Below are positions 1 to 64,000 of a stretch of 64,000 nt of DNA, piece after piece. Where the stretch lies: assembly GCA_038841535.1 (NCBI GenBank), contig JAWBTQ010000004.1, positions 64,316 through 128,315 of the forward strand, read 5' to 3'. Under the pieces are notes generated by a model. That model had not been told where the DNA came from and searched no databases. It saw only the letters and a program-made list of their open reading frames with translations. The number at the start of each line of letters is the position of its first letter. Positions within the stretch are counted from its first letter, which is position 1. The stretch is from Sulfolobales archaeon (GTDB lineage: Archaea > Thermoproteota > Thermoprotei_A > Sulfolobales > NBVN01). The position numbers were made by a program, and so were the translations under genes.

Positions 1-6
1 GTTGGC

Positions 7-777
7 TCACCTACTAGAAGAAGACTTAGTGAGAGACGAGTAGCTAAACGCTTTAAGCATGGCCATAAAGTCTTCTCTACTCATCCCAAGTCTCTCCACC
101 ACCTTCGAGAACTCCTCTAGCTTCTCTCTATCTACTATAAGTGCGTTAAGACCGTAGCACCCATAGCAACCACGCCTAAAGCTTGGGCAGAGCGCTCCAC
201 AGCCGGATAGAGTTATTGGACCGAGGCACGGTTTTCCATCAAATACTGTTACACATAGTATCCCCTTTCTCTTGCACTCCGAGCATAAGCTCTCAACTAT
301 CGGGGACTCGCTTCCCCCCATCACTAGCTTAACTAGAAACCTAGCTAAAGCCTCTCCGTTAGCCGGACAGCCAGAGAATCTGTAATCTACGTTTACTACG
401 CTATCTACGCTCTTAACTTCTGGTAGCACCTTGATATGGTCGGGGTTTGGGTAGGAGGCTAAAACAACAGTTCTAAGATCCTCTCCTGCTCTCAGAGACT
501 GTACTCCACCGAAGACAGCGCAGGTACCTAGAGCTATTAGTACTCTAGATTTCTCTCTAACCTGCTTAACTAGCTCTTCCTGCTCGCTGTTCGCTATAGA
601 ACCCTCAACTATGGCTACATCTACATCTTCAATAGCGTTTGAGTCCTGTAGTTCAGTAAAGTAGGATATGTTGAGGTACCTCAGTAGCTCAGCGCGTGCT
701 ACTAGTGAGTAAAGCACCTCGTTTAAGCATCCAGAGCACGAGGTCAGCTTCAAAACTGAGACACTAAGTTTCCTCAT
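7..777 (-). CDS. hydD: Group 3b [NiFe] hydrogenase (sulfhydrogenase) small/delta subunit
   Basis: N-terminal TSCSGC, EGS, GTCAVFGG and GCP proximal-cluster motifs, plus the C-terminal CSEC..C..PCLGP..GC..CP...CYGC motifs. A GTG at 8-10 overlaps the stop and suggests the next subunit starts at the window edge. Confidence 0.9.
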   Translation of the reverse strand: MRKLSVSVLKLTSCSGCLNEVLYSLVARAELLRYLNISYFTELQDSNAIEDVDVAIVEGSIANSEQEELVKQVREKSRVLIALGTCAVFGGVQSLRAGEDLRTVVLASYPNPDHIKVLPEVKSVDSVVNVDYRFSGCPANGEALARFLVKLVMGGSESPIVESLCSECKRKGILCVTVFDGKPCLGPITLSGCGALCPSFRRGCYGCYGLNALIVDREKLEEFSKVVERLGMSREDFMAMLKAFSYSSLTKSSSSR

Positions 778-1601
778 AGTCCTCTCACCGTCACATACTG
801 TTTTACGTCTTGGTAACTAAACACCGGTCCATCTTTGCATATAAAGTAATGACCCAGTTGACACGTGCCGCAGATCCCTATACCGCATCTACACCTCCTC
901 TCCAGTGATAGGAACACCCTATCCTCTTTTACGCCCTTCTTTACGAGCTTGTCTGCAGCTACCTTCATCATTACCTCTGGACCACAAACGAACGCAACTG
1001 TGTTCTGCAGGTTAAATTTAACTCTGTCTATAAGGTCTGTTACAAAGCCTACATGACCCTTCCAACCGGAATGCGGTATGTCTATAGAGAACAGAATTGT
1101 GGAGTTCGGTATTTTACTGTACTCCTCGTATTCGTACTTAAATAGCATATCTACAGGTCTTCTAGCTCCATAAAGGAGTATGAAGTGCCCGTAGAGACTC
1201 CTATTCTCGGCTACGTGCTTTATTAGCGCTCTCAGTGGAGCTAACCCTATTCCACCGCCTATAACAAGGACGTCATGGCCCTCAAATTCGCGGATAGGCC
1301 AACCCCTACCGTAGGGCCCGCGAATCCCCAGGTAGCTACCCACACCAACGTTAGTGTAGATGTAATTAGTTACTGCTCCTACAGCTCTAACGGTGTGCTC
1401 CACTAAGCTCCTATCTCCTGCTGCATAGTTTGATATAGAAATGACTACTTCACCCATACCCTTTACATAGAGAACATCAAACTGACCTGGTAGTGGTGTC
1501 GGAAAGCCGTCGACCACTATATGGTATGTTCTAACTAGTGGGGCCTCATCTACTACTTTAGTTACCCTCCCTTTCATCGGAATGAGTTTATCTACCGGCA
1601 T
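774..1601 (-). CDS. hydG: Sulfhydrogenase gamma subunit (FAD/NAD(P)-binding, [2Fe-2S])
   Basis: PGQF, RGPYGRGW, GGGIGLAP, VCGPEVMM and CGIGICGTC...CKDGPVF motifs. Confidence 0.9.
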   Translation of the reverse strand: MPVDKLIPMKGRVTKVVDEAPLVRTYHIVVDGFPTPLPGQFDVLYVKGMGEVVISISNYAAGDRSLVEHTVRAVGAVTNYIYTNVGVGSYLGIRGPYGRGWPIREFEGHDVLVIGGGIGLAPLRALIKHVAENRSLYGHFILLYGARRPVDMLFKYEYEEYSKIPNSTILFSIDIPHSGWKGHVGFVTDLIDRVKFNLQNTVAFVCGPEVMMKVAADKLVKKGVKEDRVFLSLERRCRCGIGICGTCQLGHYFICKDGPVFSYQDVKQYVTVRGL

Positions 1602-2676
1602 ATCCTACAGCCCTCGAGACAACCTCCTTTAAGTCTATGCCCATAGGACACCAGGTAATACACCTTCCACACCCAACACAACCTGGAAGGCCAACTTGTT
1701 TTTGATAAAAGAGAAACTTGTGTAGCACGAAGTGTCTGTACCTCATAAAAAGCTCTGGTCTGAAGTGCTGACCAGCAACTTGACCATACGTAAACGAAAG
1801 ACAGCCGAACCAGTGTCTATCACGCCAGGCTTTGCCTGATAGATCAGCATAGTCGTTAAACTCCGTGCAGAAGCATGTTGGACATACCATGTTGCAGTTA
1901 GTGCAGCCAACGCACCTCGCTGAAGCCTCTCTCCAGAATCCCTCTGCGGCAGCTACATCTTCAAGAGCTCTGACTACGACATTAAATGGTGGAATTCGAG
2001 AAGCCTCTTTCCTAGCTTCATTTAAAGCTTCATCATACATTCTTAACGTCTCTTCTGAAGCAGGAGTGATACCTACTCTCTCAACTAGCTTAAGCCCTTT
2101 CTCGGAGCCTACCTTAAACAGCACTTGATCACCTAACCTAGCGTACGCTATATCGTACCCCTTCGATACGGCAGGTCCTGTCCCGATCGAGCCACAGAAA
2201 CACGTACCTCCAGGTTCAACACACTCTTCTACCACTATATACTCTATGCGTGCCCTTCTAGCCTGGTATACGTCATCGCGTTCTAGAACTTTATCAAGCA
2301 CTTCGATAGCGGCAAGATCGCAAGGTTTTATTCCAAAAAGTACTGATGGAGGGAAGTCGTCCTTAGTTCGCACTATCTCGAAGTCATCGGAGATCTCGTA
2401 AACAACCTGAGTTGGGTAGTGCAGGAGATGCTTAGGGGAGTACTGAGTGTGCCTAAAGACTCCCTTTACTTCTTTAGCAAGCCTGTAACTCCCGGGGCTC
2501 TGTATGTCTGTGTAGTCGATTAGTAGGTCGCTTAGTCTGCTCACTTCTCCAATCACAGGTAAGTCTCCTTCAAGTTTGTAAGATAACACTCTCAGTCCTA
2601 GCTCCTTTAGAGCAAGTATGAGGTTCTCTAATAAGAGTACACTGCCCTCGAAGTATTCTCCAAGCATTCTTGACAT
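1588..2676 (-). CDS. hydB: Sulfhydrogenase beta subunit (AsrA-like Fe-S protein)
   Basis: FGIKPCD, CFC, CVGCTNCNMVCPTCFC and CVGCGRCITWCP motifs; operon order beta-gamma-delta. Confidence 0.9.
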   Translation of the reverse strand: MSRMLGEYFEGSVLLLENLILALKELGLRVLSYKLEGDLPVIGEVSRLSDLLIDYTDIQSPGSYRLAKEVKGVFRHTQYSPKHLLHYPTQVVYEISDDFEIVRTKDDFPPSVLFGIKPCDLAAIEVLDKVLERDDVYQARRARIEYIVVEECVEPGGTCFCGSIGTGPAVSKGYDIAYARLGDQVLFKVGSEKGLKLVERVGITPASEETLRMYDEALNEARKEASRIPPFNVVVRALEDVAAAEGFWREASARCVGCTNCNMVCPTCFCTEFNDYADLSGKAWRDRHWFGCLSFTYGQVAGQHFRPELFMRYRHFVLHKFLFYQKQVGLPGCVGCGRCITWCPMGIDLKEVVSRAVGYAGR

Positions 2677-2789
2677 CTATACCCTGTTCTTAGTACTTCA
2701 ATAAATATGTAAGTTAATTAAACTTAATTAAATATAAGTATAACGGCTTCGAATTGAAGTATAAGCTATTTCATCGTGAATTTCGGCAC

Positions 2790-4088
2790 TTAGCAGACTT
2801 TAAACATCCTCCTAATGTCGCTTAACTTAGTTACTCTCTCTTGGAATATCGCGCTAAATCTCTTTTTGTTACTTAATGGCTGTCCTCCACCCATTAAGCA
2901 GCCACCAGGACATACTTCAAACACTGGTAGACTCTTTTCATTTCGAAAGCTCGTGAGGTTGGCAGGAGGGTATACCTTAGTAACCTCTCTCTGCCTAAGG
3001 ACTACGTAATCGGGGTATTCATCAGTTAGCGTATCGTAGTTAAGTTTCTTGAGAGCTATCTGCGCTTCCCGCGCAGTCAGCACTCTTGGGAGTACTCTTT
3101 TCCAAGATAGGCACTGAGTGATATAGACTACTCCAGGTGGTATGTTTAGCTTGGGCTCGATAGCTTTAACTCCAGGTGCTAAAGTTTGAAGTATCTTTTT
3201 CTCGGCTAGCGACCTAGCTACTATCACTTCCTCAGTTCTTAAATCGACTTCAGCAAGTGGGTCGTATACCGTGACCCTTTCGAATCCGATAGCCTTGAGT
3301 CCGCAAATGACCTTAAGCGGGTCTAGTCCCTCAGCTTCCGATAAAGAAGCTATGACCTCGGGCTCTACGTACGCCTCAGATACGTGTCCTCTTCTAATTT
3401 CAGCGAGTACTTTATCTACATCTAAGCTGTACGTAATGGATCCAGCAGGACAGTATGCAGCACAGAGTCCGCAGTAAACGCAGCCGGACTTTCTGAAGGG
3501 TTCTCCATAAGGTGTTGAGACTAAAGTCTCTATACCTCGGTTAACGTAGTTAAGTACCTTAGCCCCGATCTTCGAGCATATTTCAACGCACCGTCCGCAC
3601 ACAAAGCACTTAAGCTGGTCGAACTTCATTAACTCGTCCTCTATCACTTGACCTCCTCGCTCGATATAACTAAATCTTTTCTCACTAACTATCCACTTAA
3701 GCCCTGCCGCTATCTTCTTAATTAATTCAATAACTTCTGATGGCTGAGCCGGACAGCCTCTTACGTAGCAATCTACCTTAACATGGCTACTCACAGGTTT
3801 TGACAGACCTAGAGCTCCTTGTACGCCTCCTAGACATGCGCAACTACCTAGGGCTACCAAGACCTTTGCTTTGCTTCTAACTCTGTGGAGTAGCTCGAGG
3901 TCTCTCCCGCTCAGTACCGACCCCTCGACTAAGGCTACATCAACGTCATCGACTTCTTTACCTATTCCAGCTAGCGGCCAGTAAGTTAGTGAGATGTCGT
4001 CTCTCTCTAAAAGGTCGGCAAACTCTTTGCTCACCAAGTTGTACTGACAGCCATCGCAGCCAGATAGGGCCACGATCGCAACCTTCAT
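2790..4088 (-). CDS. Chimeric Fe-S subunit: [NiFe] small-subunit N-terminal domain + 2x[4Fe-4S] ferredoxin + degenerate [FeFe]-hydrogenase H-domain
   Basis: SGCDGC/EGSV/GSCACLGG/RGCP, then CFVCGRCVEIC and CVYCGLCAAYCP, then TQCLSWK and FEVCPGGCLMGGGQP (H-cluster P2- and P3-like). Confidence 0.8.
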   Translation of the reverse strand: MKVAIVALSGCDGCQYNLVSKEFADLLERDDISLTYWPLAGIGKEVDDVDVALVEGSVLSGRDLELLHRVRSKAKVLVALGSCACLGGVQGALGLSKPVSSHVKVDCYVRGCPAQPSEVIELIKKIAAGLKWIVSEKRFSYIERGGQVIEDELMKFDQLKCFVCGRCVEICSKIGAKVLNYVNRGIETLVSTPYGEPFRKSGCVYCGLCAAYCPAGSITYSLDVDKVLAEIRRGHVSEAYVEPEVIASLSEAEGLDPLKVICGLKAIGFERVTVYDPLAEVDLRTEEVIVARSLAEKKILQTLAPGVKAIEPKLNIPPGVVYITQCLSWKRVLPRVLTAREAQIALKKLNYDTLTDEYPDYVVLRQREVTKVYPPANLTSFRNEKSLPVFEVCPGGCLMGGGQPLSNKKRFSAIFQERVTKLSDIRRMFKVC

Positions 4089-4095
4089 TAATCTA

Positions 4096-5367
4096 TCACC
4101 TCACTTTAACGACGTGAACGGCACACGGGATACACGGGTCGTAAGCTCTAACGAGCGCCTCTATGTACTTCTGTATAGTTGAATCACTAGCGCCTTCAGC
4201 GAGAAGTTCTTTGGCTATAGAGGTTGCGGACAGCTCTACGTGCTCTGTATTCATGACTGTCGGAGTAGCTATATCAGCCCTAACGACTTTTAGGTCTTTA
4301 TCTACCTCGTAGTAGTGTATCAGTAACCCTCTCGGAGCTTCCACAACACCTAGACCAGCTGACGCACATCTCGTAGTAGCCGGCTGTAGCTCTAGGTCTC
4401 TAGATGAAAGCTCACTGACGTCTTGAACTATGGAGTCGAACATCAGCTTCGATTCTATTGCTTTAGCGTAGATGTTGGAGTAGGGGTTTTCTTTAAGCTT
4501 TTTCTCAAAGCTAGCCACAACACCTCTAGTCTCACCGTCGAGTTCGTTGTACTCTAGTGCACTTAAGAGTCTAGCTCTAGCTCCAACGTAAAACGGGTAG
4601 CCTAAGAATAAGCACTTTTTGCTACTAGAGTACTCAACGTGTAGTTCGTTAAAGAGCTCTCTATAGTTCTCTAAGGTAGTAGCGAACCTTCCAGTAGGTG
4701 TATTTAAGCTGTAGGGCTGGCCTCTTGGGACAGTGGACCTAGTAGACCCCGATAGAGCAACGTACCTAGGTGATGGGTCTCTAGAGTTCGGAAGCTCGAT
4801 GTCTAGCACTCTCTCTGTGAAGCCCTCGAGGTGGGGCCGCACGGATTTTAGTAGCTCAAGTGCTGACATGAATACTCTACGGCTGACGTCGGATAGGAAC
4901 CTCCCCATAGAGTAGTTATTGGGTGACGTAAGTCTGCCGCATACGAGCTTAATGACCTTGTTTAAGTAGGTGTTGATCTCTAGAGACTTCTTCGCGAGCT
5001 GCTCAGAAGCTTCCCTACTTAAGTAGTCCGGTAGCGCTAGAACCCCTAAGTGAATTACGTGGTTCTGAATAAAGCTCAGCTTATTGCATACGTCCCTCAA
5101 TCTGACAGTGTCTTCAGAGGCTTCTACCCCTGCGATTTGCTCAACAGCTAAAGACGCTGCCCAGAAATGGGGGTGGCTACACACTCCGCAGATCCTTGAA
5201 GCTATAGCTGGTACTTCACTAACTTTCCGCCCGATGACTAAGTTTTCGAATCCTCTCAGGCTTGCTACTGAGCTATACGTGACTCTCGCAGAGCCGTCGT
5301 ATATCAACACCTCTACCTTGGACTCACCGGCCACTCTAGGTATTTCCCAGCTTAGTGACTTACTCAT
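4096..5367 (-). CDS. Group 3 [NiFe] hydrogenase large subunit
   Basis: L1 RICGVCSHPH, EAPRGLLIH, L2 DPCIPCAVH followed by a short cleavable tail (VVKVR). Confidence 0.92.
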   Translation of the reverse strand: MSKSLSWEIPRVAGESKVEVLIYDGSARVTYSSVASLRGFENLVIGRKVSEVPAIASRICGVCSHPHFWAASLAVEQIAGVEASEDTVRLRDVCNKLSFIQNHVIHLGVLALPDYLSREASEQLAKKSLEINTYLNKVIKLVCGRLTSPNNYSMGRFLSDVSRRVFMSALELLKSVRPHLEGFTERVLDIELPNSRDPSPRYVALSGSTRSTVPRGQPYSLNTPTGRFATTLENYRELFNELHVEYSSSKKCLFLGYPFYVGARARLLSALEYNELDGETRGVVASFEKKLKENPYSNIYAKAIESKLMFDSIVQDVSELSSRDLELQPATTRCASAGLGVVEAPRGLLIHYYEVDKDLKVVRADIATPTVMNTEHVELSATSIAKELLAEGASDSTIQKYIEALVRAYDPCIPCAVHVVKVR

Positions 5368-6023
5368 GGTTTACCACCCTTCGTGACTACCTCCCTTAGT
5401 CTCTCGGGTAGATTGCTCCAGAAAAACTTCATAGTAGCCTCGATCTCCTTTACGTCTATTCTATACCTCCTGTATAGCTCCACTGTAGCGTCTTCCCAAA
5501 TCCTTGAGTCACTTAAGTACCCCCGACACCCCACACACGGAGCTCCGTAGCGAGGGCATTCAGCAGAACAGCCGGCGACAGTCAGAGGTCCTAAGCACGG
5601 CTCACCCTTTGTGATGAGGCATTCATCCCCTATGAGTGGGCACTCAGAGCACACCGGTAACCCTTCGATACCTAGCTGCTTCGATACTTCGAGTAGGGTA
5701 CAGTTCGACTTCCTTATGCAGCTCCAGCACTTGACTCTATGTGTCGATAGCAGTAGCTCTAGGTTGGTCCTTCTATACCTAGTGAGCTCATCACCTTCCG
5801 TCACTATTTTAGCTTCCTCAGATACCGGGAACCTACATGAGGGAACGACTCTCCCGTTAACTAGGACTACGCATATTCTACAAGTAGCTTCCTCGAAGAG
5901 TCCCTCGAGATAGCAGAGTACGGGGACTCTAAACCCAGCCTTCTCAACAGCATCTATTACGAAAGCGTTTCGTGGTACCTCTACCCGTACGCCATTTACG
6001 TAAACTCTAACCGCGTCCACCAT
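5364..6023 (-). CDS. Chimeric Fe-S subunit: HydA/NuoG/HoxU-type N-terminal [2Fe-2S] + His-ligated [4Fe-4S], fused to [NiFe] small-subunit C-terminal domain
   Basis: PVLC...CRICVV...PSC; HRVKCWSCIRKSNC; then CSECP...CL...PCLGPLTVAGCSAECP...CVGCRG, which aligns with the C-terminus of HydD in this window. Confidence 0.82.
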   Translation of the reverse strand: MVDAVRVYVNGVRVEVPRNAFVIDAVEKAGFRVPVLCYLEGLFEEATCRICVVLVNGRVVPSCRFPVSEEAKIVTEGDELTRYRRTNLELLLSTHRVKCWSCIRKSNCTLLEVSKQLGIEGLPVCSECPLIGDECLITKGEPCLGPLTVAGCSAECPRYGAPCVGCRGYLSDSRIWEDATVELYRRYRIDVKEIEATMKFFWSNLPERLREVVTKGGKP

Positions 6024-6026
6024 CTC

Positions 6027-7847
6027 TCACACCTTCCTAATTGCTCCAAAGGGACACGCGATCAAGCATTGACCGCACTTAGCGCAAAGCTCTTCCCTTA
6101 CTTTATGGACTTCTCCCGGCGAGCCAGATATCGCACCGGTAGGGCAGGTCTTAGCGCACTGCGTGCAACCCCTGCATAGGGCTGGGTCAATAACGTACTT
6201 AACTAACTTAGTGCAGACTTTAGCTGGACACCTACGATTGATTACGTGTTCTACGTACTCGTGTTTAAAGTACCACAGTGTCGACAGTATGGGGTTGGGT
6301 GCCGTTCCCCCGAGTGCGCAGAGGCTTGACTTAGCTATGCTCTCACCGAGCTCTTGAGCGAGCTCTATATCGTCTATCGTTCCAGTACCACTCGTAATCC
6401 TCTCCAGTATGTTGCTGAGCTGCTTCATGCCAACTCTACAAGGGAGGCACTTCCCGCAGGATTCAGCTAGAGTAAAGCCGGTGAAGAACTTTGCTACATC
6501 AACCATGCAGTTACCGTCGTCAATGACTACTAAACCTCCAGACCCCATTATGGCACCGTAGCTCTGCAGGCTCTCGTAGTCCATCTCTAGGTCCATTAGC
6601 TCAGCTGGAATGCATCCCCCACTAGGACCTCCTATCTGTACAGCCTTGACTTTCCTACCCTCCGGAGGTCCTCCCGCTATATCGAAGACTAAGGTCTTTA
6701 TCTTAGTCCCCACAGGCACTTCGTAAACCCCAGTCCTCTTGACGGCCCCAGTAACACAGAACATCTTAGTTCCTTTCGACTTGTCCGTTCCGTACTTAGT
6801 GAACTCGGCTACACCACTCTGGAATATCGTAGCAACGTGAGCAAGAGTCTCCACGTTGTTTATGACTGTTGGTTTTCCCCGCAGTCCACTAGTCGCAGGA
6901 TAGGGAGGCCTCTGCCTCGGTCTAGAGCGGCCCTCTATAGCTGCTATTAGTGCTGTTTCTTCTCCACACACGAACGCACCCGCACTCCTATAGACTTCTA
7001 CGTCGAAGTCGAACCCGGAGCCCAGGATGTTCTTCCCCAGGAACCCCGCTCTTCTTGCGTCGTTGACTGCTTTCTCTAGTCTTTCAGCCATAAGGGGTTT
7101 CTCGGCTCTAACGAAAATAAACCCTTTAGTCGCCCCAATAGCGTAGCCGGCGATTATGAGCCCCTCTAGAACTCTATGGGGGTCTGATTCAGCGAGGAGC
7201 CTGTTCATGAAGGCACCAGGGTCTCCTTCGTCACCGTTGCATATTACGTACTTAACGTCGCTCTTTTGTTCGTACGCTACCTTCCACTTAAACCAGGTCG
7301 GAAAGCCAGCTCCTCCTCTTCCTCTAAGACCGGAAGCCTTAACTTCCTCTATTACTTTCTCTCTACTCATACTCAAAGCTCTCTTAAGTCCCGAGTACCC
7401 ACCGGTCTCTACATAGTCTTCGATGGACTCAGGGTTTATTAAGCCGCAGTTTCTGGAAACGTACCTCGTCTGAAGTCTCCAGTAGTCTAGTTCGTCTAGC
7501 GACGGCGGGTCTCTAGAGTCTGTTTTGAATCTTACCGCAGTAGCTCCAGAGAGGTCTCCCTCTAAATACCTCTTCAAGATCTGTGGGACTTGGTCGGGCT
7601 TTACGTTTCCGTATAGTGCCGGAGGCTGTCCTTCTTTAGCTACCTCGATCCAGGGATCCATAAAGCAGAGACCGGTACACCCTACTGTATACACTTCGGC
7701 GTCTAGCTTTAGCTCTTCGACAGCTCTGCGAACTCTTCTATATACTTCTTCAGCACCTGCAGCAAGAGTACAGCTAGCTATCGGCACCCGTATTCTAAAG
7801 CCTTTACTACCGTACAGTATCTTCCTCAGAGTAGCCTGCGGCAGCAA
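6027..7847 (-). CDS. NuoF/HydB (BfuB)-like FMN/NAD(P)H-binding subunit with thioredoxin-like N-domain and C-terminal 2x[4Fe-4S]
   Basis: GLRGRGGAGFP, NGDEGDPGAFM, GAFVCGEETAL, GGPSGG, ESCGKCLPCR, EH..RRCPAKVC and two CxxCxxCxxxCP motifs. Confidence 0.93.
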   Translation of the reverse strand: MLPQATLRKILYGSKGFRIRVPIASCTLAAGAEEVYRRVRRAVEELKLDAEVYTVGCTGLCFMDPWIEVAKEGQPPALYGNVKPDQVPQILKRYLEGDLSGATAVRFKTDSRDPPSLDELDYWRLQTRYVSRNCGLINPESIEDYVETGGYSGLKRALSMSREKVIEEVKASGLRGRGGAGFPTWFKWKVAYEQKSDVKYVICNGDEGDPGAFMNRLLAESDPHRVLEGLIIAGYAIGATKGFIFVRAEKPLMAERLEKAVNDARRAGFLGKNILGSGFDFDVEVYRSAGAFVCGEETALIAAIEGRSRPRQRPPYPATSGLRGKPTVINNVETLAHVATIFQSGVAEFTKYGTDKSKGTKMFCVTGAVKRTGVYEVPVGTKIKTLVFDIAGGPPEGRKVKAVQIGGPSGGCIPAELMDLEMDYESLQSYGAIMGSGGLVVIDDGNCMVDVAKFFTGFTLAESCGKCLPCRVGMKQLSNILERITSGTGTIDDIELAQELGESIAKSSLCALGGTAPNPILSTLWYFKHEYVEHVINRRCPAKVCTKLVKYVIDPALCRGCTQCAKTCPTGAISGSPGEVHKVREELCAKCGQCLIACPFGAIRKV

Positions 7848-8355
7848 TACTGCCGAACCCCGCGGTACTAGCCGCTCTAGACTTGTAGCTTAAGATAAGC
7901 CTCCTACTCTCAGTCGGTGTGAGCTTACCGTGAACGTATCTCTCGGAGCCATCTGAAGAGACAACCATGGCAACCGGGGCTAGGCTACAGCAACCGAAGC
8001 ACCTCGCCTTTTCGATAGTGAGAGAGCCGTCCTCCGTCGTAGTTCCTCCGTCATTAAGTCCGACTGCTCTCCTCATCGCTTCGTAAACCTCTGAAGAACC
8101 CCTCAAGTAGCACGCTGTACCAAAGCATACGTATGCTACGTACTTACCCACCGGTTCGAGCCTGAACTGGTGGTAGAAAGTAGCTACGTTGAGGACTTCA
8201 GCGAGAGACACTCCTAAGCGCCTAGATACCTCTTCGAGGCTTTCTCTAGGTAAGTACCCAAACGTTCTTTGAACTTCTTGAAGAATATTGATCAGCTTAC
8301 TTCTATCCGTACCGATCCTCGAAACTACGCTCTCAACGAATCCTCTAGGATCCAC
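7807..8355 (-). CDS. NuoE/HydC (BfuC)-like [2Fe-2S] subunit
   Basis: ATFYHQF, CFGTAC and CFGCCSLAP motifs. Confidence 0.92.
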   Translation of the reverse strand: MDPRGFVESVVSRIGTDRSKLINILQEVQRTFGYLPRESLEEVSRRLGVSLAEVLNVATFYHQFRLEPVGKYVAYVCFGTACYLRGSSEVYEAMRRAVGLNDGGTTTEDGSLTIEKARCFGCCSLAPVAMVVSSDGSERYVHGKLTPTESRRLILSYKSRAASTAGFGSIAAAGYSEEDTVR

Positions 8356-8443
8356 TCGCCCCCTTCAACTAGATCTTCGACCGTTGTTTAAAGCGAGGGT
8401 TAATTTATGGTAATTAACGAGTAAGTATTGTAAGTAAGTATAA

Positions 8444-9340
8444 CTATACCTTGGGGAAGAAGTACTTGCACCTACACGCCTTATTTCTAACACACCTTCC
8501 TAAGACTACCTCCGATATCCTAGAGGTTAAGTACTTGATGTTTCTACAGATTTCGTTTCGACACTCTGTTTCTCCCAACAAGCTGAGGACCTTGATCACG
8601 CTGTTGACAGCTGTTTCAACGTCTTGAACTAGGGTAGCACTTATAGCCGCTCTCGACAGCTCTAGGACTCTCGACAGCTCTACGTCTTCGCTTAGCTTAG
8701 GTTGCTCGACTCCTACTAAGATGTCGAAGAGCTCCTTGATGTACTCAATTGATACGGCTAGGTCTAGAGCTTCGTAGGGGTCTATAGAGCCGTCGGCAAC
8801 ACCCTGCTTTATGGTTCTAAGGAAGTACAGGTACTTTCTGTAGAACTCTCTGTATGTAGCGGGAGTAGAGGGGTTTCTCTCTTCAACGCAGTCTATGAGC
8901 TTGCTAGAGGTAGCTTCGATGGTTTTTAAGAGCGAGAGGAGGTCTGTCTTTACGTCAGAAAAAACTAGTTCGTGGATATTCGAACCCGGGTTAGCCATGA
9001 GGACGAAGCTCGTTACATAGTCCTTAAGGCTCTCAGAGAGCTCTAGAGACTGCTCATAGCTCGACTTTATCTTAACTCTCGTTACTCCCTCTACGTAGGA
9101 GGCAACTAGCTTCCTAATTGCTAGGTCGCTAGACTCGTACTCTATTAAGACGTTGACTTCCTCGCTTTGCTCACTACTCGAAGATGGAACTACAGTTATC
9201 TTAGAGCCATCGAAGTAGAGGCTAACTCTATCTCCAGGTTTAATACCTAGAGCGTCAGCCCACCTCTTCGGCACTATTATAGATAGAGAACCCTTACCAA
9301 CCACGTTCACTTTCTTGACTAAGCGCTCAGACATCTGCAC
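8444..9340 (-). CDS. AbrB/SpoVT-domain, PhoU-like transcriptional regulator with Cys-rich tail
   Basis: N-terminal GKGSLSIIVPKRWA..LGIKPGD (AbrB) and RKLVASYVEG typical of archaeal AbrB-PhoU regulators; helical C-terminal part. Confidence 0.7.
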   Translation of the reverse strand: MQMSERLVKKVNVVGKGSLSIIVPKRWADALGIKPGDRVSLYFDGSKITVVPSSSSEQSEEVNVLIEYESSDLAIRKLVASYVEGVTRVKIKSSYEQSLELSESLKDYVTSFVLMANPGSNIHELVFSDVKTDLLSLLKTIEATSSKLIDCVEERNPSTPATYREFYRKYLYFLRTIKQGVADGSIDPYEALDLAVSIEYIKELFDILVGVEQPKLSEDVELSRVLELSRAAISATLVQDVETAVNSVIKVLSLLGETECRNEICRNIKYLTSRISEVVLGRCVRNKACRCKYFFPKV

Positions 9341-9360
9341 TCCGAGATTACGTGTCTTAA

Positions 9361-9374
9361 TTACTTATAAGTAA
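9361..9374. promoter_or_regulatory. Perfect 14-bp palindrome TTACTTATAAGTAA over the likely TATA region of the regulator gene
   Basis: Seen directly, about 20-35 bp upstream of the start at 9340; related TAAGTA(TAA) words at 2735 and 8422-8443. Confidence 0.45.
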
Positions 9375-10372
9375 CACTAGCTACCTCAAAGCTAGCTAAG
9401 CCTTCGAGTACCACACTCATAGCACGCTCCAGCGACCAATCGATAGTTCAACTAGTAGCCTAACCCGTTTAGGAACACGAACTACATAAGCTACTATACC
9501 GATGACCTAGCTCAAAACAAGCCTTCACCAACTAGTCAGAGCATACCGAGACATCAACTAACCGAGAAACTACCTAAATAACGCACTGAGTTCGATACTC
9601 AAACCTAATGAAGCTTCAGCGAACTCATTTAACTAAGAGCAGTGAGAACTGAATTAGTCTGAGTGCACGAGTAGATAGAGTAGGATACCGCGAATTAAGC
9701 CGAGCAATCAGTTAAGCAGTATGCTGACGACCCTATACAGCAATAACTGAAAGAAACGAATACGTTAGAGAAGCAAACAACTTTAGAAAACAGAGCCTCT
9801 AGCTAGATACAGCAACAACAGTACTTCTTCAAGCTGATGCGAGTTAATCAGCTAACAGGTTTGAGGGCATCACTATCTGAGTTCATGGAGTTAGGGAGAG
9901 ACCGTGAGCTTGGGTTAACTTTACCAAAGTGTAGTTAAGCTCGGGTTAACTACGCCATTGGACTCTAGGGACCTAGCAGCGGTCTTGACCACCGCGAGTG
10001 GGCTAGGCAACTCCATCAGTTAATTAAACTTCCATCAGCTGATGGAGTACTGCTATTCTCAAGGATTTCTAGTGATGACCTGATTCTAGTAGTAAGATAG
10101 TATCGCAACTTGGGGTGTAGTTCAGCTACTCAATAAGTCGCTGAGTTAGTCGCCCGCTCAAATTCGGGAGCGGCGTGGGCGTTCAGGAGTCCGTGGATTG
10201 CTTAGTGCTCTAGTTCTATACTCATAGAGTACTAGAGTATTGAGAGCTTCACGCAGTGATCTCTGCCGTAGTCTAAGCTAAAGCTCTTAGCGCTCTCCAC
10301 GTCTGTGCTCACCCGGAGAAGTCTCCAGCACCTTCGGCTCTCCTCAATAATCTAGAGCTTTTTCACTCTACT

Positions 10373-10891
10373 TCACGCTTCTTCGCGAGGTTCCTTTAGC
10401 AGGCTCTTCGCAGGGTAGATGACTGGGCCGAAGCAGAGTAAAAAACCGAAGGCTTCGAGAGACAGGGTGCCTGGGCAATCACTCCTCGCATACTTACTGA
10501 GCTCAGCCCTCACTCTGCTGAGTATTTCCCCACCTATAGACCCAGCTCTCGGGATCCTAACCCTGCTAAAGCAAGCTTGCTCGACAGTACTACCTACTAC
10601 GTAGTCTACTACGTAATCTAGTGAAGCGTTGTAGCAACTGATGCAGGACAGTACGTAGGTTACGTACTCGACTGCCGAGAAGTAGTGCCTGGTGAGGAGG
10701 TCCCTCATGAACTCTGGAGACTGAGAGCTCTTGATTACAGCAACTCCCCCGATGTCCGGGAGAAAGACCTCTACGGAGTTGTCGTAGGGGTAAATAGTGT
10801 CACCTAGCTCTAGAGAGGCTCTCTCTTCTTTGGAGTAGCGGCTAGTAGCTACATAGGTATACTTACGCATAGAACAAGGACAGCACACCAT
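10373..10891 (-). CDS. Hypothetical protein, possibly THUMP-like RNA-binding
   Basis: N-terminal VATSRYSKEE..LELGDTIYPYD resembles crenarchaeal THUMP-associated proteins; weak. Confidence 0.4.
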   Translation of the reverse strand: MVCCPCSMRKYTYVATSRYSKEERASLELGDTIYPYDNSVEVFLPDIGGVAVIKSSQSPEFMRDLLTRHYFSAVEYVTYVLSCISCYNASLDYVVDYVVGSTVEQACFSRVRIPRAGSIGGEILSRVRAELSKYARSDCPGTLSLEAFGFLLCFGPVIYPAKSLLKEPREEA

Positions 10892-10915
10892 AGCTTTGCG
10901 TACATAGGGGAAGGC

Positions 10916-11188
10916 TTAGCTACTAGAGCAGAGCTTCTTTAAGACTACCCTCTCGTAGTAAGTAGGCTGAATCCACATGATCCACGCCGGCACCTTCTTA
11001 ACGAACTCGTAGGCTTCCCCCCAGTCCTCAACACCTATATCAGCAGCAAGCCTCTCTAAGCTATACTCTGAGTGTACATACCTATTCAGTAAAGCCACTA
11101 CATCCTTAGTTAAAGCGATTTCTTTACCACTACTGAGCCTAATTACGGGAACGCAGTCCTCCATAGTCCCTCCTCTAGTTTGAAGCAC
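10916..11188 (-). CDS. Small hypothetical protein (probable start at 11164, MEDC)
   Basis: Protein-like ORF; GGAGGGA upstream of the ATG; co-oriented with its neighbour. Confidence 0.6.
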   Translation of the reverse strand: MLQTRGGTMEDCVPVIRLSSGKEIALTKDVVALLNRYVHSEYSLERLAADIGVEDWGEAYEFVKKVPAWIMWIQPTYYERVVLKKLCSSS

Positions 11189-11295
11189 TCGCTCACTTAA
11201 ATATTTTCATTTCCGTAAGCAATACAGCCCCAGCTCCCGCAGGAGAGATAGAGTCCCCCAGCGATAACGCTTATAATATCATAAAAAGTAGAAGT

Positions 11296-12324
11296 TTGGT
11301 GGATGTTTTGAAGCCAAAGGTCTTCGTAACTAGGGAGCTTTTCGACGACATAATAGCTAGGATGTCGGAGCTCTACGAAGTAGAGGTTTGGGACAAATAC
11401 CACCACCCACCGTACGACGTACTCCTGAGTAAAGCAAGAGAAGTAGATGCTTTAGTAACGCTTTTAACGGATAAAGTAGACTGCAATCTTCTTCAGAGTG
11501 CGCCAAAACTAAGGATAGTTGCTCAGTACGCTGTAGGATTCGATAACGTTGACCTCGAGTGTGCAACAAAGCTGGGAATATACGTAACTAACACACCGGA
11601 CGTCATAAGCGACACTGTCGCAGAACTTACGTGGGCTCTCATACTAGCAGTAGCTAAGAGAGTCTTGGAGTCCGACTCATTCGTTAGACGGGGAGAATGG
11701 CATAGAACCGGCACTCCGTGGCACCCCAAGATGATGCTGGGTACAGAGCTTAAAGGCAAGGTGCTAGGGATAGTTGGTCTCGGTAGAATAGGGACACGAG
11801 TAGCTAAGATAGGCTCTCTAGGCTTCGGAATGAGGGTGATATACTACGATATCATTAGATACAAAGAGAAAGAAGGGATCTTGGGAGTTGAGTATAAGAG
11901 TAGCCTAGAAGACCTTCTTAAGGAGGCAGACGTAGTGAGTCTCCACGTACCCCTAACTAAAGACACTTACCACATGATGAACGAGGAGAGGCTCAAGCTC
12001 ATGAAGAAAACAGCTATCTTAGTCAATACTGCTAGAGGTGCTGTAATAGATACTCAAGCATTAGTTAGAGCACTAAAAGAAGGTTGGATAGCTGGCGCAG
12101 GAATCGACGTGTTCGAAGGAGAGCCAATACCCGGAGACCACCCACTAACTCAGTTCAAAAACGTAGTACTCGTCCCCCACATAGGCAGTGCGACACTTGA
12201 AGGAAGATATAGGATGGCCCAAGTAGTTCTCGAAAACCTCACAGCGTTTTACGAAGGAAGAAAGCCACCTACGCTAGTAAACGAAAGCGTATTAAACGTC
12301 CGCCCCCCAGGCTTTAAGAAATAA
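11296..12324 (+). CDS. gyaR: Glyoxylate reductase (D-2-hydroxyacid dehydrogenase family)
   Basis: AVGFDNVD, GIVGLGRIG, NTARG, DVFEGEP and PHIGSAT motifs. Confidence 0.9.
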   Translation: MVDVLKPKVFVTRELFDDIIARMSELYEVEVWDKYHHPPYDVLLSKAREVDALVTLLTDKVDCNLLQSAPKLRIVAQYAVGFDNVDLECATKLGIYVTNTPDVISDTVAELTWALILAVAKRVLESDSFVRRGEWHRTGTPWHPKMMLGTELKGKVLGIVGLGRIGTRVAKIGSLGFGMRVIYYDIIRYKEKEGILGVEYKSSLEDLLKEADVVSLHVPLTKDTYHMMNEERLKLMKKTAILVNTARGAVIDTQALVRALKEGWIAGAGIDVFEGEPIPGDHPLTQFKNVVLVPHIGSATLEGRYRMAQVVLENLTAFYEGRKPPTLVNESVLNVRPPGFKK

Positions 12325-12550
12325 GGTTTTCTTAACATACTTAACTCCCCCACGGAGTGGTCTAGCTTATAAAACAGAGTTTGAGGTAGTGTACCTAGGC
12401 AGCACATCGCAGTCTCAGAATACTCGCGCTAGGACACGCTGTTGCTGCGGCTCTTGGCGTAAGTTTTGACTTAATCCTTTAACCTAAGTTGAAAAGTGCC
12501 GAGGCAATTCAGTATTTCAACCTTTACGTACCCTAATATACTTCAAAAGC

Positions 12551-12558
12551 TTTTAAGT
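12551..12558 (+). promoter_or_regulatory. BRE/TATA promoter of tRNA-Glu
   Basis: AAAAGC-TTTTAAGT about 30 bp upstream of the tRNA 5' end. Confidence 0.6.
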
Positions 12559-12584
12559 ACTCCTACTCCTTATCTAATAACGGT

Positions 12585-12676
12585 GCCGCGGTAGTATAGC
12601 CCGGTCAAGTATGCGGGCCTCTCGTGCTCGTCGGGGTGAGCCCGTGACCCGGGTTCAAATCCCGGCCGCGGCACCA
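12585..12676 (+). tRNA. tRNA-Glu(CTC) with 14-nt intron at 37/38 (12625-12638), CCA encoded
   Basis: Acceptor GCCGCGG/CCGCGGC, anticodon arm CGGGC-CT-CTC-G[intron]A-GCCCG, T-loop TTCAAAT, BHB-like splice motif. Confidence 0.95.
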
Positions 12677-13342
12677 CTAAGGTTGGATAGCGAGACACCT
12701 CTCTCTGTACTCTCTTGCTAGATCTAGCTCTACAACGGAGCCTCTAGGAGAAGTCTCTTTGAAGACTCTTGCCGTAAACTTCTTTATTCTCACCTTCTCG
12801 CTCAACCAGCAATCTGGAGACATCCCAGCTTTAACGCAGGTTTCAGATAGAAACGTCTCCTCGTCCCAGCAGTACTCGATAGGCACCTCTGGAAGGAGAA
12901 CGCCTTTGTATACCCTATACTCTGCCACGAGTCCATCCCGACCTATGACTACCTCGCGAGCTCTCTCTCTTCCGGTAGACTCCATGTCTCTGGGTACGGA
13001 TAGAACGCTAACTTCAAAAACTAACTGATCTAGCTCGTCAGCTGATACAGGCTCAAACCTCGGGTCCTCTAAGGCGGCAGCGAGAGCAGTAGTTATTACG
13101 TTCTTTATTAACGGCTCTACCGGTGAAAGATACCCGATGCACCCCCTTAACCTGTACTCACCTTCAGATATCCTTCTAATCGTAGTAAAACTCATTCCTC
13201 TAGCCTGCAATACCCCGCCAACATCTGGTGGCTCGATGACTCTTCCCGATTGAAGGTACTCTTCAACAGCTCTCCTAGCTGTTCTCACGAGAAGTATTCC
13301 ATCGTCAAGACTTAGTAAGGAAGGATCCGCGTAGGCGAACAT
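12677..13342 (-). CDS. AMMECR1-domain protein (TIGR00296 family)
   Basis: LRGCIG, DPRF, EVSVLS, GRDGL, GVLLPEV and CVKAG motifs. Confidence 0.9.
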   Translation of the reverse strand: MFAYADPSLLSLDDGILLVRTARRAVEEYLQSGRVIEPPDVGGVLQARGMSFTTIRRISEGEYRLRGCIGYLSPVEPLIKNVITTALAAALEDPRFEPVSADELDQLVFEVSVLSVPRDMESTGRERAREVVIGRDGLVAEYRVYKGVLLPEVPIEYCWDEETFLSETCVKAGMSPDCWLSEKVRIKKFTARVFKETSPRGSVVELDLAREYRERCLAIQP

Positions 13343-13675
13343 CTGCCCACAGATAACTTCGGATCGTTCACATAAATCCTTTTATATGTGGAGACTATTT
13401 ACCCTAATACACAACGACCTCGAAACAGCGGTTTCTGCCCTGCGACCTCCGCTGCCACACCTTAACACTACGTCGTGGAACAAGTCCCGGAGTGTTCTCA
13501 GAAAATCCGAGCATTGAGAGTTAACGAGGTTTTGCACGCCACTCTACGTAAAGCTGTTGGGTAGAGGTCGCTACACGAGAGCATGCCACAGATTCCCACT
13601 ACGTAATGTAGCTCGGTTGGTTAAGGGTTATAGCTTATCAACTCTAGCGATGCCAGGTTTGTTGCGGTGTAGGCG

Positions 13676-13987
13676 TTGAGAACTATTACTCTAGTTGTTC
13701 GAGTACCGGCTACAGAAAGCAGGAGCTATATAGCTAAAGTCAGGCAGGTCACCAACAGCCTCGAGGAGCTCGACTTTAGAGTTCACTTACTAGTAGAGGG
13801 TGGTAGGAATCCAGAGCTGATAGTTCAAGGAGAGGTCATAGACCTCAGGAAAACAGGTGTCCGAGACATAGTTAGACGCATCTTAAGTTACGCAAGTGCT
13901 GAAGTATCGGACCCGGACATGCTGGAGAAGCTCGGTGGTGCCGGACTAAATGAGTCTGGAGAGCTTATAGACTCTGACACGCTATAG
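13676..13987 (+). CDS. Hypothetical protein
   Basis: Stand-alone protein-like ORF, no recognised motif. Confidence 0.5.
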   Translation: MRTITLVVRVPATESRSYIAKVRQVTNSLEELDFRVHLLVEGGRNPELIVQGEVIDLRKTGVRDIVRRILSYASAEVSDPDMLEKLGGAGLNESGELIDSDTL

Positions 13988-14013
13988 GTAGGAGCAAACA
14001 TTACGATTCCTAA

Positions 14014-14397
14014 CTACTGCTGTTCGTTGTTACTGTTGTTGATACTACTAGAACTCCTCTTACTGACCACTGTCCTGTTTATCCAACCACACATTAAGCA
14101 CTTTTTGACTATTGTTAGGTGAGATCTAGCCCCTCTGATTCTCACCCTAGCTGTTACCCCGGGAACTAGGGGAACACAGCATTTCTTGCATACCCACCTC
14201 CTGTATGAGGTGGGCTTTCTCGCTCTAGCTTTAAGTAATATCTTCAGTCCCCTCATGATGTATTTGCGAGCTCTATCAAACCTACTCTCTCTAACGCTAC
14301 GAATGGCTAGCGAATAAAGAATTAAGCTCCTCTGCCTAGCGATGTCCCTAACTAAGCTCTTTTTATGAGCCAAAGGCTCTGTCCCCTGCGTCACCAA
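14014..14397 (-). CDS. rnp4: Ribonuclease P protein component 4 (Rpp21); true start probably slightly downstream
   Basis: IARQR..L, CKKC..PLVPG..ARVR and CLMCG zinc ribbon. Confidence 0.88.
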   Translation of the reverse strand: MVTQGTEPLAHKKSLVRDIARQRSLILYSLAIRSVRESRFDRARKYIMRGLKILLKARARKPTSYRRWVCKKCCVPLVPGVTARVRIRGARSHLTIVKKCLMCGWINRTVVSKRSSSSINNSNNEQQ

Positions 14398-15163
14398 GCC
14401 CCGGAACTATATACCCCCTATCGTTTATTTCTGGGTCTATAGCAACAGAGTATACCATTAAATTTATTCCGAGTTCATCACTTGTTTTACTCAATCTAGC
14501 AAGCGCTATAGGCGTTACAATAACTGAGGCGAGAAGATACTTCTTGGCCCTACCATGTGTCATGATCTCTCGAAGTGCTCTATCTACCGTAGAGCCAGTA
14601 GCTACCATTACGTCACTCAGTATCACTATGCTTTCTGGGGCTATAGTAGGTATCTTCACATAAGCTACATCAATCTCGAATTCGTAGTTCTTCATACCTC
14701 TTTCTTCAACTCTCCTCGCTACGATAACCCCCTGTTTTGCGTTAAAGAAGATCTTAACTAAGCCCTCCGTAAGAGGCCACGCAGCTCTTAGCACTGTGAT
14801 TATGACAACTTGGTCTAAGTCTTTTACTCTTATACCGCGAGCCTTTATACCTAGAGGGGTCTCGACTTCACACTCCTCAATTTCGAGCTCCTTCACCATC
14901 TCCAGTCCAAGAACTCTGCCAAGCCTTACCAACCCTTTTCTGAAATCTATTTGCGACGTCTTTCTGTCCCTCAGAACTGTGAGTATGGCTTGAGCATACG
15001 GATGATCTACCACCTTCACTTTAAGCAAGCCTCCTAACACCTCAAGTTGGGATAGGTAGATAGTGTTAATAAGTTCAGGCAGTTGAGTAAAGACTTTGAC
15101 TCTCAAAACTGGAGCTTCGGGGTTGTGCTTACAGCACGTAGTAACTCTTGATAGTGGGCTCAA
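14363..15163 (-). CDS. upp: Uracil phosphoribosyltransferase (likely start TTG near 15028)
   Basis: HP..LT.LRD..T....FR, VLRA, DVMVATGST and YIVPGLGDAGDR motifs. Confidence 0.93.
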   Translation of the reverse strand: MSPLSRVTTCCKHNPEAPVLRVKVFTQLPELINTIYLSQLEVLGGLLKVKVVDHPYAQAILTVLRDRKTSQIDFRKGLVRLGRVLGLEMVKELEIEECEVETPLGIKARGIRVKDLDQVVIITVLRAAWPLTEGLVKIFFNAKQGVIVARRVEERGMKNYEFEIDVAYVKIPTIAPESIVILSDVMVATGSTVDRALREIMTHGRAKKYLLASVIVTPIALARLSKTSDELGINLMVYSVAIDPEINDRGYIVPGLGDAGDRAFGS

Positions 15164-15172
15164 TCCCTGTGG

Positions 15173-15697
15173 CTAGCGCAGACCAACTATCTCAACTGGG
15201 ACTTCAACGAACTCCCCGTTGGTTTTATCCCTGTGGACGTAAAAAGCTCGATAAATAGGACGACCTTCGTCGTCAAGCCACAAATTAATGTTAAACCCCC
15301 CACTACCGCCTGGGAAATCCACACCCATCCAATATGCGTAATGCAGACTCATCGATAGATCTGGTTTTACCAGCAGGGTCCCAGAGTACCTGTCAGGGCC
15401 CTTCTTGGGATAGTATTCTCTATACCTGTCCCTAGGGTAGTTCCATCTGAAAATCATGCCCGAAGGAGAGCTCTCCTTAATTATCCGTACTGGAACTTCT
15501 TTAGCTCTCACTACTAGGAGAGGATCACCCCGCTTAGAGTAAAGAAAGAACGCCCTTATTTTCTCGCCCCTCTCCTTAGCTTCCCTAGCAACACTGATTA
15601 CCTCGTTCCACACCTCTCGGCTAATCCTAATTCGTAGACCTATCAAATTGCGTCTCCATATGAAGGGTACTCTAATACAGCACATAAACACGACCAC
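15173..15697 (-). CDS. Hypothetical protein, possible inactive JAB/MPN-like fold (likely start TTG at 15646)
   Basis: Strand-helix-strand opening (IRISREVWNEVISVARE...AFFLY) resembles MPN domains; no HxHx7Sx2D motif. Confidence 0.4.
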   Translation of the reverse strand: MVVFMCCIRVPFIWRRNLIGLRIRISREVWNEVISVAREAKERGEKIRAFFLYSKRGDPLLVVRAKEVPVRIIKESSPSGMIFRWNYPRDRYREYYPKKGPDRYSGTLLVKPDLSMSLHYAYWMGVDFPGGSGGFNINLWLDDEGRPIYRAFYVHRDKTNGEFVEVPVEIVGLR

Positions 15698-16041
15698 CCT
15701 TCCACACCTTGACGTAGTAACTCCCTAACGCTATCTTTCTCTAGAACTATGTCGCACTCATTCGTAAATCTTCCTATCATCATAATTCTACGGCATCCCT
15801 AGTCTGGAAGTTTTCAGTGACTTACAAGCATTCTATACCCCTAGTAACCAGATTGCTTTTGGGGATGTGGACGTTCTTTGCCTTAACCGGCAACAAACTC
15901 AGTATTGCACTATTTGGAACCCGACGTAGTAGACTCGCTACTGAGTCAAAGAACTGCTTCTGCTGTGTAGGTGACTAAGAGAAGAGCATCTTAGGCTTTA
16001 AAATAGCGCGCGCACAACATAGCATGAGGTGTTAGGTTAAG

Positions 16042-17178
16042 TTGACCAGGTTCCTGCTCATGATTCCGGGCCCTTCTATAACTGACCCAGAAACAATGCT
16101 TGACATGGCTAAGCCCACTTTTAGTCATGTCTCAGCAGAGTTTGACACAATACATAGGGAGTCTGTCGAGACCCTAAAGAAGGTATTTGGAACGGAGGGA
16201 AGTGTTGTAGTTATCCCCGGGAGTGGTACGGCCGCAATAGAGCTCGCTGTAAGGACCTCGCTGAGAGCGGGTGAGAGGGCAGTAGTCCTCAAGGCGGGCT
16301 TCTTTGCCGACTACCTTGCTGATGCTGCTAAGAGGGTCGGAGCAGATGTTACGGTAGTGCAGTCGCCTACGGGCAGGGGGTTCAGCGAGGATGAAGTCGA
16401 GAGAGTATTGAGGGAGGGTGGTTACAGCGCAGTGCTACTCCAGCACGTAGAAACCTCAGTGGCTGTAGCTAACCCGGTTGAGAGGATAGCTAAAAAGGCC
16501 AAGGAGTACGGGGCCAGGGTCATAGTAGATGGCATAGCGTCTATAGGTGGAATGGATATGAAGCTGGACGAGTGGGGCGTCGATGTATGCTTGACGGGTT
16601 CCCAGAAAGCTCTGGCGGTACCTCCAGGGCTAGCTATAGTTGCGTATAGAAAAGGCTTCACCCCTCTAATTGAGAATGAGACAACGTATTTCAATATAAC
16701 TAGGCTACTGAAGGAAATGGAGTCTACTAGGAACTACTATATTACGCCGGCTGTAAACCTAGTTTACGCTCTCCACTCTTCCCTGAAGAGGATAATCGCG
16801 GAGGGGCTTGAGGTAAGGTATAGGAGGCATGAGGCACTAGCTAGGGCCGTGCAGAAGGGGCTTGAGGCTTTGGGTCTCAAGCTTGTCGCAGAGGAGGGCT
16901 TTAGGGCGAACACGGTCACGGCTGCCTACATCCCGGAGGGTGTAGAGTGGGCAAAACTCTATGCGGAGATGCGCGCAAGGGGTGTAGAGATAGCAGGAGG
17001 CCTCGGGGAACTACGGGGTAGGATATTCAGGATAGGACACATGGGTGAGGCTACAGCGAACGATGTAATCGCTACTTTAGCAGCACTCGAAAGGTCTCTA
17101 GTGAAACTAGGGTATAGAATAGAGCTGGGAGCATCGGTAAGAGCTGCTCAAGAAGTACTCCACTCCTACGGTGTGTAG
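16042..17178 (+). CDS. Class V PLP aminotransferase (alanine-glyoxylate/serine-pyruvate type)
   Basis: LLMIPGP, GSGT, HVETS, TGSQKAL (PLP lysine) and FRIGHMG motifs. Confidence 0.92.
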   Translation: MTRFLLMIPGPSITDPETMLDMAKPTFSHVSAEFDTIHRESVETLKKVFGTEGSVVVIPGSGTAAIELAVRTSLRAGERAVVLKAGFFADYLADAAKRVGADVTVVQSPTGRGFSEDEVERVLREGGYSAVLLQHVETSVAVANPVERIAKKAKEYGARVIVDGIASIGGMDMKLDEWGVDVCLTGSQKALAVPPGLAIVAYRKGFTPLIENETTYFNITRLLKEMESTRNYYITPAVNLVYALHSSLKRIIAEGLEVRYRRHEALARAVQKGLEALGLKLVAEEGFRANTVTAAYIPEGVEWAKLYAEMRARGVEIAGGLGELRGRIFRIGHMGEATANDVIATLAALERSLVKLGYRIELGASVRAAQEVLHSYGV

Positions 17179-18769
17179 TGTAATGTACGACTTAGTCATC
17201 AAGAAGGGCATAATAGTAGACGGTAGCGGCTCACCACCTTTTAGGGCCGATATAGGTATCTCGGGCGACAGGATCGAGTCTATAGGCGACCTCAGTGGGG
17301 AGAAAGCTAATTTAGTTGTAGACTCTTCTGGAATGGTGGTCTCACCCGGGTTTATTGACATTCATAACCACAGCGACATAACGATCTTCGAAGTACCAAC
17401 AGCAGATAACTACATACTCCAGGGAGTCACTACAATTGTGGTAGGAAATTGTGGTTCTTCACCAGCTCCCTTAACTGATGTGAACTTTGAGGAGGAAGTA
17501 AAGTGGATCAAAAAGGAGCACCCGGATGTAGAGGTTAGGTGGAGAAGTTTTAGCGAGTACGTCAAGGCCCTCGAAGAGCTTAAGCCGTCGGTCAACATAG
17601 CTCCGCTAGTTGGGCACGGAACGATCAGGTCCGCAGTACTAGGGTTCGGTCCAGAAAAGCCTTCAGAAAGAGACATCGAGTTAATGAAGGAGCTAGCTAG
17701 AGAAGCTATGGAGGCAGGAGCCTTTGGTGTGAGTACGGGGCTCATATATATTCCAGGAACTTTTGCTACAACAGAGGAGATAGTCGAGATAGCTAAGGTA
17801 ACTGCTTTGTACAGTGGTATATACTCGACGCACATGAGGAACGAGGGCGTTAGGTTACTTGACTCCATCTATGAGACTATAACCATAGGTCTTAAAGCCG
17901 GAATAGGTGTCGAGATCTCTCACCTAAAGGCCGGCGGTAAACCTAGCTGGGGGAAGGTAGTAGCAGCCTTAAAGGTGATCGAAGATTACGCATCTAGAGG
18001 GTACGACATATCGGCAGATGCTTATCCTTATCCTGCTGCATCTACATCTCTTTCAACACTGTTGCCGAGAGACATAAGGGGGGCTAGTTCGGAGGAAATA
18101 CTGAAGAAGCTGAAGGATCCCAGAGTAGTGAGAGAGATTAGGGAAAAACTAGGGGAAGCGGTTTTTGAGGAGAGATACATTTCTTGGTCTGACATAATGA
18201 TATCCTATTCTCCGAGACATAAAGAATTTGAAGGTATGAGACTAGATAAGATAGCGGAGTCCCTGGGTATAGACCCTATCGAGGCAGTTGTAAAGATACT
18301 CTTAGACGACGAACTTGCTACAGGGATGGTAACATTTACCATGAGAGAGGATGACGTCAGAACCGTGATATCCCACCCACTAGTTGCTATCGGGAGTGAC
18401 GGTTCAGTCGGTAAGTTTGGAGTCGGAAAACCTCATCCAAGAAGATATGGGACTTTTCCGAGAGTTATAGCTAAGTATGTTCGAGAAGAAAAGGTGTTAA
18501 CACTACAAGAAGCTATAAGAAAGATGACATCGTTGCCAGCAAGAAAGCTAAGACTCTGGGATCGAGGGCTGATAAGACCTGGTTTTAAGGCAGACTTAGT
18601 GGTATTTAACTACTACAGCATTGAGGATACAGCTACGTACGAAAATCCACACTCTTACCCAAGGGGGATAAGATACGTGATCGTTAACGGCAAGATCGCT
18701 GTTGAAGGCGGTAAGTTGGTTCCGGCAGTCAGAGCTGGAAAAGTGCTTAAGAGAGGAGCATTAAGCTAG
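17171..18769 (+). CDS. N-acyl-D-amino-acid deacylase (D-aminoacylase)
   Basis: PGFIDIHNHSD, GVTT..GNCG, THMRNE, SHLK, GSDG and HPR.YGTFPR motifs. Confidence 0.9.
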   Translation: MCSVMYDLVIKKGIIVDGSGSPPFRADIGISGDRIESIGDLSGEKANLVVDSSGMVVSPGFIDIHNHSDITIFEVPTADNYILQGVTTIVVGNCGSSPAPLTDVNFEEEVKWIKKEHPDVEVRWRSFSEYVKALEELKPSVNIAPLVGHGTIRSAVLGFGPEKPSERDIELMKELAREAMEAGAFGVSTGLIYIPGTFATTEEIVEIAKVTALYSGIYSTHMRNEGVRLLDSIYETITIGLKAGIGVEISHLKAGGKPSWGKVVAALKVIEDYASRGYDISADAYPYPAASTSLSTLLPRDIRGASSEEILKKLKDPRVVREIREKLGEAVFEERYISWSDIMISYSPRHKEFEGMRLDKIAESLGIDPIEAVVKILLDDELATGMVTFTMREDDVRTVISHPLVAIGSDGSVGKFGVGKPHPRRYGTFPRVIAKYVREEKVLTLQEAIRKMTSLPARKLRLWDRGLIRPGFKADLVVFNYYSIEDTATYENPHSYPRGIRYVIVNGKIAVEGGKLVPAVRAGKVLKRGALS

Positions 18770-18889
18770 AAGTACCTTATTTTTCTCTCGATATTCATCC
18801 TTTACATTGCTTCAGGGATTTCAGGTTAGACAGGCAATACGTATTTTACACTTATAAGTTCCGCAATAAAGTCATTAAGGGCGTTAAAG

Positions 18890-19270
18890 GTGGTCGATAA
18901 GAATGCTGTTATCGAAAGGCTGAAAGAAGCTCTTAAGAACGTATACGACCCAGAGATTCCCATAAACATATGGGATCTAGGGCTGATCTATGGTATCGAC
19001 GTAGATGATTCCGGTAACGTGAGGATCAAGATGACTCTGACAGCTCCAGGATGCCCTATAGTATCATTCCTGCTTCACCAAGTTCAGGAGTCTATATATG
19101 GAGCTCTAGCCGATATTAAAGACATTAACGAAGTTAATATCGACCTAGTCTTTGATCCCCCGTGGGACCCAACTAAGATGACCGAGGAAGGAAGAAGGAG
19201 GTTTAAGGAGTTATTTGGTTACGATATTCTAGAGTCTTACTCTAAGAGAGGGCTTTTAAAGCAAACTTGA
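18890..19270 (+). CDS. DUF59/SufT/MIP18 Fe-S cluster assembly protein
   Basis: YDPEIPINIWDLGLIY, TLTAPGCP and FDPPW motifs. Confidence 0.9.
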   Translation: MVDKNAVIERLKEALKNVYDPEIPINIWDLGLIYGIDVDDSGNVRIKMTLTAPGCPIVSFLLHQVQESIYGALADIKDINEVNIDLVFDPPWDPTKMTEEGRRRFKELFGYDILESYSKRGLLKQT

Positions 19271-19283
19271 ACTGGGGGATAAG

Positions 19284-19799
19284 TTGCCTATAGAGCAGCA
19301 CAGACGGGATGCTGCCGAAATTCCTGTCTCAGTGTGTGTTGTAGTTACTAGTGATAAAGTACTTCGTGGTGTTTACTCAGATGAGGTTACTGGTTTAGTT
19401 GCGAGATTAGTCGCTAAGTATGGGTGTGAACTGAAGAACCACACCTTAGTTCCGAATAACAGAGAGTCTATAGCTTCAGCAGTAGCAGAAAGCCTTAGGA
19501 GATGCGATGTCGTTGTGGTATCGGGTGGGACGGGCCTCGGTCCTAGGGACCTATCGGTTGATGTAGTAAGAGAAATATGCTCTAAAGACATTCCCGGATT
19601 CGGTGAACTGTTTCGGTATATAACCTTCCAAACGTATGGTACAGCAGCTCTTGCGACAAGGGCCATGGCCTGTGCTGCCGGAGATAGATTAGTGTTCGTT
19701 ACTCCAGGCTCACCCAGCGCAGTCGAACTCGCATTAGACAAGCTAGTACTTCCAGAAGTAAAGCACCTTGTAGCTGAATTACGGGAACTGAGACATTAA
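19284..19799 (+). CDS. moaB: MoaB/MogA molybdopterin biosynthesis protein
   Basis: VVTSD, SGGTGLGPRD, IPGFGELFR and PGSP motifs. Confidence 0.88.
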   Translation: MPIEQHRRDAAEIPVSVCVVVTSDKVLRGVYSDEVTGLVARLVAKYGCELKNHTLVPNNRESIASAVAESLRRCDVVVVSGGTGLGPRDLSVDVVREICSKDIPGFGELFRYITFQTYGTAALATRAMACAAGDRLVFVTPGSPSAVELALDKLVLPEVKHLVAELRELRH

Positions 19800-19833
19800 G
19801 CTCCAGCTAGTAACGAATTAGCGCAATCTTCGC

Positions 19834-21360
19834 TTACGGTGATAGTTTGTTAACTACATGATCTAGAGGGAATACTACTCTCTGCCAAGGTCTTTCGCTT
19901 TGAGATCTACGTCTAAGCGGAAACCCTGTGTCAACTCCGAGAGTGCTAGATAGTTCCGCTATGCTTCGCCTCGATAGTCCTTTGAGGGCTAGAGATGTAG
20001 CCAGCTTTCCAACGTTTCTATTCCCAAGAGCTATGAGGGACTGGATGAAAGCATAAAGCCAGCGGAGGTAAGCAATAGAGCCCCCTCCAAGCTCCTTCTT
20101 GAAGAGCCCAACTTTTTTGAGGTACTCATCTTCGGTAATTAGTGGATAATCTTGCAGAGGTGTGTGCGGCTTAGGCACTAATGGGTTTATGTTTATTGTC
20201 ATATTTCTACGCAGCTTACGCGAGTGAGACATTAGATACTTCACGTTCTTTATAGTCTCGAGAACATGCTCTTCTCGCTCCAGTGGAAGACCGACCATTA
20301 TGTAAAGCTTGACGTTGAACCCTTTCTTAAGGGCTGATATCGCAAGTTCACTAAAAGTGCTGAAATTGAAGCACTTGCCGATATAGCAGCTTAACTCGAG
20401 GTTCATTGATTCAGGCGCGAGAGTAAGAGTTCTCTGGCTCGATAGCGATATGAGGTCTAGGTCGTCAAGTCTCAAGGTGTCCCACCTGATCGACGGTATC
20501 GAGAAGTCAATTTTGTTGTCAGCCATGTAGATTAAGAAGTCTCTAAAGCTGGGGTGGTCAAACGGTGAAAGTGAGTAAATTACCACTCTCCTTCGTCGAG
20601 TGAACTTCAAACCCTCACTCACTAAGCTCTTTACGGTCTCAAGGCTTCTGCACCTAAATGGATGCATAGTGTAGGCTTCAAGGCAGAACTTACACAACCA
20701 TCTGCAACCTCTAGATATCTCGATGTAGAAACCTTCACCGTAGACTGGCTCTACGCTTCTCGATCTGATCTCGGCTACTGGGTGAGGAGTGTTGTTTAAG
20801 TCTTCTACATAGACCTTCCTAGTGCTAGCCTCACCAGTGTATAGACCGTCACCTATAGATTCCAAGAAGCCAGTCGGTTTATCAGGTAGTAGGCTAAGTG
20901 AGCGAGCGAGTTTTTCTAAGAGGATCTCACCATCACCCACAAAGCACGCGTCAGCAACTTCTAGAAAAGGTTCTGGATTAGCCATCGCAGCAAGTCCACC
21001 TACCAGTATCACTGGTTTTTTCTTTCTTTTCTCAGCATTGAGCTCGATTCCAGATTCATTGAGCAATTTTGATAAATATAGTAGGTCTAACTCGTAGTTA
21101 GCACTAACGAGAAGTAGGTCGAATTCGCGGAGCTTACGCGATGTGATAGCGCCTTCGTTCGGGTTATCCAGCGTAAACCTATCGACTAGGGCATCGCTTT
21201 TCTCGATTAAGAAATAGTAGGCTATGTGAGTAAATAGATTAGTAATCGAGGCTTGGTACGTGCTTGGGTATACAAGTGCTACCCTAGGATAGCCAGAGGC
21301 TCTTAGGTAAACGTTATACTCTCTAAACTTACCAGAGTGTAATGCTAATTTCCACACCAA
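19834..21360 (-). CDS. Radical SAM protein with B12-binding-like N-terminal region
   Basis: EISRGCRWLCKFC (CxxxCxxC), TLAPES and PKPHTP motifs. Confidence 0.85.
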   Translation of the reverse strand: MVWKLALHSGKFREYNVYLRASGYPRVALVYPSTYQASITNLFTHIAYYFLIEKSDALVDRFTLDNPNEGAITSRKLREFDLLLVSANYELDLLYLSKLLNESGIELNAEKRKKKPVILVGGLAAMANPEPFLEVADACFVGDGEILLEKLARSLSLLPDKPTGFLESIGDGLYTGEASTRKVYVEDLNNTPHPVAEIRSRSVEPVYGEGFYIEISRGCRWLCKFCLEAYTMHPFRCRSLETVKSLVSEGLKFTRRRRVVIYSLSPFDHPSFRDFLIYMADNKIDFSIPSIRWDTLRLDDLDLISLSSQRTLTLAPESMNLELSCYIGKCFNFSTFSELAISALKKGFNVKLYIMVGLPLEREEHVLETIKNVKYLMSHSRKLRRNMTININPLVPKPHTPLQDYPLITEDEYLKKVGLFKKELGGGSIAYLRWLYAFIQSLIALGNRNVGKLATSLALKGLSRRSIAELSSTLGVDTGFPLRRRSQSERPWQRVVFPLDHVVNKLSP

Positions 21361-21410
21361 CGGTAATGAGTTTAGAGAGTAAAAAGGAGCTAGTATCTCC
21401 TTATACCGAA

Positions 21411-22739
21411 CTACCCTAACCCGGTTCGAGCTAAGAACTCACTCACTAAGTCAGCGATAGATGGTCCATCAACTACTCTAAGCTCCCAGGTAACTTTAAC
21501 TATAGGAACATTTACATCTAATAGGCTCGATATGTCGGCTGGAGTTCCAAGGATTACGCAGTCTGCTTTCATTCTTCTTAGTGTCTCGTTGAGGTCTTTT
21601 AACTGCTCTGGGGTGTAACCCGTGGAAGGTACTACGGGACCCATTTGGGGGTACTCCTCAAGCATCACCTTGATTATACCGACAGCATAAGGTCTCGGGT
21701 TCACTATTTCAGCCGCTCCGTACTTCTCTGCAGCAACATATCCCGCACCGTATGGCAGACCTCCGTGAGTAACGGATGGCGAGTCCTCTATTACGGCGAC
21801 TCTCCTACCTTTAACGAGCTCGGGTTTGTCTACAGCTACTTCCATATCTGCTAGAACTATTTTCGCCTTGGGATTAACACTCTTTACATTTGATACCACT
21901 CTTTCGACGTTTTCTTTACGAGCTCTCGAGACCTTGTTGATCACTACTGCGTCTGCCAGTCTTGTGTTAATCTCGCCAGGGTAAGCGGATACCTCTTGTC
22001 CTGGTCTCATAGCGTCTGCTACGGTGATCATATAGTCAAACTTTATGAAAGGCGTGTCGTTGTTACCTCCGTCCCACAGTATGGCATCCCCAAGCTTCTC
22101 AGCCTCAAGAAGTATTCTTCCGTAGTCCACACCTGCGAGTACTGGGAGGCTTAGTCTTATGTACTGCTCGTACTCCTCCCTCTCTTCTACAGTGATCCCG
22201 TACTTGGCGAAGTCCTCCTCGGATCTGAACACCTGTATAGAAGACTTAACTAAATCTCCATATGCCATTGGATGTCTAATCGGGACAACTCTAATACCCC
22301 TCTTGATCAGCTCCCGAACTACTGCTCTCGATACAGTGGACTTGCCGGCACCTGTTCTTACAGCAGTAACTGCGATAACAGGCTTATAGGACCTCAGAAA
22401 AGTCTCGTGCGGAGATAGCAGCTTGAACGATGCTCCAGACGAGAGCGCTATTGAAGCAAACCTTCCAACGTCCTGATACGTTAAGTCACTATAGGATAGC
22501 ACTACTTCGTCTACCTTAAGCTCTTTAATGAGCCTGGGAAGCTCGCTCTCGGGGTATATGGGAATCCCCTGAGGATATCTTGGCCCGGCAAGCTCTGGAG
22601 GAAACCTCCTTCTCTCAATGCCAGGTATTTGAGTAGCAGTAAAGGCTACTACCTCGTAGTCTTGCCTGTCTTTGAAGTAGGTAAGGAAGTTATGGAAGTC
22701 TCTTCCACCAGCACCAGCAATAATTACTCTCCTAACCAT
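21411..22739 (-). CDS. Cyclic 2,3-diphosphoglycerate synthetase-like P-loop NTPase
   Basis: GAGGRDFHNF, AVRTGAGKS, EEREEYE and WDGGNND motifs. Confidence 0.8.
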   Translation of the reverse strand: MVRRVIIAGAGGRDFHNFLTYFKDRQDYEVVAFTATQIPGIERRRFPPELAGPRYPQGIPIYPESELPRLIKELKVDEVVLSYSDLTYQDVGRFASIALSSGASFKLLSPHETFLRSYKPVIAVTAVRTGAGKSTVSRAVVRELIKRGIRVVPIRHPMAYGDLVKSSIQVFRSEEDFAKYGITVEEREEYEQYIRLSLPVLAGVDYGRILLEAEKLGDAILWDGGNNDTPFIKFDYMITVADAMRPGQEVSAYPGEINTRLADAVVINKVSRARKENVERVVSNVKSVNPKAKIVLADMEVAVDKPELVKGRRVAVIEDSPSVTHGGLPYGAGYVAAEKYGAAEIVNPRPYAVGIIKVMLEEYPQMGPVVPSTGYTPEQLKDLNETLRRMKADCVILGTPADISSLLDVNVPIVKVTWELRVVDGPSIADLVSEFLARTGLG

Positions 22740-22816
22740 GCTATCCCCACAAGTTTTAGTTTACTCTAATAAATATTTTTTGTAGGCAGTAGAATTTTTA
22801 TCTATCTCTAGATGTC

Positions 22817-23899
22817 TTACATTTTAATAGCTATTTTAGTAAGCTCATCTATTACTCTGAGAGTCGCTACGGCGTCTCGCAGATCAGGAGCTTTAACGTC
22901 CTTACCACGGCATCTCTCTACAAATACTCTAAGCTCTTCTTTTAGAGGTTCCCCATTGCTAGCCTCGACCCGCATGCTACCAGACTCTGTTATTACGGTT
23001 AGTACTCTCGAGATCAGGTCGGTTCTTATAATACCTCGATCTGTTAGAGCATCTATTTCTCTGATTTTTACGGGAAGCACCCCATCGGCCTCGAATACAA
23101 CGTCTACTCTGTCGTAGATAGCTTCAGCTACCGCTCTCTGCGGTACTCCGCCGTCAACAGCAAATGAAGAGAACAGAGGTCTTACCTCACGTGAATTAAG
23201 CAAGTAGAAAGCTAGGTCAATATCATGGGACATGAGGTCGAGAGTCACTGGGTAGTTTCGCATGTGAGGAGGTCTTCTTGATAGTCTCCTGAAGCGTAAA
23301 GCATAAATGTGTTTATCGCTAATCTGACGCACAAGTTCTACAACAGCTGGGTCAAACCTAGAGAGATAGCCGACTTGGTGCACTATTCCCCTAGCATCAG
23401 CAAGAGTCAAGAGATTGCTAGCCTCCTCATAGGTTTCAGCAGCAGGTTTCTCTATGAACACACACGAAGCAGTATCCATGGCTTCGACAGCGTTTTGGTA
23501 GAGCGTGCTTATGGGAGTAGCTATAATGAAGGCCTCCCCCGAGACTTCACTGACGCGGCTGGCCAAAGCCCGAAAGCCGTACTTCCTAGAAAGCTCTAGG
23601 GCTCGGGATACGTCTACATCCACCACGTAGCTTAGATCGACTAAACCCTCAATCTCTAGCTCCTTTAGAGACCTAGCGATGTTGGTTCCCCATTTACCAG
23701 CTCCAACGAGCGTTATTCTTACTGGGCTCAAGCAGATCCCAGCGTAGAGCAAGCTAAGCAAAAAATTCTTACACAACTCATAGCTTAAGTCACTATAAAC
23801 ACGTAGAAGTGGATCCCTGGCTGTCCTAAGTTTATACAGACTTACGTTAAATTGCCTTAGCTTCTCTACGTGCTTACTGGGGACTACCTGAGACCCCAC
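22817..23899 (-). CDS. Gfo/Idh/MocA oxidoreductase (likely start TTG near 23731)
   Basis: GAGKWG, IEKP, VGYLSRF and DLMSHDID motifs. Confidence 0.85.
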   Translation of the reverse strand: MGSQVVPSKHVEKLRQFNVSLYKLRTARDPLLRVYSDLSYELCKNFLLSLLYAGICLSPVRITLVGAGKWGTNIARSLKELEIEGLVDLSYVVDVDVSRALELSRKYGFRALASRVSEVSGEAFIIATPISTLYQNAVEAMDTASCVFIEKPAAETYEEASNLLTLADARGIVHQVGYLSRFDPAVVELVRQISDKHIYALRFRRLSRRPPHMRNYPVTLDLMSHDIDLAFYLLNSREVRPLFSSFAVDGGVPQRAVAEAIYDRVDVVFEADGVLPVKIREIDALTDRGIIRTDLISRVLTVITESGSMRVEASNGEPLKEELRVFVERCRGKDVKAPDLRDAVATLRVIDELTKIAIKM

Positions 23900-23985
23900 G
23901 CAGTCTGTATCAAGGTAATGGTCGTGCTTTAGGATTAAAATCAGGGGCTGATTTGAAGAATATGTATGGGGTATAGGAGCAGACT

Positions 23986-24045
23986 CTACTTCTTCTGTTC
24001 TTTCTCCTCCTTCTGTTCTTTCTTCTTTCTGGCTTTACAGGGCAT
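23986..24045 (-). CDS. Candidate 19-aa basic peptide MPCKARKKKEQKEEKEQKK (not in ORF track)
   Basis: GGTGA Shine-Dalgarno 4 nt before the ATG; TATA-like CTTATTAAG about 35 nt upstream; free-standing in an intergenic gap. Confidence 0.45.
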   Translation of the reverse strand: MPCKARKKKEQKEEKEQKK

Positions 24046-24135
24046 AGCATCACCAATTCTATATACAATCGAGAAACTTAATAAGATCGAAGTAAGAGAG
24101 GACTTTATGCGACTTCTTTTACTCTTAGGGGTTCA

Positions 24136-25074
24136 TCATCTCTGCGGGGTAGTCGTTAGATTAGCTCTTTTCAACTTGTTAAGTAAGTAGTTGTATAATC
24201 CAGTTATGACCCTATACGTGGACCCTCTAAAAGCAGGCATAGAGTTTTCTAGCTGCCTAGCATACGCGAGCTCTATATCGCTACTTAAAACACTATGGTA
24301 TACTTCCTCAGTACTCGTAACACCCTCATTAATCATGTTGCTAATGCGATAAGTCCACGAAATTAACTTATCTTTAGCTCTTTGTACGAAGATCTCCGGG
24401 TTTTCGCTAATCATTCCATAGTGTGCCACTGCTATTATCCTTGGCTGAAGCTTCAGTGTCAGATCTAAGCTACTCAAGTACTCGTCTCCATCGAATGGGT
24501 GGACAGTAACCGGGTATATCCTTCCATTAAAGTAGTTAGCTATAGAATCACCGGCAAAGAGTATGTCAACAGGGTCAAGCATATAGGATACGTGGTGCGC
24601 AGCATGTCCTGGAGTGTAAACAGGCACTAACACAAAGTCTCCTAAGTTAACTCCAACTCTATTCTCTACAGCTAAAATTCGGCTTTGTGGAACCGGTCTG
24701 GGCTCTCCAAGCAGCCTTGCTATATCTCCTAGGACATCAAGTGATGAGCTCCAGAGTTTCGAAGGATCGGTTAAGTGCCTGACTCCACGAGGATGAACGA
24801 GCACCCTGGCACTCGGTAAGTACTCAAGTAGGTCACCAACAACTCCAGAGTGATCTATGTGAACGTGTGTTAACGCTATGTATACTTCTTTAAGGCGGTC
24901 TAAATTCATCGCATCAATGAACTCCTTAAAGCTCTCTAGAGAGGCTTTTGGACCAGGGTCAACGATAGCTATAGACTTACTTCCTACTATGACATAGGTC
25001 GCTAGCCACCCAGCCGTACCCGACGGCTCTAAGTCAGCTATCAATACCCCTTCTGAAACCTTCTCCACCCTCAC
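24136..25074 (-). CDS. MBL-fold metallo-hydrolase
   Basis: THVHIDH, TPGHA.HH, AGD and AHYG motifs. Confidence 0.9.
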   Translation of the reverse strand: MRVEKVSEGVLIADLEPSGTAGWLATYVIVGSKSIAIVDPGPKASLESFKEFIDAMNLDRLKEVYIALTHVHIDHSGVVGDLLEYLPSARVLVHPRGVRHLTDPSKLWSSSLDVLGDIARLLGEPRPVPQSRILAVENRVGVNLGDFVLVPVYTPGHAAHHVSYMLDPVDILFAGDSIANYFNGRIYPVTVHPFDGDEYLSSLDLTLKLQPRIIAVAHYGMISENPEIFVQRAKDKLISWTYRISNMINEGVTSTEEVYHSVLSSDIELAYARQLENSMPAFRGSTYRVITGLYNYLLNKLKRANLTTTPQR

Positions 25075-25191
25075 GTTATCACACCACCACTTGAACCGAA
25101 AGATAGAAACTTAAGCATAGACCAGACACGCTGAAGACGAGCACTAAGCCTAGGACTACTTAAAGCTTTGAAAGGTACGGCAGTTCTTTCT

Positions 25192-25923
25192 CTAGGCAGT
25201 TCTTCTAAGACTGTTTAAGAAGTTTACACCTCCTCTAAAGTCTAACGGGGAAGACACTAAGAATCCGTCAACTAAGTGAGAGTTATTTAAAGCAACTTCA
25301 AGTGCCTTCTCTGCTAGCAATACCCTCTCTCTACCTAGTAAATTAGCTAAAGCTCCATAGCTGTTCTCAGTGGCCACGATAAGGTAAGGATATATTTTAA
25401 CGTTAGCACTCCTTGCCACCCTGGAGACTCTCTCCAGCTTCTCGAAGGTTTTCTCACTAAGGTTTAGTATAAGGTAAAAGTCTGCGCTAGAGCCCATTCT
25501 CTTAAGGATCTCGGTTAGGTCTTTCCTCAAGCTTATAGTAAGACCTGGGCTTATGTTAAGGCTTAGCTGCTTGACTAAACTTACTGCGTTCTCCGGCTCT
25601 AAGTCTCTAACAACACTAGAGTTCTGCACTACATCACCTCTAACGTAGACTACACGCTCAACTCCACAAAGCTCTAGGCTTTTCGTCGCTGACGTTAGGG
25701 CCACGCGGCTTAAGTCTATAGTTCTGATATGGGCGATGACCCTAACTTCCTCTACCGACTTAACAAGGCAACTAACTAGAGGAGAAAATTGAGAAGTAGA
25801 ACCCATAGGAGAGTCTGGGACATCTATCCAATCGACTATCTCCTTAAGAACATTCAGTCTAGCACGTAGCTCCTCCCTCTTTTTAACGGGCGCGAGCTCA
25901 TAGAGTAGCTCCAAGTAAGTCAC
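25192..25923 (-). CDS. Methylenetetrahydrofolate reductase (MetF)-like protein
   Basis: IDVPDSPMG, AHIRTIDLSR and VRGD motifs; downstream of the methionine synthase genes. Confidence 0.7.
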   Translation of the reverse strand: MTYLELLYELAPVKKREELRARLNVLKEIVDWIDVPDSPMGSTSQFSPLVSCLVKSVEEVRVIAHIRTIDLSRVALTSATKSLELCGVERVVYVRGDVVQNSSVVRDLEPENAVSLVKQLSLNISPGLTISLRKDLTEILKRMGSSADFYLILNLSEKTFEKLERVSRVARSANVKIYPYLIVATENSYGALANLLGRERVLLAEKALEVALNNSHLVDGFLVSSPLDFRGGVNFLNSLRRTA

Positions 25924-26010
25924 CTGAGGCTATTGATCTTGGTTTATTAAACATTTTATAAGGTAACGGTGGTCAGTTTACACAACTCTCTCTGAGCTTT
26001 CCTACGTTAA

Positions 26011-27015
26011 CTACCATTCTTCTCTAGCCAATCGAGCCGCTTCTGCTATATTTTTGAGTTTAGCTTTAGCGATTTCCCTGGGCAACCTCTTAAGACCGCA
26101 GTCTGGGTCGAGATATACTTTTTCCGGTCCTATGAAGCCCTCCTTCATTAGCTTATCGATCGCTTCCTTAATCTCTTTAACACTCTCTACTTGAAAGCTG
26201 TGCACATCAACGACACCGTAGCCTAGCTCCTTGCTGTAGCCTAGTTCTTTAAGATGCGGTAGCAACCTAAAGTTGCTGTTCTTCATTTCTAGGTCGAACT
26301 GATCAACAGAGTAATCTAAGATAAATGGAAGGATTTTCTCTAACCTTCCGTAGCATACGTGAATAATTCTCTTAGCGTTAACGCCCCTAAATACCGCATC
26401 AATAGCTTCTTTGAGCATGTCAGCTTCTTCCTTGAAGGGTTTTGTAGATAGAGCTGGTTCATCTAACTGTACGTAAACTACTCCTCTTTTGACTAGTTCT
26501 TCAACTTCCCTCCTAATAGCTTTAGCTATGTCCATCACAAGCTCTTTTCGATCTCTGTAGTGTAGATCAAAGCTCCACTCAAGCATCGTGTACGGACCTG
26601 TTAGCGTCGCCTTCACAGGTCTTCCATCACTCACACTAGAGGCGTAGCTCCATAGGTCTACGGTTACAGGCCCCACCCACTCCACTTTCCCTATCACGAT
26701 AGGCTTCTTAAAGTACTCATTATCGAACACTCTAACCCACCCACCGGAGCTAAAGCCCTTAAACCTCTCCGCAAAGTACACGACCATGTCGTCTCGAGCT
26801 TGCTCACCGTCACTCACGATATCGATGCCTGCCCACAAATGGTCTGCCACTACTTCCCTTATCGGCGGCTTCACCATCTCTTTGAACTCCTCCTCTGTTA
26901 TCCGCCCAGACTTCCTCATCTTGATAGCGTTTTCTGCTTGCTCTGTCTTTGGGTAGCTACCTACGACTGTTGTAGGAAACTTTTTTGGTACTTCGTACCG
27001 AGTCACGAACCCCAC
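26011..27015 (-). CDS. metE: B12-independent methionine synthase, catalytic (C-terminal) half
   Basis: [24 protein letters not shown] and QLDEPA motifs; Zn ligands HVC, E and PDCGL. Confidence 0.9.
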
Positions 27016-28025
27016 CCCGAAGTCTCTGTGTACCCCAGCTTCGATAAAAGCTTGTTCGCTAAGATCCTCAAGTTCCTTAGTTTAGAGATACTATACTCGT
27101 AAGGTATGAGGTCTAGCCACGTAGTCGTTGTGATACCTACTTCGCTACCGTCGTAATTCCTTAGGATTTCGGTAGCTATCTCCACCAGGGTGTCGAGAGG
27201 GTCATCGTAGATCGTTCTAGCGTTTACTAGTCCGAGAACGGCGCAGTGAGAGCCAAAGCCTTTAGCCTTTACGAGTTTTAGTGAGCTACTTGGTGAGTCT
27301 CCTATATCAACGGAAACACACGTAACTTTAGATTCTAAGACTTTATCGTATACTCTTGGTTGAGGTGTGCCGTAGTATAGAGCGAGGACCGTTTTAGACG
27401 AGCCAGCTGACCTAGCTATTCTACTCACTAACTCGGCTGCTAATACCCCGGCATCGGGAGAAATATCGGGGTCGCTGAGGAGTGGTTCATCCACCTGAAC
27501 CATGGACGCTCCTGCCTCTACGGCTAGCCTAACTTCGCTAACTAAGAGGTCAGCTATACTGGAAGCAAGTTCTTCTTGGTTAATACCGGCACTATTTTTC
27601 GACATATATGCGAACGTTACTGGTCCAGGTATTACCACCTTAATTTCCGCAGGCTCCGTGAAAGCTATATACCTTCGGACCCGGGGAGCCCAAACGTAAG
27701 AAGAAGCTTCAGGTTTTCCGGTAAAGAGCGGAATTCTATAGAAGAAGTTATTATCGAAATACCTCAGGAGGTTTGTGGGAGTAACATTACGCCAAGCGGA
27801 AACGAACGGCCTAAAGAGATCGTGCCAGTCTAATAGCCCATCAGTTACATACCTCATGCCAGCCGAGATCTGAACTCCGAGTACAACTAGGGATGAACTA
27901 ACCAAGACTTTCTCTAATTCCTCGTAGCTGATTAGACCCTTCTCGTAGTCTCTGAGGGTCTTCCTTAAAACCTTATTTCTAGGGAAGCCGCCTAGAGGTG
28001 AGCACCACACCTCTATAGTAACCAC
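27003..28025 (-). CDS. Split MetE N-terminal-half homologue (non-catalytic)
   Basis: [21 protein letters not shown] and QVDEP motifs; lacks the Zn ligands. Confidence 0.82.
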
Positions 28026-28198
28026 CCCGATCTTACCTGGTTAATTAAGCGCGTTTAGACGCTAAAAGCTTTATGGTTTACGACTGAAGGTTTCATCCCT
28101 AAAAGCAGAGAAAGCTGTTAATGCATGTTATCGTTAGATGAGTGCTAAGCTTTAAGAAGTTTTTGAAAATAATTCTCTAGGTTAAAGGAGATATCGCT

Positions 28199-28771
28199 TT
28201 ACCAGAATCCTACGAACCCGAGGATGAGGCCTATGACAGCGAATAACCCCACCACAACGAGAGGCTCTACTCGGAATACTTCAATGAGGATTAGCGAGGT
28301 AGATGTCAATAAGATAGTAACTATTGTTTGAGTATGTGATAGTCCTCTAAAGGTTCCTCTTGCTAGAGTAAGTACCGCAACTAAAATAAGGCTGAGCGCA
28401 GCAATTCTAACTCCTTTAAGCAGATTTTTAACTAGAGGATGCTGATAATAGTGATGTAGTACTGTAATAACTGTGAGTGCGATTAAGAAAGTTGGAATGA
28501 CTACAGCTATTATCGCTACTAGAGACCCAATTAACCCAGCAACTCTATATCCAACGAAAGTTGCCATCTTGACAGTTATGGGACCTGGGATGCCTTCTGT
28601 TAGTGCTACTAAGTCTATGAACTCTGCTTCCACAAGCAGTTTTCTGTTCTCCACAAGCTCGTATTTCAAGGTTGGAATAACTACGTGACCACCTCCGAAC
28701 ATGATAAGCCCAGCTTTAAGGAAGGCGATAAAAAGGTCTAGTATGTCTTTAGGTAGGTGTTCCACTGTCAC
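28199..28771 (-). CDS. Short-chain chromate transporter (CHR family)
   Basis: FLKAG..FGGG and IPGP motifs; hydrophobic helices. Confidence 0.85.
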   Translation of the reverse strand: MTVEHLPKDILDLFIAFLKAGLIMFGGGHVVIPTLKYELVENRKLLVEAEFIDLVALTEGIPGPITVKMATFVGYRVAGLIGSLVAIIAVVIPTFLIALTVITVLHHYYQHPLVKNLLKGVRIAALSLILVAVLTLARGTFRGLSHTQTIVTILLTSTSLILIEVFRVEPLVVVGLFAVIGLILGFVGFW

Positions 28772-29257
28772 ACCGACACCTTAATGAGATCTCGTTTATT
28801 AAAGTTAGTGATTCTAGGTGGGATTTCCAATAAGCTTATCTAAGCAAGCAGATAACGGGAAGTTCCGCAGACACCCACACCTAAACCGTATAAGGCTCAG
28901 GTTTCCAAGGTTTTAACGCCTTCATTGCGGTTATGATCTCATTTCACGTAATTGCTTTACTCTAGTTCTCTTGCTGTTTCAGTAAGTTATGTCGATATCC
29001 TGATGGGACTGTGTACTTACGGTGGTTTCAAACTCAAGAGACTTGAAGCTAGCTGTGAGGAGGATTCGGGTAAACCGCGGAGAACATCCATATGGTGACA
29101 TTGATTAACCTATGACGTAGACAGTTTCAGTATTCAGCTAGGTCGCTGTGTTGTGGTGTCAGTAGAGCAAGGCGGGAACAAGTGCTTTAACTGAATAGAC
29201 TGCACGAGCGACTAATTCGGGTTATTACTTAAAAGTACTCACTTCCTTAGGTCTTCA

Positions 29258-29749
29258 ATGGTGCCAGTACTGATAGGTAGAAGTAGGCTGACGAGGATTT
29301 TGTACGACATGAAGATGTTGAGGCGTAGACTAGAGCTACTAGAAGTAAGGTTAGAGAGAAGTTTAGAAAACATGAAGAGTAAAGCGGCTGAAAACGGTAT
29401 AATTAGGTCGTATAGTAACGCCATAAGACAAATCAGGTTTGTTGTATACGCCTTAGAGGTCCTCGAGGTTAAACTAGAGAGCATTCTCGCATTAAACGCT
29501 ATGACTCAGGACCTAGTAGTAGTCAGGGAGGTTCTCAAAGAGTTAAGTAAAAGGGTTAGAAGCTTACCGGAAGTGTCAGCTATCTTAGATGACATAGGTG
29601 ATGGCATAGGTGACGTCATGGCTGAAATACCAGTATACATAGATCAGCAGGCAATAACAGTACGTCGAGAAGCCGCTAAGAAGATCCTCGAGGAGGCAGA
29701 GAGATTTATTGAGGCAGATAATAGTAAAGCCTCCCAAATCGCTAGCTAG
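29258..29749 (+). CDS. ESCRT-III/Snf7 (CdvB-paralogue)-like coiled-coil protein
   Basis: All-helical; LEVLEVKLES, LPEVSAIL and C-terminal EAAKKILEEA pattern typical of crenarchaeal CdvB homologues. Confidence 0.65.
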   Translation: MVPVLIGRSRLTRILYDMKMLRRRLELLEVRLERSLENMKSKAAENGIIRSYSNAIRQIRFVVYALEVLEVKLESILALNAMTQDLVVVREVLKELSKRVRSLPEVSAILDDIGDGIGDVMAEIPVYIDQQAITVRREAAKKILEEAERFIEADNSKASQIAS

Positions 29750-29943
29750 CCCCTTTCCCACGCAACAAGCATAGTCAGCCTCCAAGCCCCAGAAAGGATT
29801 TCTTGAAGAGCGTTATGACCCGATCTATTACGGTATACAGTATTAAGTGGGAATCTCTCTAGTACGTGATTAATTCTGTATAGGAGTCAAAAGAGCTTTA
29901 TAAAAGCATTACCCTAGAGGAGAAACACTTATACCTTATTGTT

Positions 29944-30618
29944 CTACGTCGTCTTGATGACGAATACGTCGTTCTTTTTCTCCAGTATTCCTAACTCTAC
30001 GAGTGTGTTTAGCGCTAACTTAAAGTACGCATCACCTACAAATATACCGTAGCTTTCTTCGAACTCTGTCTTGATCTCGTTGTAGGACCACTCCTTCTTT
30101 ATCTCCTTTTTCTCTAGTAGGATTCTTTTAATGAACTGCGTGGTGTCTTCATGTCTAGTCCATGGGTATTGGAACCAGATCCACTCCTTCACTTCAATGT
30201 AGTAGAAGTCTGGCTTAATTTTAGCTACTGGGGATATCCACTGAAGAGCCGCTATCTTCAGATCTCTAGGGTTCCACTCGGAAGCTATAAAGTCTTTTGC
30301 GAGTATCAGAGTATCTCCCGTATCAACTATGTCGTCAACTAGAAGAGCTCTTAGACCACTCAGGTCCACTTTGTAAGGAAACTTTATTAGAGCTTTTTCA
30401 GCTACTTTAGCGGCTTCAGTCCAGTGCTGGCTTTGTAACGATATCAGGTTATCTACTAACAGAAAGTCGCAAATCAGGCGAGCGGGAACGTAGCCTCCTC
30501 TAGATACGGCAACTACTACATCAGGTTTAAACCCGCTCCTCTTTATGGTTTCTGCAAGCCCCATGCTCCACTCGACTATCTCGTCCCAGGTAACTAGTTT
30601 CGTTGGTACTCTTACCAC
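29944..30618 (-). CDS. Purine phosphoribosyltransferase (xanthine/guanine type)
   Basis: VAVSRGG, LVDDIVDTGDT and WFQYPW motifs. Confidence 0.88.
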   Translation of the reverse strand: MVRVPTKLVTWDEIVEWSMGLAETIKRSGFKPDVVVAVSRGGYVPARLICDFLLVDNLISLQSQHWTEAAKVAEKALIKFPYKVDLSGLRALLVDDIVDTGDTLILAKDFIASEWNPRDLKIAALQWISPVAKIKPDFYYIEVKEWIWFQYPWTRHEDTTQFIKRILLEKKEIKKEWSYNEIKTEFEESYGIFVGDAYFKLALNTLVELGILEKKNDVFVIKTT

Positions 30619-30823
30619 AGATAACCACCAAAATAGTGAATAGAGTCGTAAACATATTTAAAGATAGCTACTAGTGTGATTAGACGTCTAAATGAGTTAT
30701 GATACGTGAATCAAGTCGCTAATGCGTGAATAAGGGTTCTTCACAGCATATATCTTTTTGGTAGGCTACAGAGTTTGGGGATGAATTATCAGCGGAAGCG
30801 AAGTAGAGTTACGAGTAGAGAGC

Positions 30824-32971
30824 GTGGGACCTCGCGACGTAGGCAGAAAGATCGCTAGAGTCCCTAGGAAGTATATGGAAGTTTTGGGAGTCGGCTATGG
30901 GGATTTCGTCGAAGTCGAGGGTCCTAGGTCTTCAGTAATACTTCAAGTAAGACCTGCGTATCCGGAGGATGAAGGATCGAATGTCGTTAGGATAGATGGT
31001 TATACTCGAGAGGCTATAGGTGTGTCTATAGGGGATTACGTTACTGTCAGGAGAGTTAGGGTAGTCAAAGGGCAGAGAGTCATAATAGCCCCAATAGACT
31101 TTAGGTTAGAAGCTCCGGAGCAGTTTGCTAGCTTCGTTAAAGAGAGGCTCTTAAACAAAGCAGTTAAAAAAGGTGAGATAATATTCGTAAGTCTTCCCTA
31201 CTATGCTGAACCCTTTAGGTTCGTTGTTAAATCATGCGACCCGGCACAGGTAGTATTCATAGACTACGACACGAGGCTGGATGTCAGCCCAGAACCAGTA
31301 ACGATCGAGGCTCTTGAGAGGTTGAGAGGTGTTCCAAGAGTAACTTGGGAGGATATCGGGGATCTAGAGGAAGTAAAGGAGAGAATTCGCGAGATGGTAG
31401 AACTCCCATTAAAACACCCGGAGTTCTTCAAGCACCTGGGCATAGAGCCTCCCAAAGGTGTGCTGCTGTACGGTCCCCCTGGCGTTGGGAAGACTCTCCT
31501 CGCTAAAGCCTTAGCTAACGAAATAGGTGCTTACTTTATAGCGATAAACGGCCCCGAGATTATGAGTAAGTACTATGGAGAGTCCGAGGCGAGACTCAGG
31601 GAGATATTTGATGAGGCTCAAAAGAACGCACCTGCGATAATATTTATAGACGAGATCGATGCGATAGCACCTAAGCGAGAGGAGGTTGTTGGTGAAGTAG
31701 AGAAAAGGGTAGTATCTCAATTACTTACACTAATGGACGGACTTAAGGAGAGAGGTAAGGTTATCGTCATTGGAGCTACAAATAGAGTTGATGCTGTTGA
31801 TCCCGCACTAAGAAGACCTGGCAGATTTGATAGAGAGATCGAAATTCCCCCACCCGATAAACATGCTCGAAGGTCAATTCTTGAAGTACACACAAGAAAC
31901 ATACCTCTACTAGATGACGTCAACTTAGATGGACTAGCTAATATCACGCACGGCTTTACTGGAGCAGACTTAGCGGCTCTAGTTAAGGAGGCAGCTATGA
32001 ATGCTCTCAGAAGGTTTCTTAAAAACGAGAGAGTGGACTTAAGTAAGCCAGTACCTCCAGAGCTACTAGAGAAGTTGAAGGTAACTCAGCAAGATTTCTT
32101 AGAGGCACTAAAGGTAGTGCATCCAACGCTTATGCGTGAGGTACTAGTTGAGGTACCAGAAGTCCACTGGGATGATATTGGAGGTCTAGACTCGGTGAAA
32201 CAGGCTTTAAAGGAAGCTGTAGAGTGGCCTTTAAAGCACCCAGAAGTATTCGAGAAGATGGGTATAAGACCTCCGAGGGGGATTCTTCTTTATGGACCTC
32301 CAGGCTGTGGTAAGACCCTACTAGCTAAAGCTGTAGCTACGGAAGCCAACGCGAACTTTATTGCCATAAAGGGTCCAGAGATCCTCAGCAAGTGGGTGGG
32401 AGAGTCTGAGAAAGCTATAAGAGAGATCTTTAGGAGGGCTAGGCAGGTTGCACCGACAGTAGTATTCTTTGATGAGATCGATGCCATAGTCCCGGTCAGG
32501 GGGATGAGGCACGATACTGAGGTAACGGATAGAATAGTTAACCAACTTCTAGCTGAGCTAGATGGTATTCAAAACTTAAAGAATGTCGTAGTACTAGGTG
32601 CAACAAATAGAGTAGATCTCATAGATCCAGCCCTACTTAGGCCTGGAAGATTCGATAGGGTGATCTATGTGCCACCACCCGATAAAAGAGCTAGGTACGA
32701 AATACTTAAGATCCATACGAGAAACGTGCCGCTGGGTATGGACATAGATCTCGAAAGGATCGCTGAGTTGACTGAGGGATATAGTGGAGCTGACCTCGAG
32801 GCGCTTGTAAGAGAGGCCGTCATGATGGCGCTTAGGGAGAGTTTCTCAGTGAGACCAGTCGAGAACAAGTACTTCCTAGAGGCTATGAAGATCGTAAAGC
32901 CGTCTCTAACTAATGAGATAATTAACAAGTACGAGAGGCTCTACAGTGACTTAAAGAAGTTCATAATATAA
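30824..32971 (+). CDS. cdc48: CDC48/VCP family AAA+ ATPase (homology extends in frame to about 30785)
   Basis: N-domain plus two AAA modules ([28 protein letters not shown]). Confidence 0.95.
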
Positions 32972-32977
32972 GAGTCC

Positions 32978-33421
32978 ATGGACCTGGTGCTGTCGTTGGA
33001 CGTTATAACCCTTTATAGAAACCTGGAGAGCAACATCCTCAGGAGAGATACTATAGGCAAGAAGTTAAAGAGGAGTTGCAGTAAGCCGCTGAAAAATGAA
33101 GAGCTATTGAAGGTCTTAGAACAAGTCAAACTCCTCAGGTCGTCGAGAAAAGCTCTCACGAAAATCTTGAGTAAGCTCAGAGAGCATGAAAACTTTGAAG
33201 GCTTCGAAGAGCCTTTGACCACGATCATAGAGTACATGTACGCTGTTGGAGTTCACGTAGAGAGAGAAGTATTGCTCAGTGTTGCTGAAATGCTCAAAAG
33301 ACATCAAAGCACTAAGGACTACGCTGAGGAAATCTTGAATGTAGATATGGCAGAGATAGATAAGCTTTCAGAGGACTTAAAGGCTACTTACGCAACAATT
33401 AGATCGAGGCTAAGGACTTGA
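32978..33421 (+). CDS. Hypothetical helical protein, co-transcribed with cdc48
   Basis: 6-bp gap to cdc48; overlaps the next ORF. Confidence 0.65.
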   Translation: MDLVLSLDVITLYRNLESNILRRDTIGKKLKRSCSKPLKNEELLKVLEQVKLLRSSRKALTKILSKLREHENFEGFEEPLTTIIEYMYAVGVHVEREVLLSVAEMLKRHQSTKDYAEEILNVDMAEIDKLSEDLKATYATIRSRLRT

Positions 33422-33801
33422 GTGCCTGTCCATGGTATAAGGAAGGTCGCTGTACGTCCCCGCTATTAGATGAGTCCTCGGCAGACGTGGTTAACAAAGT
33501 TCAGTGCCTTGGCGGTCACGAGGTTTATACTCAGTGTAGGTACTATCGCGAGACTCAGGGTGTCTCGGAAGGAAGTTACGACATATTTGGTAAACCGTTC
33601 CTCATGGTACACGGAATTGATAAACCACCAGAGGTATTGTGCGAGTTCACTAAGGTTTTTAAGCATGAGCAGGGGAAGTATCTTGTTGGGTGCCTCGTTC
33701 TTAAAAGATTCCTAGGGATACATGAATTAAGTCAGTGCAGTACCCACTGGAAGAACTGTCCTTACAGGAGAATAGGTCTCAAACTAGGTGTAAGGCTTTA
33801 G
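33418..33801 (+). CDS. Cys-rich hypothetical protein (two putative 4-Cys metal sites)
   Basis: CPWY..GRC...C...CRYY and CEF...GC...C...CPY. Confidence 0.65.
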   Translation: MSACPWYKEGRCTSPLLDESSADVVNKVQCLGGHEVYTQCRYYRETQGVSEGSYDIFGKPFLMVHGIDKPPEVLCEFTKVFKHEQGKYLVGCLVLKRFLGIHELSQCSTHWKNCPYRRIGLKLGVRL

Positions 33802-33829
33802 TGCTTGAGCGTCAAAGCGACGGATCAGG

Positions 33830-34771
33830 CTAGTTCGTATATCCGAGGAAGTTGTCCCAGCCTCCTTTAAGCTCGTGACTCTCGAGGTAGATCCTACCTA
33901 CACCCTTAACCGTTCGTCCCACTCTAGTTGCAGGCAAGTCAAGATCTCCAGCTACCGATATAACGGTATACTCTTCACCCATAAGGCTCAGTAAGCGGTT
34001 TAACTCCACTCTCTCCTCTCTTGAAAACTCTATAACTTCAGAACATATGGCTTCGTACGATAAAACGAGGTCGGAACCACTCTTTTCGAGTACTCTGCGT
34101 ACTGAACTAAGTCCATCGCTTATATCTGTCGACGCTTCCACGAGATCTGAGTACGTGAGGAACTTTAGTGGGGGCTCTGGTTTGGCAACAGCTTTGAGTA
34201 CGTCCTTCCATGGGCTGAAGTCTTTTTTAAGGTAGTAGAGTGCTGCCGGTATAGACGATAAACCTAGGCACTTTACTGAGTAAACCGTAAGATCCGCTCT
34301 AAATGGTGTACTTGGCTTAGGTCTGTGGCTAACCCCGATGGATGCGACATCTACTACTACATCACTATGACTGAGCCTATTTATGTCGCCGCCAACGTAT
34401 AATGACCCTGTCGATTCAGCAAGCTCCCTCATACCTGCCACTATGTTTAAGACTATTTCTAATTGCGAGCTACCGCTTATAGTTATGGAGGATGCGAGCA
34501 GTAATGGTTTAGAGTTTTTAGCTACTAAGTCTGTAATTGCTGAAAGAGCCACTCTATAGCCAAATTCACTAAATGTTAGCCATGGATACATGGATGAGCC
34601 AGCGGTTGTTCCATCGATCTTTAGAAACACCCATAACCCATCCACAAGGACTGCTTGCGCATCATCACCGACCCCAAAGACTTCGGGCTTCTTTTCCTTA
34701 AGGTGGTCTCTCACTAATTTCGAGATGTATTCTACGACCTTAAGCTCTCCAAGTTCCTCTAGCTTCTCCAT
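33830..34771 (-). CDS. thiL: Thiamine-monophosphate kinase (ThiL/AIRS family)
   Basis: LGE, GDDA, KIDG, GGDIN, DISDGL, GEEY and GWDNF motifs. Confidence 0.8.
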   Translation of the reverse strand: MEKLEELGELKVVEYISKLVRDHLKEKKPEVFGVGDDAQAVLVDGLWVFLKIDGTTAGSSMYPWLTFSEFGYRVALSAITDLVAKNSKPLLLASSITISGSSQLEIVLNIVAGMRELAESTGSLYVGGDINRLSHSDVVVDVASIGVSHRPKPSTPFRADLTVYSVKCLGLSSIPAALYYLKKDFSPWKDVLKAVAKPEPPLKFLTYSDLVEASTDISDGLSSVRRVLEKSGSDLVLSYEAICSEVIEFSREERVELNRLLSLMGEEYTVISVAGDLDLPATRVGRTVKGVGRIYLESHELKGGWDNFLGYTN

Positions 34772-36240
34772 CTTTCGGGAGACCTCAAGCGCTTTTCAAT
34801 AAACCACAGCGTTCCATCCTTAGTGTCAGCTAATCTTATACCCAGCTTCCCAAGCTCTGACCTAATCCAGTCGGACTCCTCAAACATTCTCTTTGCTCTC
34901 AGTCTCGATCTAACTTCAACTACTAGCTTGATTAACTCCTCTAACTCGTCCGACGCTTGAATTATCCCCTCTCTAGGAGGTAGGACACCCATGATCCTGT
35001 CCATATTTTCCAAGGTCGACAAGGCCTTAAAGGCTAGGGAGTTGTTGTCTGAAGTCATTACCTCTGCGTTAGCAATACTGAGGAGTTTGTGAAGAGCAGC
35101 AAGTGCTCTAGGCGAGTTTAGGTCATTATCTAGCGACTCTACGAACTCCCTCCACGTTCGTGATATGGAGATCCACGTCTTGAGCTCTTTCTCATCTAGC
35201 TTGTGTTCTATAGGTCTTTCCTTCACCATCTTCACGAGCACGTGATGCGTGTTTAAGACCTTCTTGAAGACGGTGCGGGCCTGCTCCAGTGCTTCCTCCT
35301 TGTAGTCTAGCGGCTTTCTGTAGTGTGCTGAAAAAATCCAAAGTCTTAATACTTCAGGACCCCAGGCTTTCACCGCATCAGTAAGCCTAATGATATTGCC
35401 GAGACTCTTACTCATTTTTTCACCTACAATAGTTAAAGGTCCTACGTGGACCCAGTACCTAACCCAGGGGGACTTACCAAAGTACGACTCACTCTGTGCT
35501 CTCTCGTTCTCGTGATGTGGAAATATTAGGTCTTGCCCTCCACCATGTATATCTAGCGTATCTCCCAAGTACTTTGAGCTCATAACGCTGCACTCTATAT
35601 GCCAGCCCGGCCTTCCCGGACCCCAAGGTGAGTACCAGAAGGGTTCTCCAGGTTTCGCCGCCTTCCAAAGAGCGAAATCAAACGGATTTTTCTTCTCAGA
35701 CAAGAACTCATCCTCCTGCCTCCACTCTTCCGTATTCACTCTTCCGCTCAATCTTCCATAATCTCTATAAGAAGTTATATCGAAGTATACTGACCCACTG
35801 GGAGCTACATACGCGTGACCTCTATCTATCAGCACTTTGATGAACTCGATTATATCCTCTATGTGCTCGGTAACTTTCGGGTGGATATCTACCTCGATTC
35901 TCAATTCCCTTAATAGACTAAGGTACTCATCTATGTATATCTTGGCAACCTCGTGCCACTCTACTCCAAGCTCCTTAGCTCTCTTAATGATCTTATCATC
36001 TATGTCGGTAATGTTCTGCACGTAAAAGACGTTGTATCCATTCAGCATCAAGTACCTTCTCATAAAGTCAAACGAGACGAAAGCTCTGGCATGTCCTAGG
36101 TGTAAGTGGTCATAGGGGGTAGGTCCACAGAAATAGGCTTTAACCACACCCACTTCACTCGGCTTGAACTCCTCCAGTTCCTTTGTGAGAGTATTGTAAA
36201 TCCTTAGCACAAATTTCGACCACCAAACACTTTTAGGCAA
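34759..36240 (-). CDS. cysS: Cysteinyl-tRNA synthetase
   Basis: CGPTPY, HLGH, GRPGWHIECS, FPHHENE and KMSKS motifs. Confidence 0.97.
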   Translation of the reverse strand: MPKSVWWSKFVLRIYNTLTKELEEFKPSEVGVVKAYFCGPTPYDHLHLGHARAFVSFDFMRRYLMLNGYNVFYVQNITDIDDKIIKRAKELGVEWHEVAKIYIDEYLSLLRELRIEVDIHPKVTEHIEDIIEFIKVLIDRGHAYVAPSGSVYFDITSYRDYGRLSGRVNTEEWRQEDEFLSEKKNPFDFALWKAAKPGEPFWYSPWGPGRPGWHIECSVMSSKYLGDTLDIHGGGQDLIFPHHENERAQSESYFGKSPWVRYWVHVGPLTIVGEKMSKSLGNIIRLTDAVKAWGPEVLRLWIFSAHYRKPLDYKEEALEQARTVFKKVLNTHHVLVKMVKERPIEHKLDEKELKTWISISRTWREFVESLDNDLNSPRALAALHKLLSIANAEVMTSDNNSLAFKALSTLENMDRIMGVLPPREGIIQASDELEELIKLVVEVRSRLRAKRMFEESDWIRSELGKLGIRLADTKDGTLWFIEKRLRSPERWRS

Positions 36241-36265
36241 GTAGAGTAAAAAGCTTCACACTAAA

Positions 36266-36349
36266 TCCCGCCGGGGGGATTCGAACCCCCGACCACCCGG
36301 TATCGGCCCCACACTACAGCCGGGCGCTCTGCCGCTGAGCTACGGCGGG
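36266..36349 (-). tRNA. tRNA-Tyr(GTA) with 12-nt intron at 37/38 (36302-36313), CCA not encoded
   Basis: C1-G72 acceptor CCCGCCG/CGGCGGG, anticodon arm CCCGG-CT-GTA-G[intron]A-CCGGG, GGTTCGAATCC T-arm; TTTATAAG TATA at 36374-36381. Confidence 0.93.
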
Positions 36350-36659
36350 TCCAAATCAAAATTCCTGTTTCAACTTATAAAGATTTGCACGTGATAACTC
36401 GTTCACGAGCTCTAGTCTCTAGTAACTATACCTATAGTCACACTCAGAGACAATGTTATGTTAAGCTACTGTTTTCTCTGCTGAGTGATTATTGCTACCG
36501 ACTGTAGTAGCTCTCTAAAGATATAGCGAAAAGCTTTTTAACCAACTCATTAATAGTCAATATACTTTCGCACGCAAATTTAAAATGATTGATGCTAGAA
36601 CTTATAAGCTATAATGAACTTAAAAATCTTCAGAGTGCATAATATATGGGGTGGTGTAA

Positions 36660-37079
36660 GTGGTAAAAAATTCCTCAGTTGTTTATGAGGACAGCGATAT
36701 CATCGTTGTACGGGCACCAAGTGATGAGGAGCTTGAAAGGATAGTTAAGGACATTATGTATAGGCGTGGAAGACCTGTATCGTGGAGAGAGTTGCGGAGA
36801 GAGTTAAGCGGTGTTGTTGGTGAAGACAGGTTAAGGAAAGTCTTAATACGATTAATAGAGCGAGACGAGATTGTGGAGATGATAGACGGCACTTTCGGTC
36901 TTAAGGGCATGGAGGAGACGTACATACCTGTTAAGACTAAGAAGAGGGTTAGACCTCTAGTCCCCTCGAAGTTTAGGAGAAGGTGGGGTCACTTAGTGGA
37001 AGCTACTGGAAGTATCTCGGCAGCTATCCAGTACCTAATAGACATGAAGCTTAAAGAGAGAAAGGCTAAACCGAGATAG
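36660..37079 (+). CDS. Winged-helix DNA-binding protein
   Basis: RPVSWRELRRELSG..GEDRLRKVLIRL..DGTF wHTH pattern; basic C-terminus. Confidence 0.65.
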   Translation: MVKNSSVVYEDSDIIVVRAPSDEELERIVKDIMYRRGRPVSWRELRRELSGVVGEDRLRKVLIRLIERDEIVEMIDGTFGLKGMEETYIPVKTKKRVRPLVPSKFRRRWGHLVEATGSISAAIQYLIDMKLKERKAKPR

Positions 37080-37082
37080 GCC

Positions 37083-37232
37083 ATGTGCGAGAAAGCTACT
37101 ATAAAGATCAAGGAAAAAGTCGCTCTTATTACAACAGAGAAAAACTCTCAAGCCATAGTTCCGCTGGATAAGCTGTGTAAGTTCATAGAGAGACTGCAAA
37201 TATGTCTAGATGACCCGAGGATCAAGTGCTGA
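37083..37232 (+). CDS. 49-aa small protein MCEKATIKIKEKVALITTEKNSQAIVPLDKLCKFIERLQICLDDPRIKC (not in ORF track)
   Basis: ATG 3 bp after the wHTH stop; open to TGA at 37230-37232; fills the gap before the convergent gene. Confidence 0.6.
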   Translation: MCEKATIKIKEKVALITTEKNSQAIVPLDKLCKFIERLQICLDDPRIKC

Positions 37233-37257
37233 TACTATTTTGATAGGGAGCTATACG

Positions 37258-38250
37258 CTACATCTTAAAGTATTCGTAGAGAGCTCTTAGAAATCTTAAG
37301 TTATTTTCCCTAGATGAAATACTTACCCTAATGTAATTTCTTATTAGTTCGTCGTCATATGATCTCACCTTAATGCCTTTCTCGACTAAGTACTTAGCCA
37401 AAGACCTTCCAGTAGTAGGTAGCTTGACAAATAGGAAGTTGGTTCTCGAATCTAGAGCATTAAGACCGAGTTCTACTAAACTCTCTCTTAACTCTTCCCG
37501 CAGCTCAATAACTCTGCTAACTATTTCCTCCATATACTTTATGTCTTCGAGAGCCCCTAAAGCTGCGGCAAGAGAGGTAATAGCGACTGAGAACAGAGCA
37601 GTGCGCCTTTTAAGTTCTCTCAGTAATTCTGGGTTAGCTATCGCGTAGCCCACTCTAGCACCTGCTAGTGAAAATGCTTTGGAGAAAGTTCTAACTACTA
37701 CGAGATTGTCGTAGTTCGTAACTTTATCTGCGACAGTAAACTTCGAGAACTCAAAGTAGGCCTCATCTACTACTACAAGTCCGAATCTATTGACAAGAAA
37801 ATCCAAGGTCTCTTCTTCTTGAAATAGCATGTTTGACGTCGGGTTATTGGGGTTAGCTAAGTAAAGAGCTTTATTTGAGCTACCTTCTCTAGCGATCTTA
37901 ACTAAATCTAGCTCAAACGATCCAGGGATTAAGTTAATTAGGTCGACATCAACATTCTCTACTTGAGCGAACTCTATAAACCCATGGAAGCTCGGCCACA
38001 CAGACGATAGTCTAAGTCCTCTTGATCTACAGAACCTAATTATCGACATGAGAACTTCTGAGGAGCTCGGAAATACACCTACGTACTCCTCAGGTAGCTT
38101 AACGTAATCTGAGAGCTTCTTTAAGAATTCTCTTTCTAGCTCCTCTACGTGATACAGGTTCAATACACTAACGTACTTAGAGATATATGTACTAACTAGT
38201 TTGCTCGGTTCAAAAGGTGATTCGTTTAAGTGCATTCTGGCTGTTCGCAC
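37258..38250 (-). CDS. Class I/II PLP aminotransferase (HisC/CobD-like)
   Basis: HLNESPF, NPNNPT, DEAYFEF and RTFSKAFSLAGARVGY motifs. Confidence 0.88.
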   Translation of the reverse strand: MRTARMHLNESPFEPSKLVSTYISKYVSVLNLYHVEELEREFLKKLSDYVKLPEEYVGVFPSSSEVLMSIIRFCRSRGLRLSSVWPSFHGFIEFAQVENVDVDLINLIPGSFELDLVKIAREGSSNKALYLANPNNPTSNMLFQEEETLDFLVNRFGLVVVDEAYFEFSKFTVADKVTNYDNLVVVRTFSKAFSLAGARVGYAIANPELLRELKRRTALFSVAITSLAAALGALEDIKYMEEIVSRVIELREELRESLVELGLNALDSRTNFLFVKLPTTGRSLAKYLVEKGIKVRSYDDELIRNYIRVSISSRENNLRFLRALYEYFKM

Positions 38251-38272
38251 GGCTTAACCCCTAAGCAGATAG

Positions 38273-38995
38273 TCATTGATATATTAAGCACTTGCCCGAG
38301 TCCGGGGTTAGTGTACTTACTATCCGGCCATCTCTCATTACGTGTATGCTCTGGCTACAGTGAGCTACTTCAGGGTTATGCGTTATAACAACTATCGTTT
38401 GCCCACTCTTATTCAACTCTAAGAATGTTCTCACTACGACCTTAGCTGACGAGGTATCTAAGTTTCCTGTGGGCTCGTCGGCGAGTAGTATCGATGGAGA
38501 GCCTACTATGGCTCTAGCTATCGCTACACGCTGTTGCTGTCCTCCTGAGAGCTGGCTCGGCCTCTTATTTATCCAAGATAGGTCACCACCGACTCTCATA
38601 AGTGCTTCGATAGCCATCTTTTTCCTCTCTTCCTTGGTGACTCCTCTAGCTACCAAGGGAAGCTCTATGTTTTCTAAAACAGTGAGCCTGTTTACGAGGT
38701 TAAAGGCTTGAAAGACAAACCCTATCTTCTTATTTCTGAACTCAGCGAGTTCTCGGTCCTTAAGCCTAGATGTGTCAACACCATCGATATATACTCTCCC
38801 CTTTGTAGGCCTATCAAGAAGACCAATAAGGTTCAGGAGGGTAGTCTTACCCGACCCCGAAGGACCCATAATAGAGATGAATGTACCCTTCTTTACACTT
38901 AGATTAACTCCTAGAAGAGCCCAAGTTACTGTACTACCCGTTGTATAGACTTTGTGTACATTCTCCACCCTTATTACGTAACCTTCTTCAAGCAT
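38273..38995 (-). CDS. ABC transporter ATP-binding protein (LolD/MacB-like)
   Basis: GPSGSGKT, LSGGQQQR, ADEPTGNLD and TH motifs. Confidence 0.93.
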   Translation of the reverse strand: MLEEGYVIRVENVHKVYTTGSTVTWALLGVNLSVKKGTFISIMGPSGSGKTTLLNLIGLLDRPTKGRVYIDGVDTSRLKDRELAEFRNKKIGFVFQAFNLVNRLTVLENIELPLVARGVTKEERKKMAIEALMRVGGDLSWINKRPSQLSGGQQQRVAIARAIVGSPSILLADEPTGNLDTSSAKVVVRTFLELNKSGQTIVVITHNPEVAHCSQSIHVMRDGRIVSTLTPDSGKCLIYQ

Positions 38996-39150
38996 CCTAC
39001 TTAACTTACACTGTCCGGAATAATTAGCTTAGATCAATCAGATTGCGAGGCGTTCGCATAGGCATCTCTCAAAGCACCGAGGAGAAAGCTGCCCTATCTT
39101 GAAAGCGGAGTTCTCCAATCGTGAATTATTAGGTTATGTAGGTACTGTAA

Positions 39151-39522
39151 GTGTGGAGAATGTTAGAATTGGCGGGAGACTGTATGGATGAAACTAGGAT
39201 AAACTGGGGTAACAGTCTTTTGGAAGACGATTTAGTGGCGGCAGTAATTAAGGTTATCTGTGGATACAATACTGTAGATCCCGAGATAATAAAGCATGAA
39301 GTCAAGGTAGATTACTCTACTGTTGAGAGGATTCTTGGTGCTCTATTAAGCTCTGGGTACCTAGTTGAAGTTAAGCTAAATACACAGCTCTGCGGATCTT
39401 GTCCCTTTAGAGTAGCGTGTGTATACCCCGCGTATAAGGGTTACTCTATGGCTTACGCTACGAGTGAAAAGCTAAAGGAGCTCTGCAAACATGTTGCTGA
39501 TATACAGAGTCCTCGTTCGTAG
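39151..39522 (+). CDS. FeoC-like winged-helix protein with CxxCx5C motif
   Basis: wHTH-like helices followed by CGSCPFRVAC. Confidence 0.5.
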   Translation: MWRMLELAGDCMDETRINWGNSLLEDDLVAAVIKVICGYNTVDPEIIKHEVKVDYSTVERILGALLSSGYLVEVKLNTQLCGSCPFRVACVYPAYKGYSMAYATSEKLKELCKHVADIQSPRS

Positions 39523-39558
39523 CAGCAAGCTCACGTTAAGGTATAGTGGGAGTGCGGC

Positions 39559-40236
39559 TTGATCGTGGTCCAAGGACTACTTGAAGTACCGGTTGCTTAT
39601 TCTGTTTGCCGCAACCTGGTAGTTAAGACCGTACAAGTCGATGTCCTCATAGAAGTAAGGAGCATAGCTATGAGCGTGAGGAGGTCAACTGATACTCTAG
39701 CTCTCAGCAAGGACCCCATAATCTCGAAGTATAGACCGTTCGCAAGGAAGTATAGGAAGAAACTCGCTATTGGGGTGTACCCAGAAATTCTTGTCAAAAG
39801 GATTTTATCGACTGGAAGAGTTCCGAGATATAACTCTGTTCTAGATGTAGTAAACGCTATTTCAGCACTTACGAGGGTACCCATCAGCTCCATCGATATC
39901 GATAGAATCGAGTTTCCACTTAGGTTAGTCTACTCAACGAGAGATACCACGGTCAGAGATTTTAGAGGAAGAAATGTTCACGTCACGCGCGGTACTATCG
40001 TACTAGAGGAAGGTTCTGGTAGGGTCGTTTACATATTTCCGTACGTGACTACGGACGTAGCTGTCGTTAACATGAACACAAAAAACGCTATATTCATAGG
40101 TTACGGAGCTCCCGGTGTACCACTAAACTTAGTAGCATCGAGCATTAAGATGGTAACAACACACATCGAAAACTACACGCGGGGCTCTTCATGCTCTCAG
40201 CTTAAGGTAGATGCGGGGGGTTCAGCTCTGATATAG
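39559..40236 (+). CDS. Free-standing B3/B4 (PheT editing-like) domain protein
   Basis: DP.I..YR, E.LVKRI, N.VLD.VN.IS and P....D.D.I motifs. Confidence 0.75.
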   Translation: MIVVQGLLEVPVAYSVCRNLVVKTVQVDVLIEVRSIAMSVRRSTDTLALSKDPIISKYRPFARKYRKKLAIGVYPEILVKRILSTGRVPRYNSVLDVVNAISALTRVPISSIDIDRIEFPLRLVYSTRDTTVRDFRGRNVHVTRGTIVLEEGSGRVVYIFPYVTTDVAVVNMNTKNAIFIGYGAPGVPLNLVASSIKMVTTHIENYTRGSSCSQLKVDAGGSALI

Positions 40237-40409
40237 GTTTATATCGGTTGGTTTCATTGCCTTGTCCTCTTTCCCCCGCATTCCGCTCGGGTTCTCTTCG
40301 GGTTCGGGGGCGTTCGGGGCGGCCCCTAGCACCCCACATCTTGAGTAACGTTTCCGTATACATCAACCAATGAGAAAGACATGAAACCCGAAACAGTTGC
40401 GCGAGGCTC
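40237..40409. repeat. MITE-like/palindromic intergenic element, copy 1
   Basis: 40381-40409 matches 50547-50575 at 25/29 positions; both are preceded by ATCAACC; GC-rich core. Confidence 0.5.
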
Positions 40410-40793
40410 AAGCTTCATAGCAATTGATTCTATCATGATCTACTACTCTACCACTGTCTATAGAGACCTCAGAGCTCCTATTATTGAAGCCCCAACACCG
40501 GGCACTACTCACTCGAGGTCTCCAACCCCACAGTGTGCTTCATGGGAACTTTCTGGCTCACAGTCATAGAGAAAACCGCACCTTGAGCTAAGTACATCAC
40601 TCACCTGAGTAGATCTTAACAAAACTGCACTTCTTACGAGTTCTAAATTCGATGGCGCTACTTGAAAACTTCTTAAACCGAGATTAAAGTAGAGCGTAGT
40701 CCTCATCCTTCGTAGTGTTTACATCTTTCTGTTTACATTAATACACGAAATTAAGTAATTTAAATTACAGTAGAATGTAGATCAGGTGATATA

Positions 40794-41501
40794 GTGAGTA
40801 GCGAGTTTCGTAGAGAACTAGAGAGATTCGTTGATATGCTTAAGTCTGAGGTAGATGCTCTAATTAGAAAAGTAGAGGAATTAAGAAGTAGGGGAGAGAT
40901 CAGTAAGGCATACAGAGTTTTGGCTGAAGGAGCTGTCGGCATACTTAAAAAGATTAAAGACTCCCTCGAGGAGATGGAGACGTATACTAGAAAAGCTGAG
41001 CTATCTGAATCAGAAATAAAAGATCTCCTAGATTACTTCAGAAAAGAACTCAAGAGCATGCTTTCTAGAATTGAGGAAGAAGCTTCTAGGCTGAGAGACT
41101 ACGGAGGGCGGGCGTTCGTTCTGTATTTCCCGGCTTCAGAAAAGATAGTCAAGAGCATAACCATGAGTATAGGGGAGTCGATAGGTGATATAGCCGAGAG
41201 CGTGAGTAGACTTATAGAATCCATACAGTGTAGCTTAGACCAGTCTTTGAGTAAGGTAACACAAGTTGTGTCACTAAGAATGAAAGAAAAGGACCTAGAG
41301 GTGATCGACCAGCTCGTTGAAGCAAGAATATTTAAGAGCAGGAGTGAGGCTATAGCTTACTTTGCGAGGAAGGGGATCGAGTCTAGTAGGGAATGGATAA
41401 GCAAAGCACTGGAACAAGCTAAGAAAATAAAGGAGCTTCAGGATTCTATTAGGAGAGAGCTAGAGGAAGAACGCGAGGAAGAAGACTCTAGGAGATCATA
41501 G
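40794..41501 (+). CDS. Coiled-coil protein with C-terminal ribbon-helix-helix (CopG/Arc) domain
   Basis: VVSLRMKEKDLEVIDQLVEARIFKSRSEAIAY RHH signature. Confidence 0.75.
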   Translation: MSSEFRRELERFVDMLKSEVDALIRKVEELRSRGEISKAYRVLAEGAVGILKKIKDSLEEMETYTRKAELSESEIKDLLDYFRKELKSMLSRIEEEASRLRDYGGRAFVLYFPASEKIVKSITMSIGESIGDIAESVSRLIESIQCSLDQSLSKVTQVVSLRMKEKDLEVIDQLVEARIFKSRSEAIAYFARKGIESSREWISKALEQAKKIKELQDSIRRELEEEREEEDSRRS

Positions 41502-41502
41502 C

Positions 41503-43095
41503 CTACCTTTTTAAGAATTTAATCAACTTGTCTAGCTCTTCTCTGCCTGCGCGGGTTTTGGGATATGTAACCATGACAACCGGTTCTGGAGGTGGATTCT
41601 TGTCCAAGTACTCTCTAATTATCTTAGGCCACCCCTCCGGGTCGAATCCTCTTTGAGCTAGAAAGGCTATTAACCATCTTTGAGACCCAAATCCAGAGCA
41701 GCCAGTCCACAGAGTTTCTCCTTTGTTATGCTTAATTCTGAATGGATCAGTGAACTTAGTTCCATGTATAGATATATTGCCGACTTCAAGCCATGCTTTA
41801 TGTTCCTCGCGTGGTCCTTTATACGGTAACCACAGCTCGAAGTCTATAGTTCCCGGCCTGTTTATATCGAACTCCTCTATTTTTTCAGTAGCACCACTCT
41901 GCTCATAGTACCACGGGGTTACCCAAGCAGTCCTCCACTCCAGCTCTAGGACTTCATCCATGAACTTCTCGTATGCGTTAAGTAGGTTGTTTCTAATCTC
42001 AATAACCTGGTTCGGCTTTCCAAGCCACACTACCTCGACTCTGTGGAACTCGATAACTCGTTCTAACCCATAAATACCTCCAGACTCCCACCTAAAAGAC
42101 GGGCCGCTTTTATCGAACCACTTGATAGGTAGAGACAAGTCATCTAAAAGCTCGTTTCCAAAGAACCAGTAGAACGGCTCGCACTGGGCAAAGCAGAGGA
42201 AGTACTCTGGATACCTCAAGTACTTAGCTATTTCTTCAGGTGGCGCTTCGTTTGCTACATATATGTAGTCAGTAAGCTCCTCAAATTCCTCGATATTGTA
42301 CGTCTTAGGTAGAGAGGCGAAAACCATGGAGTTTATCGTACCCCTCAGATGCCCTGTTTTAAGCCCTACCTCGAGCGGATACATCTTAGGGAATACGGCT
42401 TCCGTGAAGCCTAATGGGAGCACTACCTCCCCCAGAAAGGTATCTTTCATCATGTTCAGTAGGTAGGCAGCTAGGGGGGTATAAAGCCATTGACCGGTAG
42501 AGAACCTCTTTACTAACCCAGTTTCCTCTAGGACCTTATTGGGGTCCTCAGCGTAGAGAGGGGTGCCAAGCTTAGCTTCCGACTTCTTGATGAGTTGCCA
42601 ATGCTCGGCCTTACCTCCCCATCTTGCCCTAGTCTCTTTCTCATTTAGTAGTCTGAGTAACCTCAGGAGAATGGGCTTCTTAAGGTCTTTCTCCTCTAGG
42701 ACTTCTAAGTGTATAGTGGTGCTACCACCCGACACCTTGATGCTTCTTACGAATGGTAGCCTTACATTGATTCGTATCTCACCATCTATTTCAACTAAAG
42801 CGTTTTCTAGCCTAATACTGCGTACTCCGATTTTCCTCATGCTACCAAGTGATGTCTCTAGAGAGTTCTTTATCCTCATGGCTGCTTCATCTATTCTCAG
42901 CCTCCGGCTCTCGACTTCGAAACAAAGAGCTCTTCCAGCATAGCTCCAGTTCACTACTTTACCTCCTTCCTCCGGGTCCTTAAAACCCTTAGCTAGCGAT
43001 CGATTTACTTCCTCTAAAGTTTTCTTCATGTCCTCTAAATCATCTGGAGCTAGATCCCTGCTTAGCTCAACCCTCACTGTTCCCCTGTATTTCAC
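41503..43095 (-). CDS. serS: Seryl-tRNA synthetase, methanogen (type-2) form
   Basis: Alpha/beta N-domain (R.DEAAMRIKN...KIGVR), AQCEPFY, SFRWESGG..GLERV.EF.R.E and WTGCSGFG motifs. Confidence 0.9.
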   Translation of the reverse strand: MKYRGTVRVELSRDLAPDDLEDMKKTLEEVNRSLAKGFKDPEEGGKVVNWSYAGRALCFEVESRRLRIDEAAMRIKNSLETSLGSMRKIGVRSIRLENALVEIDGEIRINVRLPFVRSIKVSGGSTTIHLEVLEEKDLKKPILLRLLRLLNEKETRARWGGKAEHWQLIKKSEAKLGTPLYAEDPNKVLEETGLVKRFSTGQWLYTPLAAYLLNMMKDTFLGEVVLPLGFTEAVFPKMYPLEVGLKTGHLRGTINSMVFASLPKTYNIEEFEELTDYIYVANEAPPEEIAKYLRYPEYFLCFAQCEPFYWFFGNELLDDLSLPIKWFDKSGPSFRWESGGIYGLERVIEFHRVEVVWLGKPNQVIEIRNNLLNAYEKFMDEVLELEWRTAWVTPWYYEQSGATEKIEEFDINRPGTIDFELWLPYKGPREEHKAWLEVGNISIHGTKFTDPFRIKHNKGETLWTGCSGFGSQRWLIAFLAQRGFDPEGWPKIIREYLDKNPPPEPVVMVTYPKTRAGREELDKLIKFLKR

Positions 43096-43338
43096 GGTAT
43101 CACTCCTAACGATTTATGGGATCAAACTATTTATAGTGTAGTATTACCAAGAAAGCTCTAATAGTGAGTTGAAGCGTATCTAGGTCCCGCGTTATGAATG
43201 CCTGGTTATATGCGGTATCCTCCAGCTTTATTTAGCATCTATAGGAGTGCGGGGTGAACGCAAGATCGCGTTTGAGTTTAAATCTGCTACTAGAAGGCCG
43301 CAGCGCTTTAAAGAAACTCTGGACATGTTTAATAGTGG

Positions 43339-43977
43339 GTGCGTTTTAGGCTGAGCGTGTGTCAAGCTGAAAGCCGCGTGCTCGACACTGTCTCGGAGTT
43401 AGTTAAGCTTCTCATGCCGTCAGATCCTGTCCACGGGCTTGGACACGTAGAGAGAGTCGCTAGAATGGCATGTCGTATTGCGAGAAATTACGAAAGCGTG
43501 GACCACGAAGTTCTATTGTTATCAGCTTATTTACACGACATAGGTAGGCTATCTAGTCCTGAGAATCACGCTGTTCGCTCTGCGAGCATAGTTAGACATA
43601 TTTTGAGAATGCTGGAGTACCCGGAGGACAGGATAGAGAAAGTTGTGGACACCGTGCTAGCTCACTCGTACTCACTTGGTTACGTAGCCATGAGTACCGA
43701 AGCTAAGATACTTAGTGATGCCGATAAGCTAGATGCTCTAGGTTCGATAGGGTTAGTAAGGGTGTTGATGTACTCGGGAGAGCTGGGGAGAGATCTTAGC
43801 GAGGTAATAGAACATATAAAAGCTAAACTACTGAGGTTACCAGAAACTATGTACACTAGTGAAGGAAAAGCCGAAGCGGAGAAAAGAGTGAAAATAATAA
43901 GAGAGTTTCTGGAGAACCTCTTTCAGGAGCTAGACGTCTATTCAGAAGAAAGTGGAGAACAGCTACGAGAGGAATAG
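43339..43977 (+). CDS. HD-domain phosphohydrolase
   Basis: H..GHVERV, LHDIGR, HS and DADKLDALG motifs. Confidence 0.9.
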   Translation: MRFRLSVCQAESRVLDTVSELVKLLMPSDPVHGLGHVERVARMACRIARNYESVDHEVLLLSAYLHDIGRLSSPENHAVRSASIVRHILRMLEYPEDRIEKVVDTVLAHSYSLGYVAMSTEAKILSDADKLDALGSIGLVRVLMYSGELGRDLSEVIEHIKAKLLRLPETMYTSEGKAEAEKRVKIIREFLENLFQELDVYSEESGEQLREE

Positions 43978-44481
43978 GCTGCTGAAGAGGTACGGAGCTA
44001 GAGAGAGGAACAGAGTCGAGGACAGAGCGAAGAACGTTACTACAGCTTTAGCAGAAATCGCTAGAGCATGCTGTGCGGATCTCGTTAAAGAGAACCTGAA
44101 GAACATAGTGATGAACGGTAGAAAAGGTAGCAGAAAACTGAGCCACAGGCTTCAGACACTCCCATACGGAAAGACTATCTTCAACCTAGACTACAAAGCT
44201 TATGAGAGAATTTGAACATTGTAGAGATCGATGCGAAGAGAACCTCTATAACGTGTCCATCTTGTGGATGCGTAGACAAGAGAAACAGAATGGGTAGCAA
44301 GTTCAAGTGCGCGAGGTGCGGATTCGAGCTTAACTCACACTACGTAGCTTGCCTAGACCTCTTCTCCCGCCTCAATGACGGCCGGGTAGCCATCAGAGAC
44401 GGGAGGATATATCTATCCCTAAAGGCGGGCTCGGTGGTGCCCGCCGATGTAGCCCCAGATGACCCCGCGATAGGTGAGTAG
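43937..44481 (+). pseudogene. tnpB: IS200/IS605 TnpB remnant (5' truncated, frameshift near 44212)
   Basis: RLLKRYGARERNRVED, ENL (RuvC-II), TSITCPSCG and FKCARCG zinc finger; RuvC-III Asp lost (SHYVACLDL). Confidence 0.85.
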
Positions 44482-44500
44482 GTACTGAGGGGGAAGCCCG
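44360..44500 (+). ncRNA. Putative TnpB right-end (omega/sot-type) structured RNA
   Basis: Stems CTCCCG/CGGGAG and GGCGGGC/GCCCGCC; CCCC-A-GATGA...CTGA-GGGG box C/D-like kink-turn arrangement. Confidence 0.5.
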
Positions 44501-44598
44501 TGTTGATAGTATCCACGTTATCCAAAACACCTAAACAAACCTAAATAATCAACTCGGGCAACCACTATCTACAGTAAGAGCTACACCTTACCCACTCT

Positions 44599-44832
44599 TT
44601 AAGTGTCTATACCAGGCTTCTCGACGAGGATCTTCGAGGCTATCCCCCTACTCAGCGATATGATGGCGCCTCGAGCTCTAACTAAAACATGACCGTGGTT
44701 GTTGGTTACTACCTCAATGAAGGAGCCGGGAAAAAGACCTAGTTGCTCTAATCTATGCTTTAAGCCCTTCCCGGCGGATACCTCTATTACCTTAACTAGT
44801 GCTCCTGGATTTACTTCACTTAGTGGTACCAT
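44599..44832 (-). CDS. feoA: FeoA ferrous iron transport protein
   Basis: RLEQLGLFPG..IEV and ISLSRGIASKILV motifs. Confidence 0.9.
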   Translation of the reverse strand: MVPLSEVNPGALVKVIEVSAGKGLKHRLEQLGLFPGSFIEVVTNNHGHVLVRARGAIISLSRGIASKILVEKPGIDT

Positions 44833-45519
44833 TCCAGGTTTTAGACTAATCTAAACTTTTAAGCTTACTTCATTTCTTTCTTGTAATAATTCCGTCTTAA
44901 ACCTCCAATTCTCTATTTGAATGTTAGCGGCCTTAGTTTATCTCCTCATTTTCAAGCACATTTCGCCAAACCTCCGTTCCTTATAAACAGTATTGTATTC
45001 TATCTACTCTAGCTATCAACTTTCTGAGAAACATCTCCCCCACCAATTTCCTTGTCTGTCCAAGTAATCCCCTCTCTAGAGTACCCACATACCTGCCTAA
45101 CGCATTCCTCTGAGTCCGTGTATTCTTGGTTGGATATAGAACATATAGCTTAGATAGCAACATGATGAGCGCTCTACGTATTATTTGGGGTTTTTACATG
45201 GATTTACTCTACCATCTTTATTTTTACGTTGTGGGCTTGAAGGTGTTTGCTGTGCGATCTGGTGAGATTGCTTGATTGTGGTTTGAGAGCTAGCAAGCAC
45301 TCAAGATGCAGGTTCTCAGGACTGCCTTAGTACCTCTGGACTCAGCGGGGACCGTGAGGAATGAGCGAGGAACTGAGATGAGGTGGCAGCAGTAACTACT
45401 GTCTTGGTCTCTCAGAAAACTTTAGTAGATCCTCGTACAGATAGTTACCCAAGGGGATGGGATTAAGAGAGTTAAGTTGATCACTGGAATAAGGTAGAGT
45501 CATCATTAGCTGTTTTTAG

Positions 45520-46572
45520 TTATAGTTGATGGTAGTACTCTTTCACTTTCCTTATGGAAGTCAAGCTGTACCTAATTACATTAGCTAGACCATTTAATAC
45601 TAAGTAAAGCGCAGTACTTACGTCCACTTTACTGACCACGTTTTCACTAAGTGTAACTTTTTTACCTAGGAAGACGCCATTTAAGCTAGCTCTAGGCTTA
45701 ATGATAGCGTAACCCTCAAAAGGAGTTAGGGATTCATCAAATTTGAATTTACTTACATCATCTATTTTAATCAGGCTGGCAATAAGACCTGTCTTACCGT
45801 TTAACGAATTCGGAATTCTAATTAACCTTGAGATGTCTTGCGTGACTAGAGGGTCGACGGCTATAGCTATACTCCCTATAGCTTTATCGCTAACTTCCCC
45901 ATCAAAAAACGAAGCTATTAGAGACCTCCAGCCCCCATCTCGCGGGGTTGGAGGTGATGCGCGGAACCCCCTCTTGACCGTACCTCTAAAGATCCTTCTT
46001 AAGTCTAGACCTCTCGCGGTTACGTAGTCGACGAGTTCCAGCCTATGTAGGGACCCTAGAGTCAGCCATTCTGGGTCACTGGAGGTTATTACTACGTGAA
46101 ACCCCCTATTTCCAGAGAAATAGACCATTATTTCGTCTTCACCAAAACCTATATGTTCTTCTAGTATGTATAGAAGTCTCTTAAGAGCGTTTTTAGCTAT
46201 CTCAATGCACTCTGTAGTTACAACCTCGACCTTCTCTGCTAAAACCTGCGTTCTACATCCAGGCAGCTTATCGGCGTCTATATCAAACATTAGTTCCGAA
46301 CCTTGCCAGCCCGCTTCAGAGTAGTCGGATACTGCTGGGTTTGAGTACTTTGCTGTAGAATAGTAGGATTGCTTAGGTGTGTTAATCACTAGGTACGCCT
46401 TGAGCTCACTCTCTGATGTAAAACTTAAGTGCCTAATGTACGAATCCGTGTCGAGAACTTGAAAAGCAAATTCACGCGAGCTTAAATCCCTGGGTAGCCT
46501 TATTGGTGCAAGCCCGTAGTAGCGACTGAAAAGCTCGCGAACAAACCTAAGATCTTCCCTACTTAAGACCAA
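45520..46572 (-). CDS. priS: DNA primase small (catalytic) subunit
   Basis: REFAF, ELMFDIDAD, FSGNRGFH and VD..VT.D..RLIRIPNSLNGK motifs. Confidence 0.95.
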   Translation of the reverse strand: MVLSREDLRFVRELFSRYYGLAPIRLPRDLSSREFAFQVLDTDSYIRHLSFTSESELKAYLVINTPKQSYYSTAKYSNPAVSDYSEAGWQGSELMFDIDADKLPGCRTQVLAEKVEVVTTECIEIAKNALKRLLYILEEHIGFGEDEIMVYFSGNRGFHVVITSSDPEWLTLGSLHRLELVDYVTARGLDLRRIFRGTVKRGFRASPPTPRDGGWRSLIASFFDGEVSDKAIGSIAIAVDPLVTQDISRLIRIPNSLNGKTGLIASLIKIDDVSKFKFDESLTPFEGYAIIKPRASLNGVFLGKKVTLSENVVSKVDVSTALYLVLNGLANVIRYSLTSIRKVKEYYHQL

Positions 46573-47310
46573 TTAATCAGCCCTTGGAGCTACATAGTAC
46601 CCCGCTAGCAAGCCATGCGATAAGAACTCCAAGTACAGAGGCAACTCTGAACCAGCTTTTAGTGTAAGTTTCTCCGCAACTCTAACTATAGGCTTTACGT
46701 TTGTGACGAACTCCATGGAATAACTGACACTGAATCCAGACTCTCTCACATCGGATTCTTCGATTCCACCTCTTTCTCTACTAAGAACTACTTCAGCTTC
46801 ACCCAACTCACTCTCCGCTTTCAGCCTAATTTCGTCTTCCCTCCCCTCTACTCTAAGTACGTCTCCGACATCTTCGAGACCGGATAGGCAGTCATATAGT
46901 AGGAGAGGCGATATAACGTAAGTATTGGGATACTCTATTTCTATTTCAGGCATTTCCTCCACTGATGTAGCTAGAGGTAAAGTAAACGTTCTCGTAAAGC
47001 CCCGCCTCTCAAAGGAAATAGATAGCGCAGACCGTGTCCAGCTCAGTGTTACCATGTCGTCTTTCTCGGCACTCCTAAAGACTTTACTTAAATCATCTAA
47101 ACTGACTACAAGTTGCTCACTACTCTCAACGTTGAAGGTTATAGTGGACTCTCTCGGTATAGTAACGATGAGGAGGGCCGTTCTTGAGGGATCTATAGCC
47201 CTAAAGGTAAACTCGTTTTCTGATACATTGATTACGGCAGTTTCACTAAACTTAGAAGCTGAGACAACGACATATCTCAGCAACCTTGCCGAGCCAAAGG
47301 ATATACTCAC
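46573..47310 (-). CDS. pcn: PCNA sliding clamp
   Basis: AIDPSRT and C-terminal YYVAPR motifs; adjacent to priS. Confidence 0.9.
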   Translation of the reverse strand: MSISFGSARLLRYVVVSASKFSETAVINVSENEFTFRAIDPSRTALLIVTIPRESTITFNVESSEQLVVSLDDLSKVFRSAEKDDMVTLSWTRSALSISFERRGFTRTFTLPLATSVEEMPEIEIEYPNTYVISPLLLYDCLSGLEDVGDVLRVEGREDEIRLKAESELGEAEVVLSRERGGIEESDVRESGFSVSYSMEFVTNVKPIVRVAEKLTLKAGSELPLYLEFLSHGLLAGYYVAPRAD

Positions 47311-47594
47311 TCACTAACACCAGTGCTTTGTGGTTCATGAGATAATAAAAACGTTTACTCGTGTGACCTACTGTTGCAAATTTTCGCGGTCAAGTAGTTC
47401 TATGAAGTCTTAAGCCACTAGTGACTTAGGGAGGGCTAGATGGGGCGATAGCTATATGCTCGAGGTCTCGAGATTTTACTAGCATCCTACAGAATGTTTT
47501 ACTCTGCGGTGCTTTACTGCGTTACACTATGCGTTAAGAGCTTATGCTGTTCTACAACTGCTTACTGCGTACTTAAAACGAACTCTTCGAGTCC

Positions 47595-48434
47595 TCATTC
47601 AAAAAGCTTAAAGAACTGCCTTGGAATACTGCAGCACGCATGAACCACCTGCATTCTGTACCTTTCGATGATGCTCCTACCGGGGTTTACTACTCTATCT
47701 AAGTATCCACTGCTAATGAGTCTATAGATAATTTCACCGTTCTTTCTAGGCCTCATGCATCCGAGAGACACTTCTTTGAAGAGGCTCCTAGAGAGCTGAG
47801 CCACTTTCAGAACCCTCAACTCTTCGATATGTTCTTCACCGACGTGGAGTAGTAGGACCAAGATCTTTCTGTAGACCAAGCTCACTTCTTTCACAATGTC
47901 TAGTTCTTGGTGTAGTAGAGCTAGTGGACTACTTATTACGATATGTGGAGATATTCTGTCCTCACCGTATTCTTTCGTGACGTACTCTAGTAACTTCAGG
48001 TAGTCCTCTATTGATGCGTTTATTCCCCTACCGTGTCTTATGTACTCAGAGCTGGGAGGAACTTCGTAATCTATTAAATCAAATACTTCAAGAGCTCTGT
48101 CAATAAGATCTCTCGGTGCTAGCCCTAAGTGAACCGATAAAAAGACTTGATTCATCCTCCTAAACTCCTTCAAGTAGCTAATGAACTCCCTACTTATAGG
48201 CAGGTACCCTTCTCTATTAAAACCGCCGCTGATGAGAAATCCTCTAACTCCATTGTTATAGTAATGTAGCACTATGTCCCGAAGCTTCTCGGGGGTCTCA
48301 GAAGAAATCATCGAACTGAGGTATCTTCCCAGGCAGAAGGAGCATTTCAGACCACACCAAGAGCCTGTGACAGATATACTTACAAATCGTCTTCCAGGTA
48401 TGAATGCGAGAACGCCAGCACCTGAAGGTATCAT
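47595..48434 (-). CDS. Radical SAM protein
   Basis: ISVTGSWCGLKCSFC, LISGG and LGCMRP motifs. Confidence 0.85.
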   Translation of the reverse strand: MIPSGAGVLAFIPGRRFVSISVTGSWCGLKCSFCLGRYLSSMISSETPEKLRDIVLHYYNNGVRGFLISGGFNREGYLPISREFISYLKEFRRMNQVFLSVHLGLAPRDLIDRALEVFDLIDYEVPPSSEYIRHGRGINASIEDYLKLLEYVTKEYGEDRISPHIVISSPLALLHQELDIVKEVSLVYRKILVLLLHVGEEHIEELRVLKVAQLSRSLFKEVSLGCMRPRKNGEIIYRLISSGYLDRVVNPGRSIIERYRMQVVHACCSIPRQFFKLFE

Positions 48435-48442
48435 ATGGCTCC

Positions 48443-48883
48443 TTACAGCCTCCTTACAGCCTCCCTAGCTTCCTCCTCTTCAGTTCTTACCCGCCTAAAC
48501 TCCATTATTATCGGCGGTATTTTCCCTGACTTCAGCATTTTTATTGCGTTATCTCTGACTAATGCGGTATGCTTTATGTCAAGCTCTAGCAACTCTATGA
48601 GTAGCCTAAAGACAGCACTCCAAACTTCTTGAAGCATCTCTTTATCGATATAGCTCAACACGAGAGGGTTCTCGAGCCATTTATCGAACTCACGAATAGT
48701 CTTCAAAATGTGGTCGAAAGCCTTCCTTATCAGCAAGACGAGAGTCAGCCTATCGGCTTCACTAATACTGCTGTTGATCTCCTTGAAGGTCTCGATAGTA
48801 GCTTTCTGCATTTCGATCCACTCACTCAAAGAATTCAGCTGAGCAACCAATCTAGATACATCAGACACCATCTTTAGCACCAC
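48443..48883 (-). CDS. DUF2153 family crenarchaeal protein
   Basis: ADRLTL...R.AF.HI..T...FD.WLENP and LLELDIKHT motifs. Confidence 0.75.
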   Translation of the reverse strand: MVLKMVSDVSRLVAQLNSLSEWIEMQKATIETFKEINSSISEADRLTLVLLIRKAFDHILKTIREFDKWLENPLVLSYIDKEMLQEVWSAVFRLLIELLELDIKHTALVRDNAIKMLKSGKIPPIIMEFRRVRTEEEEAREAVRRL

Positions 48884-48951
48884 AGAGTTATACGTACCGC
48901 AAGTTAAATATGCGAGAGTTCCTCTTGGGTCAAAGATATATGAGGCAGTGA

Positions 48952-49293
48952 CTACTGCTTTAGAGAGCTAAGGACTTCATCGATAAACCTTACAGCTTCT
49001 TCAAATTCTCTTCTACCAGCTTCAGTCAGCTCGTAAACTACGTCGCCATTCAACTTCAATGGCCTCACTAGTCCCTCTCTAGACATCCTATATATCACTG
49101 TGTATGTAGTCATAGTCTGCGGTTTTATCCCGAAAATCTCGACTATCTTTTTCTTTATTTCGTATGCTTTTAGAGGTTTCGACACAAGAAGGACTTTTGC
49201 TACGTAAAGCCAGAGAACTTCAACAGTGAGCTTTCTAACTAATCGTTCGTACGCTCTACTCTTCACTGCTACGTACACCAAAACGTATATCAA
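48952..49293 (-). CDS. PadR family transcriptional regulator
   Basis: LWLYV, AYEI, Y..IYRM..EGLV and YELTEAG motifs. Confidence 0.8.
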   Translation of the reverse strand: MIYVLVYVAVKSRAYERLVRKLTVEVLWLYVAKVLLVSKPLKAYEIKKKIVEIFGIKPQTMTTYTVIYRMSREGLVRPLKLNGDVVYELTEAGRREFEEAVRFIDEVLSSLKQ

Positions 49294-49349
49294 ACTCAGT
49301 ATTTATCTAAATTTATATTTTTAGTAGAAAATATTTTCGGGTAACGATA

Positions 49350-50474
49350 GTGATTAGAGTTGGAATAGTGGGTGTTGGTAACATAGCGTCAATGTTAATA
49401 CAGAGTATCGAGTTCTACAGGACATCTCCAGGAGAGCCCAAGGGGCTAATTCACACTAAAATAGGAGGTTACGAAGTAAGGGACATCGACGTAGTCTATG
49501 CTATAGATGTGTCTAAGTATAAAGTAGGTAGGGACCTGAGGGACGCTATTTTCGCTAAACCCAACCTAGTTCCTAAGATAGTCGAACTACCTGAGACCAA
49601 GGTAGTTGTGAGAATGGGTCGGGTTCTCGATGGAGTCGCAGAACATATGAGGGATGATTTCCCTATTTCTGATGTTAGACAACCTACGCTCGAGGAGCTT
49701 GTTGATGAAGTTAAAAGCTACTCTGTCGATGTCCTCACTAACTTACTTCCGGTAGGTAGTAGAGAAGCTTCTAGGTTCTACGCAGAAGTAGCCGCTAGAG
49801 CTGGAGTAGCCTTCGTAAACGCCATTCCCGAGTTTATAGCTAGCGATCCCCAATACACACTACTGTTCGAGAAACACGGATCTCTAGTTCTAGGTGACGA
49901 CATCAAGGGTCAAATGGGGGCAACCGCAGTTCATAGAGCTCTAGCGAGCCTGATAACTGTGAGGGGAGGCGAAATAGCCGAATCATACCAGCTTAACGTA
50001 GGAGGTAACACCGACTTCAAGAACATGCTCGATCTTCAAAGACTCGATAGCAAGAAGGTAAGCAAGACTATGGCCGTCGCAACAACCCAGCCAGATCCAA
50101 GCACAGCAGTAGGCAGGATATTTGCTGGACCTAGCGGGTATATACCGTTCCTCGGGAATACCAAGGTGTCATACATATACATCAAGGCGAAAGGCTTCAT
50201 GGAGCTTCCAGTATTAATAGACGTAAAGCTAACTGTCGACGATAAGGCTATGGCGGCAGCTGTTTTAGTCGATGTCGTGAGGATAGCTAAGGCATTGAGA
50301 ACTCGCGGAATATATGGAGGACCAGCTTGGCCGTCAGCATTCTACTTTAAGCACCCACCCAAGCCAGCAAAAAGTGATGAAGAAGCTCTAGCTACACTTT
50401 ACGAAAAGCTAGACGAACTAAAAATCCCTATAGAACCCAAGAGAATTCCGGAGTGGATGCTAAAAAGTGGCTAG
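49350..50474 (+). CDS. ino1: myo-Inositol-1-phosphate synthase
   Basis: GVGNIAS, LPVGS, GDDIKGQMGAT and QLNVGGNTDF motifs. Confidence 0.93.
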   Translation: MIRVGIVGVGNIASMLIQSIEFYRTSPGEPKGLIHTKIGGYEVRDIDVVYAIDVSKYKVGRDLRDAIFAKPNLVPKIVELPETKVVVRMGRVLDGVAEHMRDDFPISDVRQPTLEELVDEVKSYSVDVLTNLLPVGSREASRFYAEVAARAGVAFVNAIPEFIASDPQYTLLFEKHGSLVLGDDIKGQMGATAVHRALASLITVRGGEIAESYQLNVGGNTDFKNMLDLQRLDSKKVSKTMAVATTQPDPSTAVGRIFAGPSGYIPFLGNTKVSYIYIKAKGFMELPVLIDVKLTVDDKAMAAAVLVDVVRIAKALRTRGIYGGPAWPSAFYFKHPPKPAKSDEEALATLYEKLDELKIPIEPKRIPEWMLKSG

Positions 50475-50491
50475 AGGCATTCTCTACATTG

Positions 50492-50575
50492 AGGTTCGGG
50501 TCTCATGTTGGTTGATGTGGTTCGATATCAACCCTTATAAACCTTTATGAAACCTGAAACAGCCGCACGAGGCTC
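50492..50575. repeat. MITE-like/palindromic intergenic element, copy 2
   Basis: TTCGGGTCTCAT/ATGAAACCTGAA and GGTTGAT/ATCAACC inverted repeats; shares its right end with 40381-40409. Confidence 0.5.
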
Positions 50576-50820
50576 CAGATAAAACCTCTGTCGACACATT
50601 AATAGCACTGAGAGCTTTCACCGCATCTACTGGTCTAATGCTTTCCTCCAGTATATCGCAGCATAGTTTAGCTACTCTAGAGCGTACATATGCGCCCCCA
50701 TAAGTCTACAAGCGAGTTCTATAGCCTTCAGCACGGTTCGCACTAACTCCTCATGAATCAAACCTCCAATACCTCGTAGAGCTAGCACCATGGTAGCCTA
50801 GAGACGAAACGAATAGCACT

Positions 50821-52056
50821 ATGGTGGTCTTTCCGAGTAATAGAGCACACAAAATTTATAAACTCCAGCTAGAGATAGTGCTGGTGGCAACATTGAAATA
50901 TAGATACTTAGCTTACGTAGCTCTAGTACTAATAGCTCTCTCAGCTTCAGCCATACCCACCTCAGCTCAAGAGCAGGTAGGTGTGATAAAGCTTGATGTA
51001 AGTAGAACCACCGTCTATAGAGGATATCAATGGGTTGAGGTCATAGCATACATATATACTGGAGAGGCTACACCGCGCCCAACCCTGACGAAAGCAACCG
51101 CCACACTATCAGCTGGAATAACAATGACTCTATCAATGCCGTTAGTGGAGCTCTACACACCTACGACTGTTAGGATAGGTGATGTTGACTACACCGTTAA
51201 GTACCTTGCGATAGCGAGAGTCCTCATACCTGAGGCGGCATATACAGGCAAGGGTGCTCTAATAATCGAGGTTGTGGGTAGAGCTGCTGGAGTAGACTTC
51301 ACCTTCACGAGAGATATAACCTTAGAGATAGCCGACCACAGGCCTATAATTGCGACTATAACTGAGGCTCAAGCCGCTCTAGAGCGCGTGAGAGCTGTTG
51401 TTACCCTCGCTTCAGCCTTAGGAGTAGATACAGCGGGCTACATTAAGGAACTGTCATCTATAGAAAACACTATGGGGAGTGCCAGAGAGAGGCTAGAAAT
51501 ATACGGTGAAGTCGACGAGGCCTTACTGATGTACCGAGCTGTTGTAGCCTCACTGTCTTCTCTAGAGGCCAGAGTGGTGAGCTCTCTCGCAGTAAGATAC
51601 GGTGCCCTAGAGAGTAGGGTAACGTCTCTTGAGGCATCACTTACTCAAACGATAAAGAGCTTAGAGGACTTATCAAAAACTCTGGCTACCTCTATAGCTC
51701 AATTAGAGAAGGGTGTAGAGGAAGTCTCCAAGAAGTCCATGGATGCCATCTCAGCTTTAGCTAAGCAACTAGAGGACTACTCTAAGAAGGTAGACCAAAG
51801 CTTATCATCTTTCGCAGTAAGTGTTGATGATGCTCTGAAGTCTATTGCGGAAGCCACTAAGAAGTCTACAGAATCCTCACTCAACGATCTTGCCGGTAAG
51901 ATAAAGACCCTCGACGAGAATGTAGCTAAGCTAGCGGACTCGCAGAAAGAGCTAGCATTAAGGGTCTCGGATATCTCTAACAGTATTCAAATAGGTCTGA
52001 TAGTAGTAGCACTAATGCTGCTAGCCTCCATAGCTGTCATAAGATTTCTTAAGTAA
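50821..52056 (+). CDS. Secreted, C-terminally anchored protein with beta-rich N-domain and long coiled-coil stalk (likely start near 50893)
   Basis: Signal peptide (KYRYLAYVALVLIALSASAIPTSAQ), heptad-rich region and C-terminal TM helix. Confidence 0.75.
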   Translation: MVVFPSNRAHKIYKLQLEIVLVATLKYRYLAYVALVLIALSASAIPTSAQEQVGVIKLDVSRTTVYRGYQWVEVIAYIYTGEATPRPTLTKATATLSAGITMTLSMPLVELYTPTTVRIGDVDYTVKYLAIARVLIPEAAYTGKGALIIEVVGRAAGVDFTFTRDITLEIADHRPIIATITEAQAALERVRAVVTLASALGVDTAGYIKELSSIENTMGSARERLEIYGEVDEALLMYRAVVASLSSLEARVVSSLAVRYGALESRVTSLEASLTQTIKSLEDLSKTLATSIAQLEKGVEEVSKKSMDAISALAKQLEDYSKKVDQSLSSFAVSVDDALKSIAEATKKSTESSLNDLAGKIKTLDENVAKLADSQKELALRVSDISNSIQIGLIVVALMLLASIAVIRFLK

Positions 52057-52197
52057 GAGCACTTCAAGTTGAAGTAGTTTTAGTTTTTCAATGCTTCTTT
52101 TACACTCCCTAGAGGCTTAGTAGTGTATATAAGCTTACTCTTCAATGAAGTTCTAGCTTTTATATGAAGACCTCCTCTACTGCAGGGAGTAACTAAG

Positions 52198-52902
52198 TTG
52201 GCGGAGTCGAAGCAGATACTCGAGAGAGCTAAGTCTGAGGGAAGACTTAAGCTACTCGAGCACGAGTCCTTAAAGCTCTGCGAGATCTACGGGCTTCCAG
52301 TAGCTAGGTATGGGTTGGCAACTAGTGAGGAAGAAGCAGTAGCTTTAGCTAGCGATATAGGTTTTCCCGTAGTTTTAAAGGTCGTCAGCCCAGACATCAG
52401 CCACAAGTCTGATGTTGGTGGAGTTATTCTTGGAGTTAAGAGTTTGGAGGAGGTTAGAAAAGCTTACAGTACTATTATGAGTAACGTATCTACGAGATCT
52501 CCTGGAAGCAGAGTTAATGGAGTTCTAGTGCAGAGCATGGCTCAACAAGATTTAGAAGTAATAGTTGGTGGTATTAGAGATAAGGTATTTGGTCCTGTAG
52601 TAATGTTTGGACTAGGTGGGGTATTCGTTGAAGTACTTAAGGACGTAAGCTTTAGAGTTGCACCGCTTACGGAAGCAGACGTAGACGACATGATCAGAGA
52701 GATCAAAGGATATAAAGTACTCGAGGGGTTTAGAGGCTCTCCACCAAGAGACATAGAGTCTCTTAAGAAGATAATAATGGGGCTAGCTACGATGATTAGC
52801 GAATTAAGTGAGATAGAAGCAGTAGACCTTAACCCCGTCATACTATATCCACGAGGTAGAGGTGCTTTAATAGTTGATGCTAGAATAATTCTAGGTGGCT
52901 AG
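52198..52902 (+). CDS. acdB: ADP-forming acetate--CoA ligase beta subunit
   Basis: GFPVVLKVVSPDISHKSDVGGV, FGPVVMFGLGG and DLNP motifs. Confidence 0.93.
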   Translation: MAESKQILERAKSEGRLKLLEHESLKLCEIYGLPVARYGLATSEEEAVALASDIGFPVVLKVVSPDISHKSDVGGVILGVKSLEEVRKAYSTIMSNVSTRSPGSRVNGVLVQSMAQQDLEVIVGGIRDKVFGPVVMFGLGGVFVEVLKDVSFRVAPLTEADVDDMIREIKGYKVLEGFRGSPPRDIESLKKIIMGLATMISELSEIEAVDLNPVILYPRGRGALIVDARIILGG

Positions 52903-52904
52903 CT

Positions 52905-54305
52905 ATGAACCCGCTAAAGGATCTGTTCAACCCCAGAGGTGTGGCTGTAGTCGGTGCGTCTAAAGATCCGACGAAGATAGGTCACTTGATTCTGAAGAAC
53001 ATAGTTGAATACGGTTATAAGGGAGGAATATACCCAGTTAACCCTACAGTTAGTGAAGTAATGGGGCTGAAGTCCTATCCGGCTGTTTCGACTATTTCAG
53101 ATAAAGTAGACGTCGTCGTAGTATCAGTACCTAACGTTAAGGTCCTTGACGTTATAGATGACTCTGGTAAGACTGGTGTAAAGCATGCTGTTGTAATAGC
53201 TTCAGGTTTTAAAGAAGTAGGAAACGTTGAGTTAGAGAACGAGCTTGTGAGAAGAGCGAGAAGGTACGGTATGAGAGTGCTGGGACCTAATATATTTGGT
53301 TATGTATATACACCGGGAAGACTAAACGCCACGTTTGGGCCTAGAGACGTCATACCTGGCAATGTTGCGTTCATTACTCAAAGTGGTGCTCTAGGAATAG
53401 CCTTAATGGGTTCGACTATACTCGAAGGTATAGGGATCTCAGCTATCGTGAGTGTTGGCAATAAGTCAGATATAGATGACGCTGACCTCTTAGAGTTCTT
53501 TGATGAAGACCCCAATACGTCTGTGGTCCTAATATACATGGAGGGAGTTAGTGATGGTAAGAGATTCGTGAACATAGCCTCAAAGATCTCTATGAGGAAA
53601 CCAGTAGTAGTAATTAAGTCTGGTAGAACCGAAGCTGGTGCTAGAGCTGCCGCAAGCCATACTGGAAGCTTGGCTGGAAACGTCTTGCTTTACGAGACAG
53701 CCTTCAAGCAGAGCGGTGTCTTATCTGCTAAAAGTGTTGAAGAGGCCTTCGACTTCGTTAAGACCTTATCCTGGAATCCACTTCCATCTGGAGAGAAAGT
53801 AGTGGTTATTACGAATGGTGGTGGAGCTGGTGTTCAAGCGAGTGATACGCTAGCTGACGACGGGATATACCTCGAGAAGCCCCCGCAAGACTTCGTTGAA
53901 GAAGTCAAGAAGATGGTGCCACCGTTTGCTTCTCTCGCTAACCCAGTAGATCTCACGGGTATGGCTCCAGAAGACTGGTACTATAGGTCTGTTAAACTAG
54001 CAGTTCGAAACCCAGAAATAGATGCTGTCTTGATTCTCTACTGCCATACGGCGCTCACTAGCCCAGTCGGAGTAGCTAAAGCTGTATCTAAGGCTTTAGA
54101 GGAGGCTGGAGTAAGCAAGCCAGTTTCTGTCGCTCTTATTGGAGGTATCGAAGCTTATGAAGCAATTAAGTACTTAACTAACTTGAGAATACCAGCTTAC
54201 CCAACTCCTGAGAGAGCAGCGCACGCGCTAGCAGCACAGCTTAAGTACAGAAAGCACAGAGAGTACCTTATGAAGAAAGAGCATATAGTAAACAATAAAG
54301 CCTAG
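52905..54305 (+). CDS. acdA: ADP-forming acetate--CoA ligase alpha subunit
   Basis: AVVGAS, GPN, QSGAL, SHTGSLAG (phospho-His), TNGGGAG and NPVDLTG motifs. Confidence 0.93.
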   Translation: MNPLKDLFNPRGVAVVGASKDPTKIGHLILKNIVEYGYKGGIYPVNPTVSEVMGLKSYPAVSTISDKVDVVVVSVPNVKVLDVIDDSGKTGVKHAVVIASGFKEVGNVELENELVRRARRYGMRVLGPNIFGYVYTPGRLNATFGPRDVIPGNVAFITQSGALGIALMGSTILEGIGISAIVSVGNKSDIDDADLLEFFDEDPNTSVVLIYMEGVSDGKRFVNIASKISMRKPVVVIKSGRTEAGARAAASHTGSLAGNVLLYETAFKQSGVLSAKSVEEAFDFVKTLSWNPLPSGEKVVVITNGGGAGVQASDTLADDGIYLEKPPQDFVEEVKKMVPPFASLANPVDLTGMAPEDWYYRSVKLAVRNPEIDAVLILYCHTALTSPVGVAKAVSKALEEAGVSKPVSVALIGGIEAYEAIKYLTNLRIPAYPTPERAAHALAAQLKYRKHREYLMKKEHIVNNKA

Positions 54306-54321
54306 CGCTCAGTGAGATATC

Positions 54322-54939
54322 TTACTTACTAGAGTAGATTTCCTTGTTAATTAGTGGCACTAAAGCCATCACCGTAGCGTAGTAAGTTAAATCCTCTCTA
54401 GTAACCAGAGACTTTGAAAGCAGCTTTATGACACCTCCCTTGCTCCCTATGTCGTAGGTATTAAACTGCCTATCAGCTATGTCTTCTAGCTCTCTTTCCT
54501 CTCCAAGAATTAGGGCTTTAGCAAAAGAGTTAGGTATCATGAACGATGGTGATAAACCAAAGGACTCAGAACCATCTGATGTAACTACATAAACTACTTG
54601 AACGTCGAAAACCCTGTCCTCTAGGAGATAAAGTCCCGCCTCAACACCGACGCCTAAATCGCATTCCCTTACTTCCCTTAAAGCTTCAGTAGCCCTACGC
54701 CTAGCGCCTTCAATAATTATACTTAAACCCATAGGTTGAGGAGGTATGTGTGTGGACGTTTTAATGGATTCTACATCGACATCTTTAAATATAGCACTGA
54801 ACGCTTTTACAACTCCAGAGATCTTGCTGGGATTTCTAGTGCCTAAACAGACCTTCAAACAGCTATCCCAGATACGTATTTGAAGAACATTAATTAAGCT
54901 CTCTCGTATAGAATTCAAAACACAGCAATAGTTGTTCAT
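54322..54939 (-). CDS. Inosine/xanthosine triphosphatase YjjX (DUF84); likely start near 54858
   Basis: GTRNPSKI, QP.G, GVGVEAG and G...G.I..LS...VTR motifs. Confidence 0.85.
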   Translation of the reverse strand: MNNYCCVLNSIRESLINVLQIRIWDSCLKVCLGTRNPSKISGVVKAFSAIFKDVDVESIKTSTHIPPQPMGLSIIIEGARRRATEALREVRECDLGVGVEAGLYLLEDRVFDVQVVYVVTSDGSESFGLSPSFMIPNSFAKALILGEERELEDIADRQFNTYDIGSKGGVIKLLSKSLVTREDLTYYATVMALVPLINKEIYSSK

Positions 54940-55185
54940 TAAAACTCGCTAAAGACACTCAAATCCTTTCTCCTCACTCCAATATACATTTTCTAGTTAA
55001 TGCTCTCTCATACGCAAGAAACCGCCCCTAGTCAGAAAGACTTTGATATTTCTGAGAGTTACAAAGGTCTTCAAACCCAAAGGACGTAGGTTCAGCTAGA
55101 GCCTAGTGTTGTTTCCAGTTTCGCTAAAGTCTCACTCGTTTCATAAAGGTCTTTAATACCTCGCTATGCTTCTACTAAATACGGT

Positions 55186-57210
55186 GTGCCAATGATAGGG
55201 CCGAGACCGGCAGTTTTGGTGGTCTTGGGGTTGTTGGTGCTAAACCTCTACTTAGTTACCTACGCAAGCGTCTACACTGAACATATCGATGAAATTCGGG
55301 AGCTGACCATAGTCGCTGTAGCATCATTATCTAATGGAACATATACTGGGGCTTCAGCTAAGCTCAGTGTGAGAGTCGTCTGTCCTGGAAGTGGTAGGGT
55401 GTATGTAGAGACTTTACCGCTAAGTCAAATAGATCTTCAGGCATCTACTAGGATAGCGGCCATAGTAGCAAGTAGGGTCGCTGGAGTTAAATTCTCTTCA
55501 TGCGATTTTCTAGCTTCAATCAGGGCGGATTCTCCGATAGTTGGTGGCCCTAGTGCTAGTGCTGCTACAGCCGCAGCTTTCTCAGCCGCACTTCTCGGTC
55601 TAGTTCTTCGTAGTGATGTGGTACTAACTGGCATGATATTTCCTGACGGCACTATAGGACCTGTTGGAGGTCTTAGAGCAAAACTAGAAGCGGCTGCTCG
55701 ATTAGGTGCTAAGTTCTTTCTTGTTCCCTACGGCCAAACTGAGTACACTGAGACAGTTGTTGTTCCACAAACAATAGGTCCTATAACCATCTACGCTACT
55801 AAAACAGTTACAATAGATCTAGTTGATTACGGAAGAAAACTGGGGGTTGAAGTTATTCCAGTAGCGACGATACATGACGCTTTATACATATTTACTAATG
55901 GGGCATATAACCCACCGAAGTCTATAGACAGGAGTCTAACTTCAGCTTACACTACACTAGCAGTAGAGCATCAAGTTAAGAGTTGGTCCAGGGTCTTACT
56001 AAATAGAGTAAATGAATCCAAAGTTATCGGAGATTCAATTAAGGAGAACGTGCTAAGTTCTTTATCGAGATCTCTCAGAGCTTACGTCGAGTCTTTAGTA
56101 AATGACTTAGAGAGTAAGGCTTCCCTACTAATATCTCAAGCTGAAGATCTTTACAGGCAAGGTTATCTCTACTCAGCAGCGTCTATGTACTTTCAGGCAC
56201 TAACGTACTCTTTGTGGAGGCTATACTTACTGAGAGGATTCCAGAATGCGGAAGACCTAGGCACTGTGAGAGACAGCATCGAGAAGGGGGTAAACAACGT
56301 TCTTCAAAAGGTTCGCGGTGAGCTAACTAAACCAGGTACGATATGCTTACAGAACCTAGATGTATATGTTGCTGTCTTAAACAGAGTTTACGAGGCCTTA
56401 CTATACCTGAATAAATCCTTAGCTGAGTCTAGAGTGGATAGACTGGCATACTACTTAGCTCTAGCAGATTCTAGAGTAATTACAGCTGAACTCTGGAGCT
56501 CGCTTCTAGAAATAGAGCATGCTGGAGAAAGTATATGCTGCCCGTTGAGAACTAAATACATCGAGGACTCTACTTTTGTAGTAGAAAACTTAGTGTACAA
56601 CATATACACCTACATAATCTCATTCGAGAGTCAGGTCAACATATACACGAGTACGTTCGATGAAATGATTGCGAGAATGAACTTAATGAAGAATGCGGTA
56701 GTACCCATAGATAGGCTATCGCTCGGAATAGAAGCGTTAGCCTACGGGTACGCCACGTTAGTTAATATGTTCTCACAGAACATAAACAGCACTCTTACGG
56801 CTTTAAATAGAGCTATAAGCATAGAGCTTGAATCAGAGCCGCTTAAGAGATGCCTTCCAACTAGCTTAGTACTATATTTAGAGCTAGCCTCAACTCAGGA
56901 GGAATCAGCGATTACGAAGGCGTACATTCTCGCAAGGGTTTCGGCAATGATATCGTTCTATGTGGATTCCTTGAGAGAAGGAGGTCTCTCTGAAGACGAG
57001 GTTAAATCAGAGTCGACTACCCCCGTCGGCAGGAATCAATCTGTTGTCACCCAGACTACTACTCAAGTAGTAACTTTAACAGTTAACGTCTCAGATAAGC
57101 AGGTGGAATCCTTAGCTTACGTTACCTACATGACTATCGGGATTTTACTTGGCGCGTCTTTAGCTCTAGTAGCCGTGCTTATTTCGCGAAAGGCAGTACA
57201 CCTTAAGTGA
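55186..57210 (+). CDS. Membrane-anchored archaeal S16 (Lon-C) serine protease
   Basis: Signal/TM helix, GGPSAS (Ser) and GPVGGLRAK (Lys) dyad, Thr-rich linker, C-terminal TM. Confidence 0.88.
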   Translation: MPMIGPRPAVLVVLGLLVLNLYLVTYASVYTEHIDEIRELTIVAVASLSNGTYTGASAKLSVRVVCPGSGRVYVETLPLSQIDLQASTRIAAIVASRVAGVKFSSCDFLASIRADSPIVGGPSASAATAAAFSAALLGLVLRSDVVLTGMIFPDGTIGPVGGLRAKLEAAARLGAKFFLVPYGQTEYTETVVVPQTIGPITIYATKTVTIDLVDYGRKLGVEVIPVATIHDALYIFTNGAYNPPKSIDRSLTSAYTTLAVEHQVKSWSRVLLNRVNESKVIGDSIKENVLSSLSRSLRAYVESLVNDLESKASLLISQAEDLYRQGYLYSAASMYFQALTYSLWRLYLLRGFQNAEDLGTVRDSIEKGVNNVLQKVRGELTKPGTICLQNLDVYVAVLNRVYEALLYLNKSLAESRVDRLAYYLALADSRVITAELWSSLLEIEHAGESICCPLRTKYIEDSTFVVENLVYNIYTYIISFESQVNIYTSTFDEMIARMNLMKNAVVPIDRLSLGIEALAYGYATLVNMFSQNINSTLTALNRAISIELESEPLKRCLPTSLVLYLELASTQEESAITKAYILARVSAMISFYVDSLREGGLSEDEVKSESTTPVGRNQSVVTQTTTQVVTLTVNVSDKQVESLAYVTYMTIGILLGASLALVAVLISRKAVHLK

Positions 57211-57224
57211 AAATCGTTGCCCAG

Positions 57225-59399
57225 CTAACTATGTTTGCTGCTTCTCGACGATTTCTTGTTATATAGGTAGAGAACTATATAAACGGCTACTATAGCTAAA
57301 GCAATAAGTTCCCTAACTAATACAGACACGGGTACTAAAAGGAATAACCCCATCCCTAGGAGCAATACTCGCTGCGGAATTCCGATAAACGTTCCATGCC
57401 AACCTACTATTCCAGCACTCAGGAGGAGTAGTGAGAGAGCAGAGCTGATGATTCCGTAAGACATGCTGTAAGCAGTCTCCAAGTTCCAGTTGCTCATAGT
57501 GAGGATGAGCAGGGACGGATTTAATGTGAAGATATAGGGAACTAAGTAGCCAGCTACAGCCAGCTTAGTAGCGTTCAGAGCGGTTTTCCAGAAACTAGAT
57601 TTTGCTAAAATAGTGCCAGCGTAAGAAGCGAGAGCTACTGGCGGTGTTAGGTCGGCCATTATGCCGAAGTAGAATACGAACATGTGCGCTACTAGCCTAG
57701 CGGCTTCTAGGTCTATGTTAGTTATTTGTTGTATTGCTCTAGCCATGGGTCCTCCGACTATCGTGGAAGTTATGATGTAGTTAGCTGTAGTTGGGACACC
57801 CATTCCGAGAACCAAGCTTATTGCCATAGCCGTTAACATAAGTATGAATATGTTACCTCCTGAGATATCTACGAGTCTGTAACCTATCTCTGTAGCCCAC
57901 CCAGTAAGTGTTAGGGTGCCTTGGATCAGACCTGCACAAGCAGCAGCTAGAAATATTGTGGCAACACTACGAACAGTTGAGTCGAAGGATCTCAAGAGGG
58001 CGTTAGCGAATTCTCTACCACCCTTCATAATCGTTCCAAGAGCTATGGCTAACGCTATAGCTCCAGAGCCTGATAGAAATATGGCAGCACTTATTGGAAG
58101 ACCGAGGGCGTATCCCATTAGTCCAAGCAGGACTATCGAAGTAATAGCAATTATCTTCGTTGGGAGAGGTATACCCCTCTGATAGATCCAAGCCGAAATT
58201 ATGGCAGCACCAATTGATCCTAGGGCACAGTACTGAGGTTCTAAACCAGCGAGAAGTAAGTATGTAATTAACGGAATAGGGCTAAGTAAGTATATTCCCC
58301 TAATCAGCTGACTAAAGGACGGGAGCTCACTCTTGTTTAGAGGTCTCACATTAAACTTCTTAGTCAACCTATCTACAAAGGCGTAAACTGATAGGAAGTA
58401 CAATAGTGCCGGTATTACGGCTGCTATTATTATATCCCTATAGGGTCTCCCGAGGAACTGAGCCATAACGAACGCTGCAGCTCCCATGATTGGTGGCATG
58501 AGCTGACCACCGGTAGAGGCAGCAGGTTCTACTGCTCCAGCGATCTCTGGTGGGTACCCAGCTTTCTTCATTAGTGGTATAGTGAATGTTCCGGTAGTCA
58601 GGACATTAGCTACAGAGCTACCCGATATTGTTCCCATTAAAGCACTCGCTAGTACTGCTGTTTTTGCTGGACCTCCCCACCTGTGTCCTACTAGAGACAT
58701 AACGAACCTAGTTATGTACTCGCCTACACCGATCTTCTCCAAGATAGAGCCAAAGAAGACGAATGCGAAAACGTATGATACCATTACAAATAGAGGTGTT
58801 GAGAAGATACCCTCTCTAGCGAAGTAAATGTGATTGACGAGGTGCCTAATGTTGAATCCCTTAGAAGCAAAGCCGAAAACTAGGATAGCGCCTGCTATAG
58901 TCGGGAGGGCTGGACCTAGGGACCTTCTCGACGACTCCAATAGAAGCACTATAGCTATTATAGGTATAGCTATGTTAGGTAATGTAGCCTCGACATAGCC
59001 AGCTCTAATTACTGACGGATATATCAGAGACAAGTAAAACATCGATAAAAAAGCTACTAGTGCCAGTATGTAGTCGTAGAGCGGTATTTTCGTTGTAGAA
59101 GTTGCTTTCCTTGTTGCCGGATATATCAGGATCGCTACGAGCATAGCTAGTCCTAGAATAAACGCCATACTCTGCTGTATGTCTGGTACGTAGAGTAGAA
59201 ACCTGAGATCTAGACCTATGTTTTTTAAGACAGTGTATATAGCAAAGTTCAATCCCATTACTAGGACGACTTCATAAAAGGCCATTATAGCGCCTACGGC
59301 TATTATAGCCTTATATAGGCGTCCTACTTTACCTCTCTCAAAAGCTACGGACTCCACCATCTTCGCACCGTACTTACTTATTAAAGTATTCTTAATCAA
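57225..59399 (-). CDS. TRAP transporter fused 4TM/12TM permease
   Basis: GGPAK, SGSSVANV, ASTGGQLMPPIMGAAAF, GMGVPTT and TPPVALA motifs. Confidence 0.92.
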   Translation of the reverse strand: MIKNTLISKYGAKMVESVAFERGKVGRLYKAIIAVGAIMAFYEVVLVMGLNFAIYTVLKNIGLDLRFLLYVPDIQQSMAFILGLAMLVAILIYPATRKATSTTKIPLYDYILALVAFLSMFYLSLIYPSVIRAGYVEATLPNIAIPIIAIVLLLESSRRSLGPALPTIAGAILVFGFASKGFNIRHLVNHIYFAREGIFSTPLFVMVSYVFAFVFFGSILEKIGVGEYITRFVMSLVGHRWGGPAKTAVLASALMGTISGSSVANVLTTGTFTIPLMKKAGYPPEIAGAVEPAASTGGQLMPPIMGAAAFVMAQFLGRPYRDIIIAAVIPALLYFLSVYAFVDRLTKKFNVRPLNKSELPSFSQLIRGIYLLSPIPLITYLLLAGLEPQYCALGSIGAAIISAWIYQRGIPLPTKIIAITSIVLLGLMGYALGLPISAAIFLSGSGAIALAIALGTIMKGGREFANALLRSFDSTVRSVATIFLAAACAGLIQGTLTLTGWATEIGYRLVDISGGNIFILMLTAMAISLVLGMGVPTTANYIITSTIVGGPMARAIQQITNIDLEAARLVAHMFVFYFGIMADLTPPVALASYAGTILAKSSFWKTALNATKLAVAGYLVPYIFTLNPSLLILTMSNWNLETAYSMSYGIISSALSLLLLSAGIVGWHGTFIGIPQRVLLLGMGLFLLVPVSVLVRELIALAIVAVYIVLYLYNKKSSRSSKHS

Positions 59400-59525
59400 C
59401 TTACTTAAGTACTAGATGGCACCAGCAGTTATTCTGACTCAAACTTTGACTAAAGAGGGCGTAGCTATGTGGTGAGATCCTTTATGGTTAGTACATAATT
59501 GTACAATAAATTATTTAGGATATAT

Positions 59526-60517
59526 ATGAGCGCTAAGCAGGAGATAAGAAGTCTGCAGAAACTAGGCAGTTCTCTAGCTCTGTACTTACGAAAGAGTGGT
59601 GCGACAGGAATAACCTGACTAGAGGGTCCAGGGTTAGAGTTAGATACGTGGGTAGACTTCTGTGCGTAGAGACTGAAAGAGATGAGAAGAGAGAGGCTGT
59701 TATAGACTTGGATTATACTCTCGATGCAGATCTAAAGTATGTTTTGATTTCACTATATGTCTTGGGCTTCGACAGAGCGCGGCTTAGCTCTAAAAAGAAA
59801 ATAAGCTCAACTATGAGGAGGCACAGAGTCTCGTTACTGAATTACGCACCAGGTTATGAGATAGTTGAAGAGGGAGAAAACTTTGTGGACGTAGCTATTG
59901 CTCGTGAAGTGGAGGACCCTATAAAGGCACTATCGAGAGAGTTCAACAGCGTCTTTACACTATTTAAGTACGCTATAGAGGCGCTAGAAAGAGCTCCCAG
60001 CGTTCCTGATGAAAACGTGGATGCCATCGAGGAGCTCGACGATGAGGTTGATAGAGCCTGGTTTGAAGTCGAGAGAACGGTCTACAAGAGTATCGGGAGA
60101 ACTTACTTGAGGTCAGCAGAGTCAAGATCGCTGATACCTCTACTACTAGTATCGAGGTGCTTAGAAAGACTATCAGACCACATAGTCCAGCTAGTTCAAG
60201 AAGCTCATGCTTCACCCATACAGCAGTACGGTATCATCGCGCAAATTAGGTCACTCCTGCTAAGCTACCACGACATAGTTGAATTGTTTAAAGAAGTGTT
60301 AGAGAAAAGGGAAAGCACGAGAGACACTAACATCGTAACTAAGCTCATCAACATAATAGAGAATAAGAAATCTTATAAGCACGGCGTTATCCCCAGACTT
60401 CGCAAGGAAGGTGGAATCCTCATCGCTTACCATGTAATGAGGATCTATGACTGCATAACAGACATAGCTGAAGTAGTAACAAACGTTATACTAGATAGTC
60501 CTTACTCTAAGATATGA
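59526..60517 (+). pseudogene. AbrB-PhoU phosphate uptake regulator, frameshifted at about 59589
   Basis: ATG 59526 gives MSAKQEIRSLQKLGSSLALYL; a 1-nt loss (CG for CCG) separates it from KEWCDRNNL..., which is in frame with ORF 59648-60517 (DDEVDR, LERLSDH). Confidence 0.8.
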
Positions 60518-60572
60518 GCAACGTCTTCTAGTTGACTAGTTTGTATTTGTTATGTACTTAAACTGATTCGTT

Positions 60573-60611
60573 TATATGTTATAGCATATTTAACATATAG
60601 TTAAACATATA
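60573..60611. promoter_or_regulatory. Candidate pst operator: TATATGTTA-N9-TAACATATA plus a further AACATATA
   Basis: Perfect 9-bp inverted repeat just upstream of pstS. Confidence 0.4.
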
Positions 60612-60652
60612 CAGTCTTATAATCATCTGTAAACTAAAATGCGTGAGAGGTA

Positions 60653-61854
60653 TTGAAAGTGGGATTCGATTTCGAGAATAAGAATTCGAGAACTCGAACA
60701 TTAATGTTGATAGTGGGTGTAGTATTAGTACTTGGCATAATCAGCAGTCTGATAATTCAAAGACAAATTAGTCAGCCGAGAACAACAGTAGTCAATACCC
60801 CAGCACCTGAAAGTAGAACCACAGTGCGGTCAATATACATCACAAGTGGTGGAGCGTCCTTCATAAACCCACAGATGCGGGCGTGGATCAAGGTATTTAT
60901 GGAGAAAACAGGAGGAACTATCTCAGTAAACTATCAGTCGATCGGTAGTGGGGCCGGAGAAGCTAGGTAGCTAGAGGGAGCACTCGACTTTGGTGCTAGT
61001 GATATCGCTATATCTAAAACTGGTTACGAGAAGCTGAGGGAAAGTGGAAGAAAGTTTATCCAAACACCTATGATAGCTGGAAGTGTAGCCGCAGTCTATA
61101 ATCTGTCTGGTTTTCGCAGGCCGGATGTATCTTAAGGCTCACTGGTGAGACTATTGCTGACATATACTTGGGTAAGATAATCAAGTGGTCTGACCCAAGG
61201 ATCGTTGAGCTTAGGGAGAACAGGTGTCGTGACTTCCTTCCTGATGCTGAAATATTCGGTATACATAGGAGTGACGGTAGTGGTACAACAGCTCTCTTTA
61301 CGATGTACCTCTCCTTGGTATCAAGAGAGTGGGCTGAGAAAGTAGGCTACGGGTACACAGTTACCTGGCCGAGAGATGCCCTAGGTTTAGGTGAGGGAGC
61401 TAGAGGAAACGAGGGAGTGTCAACTAAAGTTCAGGCCACACCTAACTCTATTGGGTACGTCGAACTAGCTTACGCTGTACAGTTGAAGCTTCCGGTAGCG
61501 ATGCTAAGAAACAGGGATGACTATTTCGTATATCCTAAAGCAACTACGGTAGTGAAGGCTTTAAGGATTGCGGCTAAGGATCTACCGGGACCTCGGGAGT
61601 TCTGGGGAGATCTGCTGCCCAAGTATTATATGGATAGAGAAGGTCGATTATCTTATCCGGTCATTGGAACTCCCGCAGTTTTTATGTACCTAGACTTACC
61701 AAAAGACCTAGCGGACGGTCTATACGAGTTCTTCAAGTGGGTTCTGACAGAAGGGCAAAAGTCAGAAAATATTGTCGAAGGCTTCGTACCGCTACCGGAA
61801 GAAATAAGAATTAAAGCGCTACAATACCTTGAGCTACTCAAGTCTAAGGGCTAG
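60653..61854 (+). pseudogene. pstS: Phosphate-binding protein PstS, disrupted
   Basis: YQSIGSGAG, then TAG (60968), then in-frame DFGASD; frameshift near 61125; HRSDGSGTT, GNEGV and IGYVE motifs. Confidence 0.9.
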
Positions 61855-61856
61855 CG

Positions 61857-62365
61857 GGGTAAACTCATATGAGATTAAGCGCTTACTGGATCTATCTACT
61901 GTAGTTTCATTAGCTAACTCCATTCTAATACTCTCCGCAGTCTTCGTTTTTCTAGTCGTAGAAAGTCTTCCAATTATTTCTCGAGACGGTTTGTTGCCTC
62001 TAGTGGCAAGTATTTGGAACCCTAGTAAGGAGGAGTATGGATTTTATTTGCCCTTAGTGGGTCCCTAGTAACAGCTTCTCTAGCCCTAGTTTTCTCACTT
62101 TCTTTATCATAGGGTCCGCCGTAATCTACGCGGAGTTCTCGCGCAGTAGGTTTAGAGTAATAGTAAAGAACTTAATGGACTTAGCAGTATCAATACCCAG
62201 CATAGTTTACAGGTTATGGGAGTTAAAGGTACTGTCTCCAGTTTTAAGGACGCACATCATGGAGCCATTATCGGAGCTAGGCTTCTCGCAATTCGCAGGT
62301 AGACCTACTCTCGCTTGGACATCTATTTTTACAGCCTCGATACTTCTAGCTATAATGGTTACTTC
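61857..62365 (+). pseudogene. pstC: Phosphate permease PstC, frameshifted and 3' truncated
   Basis: WNP...YG, DL..SIPSIVY.LW and [10 protein letters not shown] fragments with frameshifts and stops. Confidence 0.8.
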
Positions 62366-62582
62366 GCTGGCTTCAGCTAAGATCGAAGAGCTTGTAGTGG
62401 AACTCAAGCGAGATGTTACTGTAGTTCTAGTAACACATAACTCATTTCAAGCGTTTAGAGTGTCTGATTACGTCGCCTTCATGTAAGATGGTCAGATTCT
62501 GGAAGTGGGTCCCACCGGGCAGATATTCACTAGACCTAAGAATAAGCTTACTGAGAAGTACATAACGGGGAGGTTTGGGTGA
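62366..62582 (+). pseudogene. pstB: C-terminal remnant of PstB ATPase fused in frame to pstC
   Basis: [40 protein letters not shown]...[10 protein letters not shown]. Confidence 0.88.
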
Positions 62583-63192
62583 TCACATGAAACCTATCTA
62601 TGTGGCTATGGAGGGCGTAAAGAGAAAGCTAAACGAGTTATCAGATATAGTAGCAGAGATCTCGATAAACCTAGTCAATAAGAACTGGGAACCCGACTAC
62701 TATAGATTTAAAGCAGGAGAGGCTCTAAGGCTGAAAGACGAAATCAAGAGGATGATTACCGAGGTAATCGCCCGCTTCCAGCCGACGGCGTCAGACCTCG
62801 GCAACCTCATACTCTTTTACGAGACATCTTACGGCCTGTAGAGATTCTCTAGGTACGCATTAGACGTAGCAAGATCTATATCTACGGTGAGTCCGTAGGG
62901 ATGTAGCTTAGAGAACTCGTGGAGAGCTATCTAGTCAGCAATAACTCTAGTTAAGCTATCTATAAGAGTGCTCTTAACTTACTCTACCGTTGAGCAGACT
63001 TCCCTAGCTGACACACTTAGCTGTGCTGAAAGTCTGGAAAAAGATGTTGACGACACTCTACCGGCATCCCTCAGAAAGGCGTCAACCGCAGCAGATCCTT
63101 GTCTCACGTCAGACTTACTCTCAGTAGTGTTTCTAGAGAGAATAGCCGACCACAGCATCTACGTAATACGTAGCATACTCTCAAATTACTAA
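62575..63192 (+). pseudogene. phoU: PhoU, interrupted by three in-frame TAG stops (62839, 62896, 62932)
   Basis: IARFQPTASDL, YGL*RFSRYA and LERIADH in one frame. Confidence 0.85.
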
Positions 63193-63201
63193 CTTACTCC
63201 C

Positions 63202-63537
63202 TCATTCGTATTCTCTCCAGACATATCCGCACTTAGTACACTTGTAGATCCTAGTCGGAGGTTCATCAGCTCTCCGAGTTTGAAGAACTTCATAGTAAGC
63301 TTCTTCATTACCACACTTAGGGCATTTAACTCCTCTCGCGATTGGTAGACCCACCCTCCTAGAGGTTTCGTCAACCACGACTATTCTCTCCTTCTCCCGC
63401 CTTCTAGATACCAGCTGGGAGTGCTTATAGCTAGTCTTAGCTTGAAGAGTGTATCCGCACTTCGGACACACTAGCACAGTATTTCCATTCTCCTTTCTAG
63501 GGAGCATGAGAGACCCGCACTTCGGGCAAAATTCCAC
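63202..63537 (-). CDS. tfs: Transcription factor S (TFS/RpoM family)
   Basis: FCPKCGS...CPKCG and CPKCG...QTRRADEP...CTKCG motifs. Confidence 0.95.
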   Translation of the reverse strand: MEFCPKCGSLMLPRKENGNTVLVCPKCGYTLQAKTSYKHSQLVSRRREKERIVVVDETSRRVGLPIARGVKCPKCGNEEAYYEVLQTRRADEPPTRIYKCTKCGYVWREYE

Positions 63538-63547
63538 TCCAACTCAC

Positions 63548-63877
63548 CTATCCTATAAGTGAGGTTAGCTCACTAGATAAGCGTTCTAAGAACTCACTGT
63601 AATTTATGATCACATCCCTAAGTTGCCCCGGAAACTTAGATAAGCTACTCAAATCTAGTTGGTCTACCTCTAAAGCTACTGCTGAGAACTGCTTTATTAA
63701 ACCTGCTACCTCATCTTCGTAGCTTAATACGTATACTTTTTCAAGTCCCTTTACACCCCTCAGTATTAAGACTAAAGTTAAACCTTTAGAATGCAGCTTC
63801 TTTATCAAAGCTATCCTAGTCTCCTTTTTACTCTTAGTAAAACCTGCGCAATTCCGGTCAGCAGGCAGGTTCTCCAA
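63548..63877 (-). CDS. Hypothetical protein upstream of tfs
   Basis: Co-oriented ORF with a 10-bp gap to tfs. Confidence 0.6.
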   Translation of the reverse strand: MENLPADRNCAGFTKSKKETRIALIKKLHSKGLTLVLILRGVKGLEKVYVLSYEDEVAGLIKQFSAVALEVDQLDLSSLSKFPGQLRDVIINYSEFLERLSSELTSLIG

Positions 63878-63948
63878 ATCGACACCTCACTAGCGAGCAA
63901 CTGGTTTAAACGGTTTTACGTAATGTAGTGCTTTAGCTACCTATTTCC

Positions 63949-64000
63949 TTAAGATACAGCACTCAGCACTTCCTTAAACCTCTTCATTACTTCATCACTC
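63949..64000 (-). CDS. 3' end of a gene entering from outside the window (…SDEVMKRFKEVLSAVS*), possibly Rpo11/RpoL by synteny with tfs
   Basis: Open helical tail ending in TAA at 63949-63951; identity inferred from context only. Confidence 0.3.
   Translation of the reverse strand, partial: SDEVMKRFKEVLSAVS

Follow-up and report, generated by a model that had tools for sequence, protein, structure and literature searches.

Hybrid archaeal hydrogenases that combine a [NiFe] module with an [FeFe]-type HydA were described by Greening et al. 2024 (PMC11216029), who define group F by a small-subunit-HydA fusion together with contiguous genes for HyhL, HydB, HydC, and a four-cluster protein, 'HydD'. 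The main text of that paper calls HydD 'NuoG-like' and gives the fusion's small-subunit part three [4Fe-4S] clusters; its methods section placed cofactors in HydD using chain 5ODC_E, a small subunit, and its supplement reports the large subunits as closest to group 3b. Sulfolobales NBVN01 genomes are named as carriers, short-type members from Sulfolobales, Thermofilales, and Bathyarchaeia are found in Table S2, and groups F and G are reported as sisters. The modelled and assayed proteins, Th1 and Th2, are Thermoplasmatota sequences of 590-591 aa with a Cys at the P1 position, and artificially matured Th1 produced H2 at ~5% of CrHydA1; the assays covered long, Cys-bearing forms only, and the activity of Th1 thus has no direct bearing on the short forms. 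In the parts of the paper available to us, we found no statement on the reciprocal nature of the exchange between the two fused proteins or on the loss of the P1 Cys and of the pocket in the short clade, and the words 'split' and 'fission' are absent from the main text. In the NiFe-HydABCSL hydrogenase of Acetomicrobium mobile (Feng et al. 2022; PDB 7T2R/7T30), the H-cluster motif is missing from HydA and an ordinary cluster is present instead.

The window analysed here is a stretch of 64,000 nucleotides from a Sulfolobales archaeon whose source genome is a 40-contig draft, 83.8% complete. Between 2790 and 8355 its minus strand carries five genes, HydC (8355..7807, 182 aa), HydB (7847..6027, 606 aa as called), X (6023..5364, 219 aa), the [NiFe] large subunit L (5367..4096, 423 aa), and Y (4088..2790, 432 aa), separated in that order by spacings of -41, +3, -4, and +7 nt, which point to tight coupling. 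A canonical group 3b operon lies directly downstream of the hybrid operon, inside the window. Open reading frames and Pfam matches bear out the gene list given in a preliminary description of this DNA, and the closest records are Thermoproteota / Sulfolobales MAGs, in keeping with the crenarchaeal host it had proposed. Its authors had not recognised the architecture from known systems, and on this point the description was mistaken, as the arrangement is already a described subgroup, group F / 3f (Greening et al. 2024, PMC11216029). The domains encoded here and the order of the genes fit the published definition of group F, with X corresponding to 'HydD'. When the F+H region is placed in a tree of 40 rows, rooted on 15 non-hybrid HydA-like representatives, Y falls inside the hybrid clade (SH-aLRT 95). 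Membership of the operon in the archaeal hybrid family, group F [FeFe] / group 3f [NiFe], is almost certain, and its product is a soluble five-subunit hydrogenase of that family.

The fusions in X and Y are real, being neither chance joins nor chimeras. In related loci, 53 of 53 X-like and 60 of 60 Y-like ORFs are fused as in the window, the gene order recurs in 45 of the 61 archaeal loci related to this one, and both junctions (~5660 and ~3683) are bridged by contigs from all four of four independent runs, which disposes of the concern over assembly chimeras and establishes the shared synteny that the preliminary description had left to be checked. The draft state of the genome is the one point in favour of reading both fusions as assembly chimeras or decaying pseudogenes; this reading, which has a negligible chance of being correct, is already refuted by the recurrence of the fusions and gene order, the bridged junctions, the open reading frames, and the invariance of all Fe-S ligands.

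HydC is a NuoE-like thioredoxin-type [2Fe-2S] subunit (Pfam 2Fe-2S_thioredx, 6.7e-42, positions 2-144 of 145), whose closest NCBIfam models, HoxE and NuoE, do not reach their cut-offs. HydB, as had been claimed, is a Bfu-type NuoF-like diaphorase, composed from N- to C-terminus of thioredoxin-like, FMN/NAD(H), SLBB, [4Fe-4S], and 2[4Fe-4S] ferredoxin domains (Pfam Complex1_51K, SLBB, NADH_4Fe-4S, and two Fer4). It is BfuB-like end to end: the match to the BfuB structure 9bov_B (1.2e-199) runs over the full length, including the N-terminal thioredoxin-like and C-terminal 2[4Fe-4S] domains, and is followed by NfnB (9n5u_B, 4.8e-199) and the A. mobile protein (7t2r_B, 2e-190, residues 25-606 against 15-597), while the match to NuoF proteins is restricted to residues 137-535. 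The true start codon possibly lies downstream of the TTG, as the alignments begin at residue 18. These matches also bear on whether the enzyme could be a Hox-like [NiFe] hydrogenase that is linked to NAD(P) and does not bifurcate, in which HydBC would be a simple diaphorase and ferredoxin no co-substrate. HoxE does match HydC (1.8e-37) and HoxU matches X (2.8e-23), both under cut-off, but HydB has the N-terminal thioredoxin-like and C-terminal 2[4Fe-4S] domains of the solved bifurcating BfuB, against which it scores 1e-199 to 2e-190, compared with 1.1e-72 and a match restricted to 163-530 for HoxF of the non-bifurcating 5xf9; we consider the Hox-like arrangement improbable.

L (4096..5367) is a group-3 [NiFe] large subunit (Pfam NiFeSe_Hases) with both CxxC pairs present, RICGVCSHPH standing near the N-terminus and the second pair, in DPCIPCAVH, five residues from the C-terminus. 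Among solved structures it comes closest to the alpha subunits of group 3b (5yxy_A, 6.2e-37, over 9-421), followed by MvhA, HoxH, and A. mobile HydL (6e-28), and it reaches no NCBIfam equivalog cut-off (168 vs 700 bits required). HypD and a maturation protease exceed their cut-offs in the genome, and with these, the four Cys of L, and the invariant small-subunit ligands described below, the [NiFe] side looks intact.

The first 120 residues of X (5664..6023, minus strand) are a HydA/NuoG N-terminus, carrying the ligands of a [2Fe-2S] cluster (C37, C48, C51, C63) and of a His-ligated [4Fe-4S] cluster (H95, C99, C102, C108) that vary little or not at all among 31 sequences. This half matched Pfam Fer2_4 and NADH-G_4Fe-4S_3 (residues 4-120), HydA1 7q4v_A (residues 6-128, 1.9e-19), and NCBIfam FeFe_hydrog_A6 (positions 1-119, 1.4e-29). 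Residues 121-219 (5367..5663) are the C-terminal part of a group-3 [NiFe] small subunit, the domain that houses the medial and distal clusters. Eight Cys are invariant here (C125, C128, C135, C143, C152, C156, C163, C166), the NCBIfam model sulfhyd_HydD is matched over its positions 164-257 (E 4e-22), and residues 124-168 are 48% identical to the canonical small (delta) subunit that the window itself encodes (7..777). The missing counterpart, the proximal cluster domain, is found at residues 1-130 of Y (3699..4088, minus strand), where ligands C11, C14, C83, and C112 are invariant in 34 sequences; this domain matched Oxidored_q6 (residues 11-125, 3.5e-22) and MvhG (5odc_E, 4e-17; predicted fold at 1.8 A rmsd), and residues 1-129 share 34% identity with the same canonical subunit. 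It is followed by a HydA-type F-domain with 2 x [4Fe-4S] (residues 137-225, 3414..3680; C161, C164, C167, C171 and C203, C206, C209, C213; two Fer4 at 157-219), which when searched alone matched HydA best (7p5h_A 2.3e-15; 8a6t_A 1.9e-14), FrhG being absent among the best 60 chains listed, and from which the alignment to HydA continues unbroken into the H-domain.

The break points of X and Y are complementary on both parents. On solved HydA1 (8a6t_A), X 5-122 aligns with 4-122 and positions 140-423 of the Y family profile with 118-516 (E 1.9e-44); on sulfhydrogenase delta, the family profile of the Y N-domain (2-125) covers 4-156 (E 1.2e-35) and X 122-215 matches 161-254 (9nez_A, E 4.7e-20). 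The two proteins thus contain, between them, a single small subunit and a single HydA, both cut at the same point. They are reciprocal fusion products, as the preliminary description had read them, and together they restore a [NiFe] small subunit with three clusters beside L and, alongside the Bfu-type HydBC core, a HydA-like Fe-S 'Y-junction'. The Pfam families expected of the halves were recovered in part: Fer2_4, NADH-G_4Fe-4S_3, Oxidored_q6, and Fer4 were detected, while Fe_hyd_lg_C was not matched in Y at E<=0.01 and X gave no Pfam match beyond residue 120. A predicted X-Y complex reached an ipSAE of 0.80, against 0.00 for the best of three controls, with contact agreement between runs of at least 96% and partner pLDDT of at least 87; in calibration, the pass mark was reached by 116 of the 157 complexes with solved structures and by 2 of the 215 pairs that were mismatched. 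The predicted interface involves both halves of X (35-110 and 118-204) and both the small-subunit part (82-144) and HydA part (157-225 and 340-412) of Y, although the prediction may owe its pass to likeness with solved single-chain HydA and small subunits.

The remainder of Y (residues 226-432, 2793..3413) is a reduced H-domain of ~207 aa, compared with 314-326 aa in long relatives, and its H-site looks degenerate by sequence, which agrees with the earlier wording 'H-domain relic'. Cys persists at three of the four H-cluster positions (C326, C393, C397), but the P1 ligand position is Ser293, preceded by Arg. Where the P1 'CC' pair has its second Cys, the window and all 60 related loci have Ser, and in just one of these 60 is that Ser adjacent to a Cys. 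Some 75 pocket residues of solved HydA lack a counterpart, including the '...TGGVMEA...' loop; long relatives have extra pocket blocks that the short forms miss, a few with an SGGV-like motif. Elsewhere in the pocket, EPE replaces APA/APS, TQC replaces MPC, and Trp takes the place of the Lys that first follows the P2 Cys. In the F+H tree the Ser-type sequences nest as a derived clade, at the base of which stand a 'CC' and a 'CS' form, and the 16 group-F rows of Table S2 that were covered comprise nine Ser-type, six 'WC', and one 'CC'. The domain nonetheless does something, given the retained Cys, the nearly invariant CPGGCxxGGGQP motif, an AlphaFold2 pLDDT mostly >85, and a dN/dS below 1, indicative of purifying selection; between the window and locus L001, a single sequence pair with 34 differences, the H-domain gave a dN/dS of 0.42, against 0.10 for the small-subunit domain and 0.06 for the F-domain.

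What that something is separates two readings. In the two-site hybrid proposed for group F in 2024, H2 would be activated both at the [NiFe] site of L and in the H-domain of Y, with Y bearing an H-cluster or a related catalytic cluster from a non-characterised archaeal pathway, and both sites would feed a shared bifurcating HydBC core. The published model and long-form Th1 activity speak for it, as do the three Cys and P3 motif retained throughout the short clade, the high-confidence prediction of a HydA-like fold (TM 0.54, query-normalised), and the near invariance of Ser293; according to Kertess et al., Ser occurs naturally at the P1 position in ~20% of putative hydrogenases, and an alternative ligand was suggested. 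HydE and HydG had no match in the 83.8%-complete genome and HydF-like matches were all below cut-off, which is weak evidence, since HydEFG is likewise missing from most archaea whose [FeFe] hydrogenases are active. Against these points, the window has no Cys at either P1 position, while natural Ser cases in the sampled sequences keep the adjacent Cys ('CS'); the equivalent C115S variant of Chlamydomonas reinhardtii HydA1 held little [4Fe-4S], took up no [2Fe], and evolved H2 under the detection limit (PMC5855289); pocket residues are gone and several lining residues are now Glu, Arg, or Trp; the H-domain has a more relaxed dN/dS than the Fe-S domains; and the assayed proteins are all of the long Cys type. 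We regard two-site catalysis here as rather unlikely.

We favour, as reasonably probable, a Bfu-type, probably bifurcating, [NiFe]-driven hydrogenase with a fossil H-domain, in short '[NiFe]-only, bifurcating'. With the iron-only domain apparently degenerate, hydrogen chemistry would probably occur at the nickel-iron site, and with its H-domain inactive the enzyme would work as an archaeal NiFe-Bfu hydrogenase. By homology to the A. mobile structure and the Bfu family, H2 would be split or formed at the [NiFe] site of L, and electrons would pass through the proximal cluster in the Y N-domain, the medial and distal clusters in the X C-domain, then the His-ligated [4Fe-4S] and [2Fe-2S] of X and the Y F-domain clusters, arriving at the [4Fe-4S]/FMN site of HydB. 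There, flavin-based bifurcation or confurcation would couple NAD(H) and ferredoxin, with ferredoxin docking at the C-terminal 2[4Fe-4S] of HydB and HydC contributing its [2Fe-2S] to the low-potential branch. Judging from sequence, the H-domain of the short Ser-type clade would no longer activate H2, and would at most hold a plain Fe-S cluster on three Cys, perhaps with Ser293, on a dead-end branch, resembling A5, the H-cluster replacement in A. mobile HydA.

Among known systems, the published group F / 3f hybrids share the five genes (a HyhS-HydA fusion corresponding to Y, HyhL to L, HydB, HydC, and 'HydD' to X) and the same phyla (Sulfolobales NBVN01, with Zestosphaera and DTCV01, Thermofilaceae, and Bathyarchaeia B24), but the window lies on the short Ser-type branch, unlike the assayed proteins. 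The group G [FeFe] hydrogenase of Brockarchaeia, likewise proposed as a hybrid with a [NiFe] module (Greening et al. 2024), differs in that its HydA (530 aa) is unswapped and has an N-terminus of its own bearing Fer2_4 and NADH-G, and in that the large subunit lies two genes downstream, leaving intervening room for an unfused small subunit; it looks like the pre-exchange state. The bifurcating FeFe-HydABC enzymes of Thermotoga maritima, Thermoanaerobacter kivui, and Acetobacterium woodii provide the top solved matches of the HydA parts of X and Y (8a6t_A, 7p5h_A, 7q4v_A), of HydB, and of HydC, but their HydA is a single chain whose H-domain is complete, and they lack a [NiFe] module. Group 3b sulfhydrogenase (Pyrococcus SHI; 9NEZ, 5YXY) is the closest solved relative of L, of the X C-half, and, by family profile, of the Y N-domain; its beta and gamma subunits have no counterpart in the hybrid operon. 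A. mobile NiFe-HydABCSL shares the Bfu-type HydBC core, the HydA-type Fe-S relay, and a [NiFe] module, and we propose that the window enzyme works as it does, although its HydA and HydS are separate, unswapped polypeptides and its HydS is HoxY-like (group 3d) with one cluster, whereas the small subunit in the window has three clusters, is closest to group 3b/3c, and is divided between X and Y.

Five minus-strand genes make up the operon, in the order C-B-X-L-Y and with successive spacings of −41, +3, −4, and +7 nt. HydC (8355..7807, 182 aa) carries a Pfam NuoE-type [2Fe-2S] domain, HydB (7847..6027, 606 aa) the Complex1_51K, SLBB, and NADH_4Fe-4S domains with two Fer4 domains, and L, the [NiFe] large subunit (5367..4096, 423 aa), the NiFeSe_Hases domain. 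As the preliminary description had anticipated, the Pfam scan found Fer2_4 and NADH-G_4Fe-4S_3 in X (6023..5364, 219 aa), both confined to the first 120 residues, and Oxidored_q6 (residues 11-125) followed by two Fer4 domains (157-219) in Y (4088..2790, 432 aa). HydB aligned over its full length to the solved bifurcating B subunits, including 7t2r_B of Acetomicrobium mobile (E values of 1e-199 to 2e-190), and NuoF proteins covered its core only; these full-length alignments and the Pfam domains of HydB and HydC agree with the domain definition of the Bfu family (a BfuB that combines FMN/NAD(H) and [4Fe-4S] domains with an additional N-terminal domain of the [2Fe-2S] type and a C-terminal 2[4Fe-4S] domain, plus a [2Fe-2S] BfuC; Schut et al. 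2022, PMC9304861), so that the proposed Bfu-type diaphorase stands. The called start of HydB is a TTG that produces a 41-nt overlap with HydC (7796-7847), and the real start may lie downstream, given that the alignments to solved BfuB chains begin at residue 18.

Y is followed directly downstream, on the same strand, by part of a canonical group-3b sulfhydrogenase operon, with genes for the beta (2676..1588), gamma (1601..774), and delta subunits (777..7). Its alpha gene sits just beyond the window edge (G000:C4:63070-64209), and the whole genome holds five [NiFe] large-subunit-like loci. Upstream of HydC, a minus-strand gene (8444-9340) encodes a 298-aa protein whose sole recognised domain is of the N-terminal MazE/AbrB type (residues 15-56) and which could be a candidate regulator of the operon. 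A promoter and terminator scan, the patterns of which are bacterial, was uninformative (2 and 3 sites against shuffled means of 5.1 and 4.6). Half or more of the words sampled from the operon stretch were present in at least 11 hot-spring metagenome runs. Contigs over 4514-9343 and 2842-3957 were also recovered, at approximately 95-98% identity, from a single metatranscriptome-library run; expression was not inferred from them, as contigs of this kind are no proof of transcription and these derive from a near relative.

X and Y matched complementary portions of two parent proteins. Against all solved chains, X 5-122 aligned to the N-terminus of bifurcating HydA (8a6t_A 4-122; 7q4v_A 6-128, E 1.9e-19) and X 122-215 to the C-terminal domain of the Pyrococcus sulfhydrogenase delta subunit (161-254, E 4.7e-20), while Y 2-125 aligned to small-subunit N-domains and Y 138-282 and 392-414 to HydA1 123-272 and 495-517. 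A profile of the Y family (34 sequences) placed the boundary similarly, with positions 1-139 corresponding to delta 4-156 and positions 140-423 to HydA1 118-516. The NCBIfam models FeFe_hydrog_A6 and sulfhyd_HydD were matched in X (positions 1-119 and 164-257, respectively), and sulfhyd_ShyD and FeFe_hydrog_A6 in Y (1-93 and 136-268). X 124-168 was 48% identical, and Y 1-129 34% identical, to the canonical small subunit encoded in the window itself (7..777). On these matches, X and Y comprise one small subunit and one HydA, each severed at a domain boundary and with the pieces swapped, and the five-gene composition and reciprocal fusion first proposed are upheld. The expected cofactor ligands are all conserved in both families. 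X (31 sequences) keeps the four Cys of the [2Fe-2S] cluster, the His and three Cys of the next cluster, and the eight Cys that bind the medial and distal clusters; Y (34 sequences) keeps the proximal cluster's four Cys and a further eight in the F-domain.

We also considered whether Y 1-225 might be a complete FrhG-type small subunit with its ferredoxin tail, as an FrhG match over residues 2-224 (3e-13) would imply. This reading was rejected because the two-cluster ferredoxin piece of Y, when searched alone, was nearest to HydA (2.3e-15) rather than to the FrhG tail, with FrhG not among the 60 matches listed, and because the HydA match begins before the first Cys motif and extends into the H-domain. 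In a Foldseek search with the model of X, only the NuoG/HydA N-terminal half was represented among the 49 matches listed, so the assignment of the C-terminal half of X is drawn from sequence. X and Y are predicted to bind each other: the modelled complex had an ipSAE of 0.80 (0.00 for the best of three controls), passing a mark attained by 116 of 157 solved complexes and by 2 of 215 mismatched pairs, with a partner pLDDT of at least 87, agreement in at least 96% of contacts between runs, and both halves of X contacting the corresponding parts of Y. The pass may, however, be owed to resemblance to HydA and small subunits already solved as single chains. In domain trees, the X C-domains formed a single branch relative to 36 canonical small subunits (SH-aLRT 99) and a single clade of Y N-domains was not rejected (p-AU 0.61); the trees gave no clear sister group, since the canonical set consisted only of sequences met in the searches.

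The fusions are not artefacts. Both fusion points were bridged by contigs of all four public runs inspected, from four studies, and the same fusions recur in orthologues, which disposes of the concern that the junctions were assembly chimeras. When prokaryotes were scanned with one genome for each species, 78 loci were found, of which 61 archaeal loci with a Y-type gene were retained for the synteny and motif counts; the remaining 17 (L062-L078) matched only Y ~99-360 and were left out (16 bacterial HydA-like loci and one partial Sulfolobales locus). Both halves were present in 53/53 X-like ORFs and the fusion in 60/60 Y-like ORFs. The X-L-Y synteny sought in other genomes was found as C-B-X-L-Y in 45 of the 61 loci; in six, X is followed directly by Y without L, and ten are cut by contig ends. 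These six HydC-HydB-X-Y loci (L040, L044, L049, L055, L056, and L060) come from records titled Bathyarchaeia or Bathyarchaeota (four), Nitrososphaeria (one), and "uncultured archaeon" (one), and in L040 an 825-aa HdrA/MvhD-like fusion (Pyr_redox_2, Fer4, FlpD) comes after Y and is itself followed by a canonical small and large [NiFe] pair. A Y-like gene (E ≤ 1e-40) occurs in 22 of the 151 genomes searched from the window's order, its own genome included; within its family, 12 of the other 18 genomes searched carry one. A record titled Archaeoglobales (L005, 2694-8311) holds a complete C-B-X-L-Y operon of the Ser type, the Y of which is 42% identical to the window's; this occurrence outside Thermoproteota suggests lateral transfer or a binning error.

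The H-domain of Y departs from that of solved HydA at the H-cluster ligand motifs P1 and P2 and keeps P3. In the profile alignment, P1 of HydA1 (TSCCPSW) is aligned to VARSPAE in the family and VARSLAE in the window, so that the proton-relay Cys is replaced by Arg and the cluster-ligand Cys by Ser293; P2 (MPCIGKK) is aligned to TQCLSWK, with C326 retained and the first Lys replaced by Trp; and P3 retains C393 and C397. Three of the four H-cluster cysteines are therefore present (C326, C393, and C397), the ligands of [4Fe-4S]H being the P1, P2, and two P3 Cys equivalent to CpI C300, C355, C499, and C503. Approximately 75 HydA1 residues, including the "...TGGVMEA..." loop, have no counterpart in the Y family; the H-domain spans ~207 aa, compared with 314-326 aa in long relatives, and the Pfam profile Fe_hyd_lg_C had no match in Y at E ≤ 0.01. 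At the ligand position, the window's Y and 60/60 locus ORFs have Ser, and among those ORFs only L039 has a Cys beside it. Proteins of this type also account for nine of the 16 group-F rows considered here from Table S2 of Greening et al. 2024 (PMC11216029), the others being six with the P1 residue pair WC and one with CC, so that the Ser type is the majority of Thermoproteota "group F" in both sets. For one row of that table, DTAF01000013.1_1, the sequence as printed includes P1-aligned ..ARSPVE.. and P2-aligned ..TQCLSW..; judging by these residues, its motifs seem to be unrecognisable and not lost by truncation.

A search of 1.84 billion cluster representatives yielded 23 full-length hybrid-type clusters, to which the long form P0035 was added from the homologue search. 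Ten members of this set were of the short Ser type (xS, H-domains of 194-220 aa), 12 were WC (224-326 aa), and there was one each of CS and CC. In a quick tree of the F- and H-domains (40 rows, with 15 non-hybrid HydA-like proteins picked from search hits as the outgroup), the hybrids formed one clade (SH-aLRT 95), within which the WC proteins were one subclade (99) and the xS proteins were nested (86) in the other (99), where CC and CS were basal. This nested position indicates that the loss of the ligand is derived and was a single event. In Chlamydomonas reinhardtii HydA1, replacement of the equivalent Cys, C115 (beside C114), with Ser, Ala, or Asp left little [4Fe-4S], no [2Fe] insertion, and unmeasurable H2, according to Kertess et al. 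(PMC5855289), who also describe Ser as common at the C115-equivalent position in putative hydrogenases. Unlike the window's Y, the Ser-bearing non-hybrid HydA-like proteins in our tree sample keep the adjacent Cys; P0106, P0114, P0116, and P0127 (non-hybrid, 571-593 aa), for instance, read TSCSPGW or TSCSIGW at P1, Cys then Ser.

Mean pairwise identity was 0.35 in the H-domain, 0.46 in the small-subunit domain, and 0.54 in the F-domain, and dN/dS relative to the 94%-identical L001 was 0.42, 0.10, and 0.06, respectively, from small counts. The H-domain is thus under weaker constraint than the rest of Y. It is not decaying, and it has a high-confidence model with a HydA-like fold. The genome (83.8% complete) gave no match to HydE or HydG, and HydF-like GTPases only below the cut-off, while HypD and a maturation protease are present; the maturases HydE, HydF, and HydG are also lacking in most archaea with active [FeFe] enzymes. 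Approximately 11-13 kb from the operon are an FeS_assembly_P protein (18890..19270) and a 508-aa radical-SAM protein (21360..19834). As HydE and HydG had no match at all anywhere in the genome, this radical-SAM protein is not recognisable as an H-cluster maturase.

L and both small-subunit halves were nearest to group 3b and then to 3c, and not to the HoxYH-like module of A. mobile, so the [NiFe] module was recruited independently. The enzyme of the operon is probably a hydrogenase that bifurcates or confurcates electrons among H2, NAD(H), and ferredoxin, with [NiFe] as its sole H2 site; the cluster order, coupling, and direction that we ascribe to it are inferred, and the H-domain remnant would hold at most an ordinary cluster, comparable to A5 of A. 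mobile HydA. The broader reading, to which we give slightly less than an even chance, is that the short Ser-type branch as a whole is a NiFe-only Bfu hydrogenase and not an [FeFe] enzyme, with a fossil H-domain kept as an Fe-S or structural module and with X and Y arising in one step. The branch would then represent a second, independent [NiFe] takeover of the HydABC scaffold, after that of A. mobile. The group G operon published by Greening et al. 2024 (PMC11216029) is unswapped, with a full HydA bearing its own N-terminus and the large subunit two genes downstream. A group-G-like operon of order A-S-L could have been the starting state: a circular small- and large-subunit gene segment, opened within the small-subunit gene, would have entered hydA through a single crossover where the N-terminal and F-domains adjoin, yielding A_N::S_C - L - S_N::A_C. 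Such a single-crossover origin of X-L-Y is conjecture.

The hybrids have been reported as evidence that one archaeal complex combines [FeFe] and [NiFe] catalysis and that the two enzyme classes are deeply linked. Should the H-cluster site be lost in the commonest branch, that of hot springs, a caveat would be needed on counts of archaeal "[FeFe] hydrogenases" in Thermoproteota, and the two-site idea would be limited to the long forms. The reciprocal split also shows that a [NiFe] small subunit and HydA alike can be divided between domains and put together again from two chains, which is useful for the engineering of Fe-S relays. An enzyme of the H2:NAD+/ferredoxin bifurcating or confurcating type would have a central place in the redox balance of these fermentative hyperthermophiles.

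The operon is a member of the published group F/3f hybrid kind, and the preliminary claim of an undescribed architecture fails: the fusion, the gene set, and carriers in NBVN01 all appear in Greening et al. 2024 (PMC11216029). There, group F [FeFe] hydrogenases are defined by an N-terminal group-3 small-subunit domain fused to a C-terminal HydA domain, with contiguous HyhL, HydB, HydC, and a four-cluster "NuoG-like conduit", HydD, and are recorded in 21 genomes, Thermoproteia among them. In the window, Y joins a small-subunit N-domain (2-125) to HydA 123-517 (138-414), the genes are contiguous as C-B-X-L-Y, X carries the ligands for [2Fe-2S], His-[4Fe-4S], and 2 × [4Fe-4S] clusters, and Y falls inside the Ser-type subclade of the hybrid clade in the 40-row tree. 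Members of 413-477 aa in Table S2, from Sulfolobales NBVN01 (Zestosphaera, DTCV01), Thermofilaceae, and Bathyarchaeia B24, share the local motifs of Y; both proteins that were assayed, Th1 and Th2 (590-591 aa), belong to the WC type. The main text of that paper differs from our account in placing all three small-subunit clusters on the fusion, in calling HydD "NuoG-like", and in using neither "split" nor "fission", whereas its methods place HydD cofactors with the small-subunit chain 5ODC_E together with 7T2R_A, so that in practice, at least, use was made of HydD's mixed nature. To describe the exchange explicitly as reciprocal refines the published account and does not amount to the discovery of a new system; this description and the degenerate H-site of the commonest branch are modest additions, and a limited literature search found no post-2024 paper on the Ser type or the reciprocal split. 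The enzyme differs from the A. mobile NiFe-HydABCSL type, in which HydA is intact and stands apart from a HoxY-like HydS with a single cluster, in that HydA and a three-cluster small subunit nearest to groups 3b and 3c are split over X and Y. It is likewise distinct from group 3b sulfhydrogenases, as L reached 168 bits where the NCBIfam equivalog cut-off is 700 (ShyA) and 147 where it is 880 (HydA), and the group-3b genes downstream (beta, gamma, and delta) are those of another operon, which has an alpha gene of its own.

Follow-up and report, generated by a model that had tools for sequence, protein, structure and literature searches.

An [FeFe]-hydrogenase H-domain relic, probably without H-cluster, fused to a [NiFe] small-subunit domain in a Sulfolobales archaeon

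The window, a stretch of 64,000 nucleotides from a Sulfolobales archaeon (contig JAWBTQ010000004.1), carries on its minus strand five contiguous genes in the order hydC-hydB-hydD-hyhL-hyhS/hydA. The last of these (2790..4088) is a hyhS-hydA fusion of 432 amino acids, delimited as an open reading frame and characterized by Pfam and NCBIfam models, by PDB matches and by an AF2 model with a pLDDT of 86.8. Next to it lies hyhL (4096..5367, minus strand, 423 aa), the [NiFe] large subunit, which matches PF00374 (E 4.8e-29) and the sulfhydrogenase alpha models and has both CxxC motifs, RICGVCSHPH and DPCIPCAVH. The gene hydD (5364..6023, minus strand, 219 aa; Pfam Fer2_4 and NADH-G_4Fe-4S_3, PDB matches) is composite: the N-terminal part of HydA/NuoG ([2Fe-2S] and NuoG-type [4Fe-4S]) is joined to the C-terminal half of a group 3 small subunit, with its two clusters. 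Its residues 7-127 match residues 6-128 of A. woodii HydA and its residues 122-215 match residues 161-254 of P. furiosus SHI delta (E 4.7e-20); hydD provides the missing halves of both HydA and the small subunit. PDB matches identify hydB (6027..7847, minus strand, 606 aa) as a Bfu-type flavoprotein extended by FeS domains at both termini. Its residues 25-606 match residues 15-597 of the A. mobile NiFe-HydB (7t2r_B) end to end (E 2e-190), and NfnB and T. maritima HydB are further end-to-end matches. Finally hydC (7807..8355, minus strand, 182 aa; PF01257 at E 6.7e-42, HoxE and NuoE models) encodes a NuoE/HoxE-like [2Fe-2S] subunit of thioredoxin fold. A HydB with an FMN site and FeS domains at both ends, together with a NuoE-like HydC, is the Bfu-type scaffold.

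The four partner genes are all upstream of the fusion in 45 of the 61 archaeal loci examined, all 61 from records titled MAG; 11 loci comprise too little DNA to tell, and in five, all labelled Bathyarchaeia or Bathyarchaeota, hyhL is missing between hydD and the fusion gene. HypD and HypF were found in the source genome. For Z. tikiterensis, one paper reported a '3A' cluster with a homologue of an F420-hydrogenase subunit. Contigs of the metatranscriptome run X20 contain a relative about 95% alike, covering 2842-3957 and 4514-9343; such libraries may contain DNA.

The fusion protein comprises three domains. Residues 1-135 (3684..4088, minus strand) form a [NiFe] small-subunit domain, with Oxidored_q6 matching residues 11-125 (E 3.5e-22) and VIA fold matches to MvhG (Z 22.1), P. 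furiosus SHI delta (21.8) and A. mobile HydS (20.5). The four cysteines of the proximal cluster, C11, C14, C83 and C112, are invariant in profile A1 and recur in 99-101 of 101 relatives, and the cognate large subunit hyhL adjoins, as expected for a genuine small subunit. Residues 146-224 (3417..3653, minus strand) form a 2x[4Fe-4S] F-domain recognized by Fer4 families (Pfam span 150-225) and aligned to HydA 137-210; it is the counterpart of the HydA clusters FS4A/FS4B (A4/A2), and its eight cysteines are all present in 101/101 relatives. The remaining 208 residues, 225-432 (2793..3416, minus strand; domain-level model pLDDT 84.8), contain the motifs in which the preliminary description had seen the relic of an [FeFe] H-domain.

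Several searches bear on the nature of this third domain. T. kivui HydA (8a6t_A) matches the fusion over residues 138-282 and 392-414 (E 2.6e-24), and a family profile aligns with HydA without a break over residues 118-516 (E 6e-44). By VIA the fusion model superposes on T. maritima HydA (TmHydA) with a Z of 24.8 and an rmsd of 2.9 A over 289 residues, and on CpI with a Z of about 24. When the relic domain alone was compared with 48,161 PDB representatives, four reached a Z of at least 8, all of them [FeFe] hydrogenases: CbA5H (19.8), TkHydA (17.8), HDCR HydA2 (16.9) and CrHydA1 (13.4), the next best being at 5.7. Fold search, profile search and 101 conserved relatives concur, the match is far above chance, and the modelled C-terminal domain is of the [FeFe]-hydrogenase H-domain fold. 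Pfam, profile, VIA and relatives thus bear out the initial view of an H-domain relic fused to a [NiFe] small-subunit domain. The domain has also diverged. PF02906 (Fe_hyd_lg_C) did not match the fusion protein at E<=0.01 nor appear in a six-frame search of the genome, and is precomputed on 2 of 34 fusion clusters. A search with the relic alone against 1.84 billion representatives gave 17 matches at E<=0.001, of which the full-length ones have 430-470 aa, the size of the fusion family; canonical HydA was not reached at this threshold, which gauges divergence only. Three matches of this search are odd, multi-stretch alignments to proteins of 2860, 559 and 924 aa. The ESM Atlas features have top clusters that are all Fe_hyd_lg_C, with a score of 0.89, to be taken as a lead only.

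The H-cluster motifs were placed by translation and by column mapping from profile A1, with one Cys-type row among its members, and MAFFT; the Ser-only profile A2, which aligns to HydA of the PDB in three pieces with P1 and P2 uncovered, was not used for mapping. The equivalents are VARSLAEK for P1 (3198..3221), TQCLSWK for P2 (3099..3119) and VFEVCPGGCLMGGGQP for P3 (2877..2924), all on the minus strand. They were set against TSCCPxW, MPCxxKxxE and ExMxCxxGCxxGGGxP, in the wording of the preliminary description. As it proposed, P1 is replaced by a Cys-free segment (ARSLAEK), with S293 in the column of the ligand Cys and R292 in that of the relay Cys. TQCLSWK, called P2-like at first, retains just the Cys of P2, C326; Met, Pro and Lys of MPCxxK have become T, Q and W, W329 occupying the Lys column. 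P3 had been called near-perfect, which holds for CxxGCxxGGGQP, where both cysteines (C393 and C397) persist, but not for the E and the M of ExMxC, E391 standing in place of the Met. Likewise, three cysteines had been said to remain: three are conserved, but the relic has five (262, 326, 393, 397 and 432). Two segments of bacterial HydA and of SWC-type proteins are absent, 'SPxQ' between P1 and P2 and 'GVTGGVMEAALR' between P2 and P3, and the shortening noticed at first is confirmed. The H-region has a median length of 212 aa over 101 Ser-type proteins; for 15 bacterial HydA the median is 371, a figure that takes in their additional C-terminal tails.

These features are shared well beyond the window. 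S293 and E296, the latter specific to the clade, are present in 101/101 full-length relatives, as is C326; C393 and C397 are found in 100/101. No further conserved Cys column exists in the relic among these 101 proteins, so the P1 cysteines have not simply been displaced. The loss of the P1 Cys is clade-wide and not a local accident. Position 329 is occupied by W (48), R (48) or K (5). In a tree of 38 rows a branch (SH-aLRT 100) separates the Ser clade from the rest; with 30 rows this clade groups with Cys-Cys and Cys-Ser forms (SH-aLRT 99), and holding Ser and SWC types together without these forms is rejected (p-AU 0.013). Since its nearest relatives are still Cys-Cys, the Ser state is a derived loss.

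Purifying selection acts on the relic in other close pairs: its dN/dS is 0.08-0.25 in seven out of nine, those with an unsaturated relic figure (L030/L041 was dropped as saturated in all domains, L035/L043 as saturated in the relic). Together with the retention of all 12 Cys of the N- and F-domains in 99-101 of 101 relatives, this speaks for a function that persists. Between the window and its nearest relative, L011, the value is 0.42, for 20 non-synonymous and 14 synonymous changes; these counts are small, and they give a hint of relaxed constraint here.

The gene set hydC-hydB-hydD-hyhL-hyhS/hydA makes up the "group F/3f hybrid hydrogenase" of Greening et al. (Cell 2024, PMC11216029). Hybrid [FeFe]/[NiFe] hydrogenases were published as complexes whose two H2 sites seem redundant. 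The fusion has the group F architecture, i.e. an N-terminal group 3 [NiFe] small-subunit domain and a C-terminal HydA-type domain, beside contiguous hydB, hydC, hydD and hyhL. What it does not have is the set of four cluster-ligating cysteines of a 'true' H-cluster domain: Ser293 holds one of the places, and no substitute Cys column exists. Table S2 of that study files in group F proteins of Zestosphaera, DTCV01, Thermofilaceae B17-G15 and Bathyarchaeia B24, and these bear the same Ser motif as the fusion; among its 21 group F entries, the 16 that we typed divide into 9 Ser-type, 6 SWC and 1 Cys-Cys. As the study also lists Thermoproteia holders, the earlier remark that [FeFe]-derived domains are unusual in Crenarchaeota no longer holds. 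The architecture is therefore already published. In the literature searched, which included text passages of Greening 2024 and parts of its Table S2, we found no prior remark on the missing cysteine.

Could the relic nevertheless be a working [FeFe]-type site, holding an H-cluster or a related cofactor with the help of Ser/Glu and of an archaeal maturation pathway, in a complex with two H2 sites? The filing of its homologues as group F HydA would agree with this, as would the bridging Cys C397, the largely kept GGGQP (among the 101 relatives, its three Gly in 83-100, its Q in 91 and its P in 86), the invariant Ser and Glu and the purifying selection. So would the five Bathyarchaeia loci without adjoining hyhL. 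At L065, one of these five, the three ORFs scanned within 5.5 kb downstream included no [NiFe] large subunit, so that the relic would be the sole hydrogenase-like site there. The position in question has been mutated in C. reinhardtii HydA1 (Kertess 2017, PMC5855289): C115S showed low [4Fe-4S] occupancy, no [2Fe] insertion and an activity below 1, and [2Fe] insertion and activity were abolished in C115S, C115D and C115A alike, although Ser is reported at this P1 position in about 20% of putative hydrogenase sequences. This outcome fits the absence of an active H-cluster claimed at the outset. Moreover, in the fusion the relay Cys, the P2 Lys and the P2 and P3 Met are replaced, two pocket-forming segments are deleted and PF02906 is not reached. 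H2 turnover after addition of the [2Fe]adt mimic is described in Greening 2024 only for two SG8-5 Thermoplasmata proteins, Th1 and Th2, of the Cys-bearing SWC type. We thus regard a working [FeFe]-type site as very improbable.

The maturases do not weigh much in this judgement. HydG and HydE were not found in the source genome (83.8% complete) and HydF gave sub-cutoff GTPase matches only, so that the absence of HydEFG first noted in the window extends, above cut-off, to the whole genome. In five other holder genomes (92-99% complete), HydG was found in 0/5 and HydE over the cut-off in 0/5. But the full maturase set was reported in 5/130 archaeal genomes with [FeFe] hydrogenases, and archaea may mature H-clusters without HydEFG (Greening 2024). 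As most archaea with [FeFe] hydrogenases, active ones included, are without the full set, its absence is weak evidence.

We rather propose that the relic is a derived, shrunken copy of an H-domain that would no longer hold the H-cluster, since the P1 Cys is a Ser, other residues stand in for the relay Cys, the CN-binding Lys and the P3 Met, and the [2Fe]-site loops are deleted. With no H-cluster in the relic, the turnover of H2 would fall to the [NiFe] site of HyhL. A single cubane, either [4Fe-4S] or [3Fe-4S], is probably still bound on C326, C393 and C397, with S293 or E296 as a possible fourth, oxygen ligand; the geometry of these five residues is that of the alignment alone. The relay or structural [4Fe-4S] site suggested in the preliminary description is plausible.

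Alternatively the relic might be a metal-free scaffold, supporting the F-domain or forming a subunit or dimer interface. Conservation is lower in it than in the two other domains (mean pairwise identity 0.33, the others 0.43 and 0.50), the CrHydA1 C115 variants lost most of their [4Fe-4S] cluster (Kertess 2017), and the dimer interface of the Acetomicrobium mobile enzyme is made by the A4/A5 region (Feng 2022, PMC8880783). Yet three Cys columns kept in 100-101/101 relatives in spite of 33% mean identity are hard to explain without a metal site, and the glycines of the cluster loop, G396 and G400-402, are kept as well; a relic devoid of metal seems to us quite unlikely, if less so than a working [FeFe]-type site.

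The strong conservation of the Ser, the Glu and the three Cys shows that the site has some specific role, which could exceed that of a passive cluster. Ser293 and Glu296 might be the ligands of a natural oxygen-coordinated cubane (three Cys plus Ser/Glu) evolved from the [4Fe-4S]H site. We hold this idea as tentative, with the odds rather against it; according to Kertess 2017 no [4Fe-4S] cluster is known to be ligated by serine in nature. If true, the series Cys-Cys, Cys-Ser, x-Ser...Glu in living relatives would record the passage from a catalytic site to a tuned site of electron transfer or storage.

The fusion would be the HyhS-HydA subunit of a cytoplasmic [NiFe] hydrogenase of five subunits, whose HydABC scaffold is of Bfu type and probably electron-bifurcating. 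Homology suggests a productive path that would lead from NiFe to the proximal cluster in the N-domain of the fusion and to the two small-subunit-type clusters in the C-half of HydD, then through the cluster of the HydD N-half to the central F-cluster of the fusion, and from there by the HydD [2Fe-2S] to the [4Fe-4S] and FMN of HydB. By its position the relic cluster would lie off this path, at the end of the F-cluster arm, as the counterpart of the A4/A5 branch of A. mobile; in that enzyme the A4/A5 arm of HydA is a dead end and was judged to be structural and not functional (Feng 2022). The relic cluster may serve stability or assembly, possibly electron storage, rather than catalysis. It could also be that the cubane is surface-exposed and acts as an electron port, exchanging with ferredoxin or another carrier as an extra entry or exit. 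The deletion of the pocket-lining segments, the conserved cluster ligands and the purifying selection would suit a port, but the Bfu enzymes of solved structure use a [4Fe-4S] cluster of HydB to reduce ferredoxin (Feng 2022); we consider a port unlikely, though less so than a metal-free relic. Our preferred reading, to which we give a probability of roughly 0.6, is that of a non-catalytic relic whose single cubane lies on a dead-end branch, in a Bfu-type [NiFe] hydrogenase that turns over H2 at HyhL.

If the Thermoproteota and Bathyarchaeia B24 members are indeed without a competent H-cluster, a sizeable share of group F would consist of one-site [NiFe] enzymes: 9/16 of the typed rows of Table S2 and 61/61 of the archaeal loci examined. 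The published hybrid class thus probably has many members with a single working catalytic site. Gene-based tallies of archaeal [FeFe] hydrogenases would then be too high, and the redundancy puzzle would be confined to the Cys-bearing lineages. The clade is besides a natural and strongly conserved experiment on the fate of an H-domain after its hydrogenase role ends, with living Cys-Cys and Cys-Ser intermediates, and it supplies structural biology with Bfu-type [NiFe] hydrogenases from hyperthermophiles.

With the group F enzymes of Greening 2024, the fusion has in common the order small-subunit domain, F-clusters, H-domain, the five-gene cluster and the phylum. The members modelled and assayed there (Thermoplasmata UBA147 and SG8-5) retain the P1 Cys ('SWC') and are described with all H-cluster ligands; unlike them, the fusion and its clade have Ser at P1 and are without the two pocket segments. 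The CrHydA1 variants C115S, C115D and C115A concern the same position, the P1 ligand Cys beside the relay Cys, turned to Ser in the first as in our clade, but they are engineered single changes in a full H-domain. In the fusion clade the change is a natural one shared by all members, and it is accompanied by loop deletions and, three residues further along, by an invariant Glu; the site may have re-adapted.

The Acetomicrobium mobile NiFe-HydABCSL (PDB 7T2R; Feng 2022) likewise bears a [NiFe] module on a scaffold of HydB, HydC and HydA type, and its HydA, similar to the relic, is without H-cluster motif. The organization of the subunits differs: HydA of A. mobile is one 692-aa chain (clusters A1-A5) and its HydS has one cluster, whereas here both HydA (at about residue 125) and the small subunit are divided, with their halves cross-fused. 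The C-terminal domain of the A. mobile HydA was tried as a homologue of the relic and matched neither by sequence nor by fold, though the folds may still be alike; the F-domain alone was aligned (Z 4.2), and the sequence match is limited to profile positions 142-227. We therefore liken the relic to the A. mobile dead-end arm by position, not by demonstrated homology. The Nar1/NARF-type proteins of eukaryotes are other descendants of the H-domain, which bind plain FeS clusters and have no [2Fe] subsite. Nar1 stands alone, works in cytosolic FeS assembly and has four Cys at the site. The relic resembles these proteins, by description only, as an H-domain descendant without [2Fe] subsite; it differs from Nar1 in being fused to the small subunit of a hydrogenase.

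The fusion gene hyhS-hydA (2790-4088, minus strand) encodes 432 residues in three parts: an Oxidored_q6 domain of the [NiFe] small-subunit/NuoB family (residues 11-125, E 3.5e-22), a two-[4Fe-4S] ferredoxin domain (residues 150-225) and a shortened C-terminal H-domain, the relic. The NCBIfam models of [FeFe] hydrogenase group A6 and group A match residues 150-276, which extends beyond the ferredoxin domain. As a single sequence against solved structures, the protein aligns with T. kivui HydA over residues 138-282 and again over 392-414 (E 2.6e-24), with A. woodii HydA over 143-336; the family profile A1, built from 35 members, aligns HydA residues 118-516 in one piece (E 6e-44). The top Foldseek matches of its AF2 model (mean pLDDT 86.8) are TmHydA, TkHydA and CpI (E 5e-17 to 1e-13); with VIA-align, model residues 89-432 superpose on TmHydA with Z 24.8 (rmsd 2.9 Å, 289 residues), and residues 1-162 on MvhG and P. 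furiosus SHI delta with Z 22. When residues 146-432 were folded separately (pLDDT 84.8) and compared with all 48,161 PDB representatives, only four chains reached Z>=8, all four [FeFe] hydrogenases: CbA5H (19.8), TkHydA (17.8), HDCR HydA2 (16.9) and CrHydA1 (13.4). The fifth-best chain (Z 5.7) matched the ferredoxin part only. As nothing but [FeFe] hydrogenases attains this score, the H-domain observation is real; the modelled relic shows an H-domain fold, and its junction with a NiFe small-subunit domain, as proposed in the preliminary description, is confirmed by fold, PDB scan and profile alignment. The protein stays below the match threshold of Pfam Fe_hyd_lg_C (PF02906), and a search of the window's genome with this model gave no match either.

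The H-cluster motifs were mapped by profile alignment and by MAFFT alignments with bacterial HydA from the fetched loci. P1 (TSCCPxW) aligns with VARSLAEK: R292 stands in place of the relay Cys and S293 in place of the cluster-ligand Cys, so that the reported lack of cysteine in P1 holds for both columns. For the P2-like TQCLSWK the resemblance to MPCxxK is partial, C326 being retained at the Cys column but the Lys replaced by W329. Similarly the P3 segment FEVCPGGCLMGGGQP, described as near-perfect, retains GGGQP and its two cysteines, with E391 replacing the Met of HydA. The shortening of the domain is borne out by two stretches, one holding "SPxQ" between P1 and P2 and the other holding "GVTGGVMEAALR" between P2 and P3, which bacterial HydA has and Cys-bearing archaeal fusions have in part, and which are wholly absent from the relic; we take both to line the [2Fe] subsite in HydA. 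Judged from its sequence, the relic has lost the P1 cysteine and other H-cluster features.

This degeneration is clade-wide and no single-protein accident. A word-indexed search gave 34 fusion clusters (413-571 aa) and a genome scan 61 archaeal loci, all 61 from MAGs, labelled Sulfolobales/Desulfurococcales, Thermofilaceae, Bathyarchaeia, Wolframiiraptor, one Archaeoglobales and others. In a 401-genome sample of the window's phylum 29 had a match at E<=1e-25 (17 of the 334 high-quality genomes). Among 101 full-length proteins of the Ser type—relatives being classed by their residues at the P1 relay and ligand columns—S293, E296 and C326 are invariant (101/101), C393 and C397 are found in 100, T338 in 100 and E341 in 99; these 101 proteins share no further conserved Cys column in the relic. 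All 12 Cys of the small-subunit and ferredoxin domains are kept in 99-101 of them. A CxxC in the C-terminal helix after P3, aligned with residues 414 and 417 of the window protein, occurs in 12/101 (e.g. P0031, L030, L035); it marks a subclade, is not present in the window protein and could provide an alternative fourth ligand.

Selection acts on the relic about as much as on the small-subunit domain. Between the window and its 94% identical relative L011, dN/dS is 0.10 for the small-subunit domain, 0.05 for the ferredoxin domain and 0.42 for the relic, the latter resting on 20 non-synonymous and 14 synonymous changes only. Nine further close pairs were compared; saturation removed L030/L041 from the figures of every domain and L035/L043 from those of the relic, which leaves dN/dS of 0.08-0.25 for the relic (7 pairs), and 0.05-0.20 and 0.025-0.076 for the small-subunit and ferredoxin domains (8 pairs each).

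Relatives with cysteine at P1 indicate the direction of the change. Searching with P0035, a relative of 571 aa, gave 110 SWC-type proteins, which keep the ligand Cys with Trp at the relay position and whose source records mostly name Thermoplasmata or Thermoplasmatota. Two SWC-type proteins, P0152 (859 aa) and P0156 (869 aa, labelled Planctomycetota), are Cys-bearing small-subunit/H-domain fusions further joined to response-regulator and histidine-kinase ATPase domains (PF00072, PF02518), an architecture that points to bacteria using the hybrid module in sensing. The 401-genome sample contained two Cys-Cys forms (L110 and L111, from G185 and G150), with "IIPCCYSAKK" at P1 and a compact H-domain, one Cys-Ser form (L115, from G129), with "LIPCSEAAKK" and no Glu at +3, and group G-like proteins. 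At the P1 position, L110, L111 and L115 are living intermediates within the window's phylum. Two trees of the ferredoxin and H-domain region were built (IQ-TREE quick search, SH-aLRT only), their root being assumed. For the first, 228 rows were thinned to <=62% identity and six bacterial HydA used as outgroup; a single branch sets off all 38 Ser-type rows (support 100), and another all 35 SWC-type rows (support 99). In the second, to which Cys-Cys, Cys-Ser and G-like rows were added, the Ser clade (27 rows, support 99) falls in a clade of 30 (99) whose other three members are the Cys-Cys pair and the Cys-Ser form; the node uniting Cys-Ser with Ser is unsupported (10). Constraining Ser and SWC together without the Cys-Cys and Cys-Ser rows, a group defined after the tree was seen, costs 23.2 log-likelihood units (p-AU 0.013). 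Since all lineages around the Ser clade carry Cys at the P1 ligand column, the simplest account of Ser is a derived loss, and under the assumed root these sequences place the clade in a derived position.

The fusion gene ends an operon lying wholly on the minus strand: hydC (7807-8355), hydB (6027-7847), hydD (5364-6023), hyhL (4096-5367, with both NiFe CxxC motifs), then hyhS-hydA. HydB aligns over its whole length with flavoproteins of the Bfu type (A. mobile NiFe-HydB, E 2e-190; NfnB; TmHydB). Its gene is called from a TTG at 7847 and shares 41 bases (7807-7847) with the end of hydC; the true start may lie further in. HydD joins the N-terminal ~125 residues of HydA (residues ~1-128) to the two-cluster C-terminal half of a group 3 small subunit (residues 122-215 against SHI delta 161-254, E 4.7e-20). 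The make-up of HydD and of the fusion protein thus implies that HydA and the small subunit were each split and their halves cross-fused; the swap is reciprocal, the fusion protein having the small-subunit N-half and the remainder of HydA, and the two genes flank hyhL. These sequences show an intact [NiFe] module on a Bfu-type scaffold. All four partner genes lie upstream on the same strand in 45/61 related loci, the upstream DNA being too short to tell in 11. In the other five (L050, L059, L065, L066, L070), all from Bathyarchaeia/Bathyarchaeota MAGs, the Ser-type fusion directly follows hydC-hydB-hydD without hyhL, and its small-subunit Cys are still retained. Downstream, L050 has an Mvh/Hdr-like set (an HdrA/MvhD-like fusion, a separate small subunit and a large subunit); the next 5.5 kb of L065 hold only tRNA-synthetase genes and no large subunit.

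Directly downstream of the fusion gene, a second complete soluble hydrogenase set (7-2676, minus strand) runs on past the start of the window; it consists of sulfhydrogenase-like beta (1588-2676), gamma (774-1601) and delta (7-777) genes and, just outside the window, a 451-aa [NiFe] large subunit (G000:C4:63070-64209), one of five large-subunit-like loci in the genome. The two operons are likewise neighbours in several related loci, e.g. L011, L031, L038, L042 and L058. On the other side, the operon is adjoined by a gene (8444-9340, minus strand) whose 298-aa product carries an AbrB/MazE-type domain at its N-terminus (PF04014, E 7.7e-10). In the nearest relatives (L011-L014, L021, L022, L025, L028 and L067) its homologue, 50-97% identical, lies directly upstream of hydC; other loci have weaker homologues (25-32%) on one side or the other. 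This protein is a candidate for regulating the hydrogenase operon. Near-identical DNA is found in hot-spring metagenome runs from several studies. Metatranscriptome contigs of a ~95% alike relative, from one run, span 2842-3957 and 4514-9343, which is no proof of expression because DNA carry-over is possible. HypD and HypF are present in the window's genome (83.8% complete), in which HydG and HydE were not found and HydF gave sub-cutoff GTPase matches only; five other holders (92-99% complete) have no HydG and no HydE over cut-off.

Altogether the initial interpretation is supported: the P1 ligand is lost, throughout the clade and as a derived trait, and the NiFe module is intact. Catalysis would take place at the NiFe site, in a complex that probably bifurcates electrons; the five Bathyarchaeia loci without an adjacent large subunit sit less easily with this. 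The relic probably holds one cubane on its three Cys, with Ser or Glu as possible fourth ligand, or else a [3Fe-4S] cluster; that Ser and Glu do not vary in the clade suggests that they have a specific role. According to Kertess et al. 2017 (PMC5855289), CrHydA1 C115S, C115D and C115A lost most [4Fe-4S], took up no [2Fe] and were inactive; these authors state that no [4Fe-4S] cluster is known to be Ser-ligated in nature, and that ~20% of putative hydrogenase sequences have Ser at this position.

In A. mobile NiFe-HydABCSL the path runs FMN-B1-A1-A2-A3-S1-[NiFe], and the A4/A5 arm, at the dimer interface and in the position of the H-cluster of [FeFe] enzymes, is a dead end, "most likely nonfunctional", according to Feng et al. 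2022 (PMC8880783). The relic probably ends an equivalent side arm, although the A. mobile HydA C-terminal domain did not align with it by profile search or fold comparison. The fusion architecture is already published, hence the protein is not a new kind: Greening et al. 2024 (PMC11216029) describe it as group F [FeFe] / 3f [NiFe] hybrid hydrogenases, in 21 genomes, class Thermoproteia included, term the group F H-domain "true" and report that one of two SG8-5 proteins was active. In Table S2 they place Ser-motif proteins of Zestosphaera, DTCV01, B17-G15 and Bathyarchaeia B24 under F; 16 group F rows covered here comprise 9 Ser-type, 6 SWC and 1 Cys-Cys. We found no remark on a subgroup without the P1 cysteine in the parts of that article covered or by literature search; a whole Thermoproteota-centred clade without an H-cluster ligand and [2Fe] pocket seems to have passed unremarked. 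Whereas the ligand cysteines are conserved in their modelled Thermoplasmatota enzyme, the window clade has Ser at P1: it includes proteins already counted as [FeFe] hydrogenases, and conserves a three-Cys site with invariant Ser and Glu.
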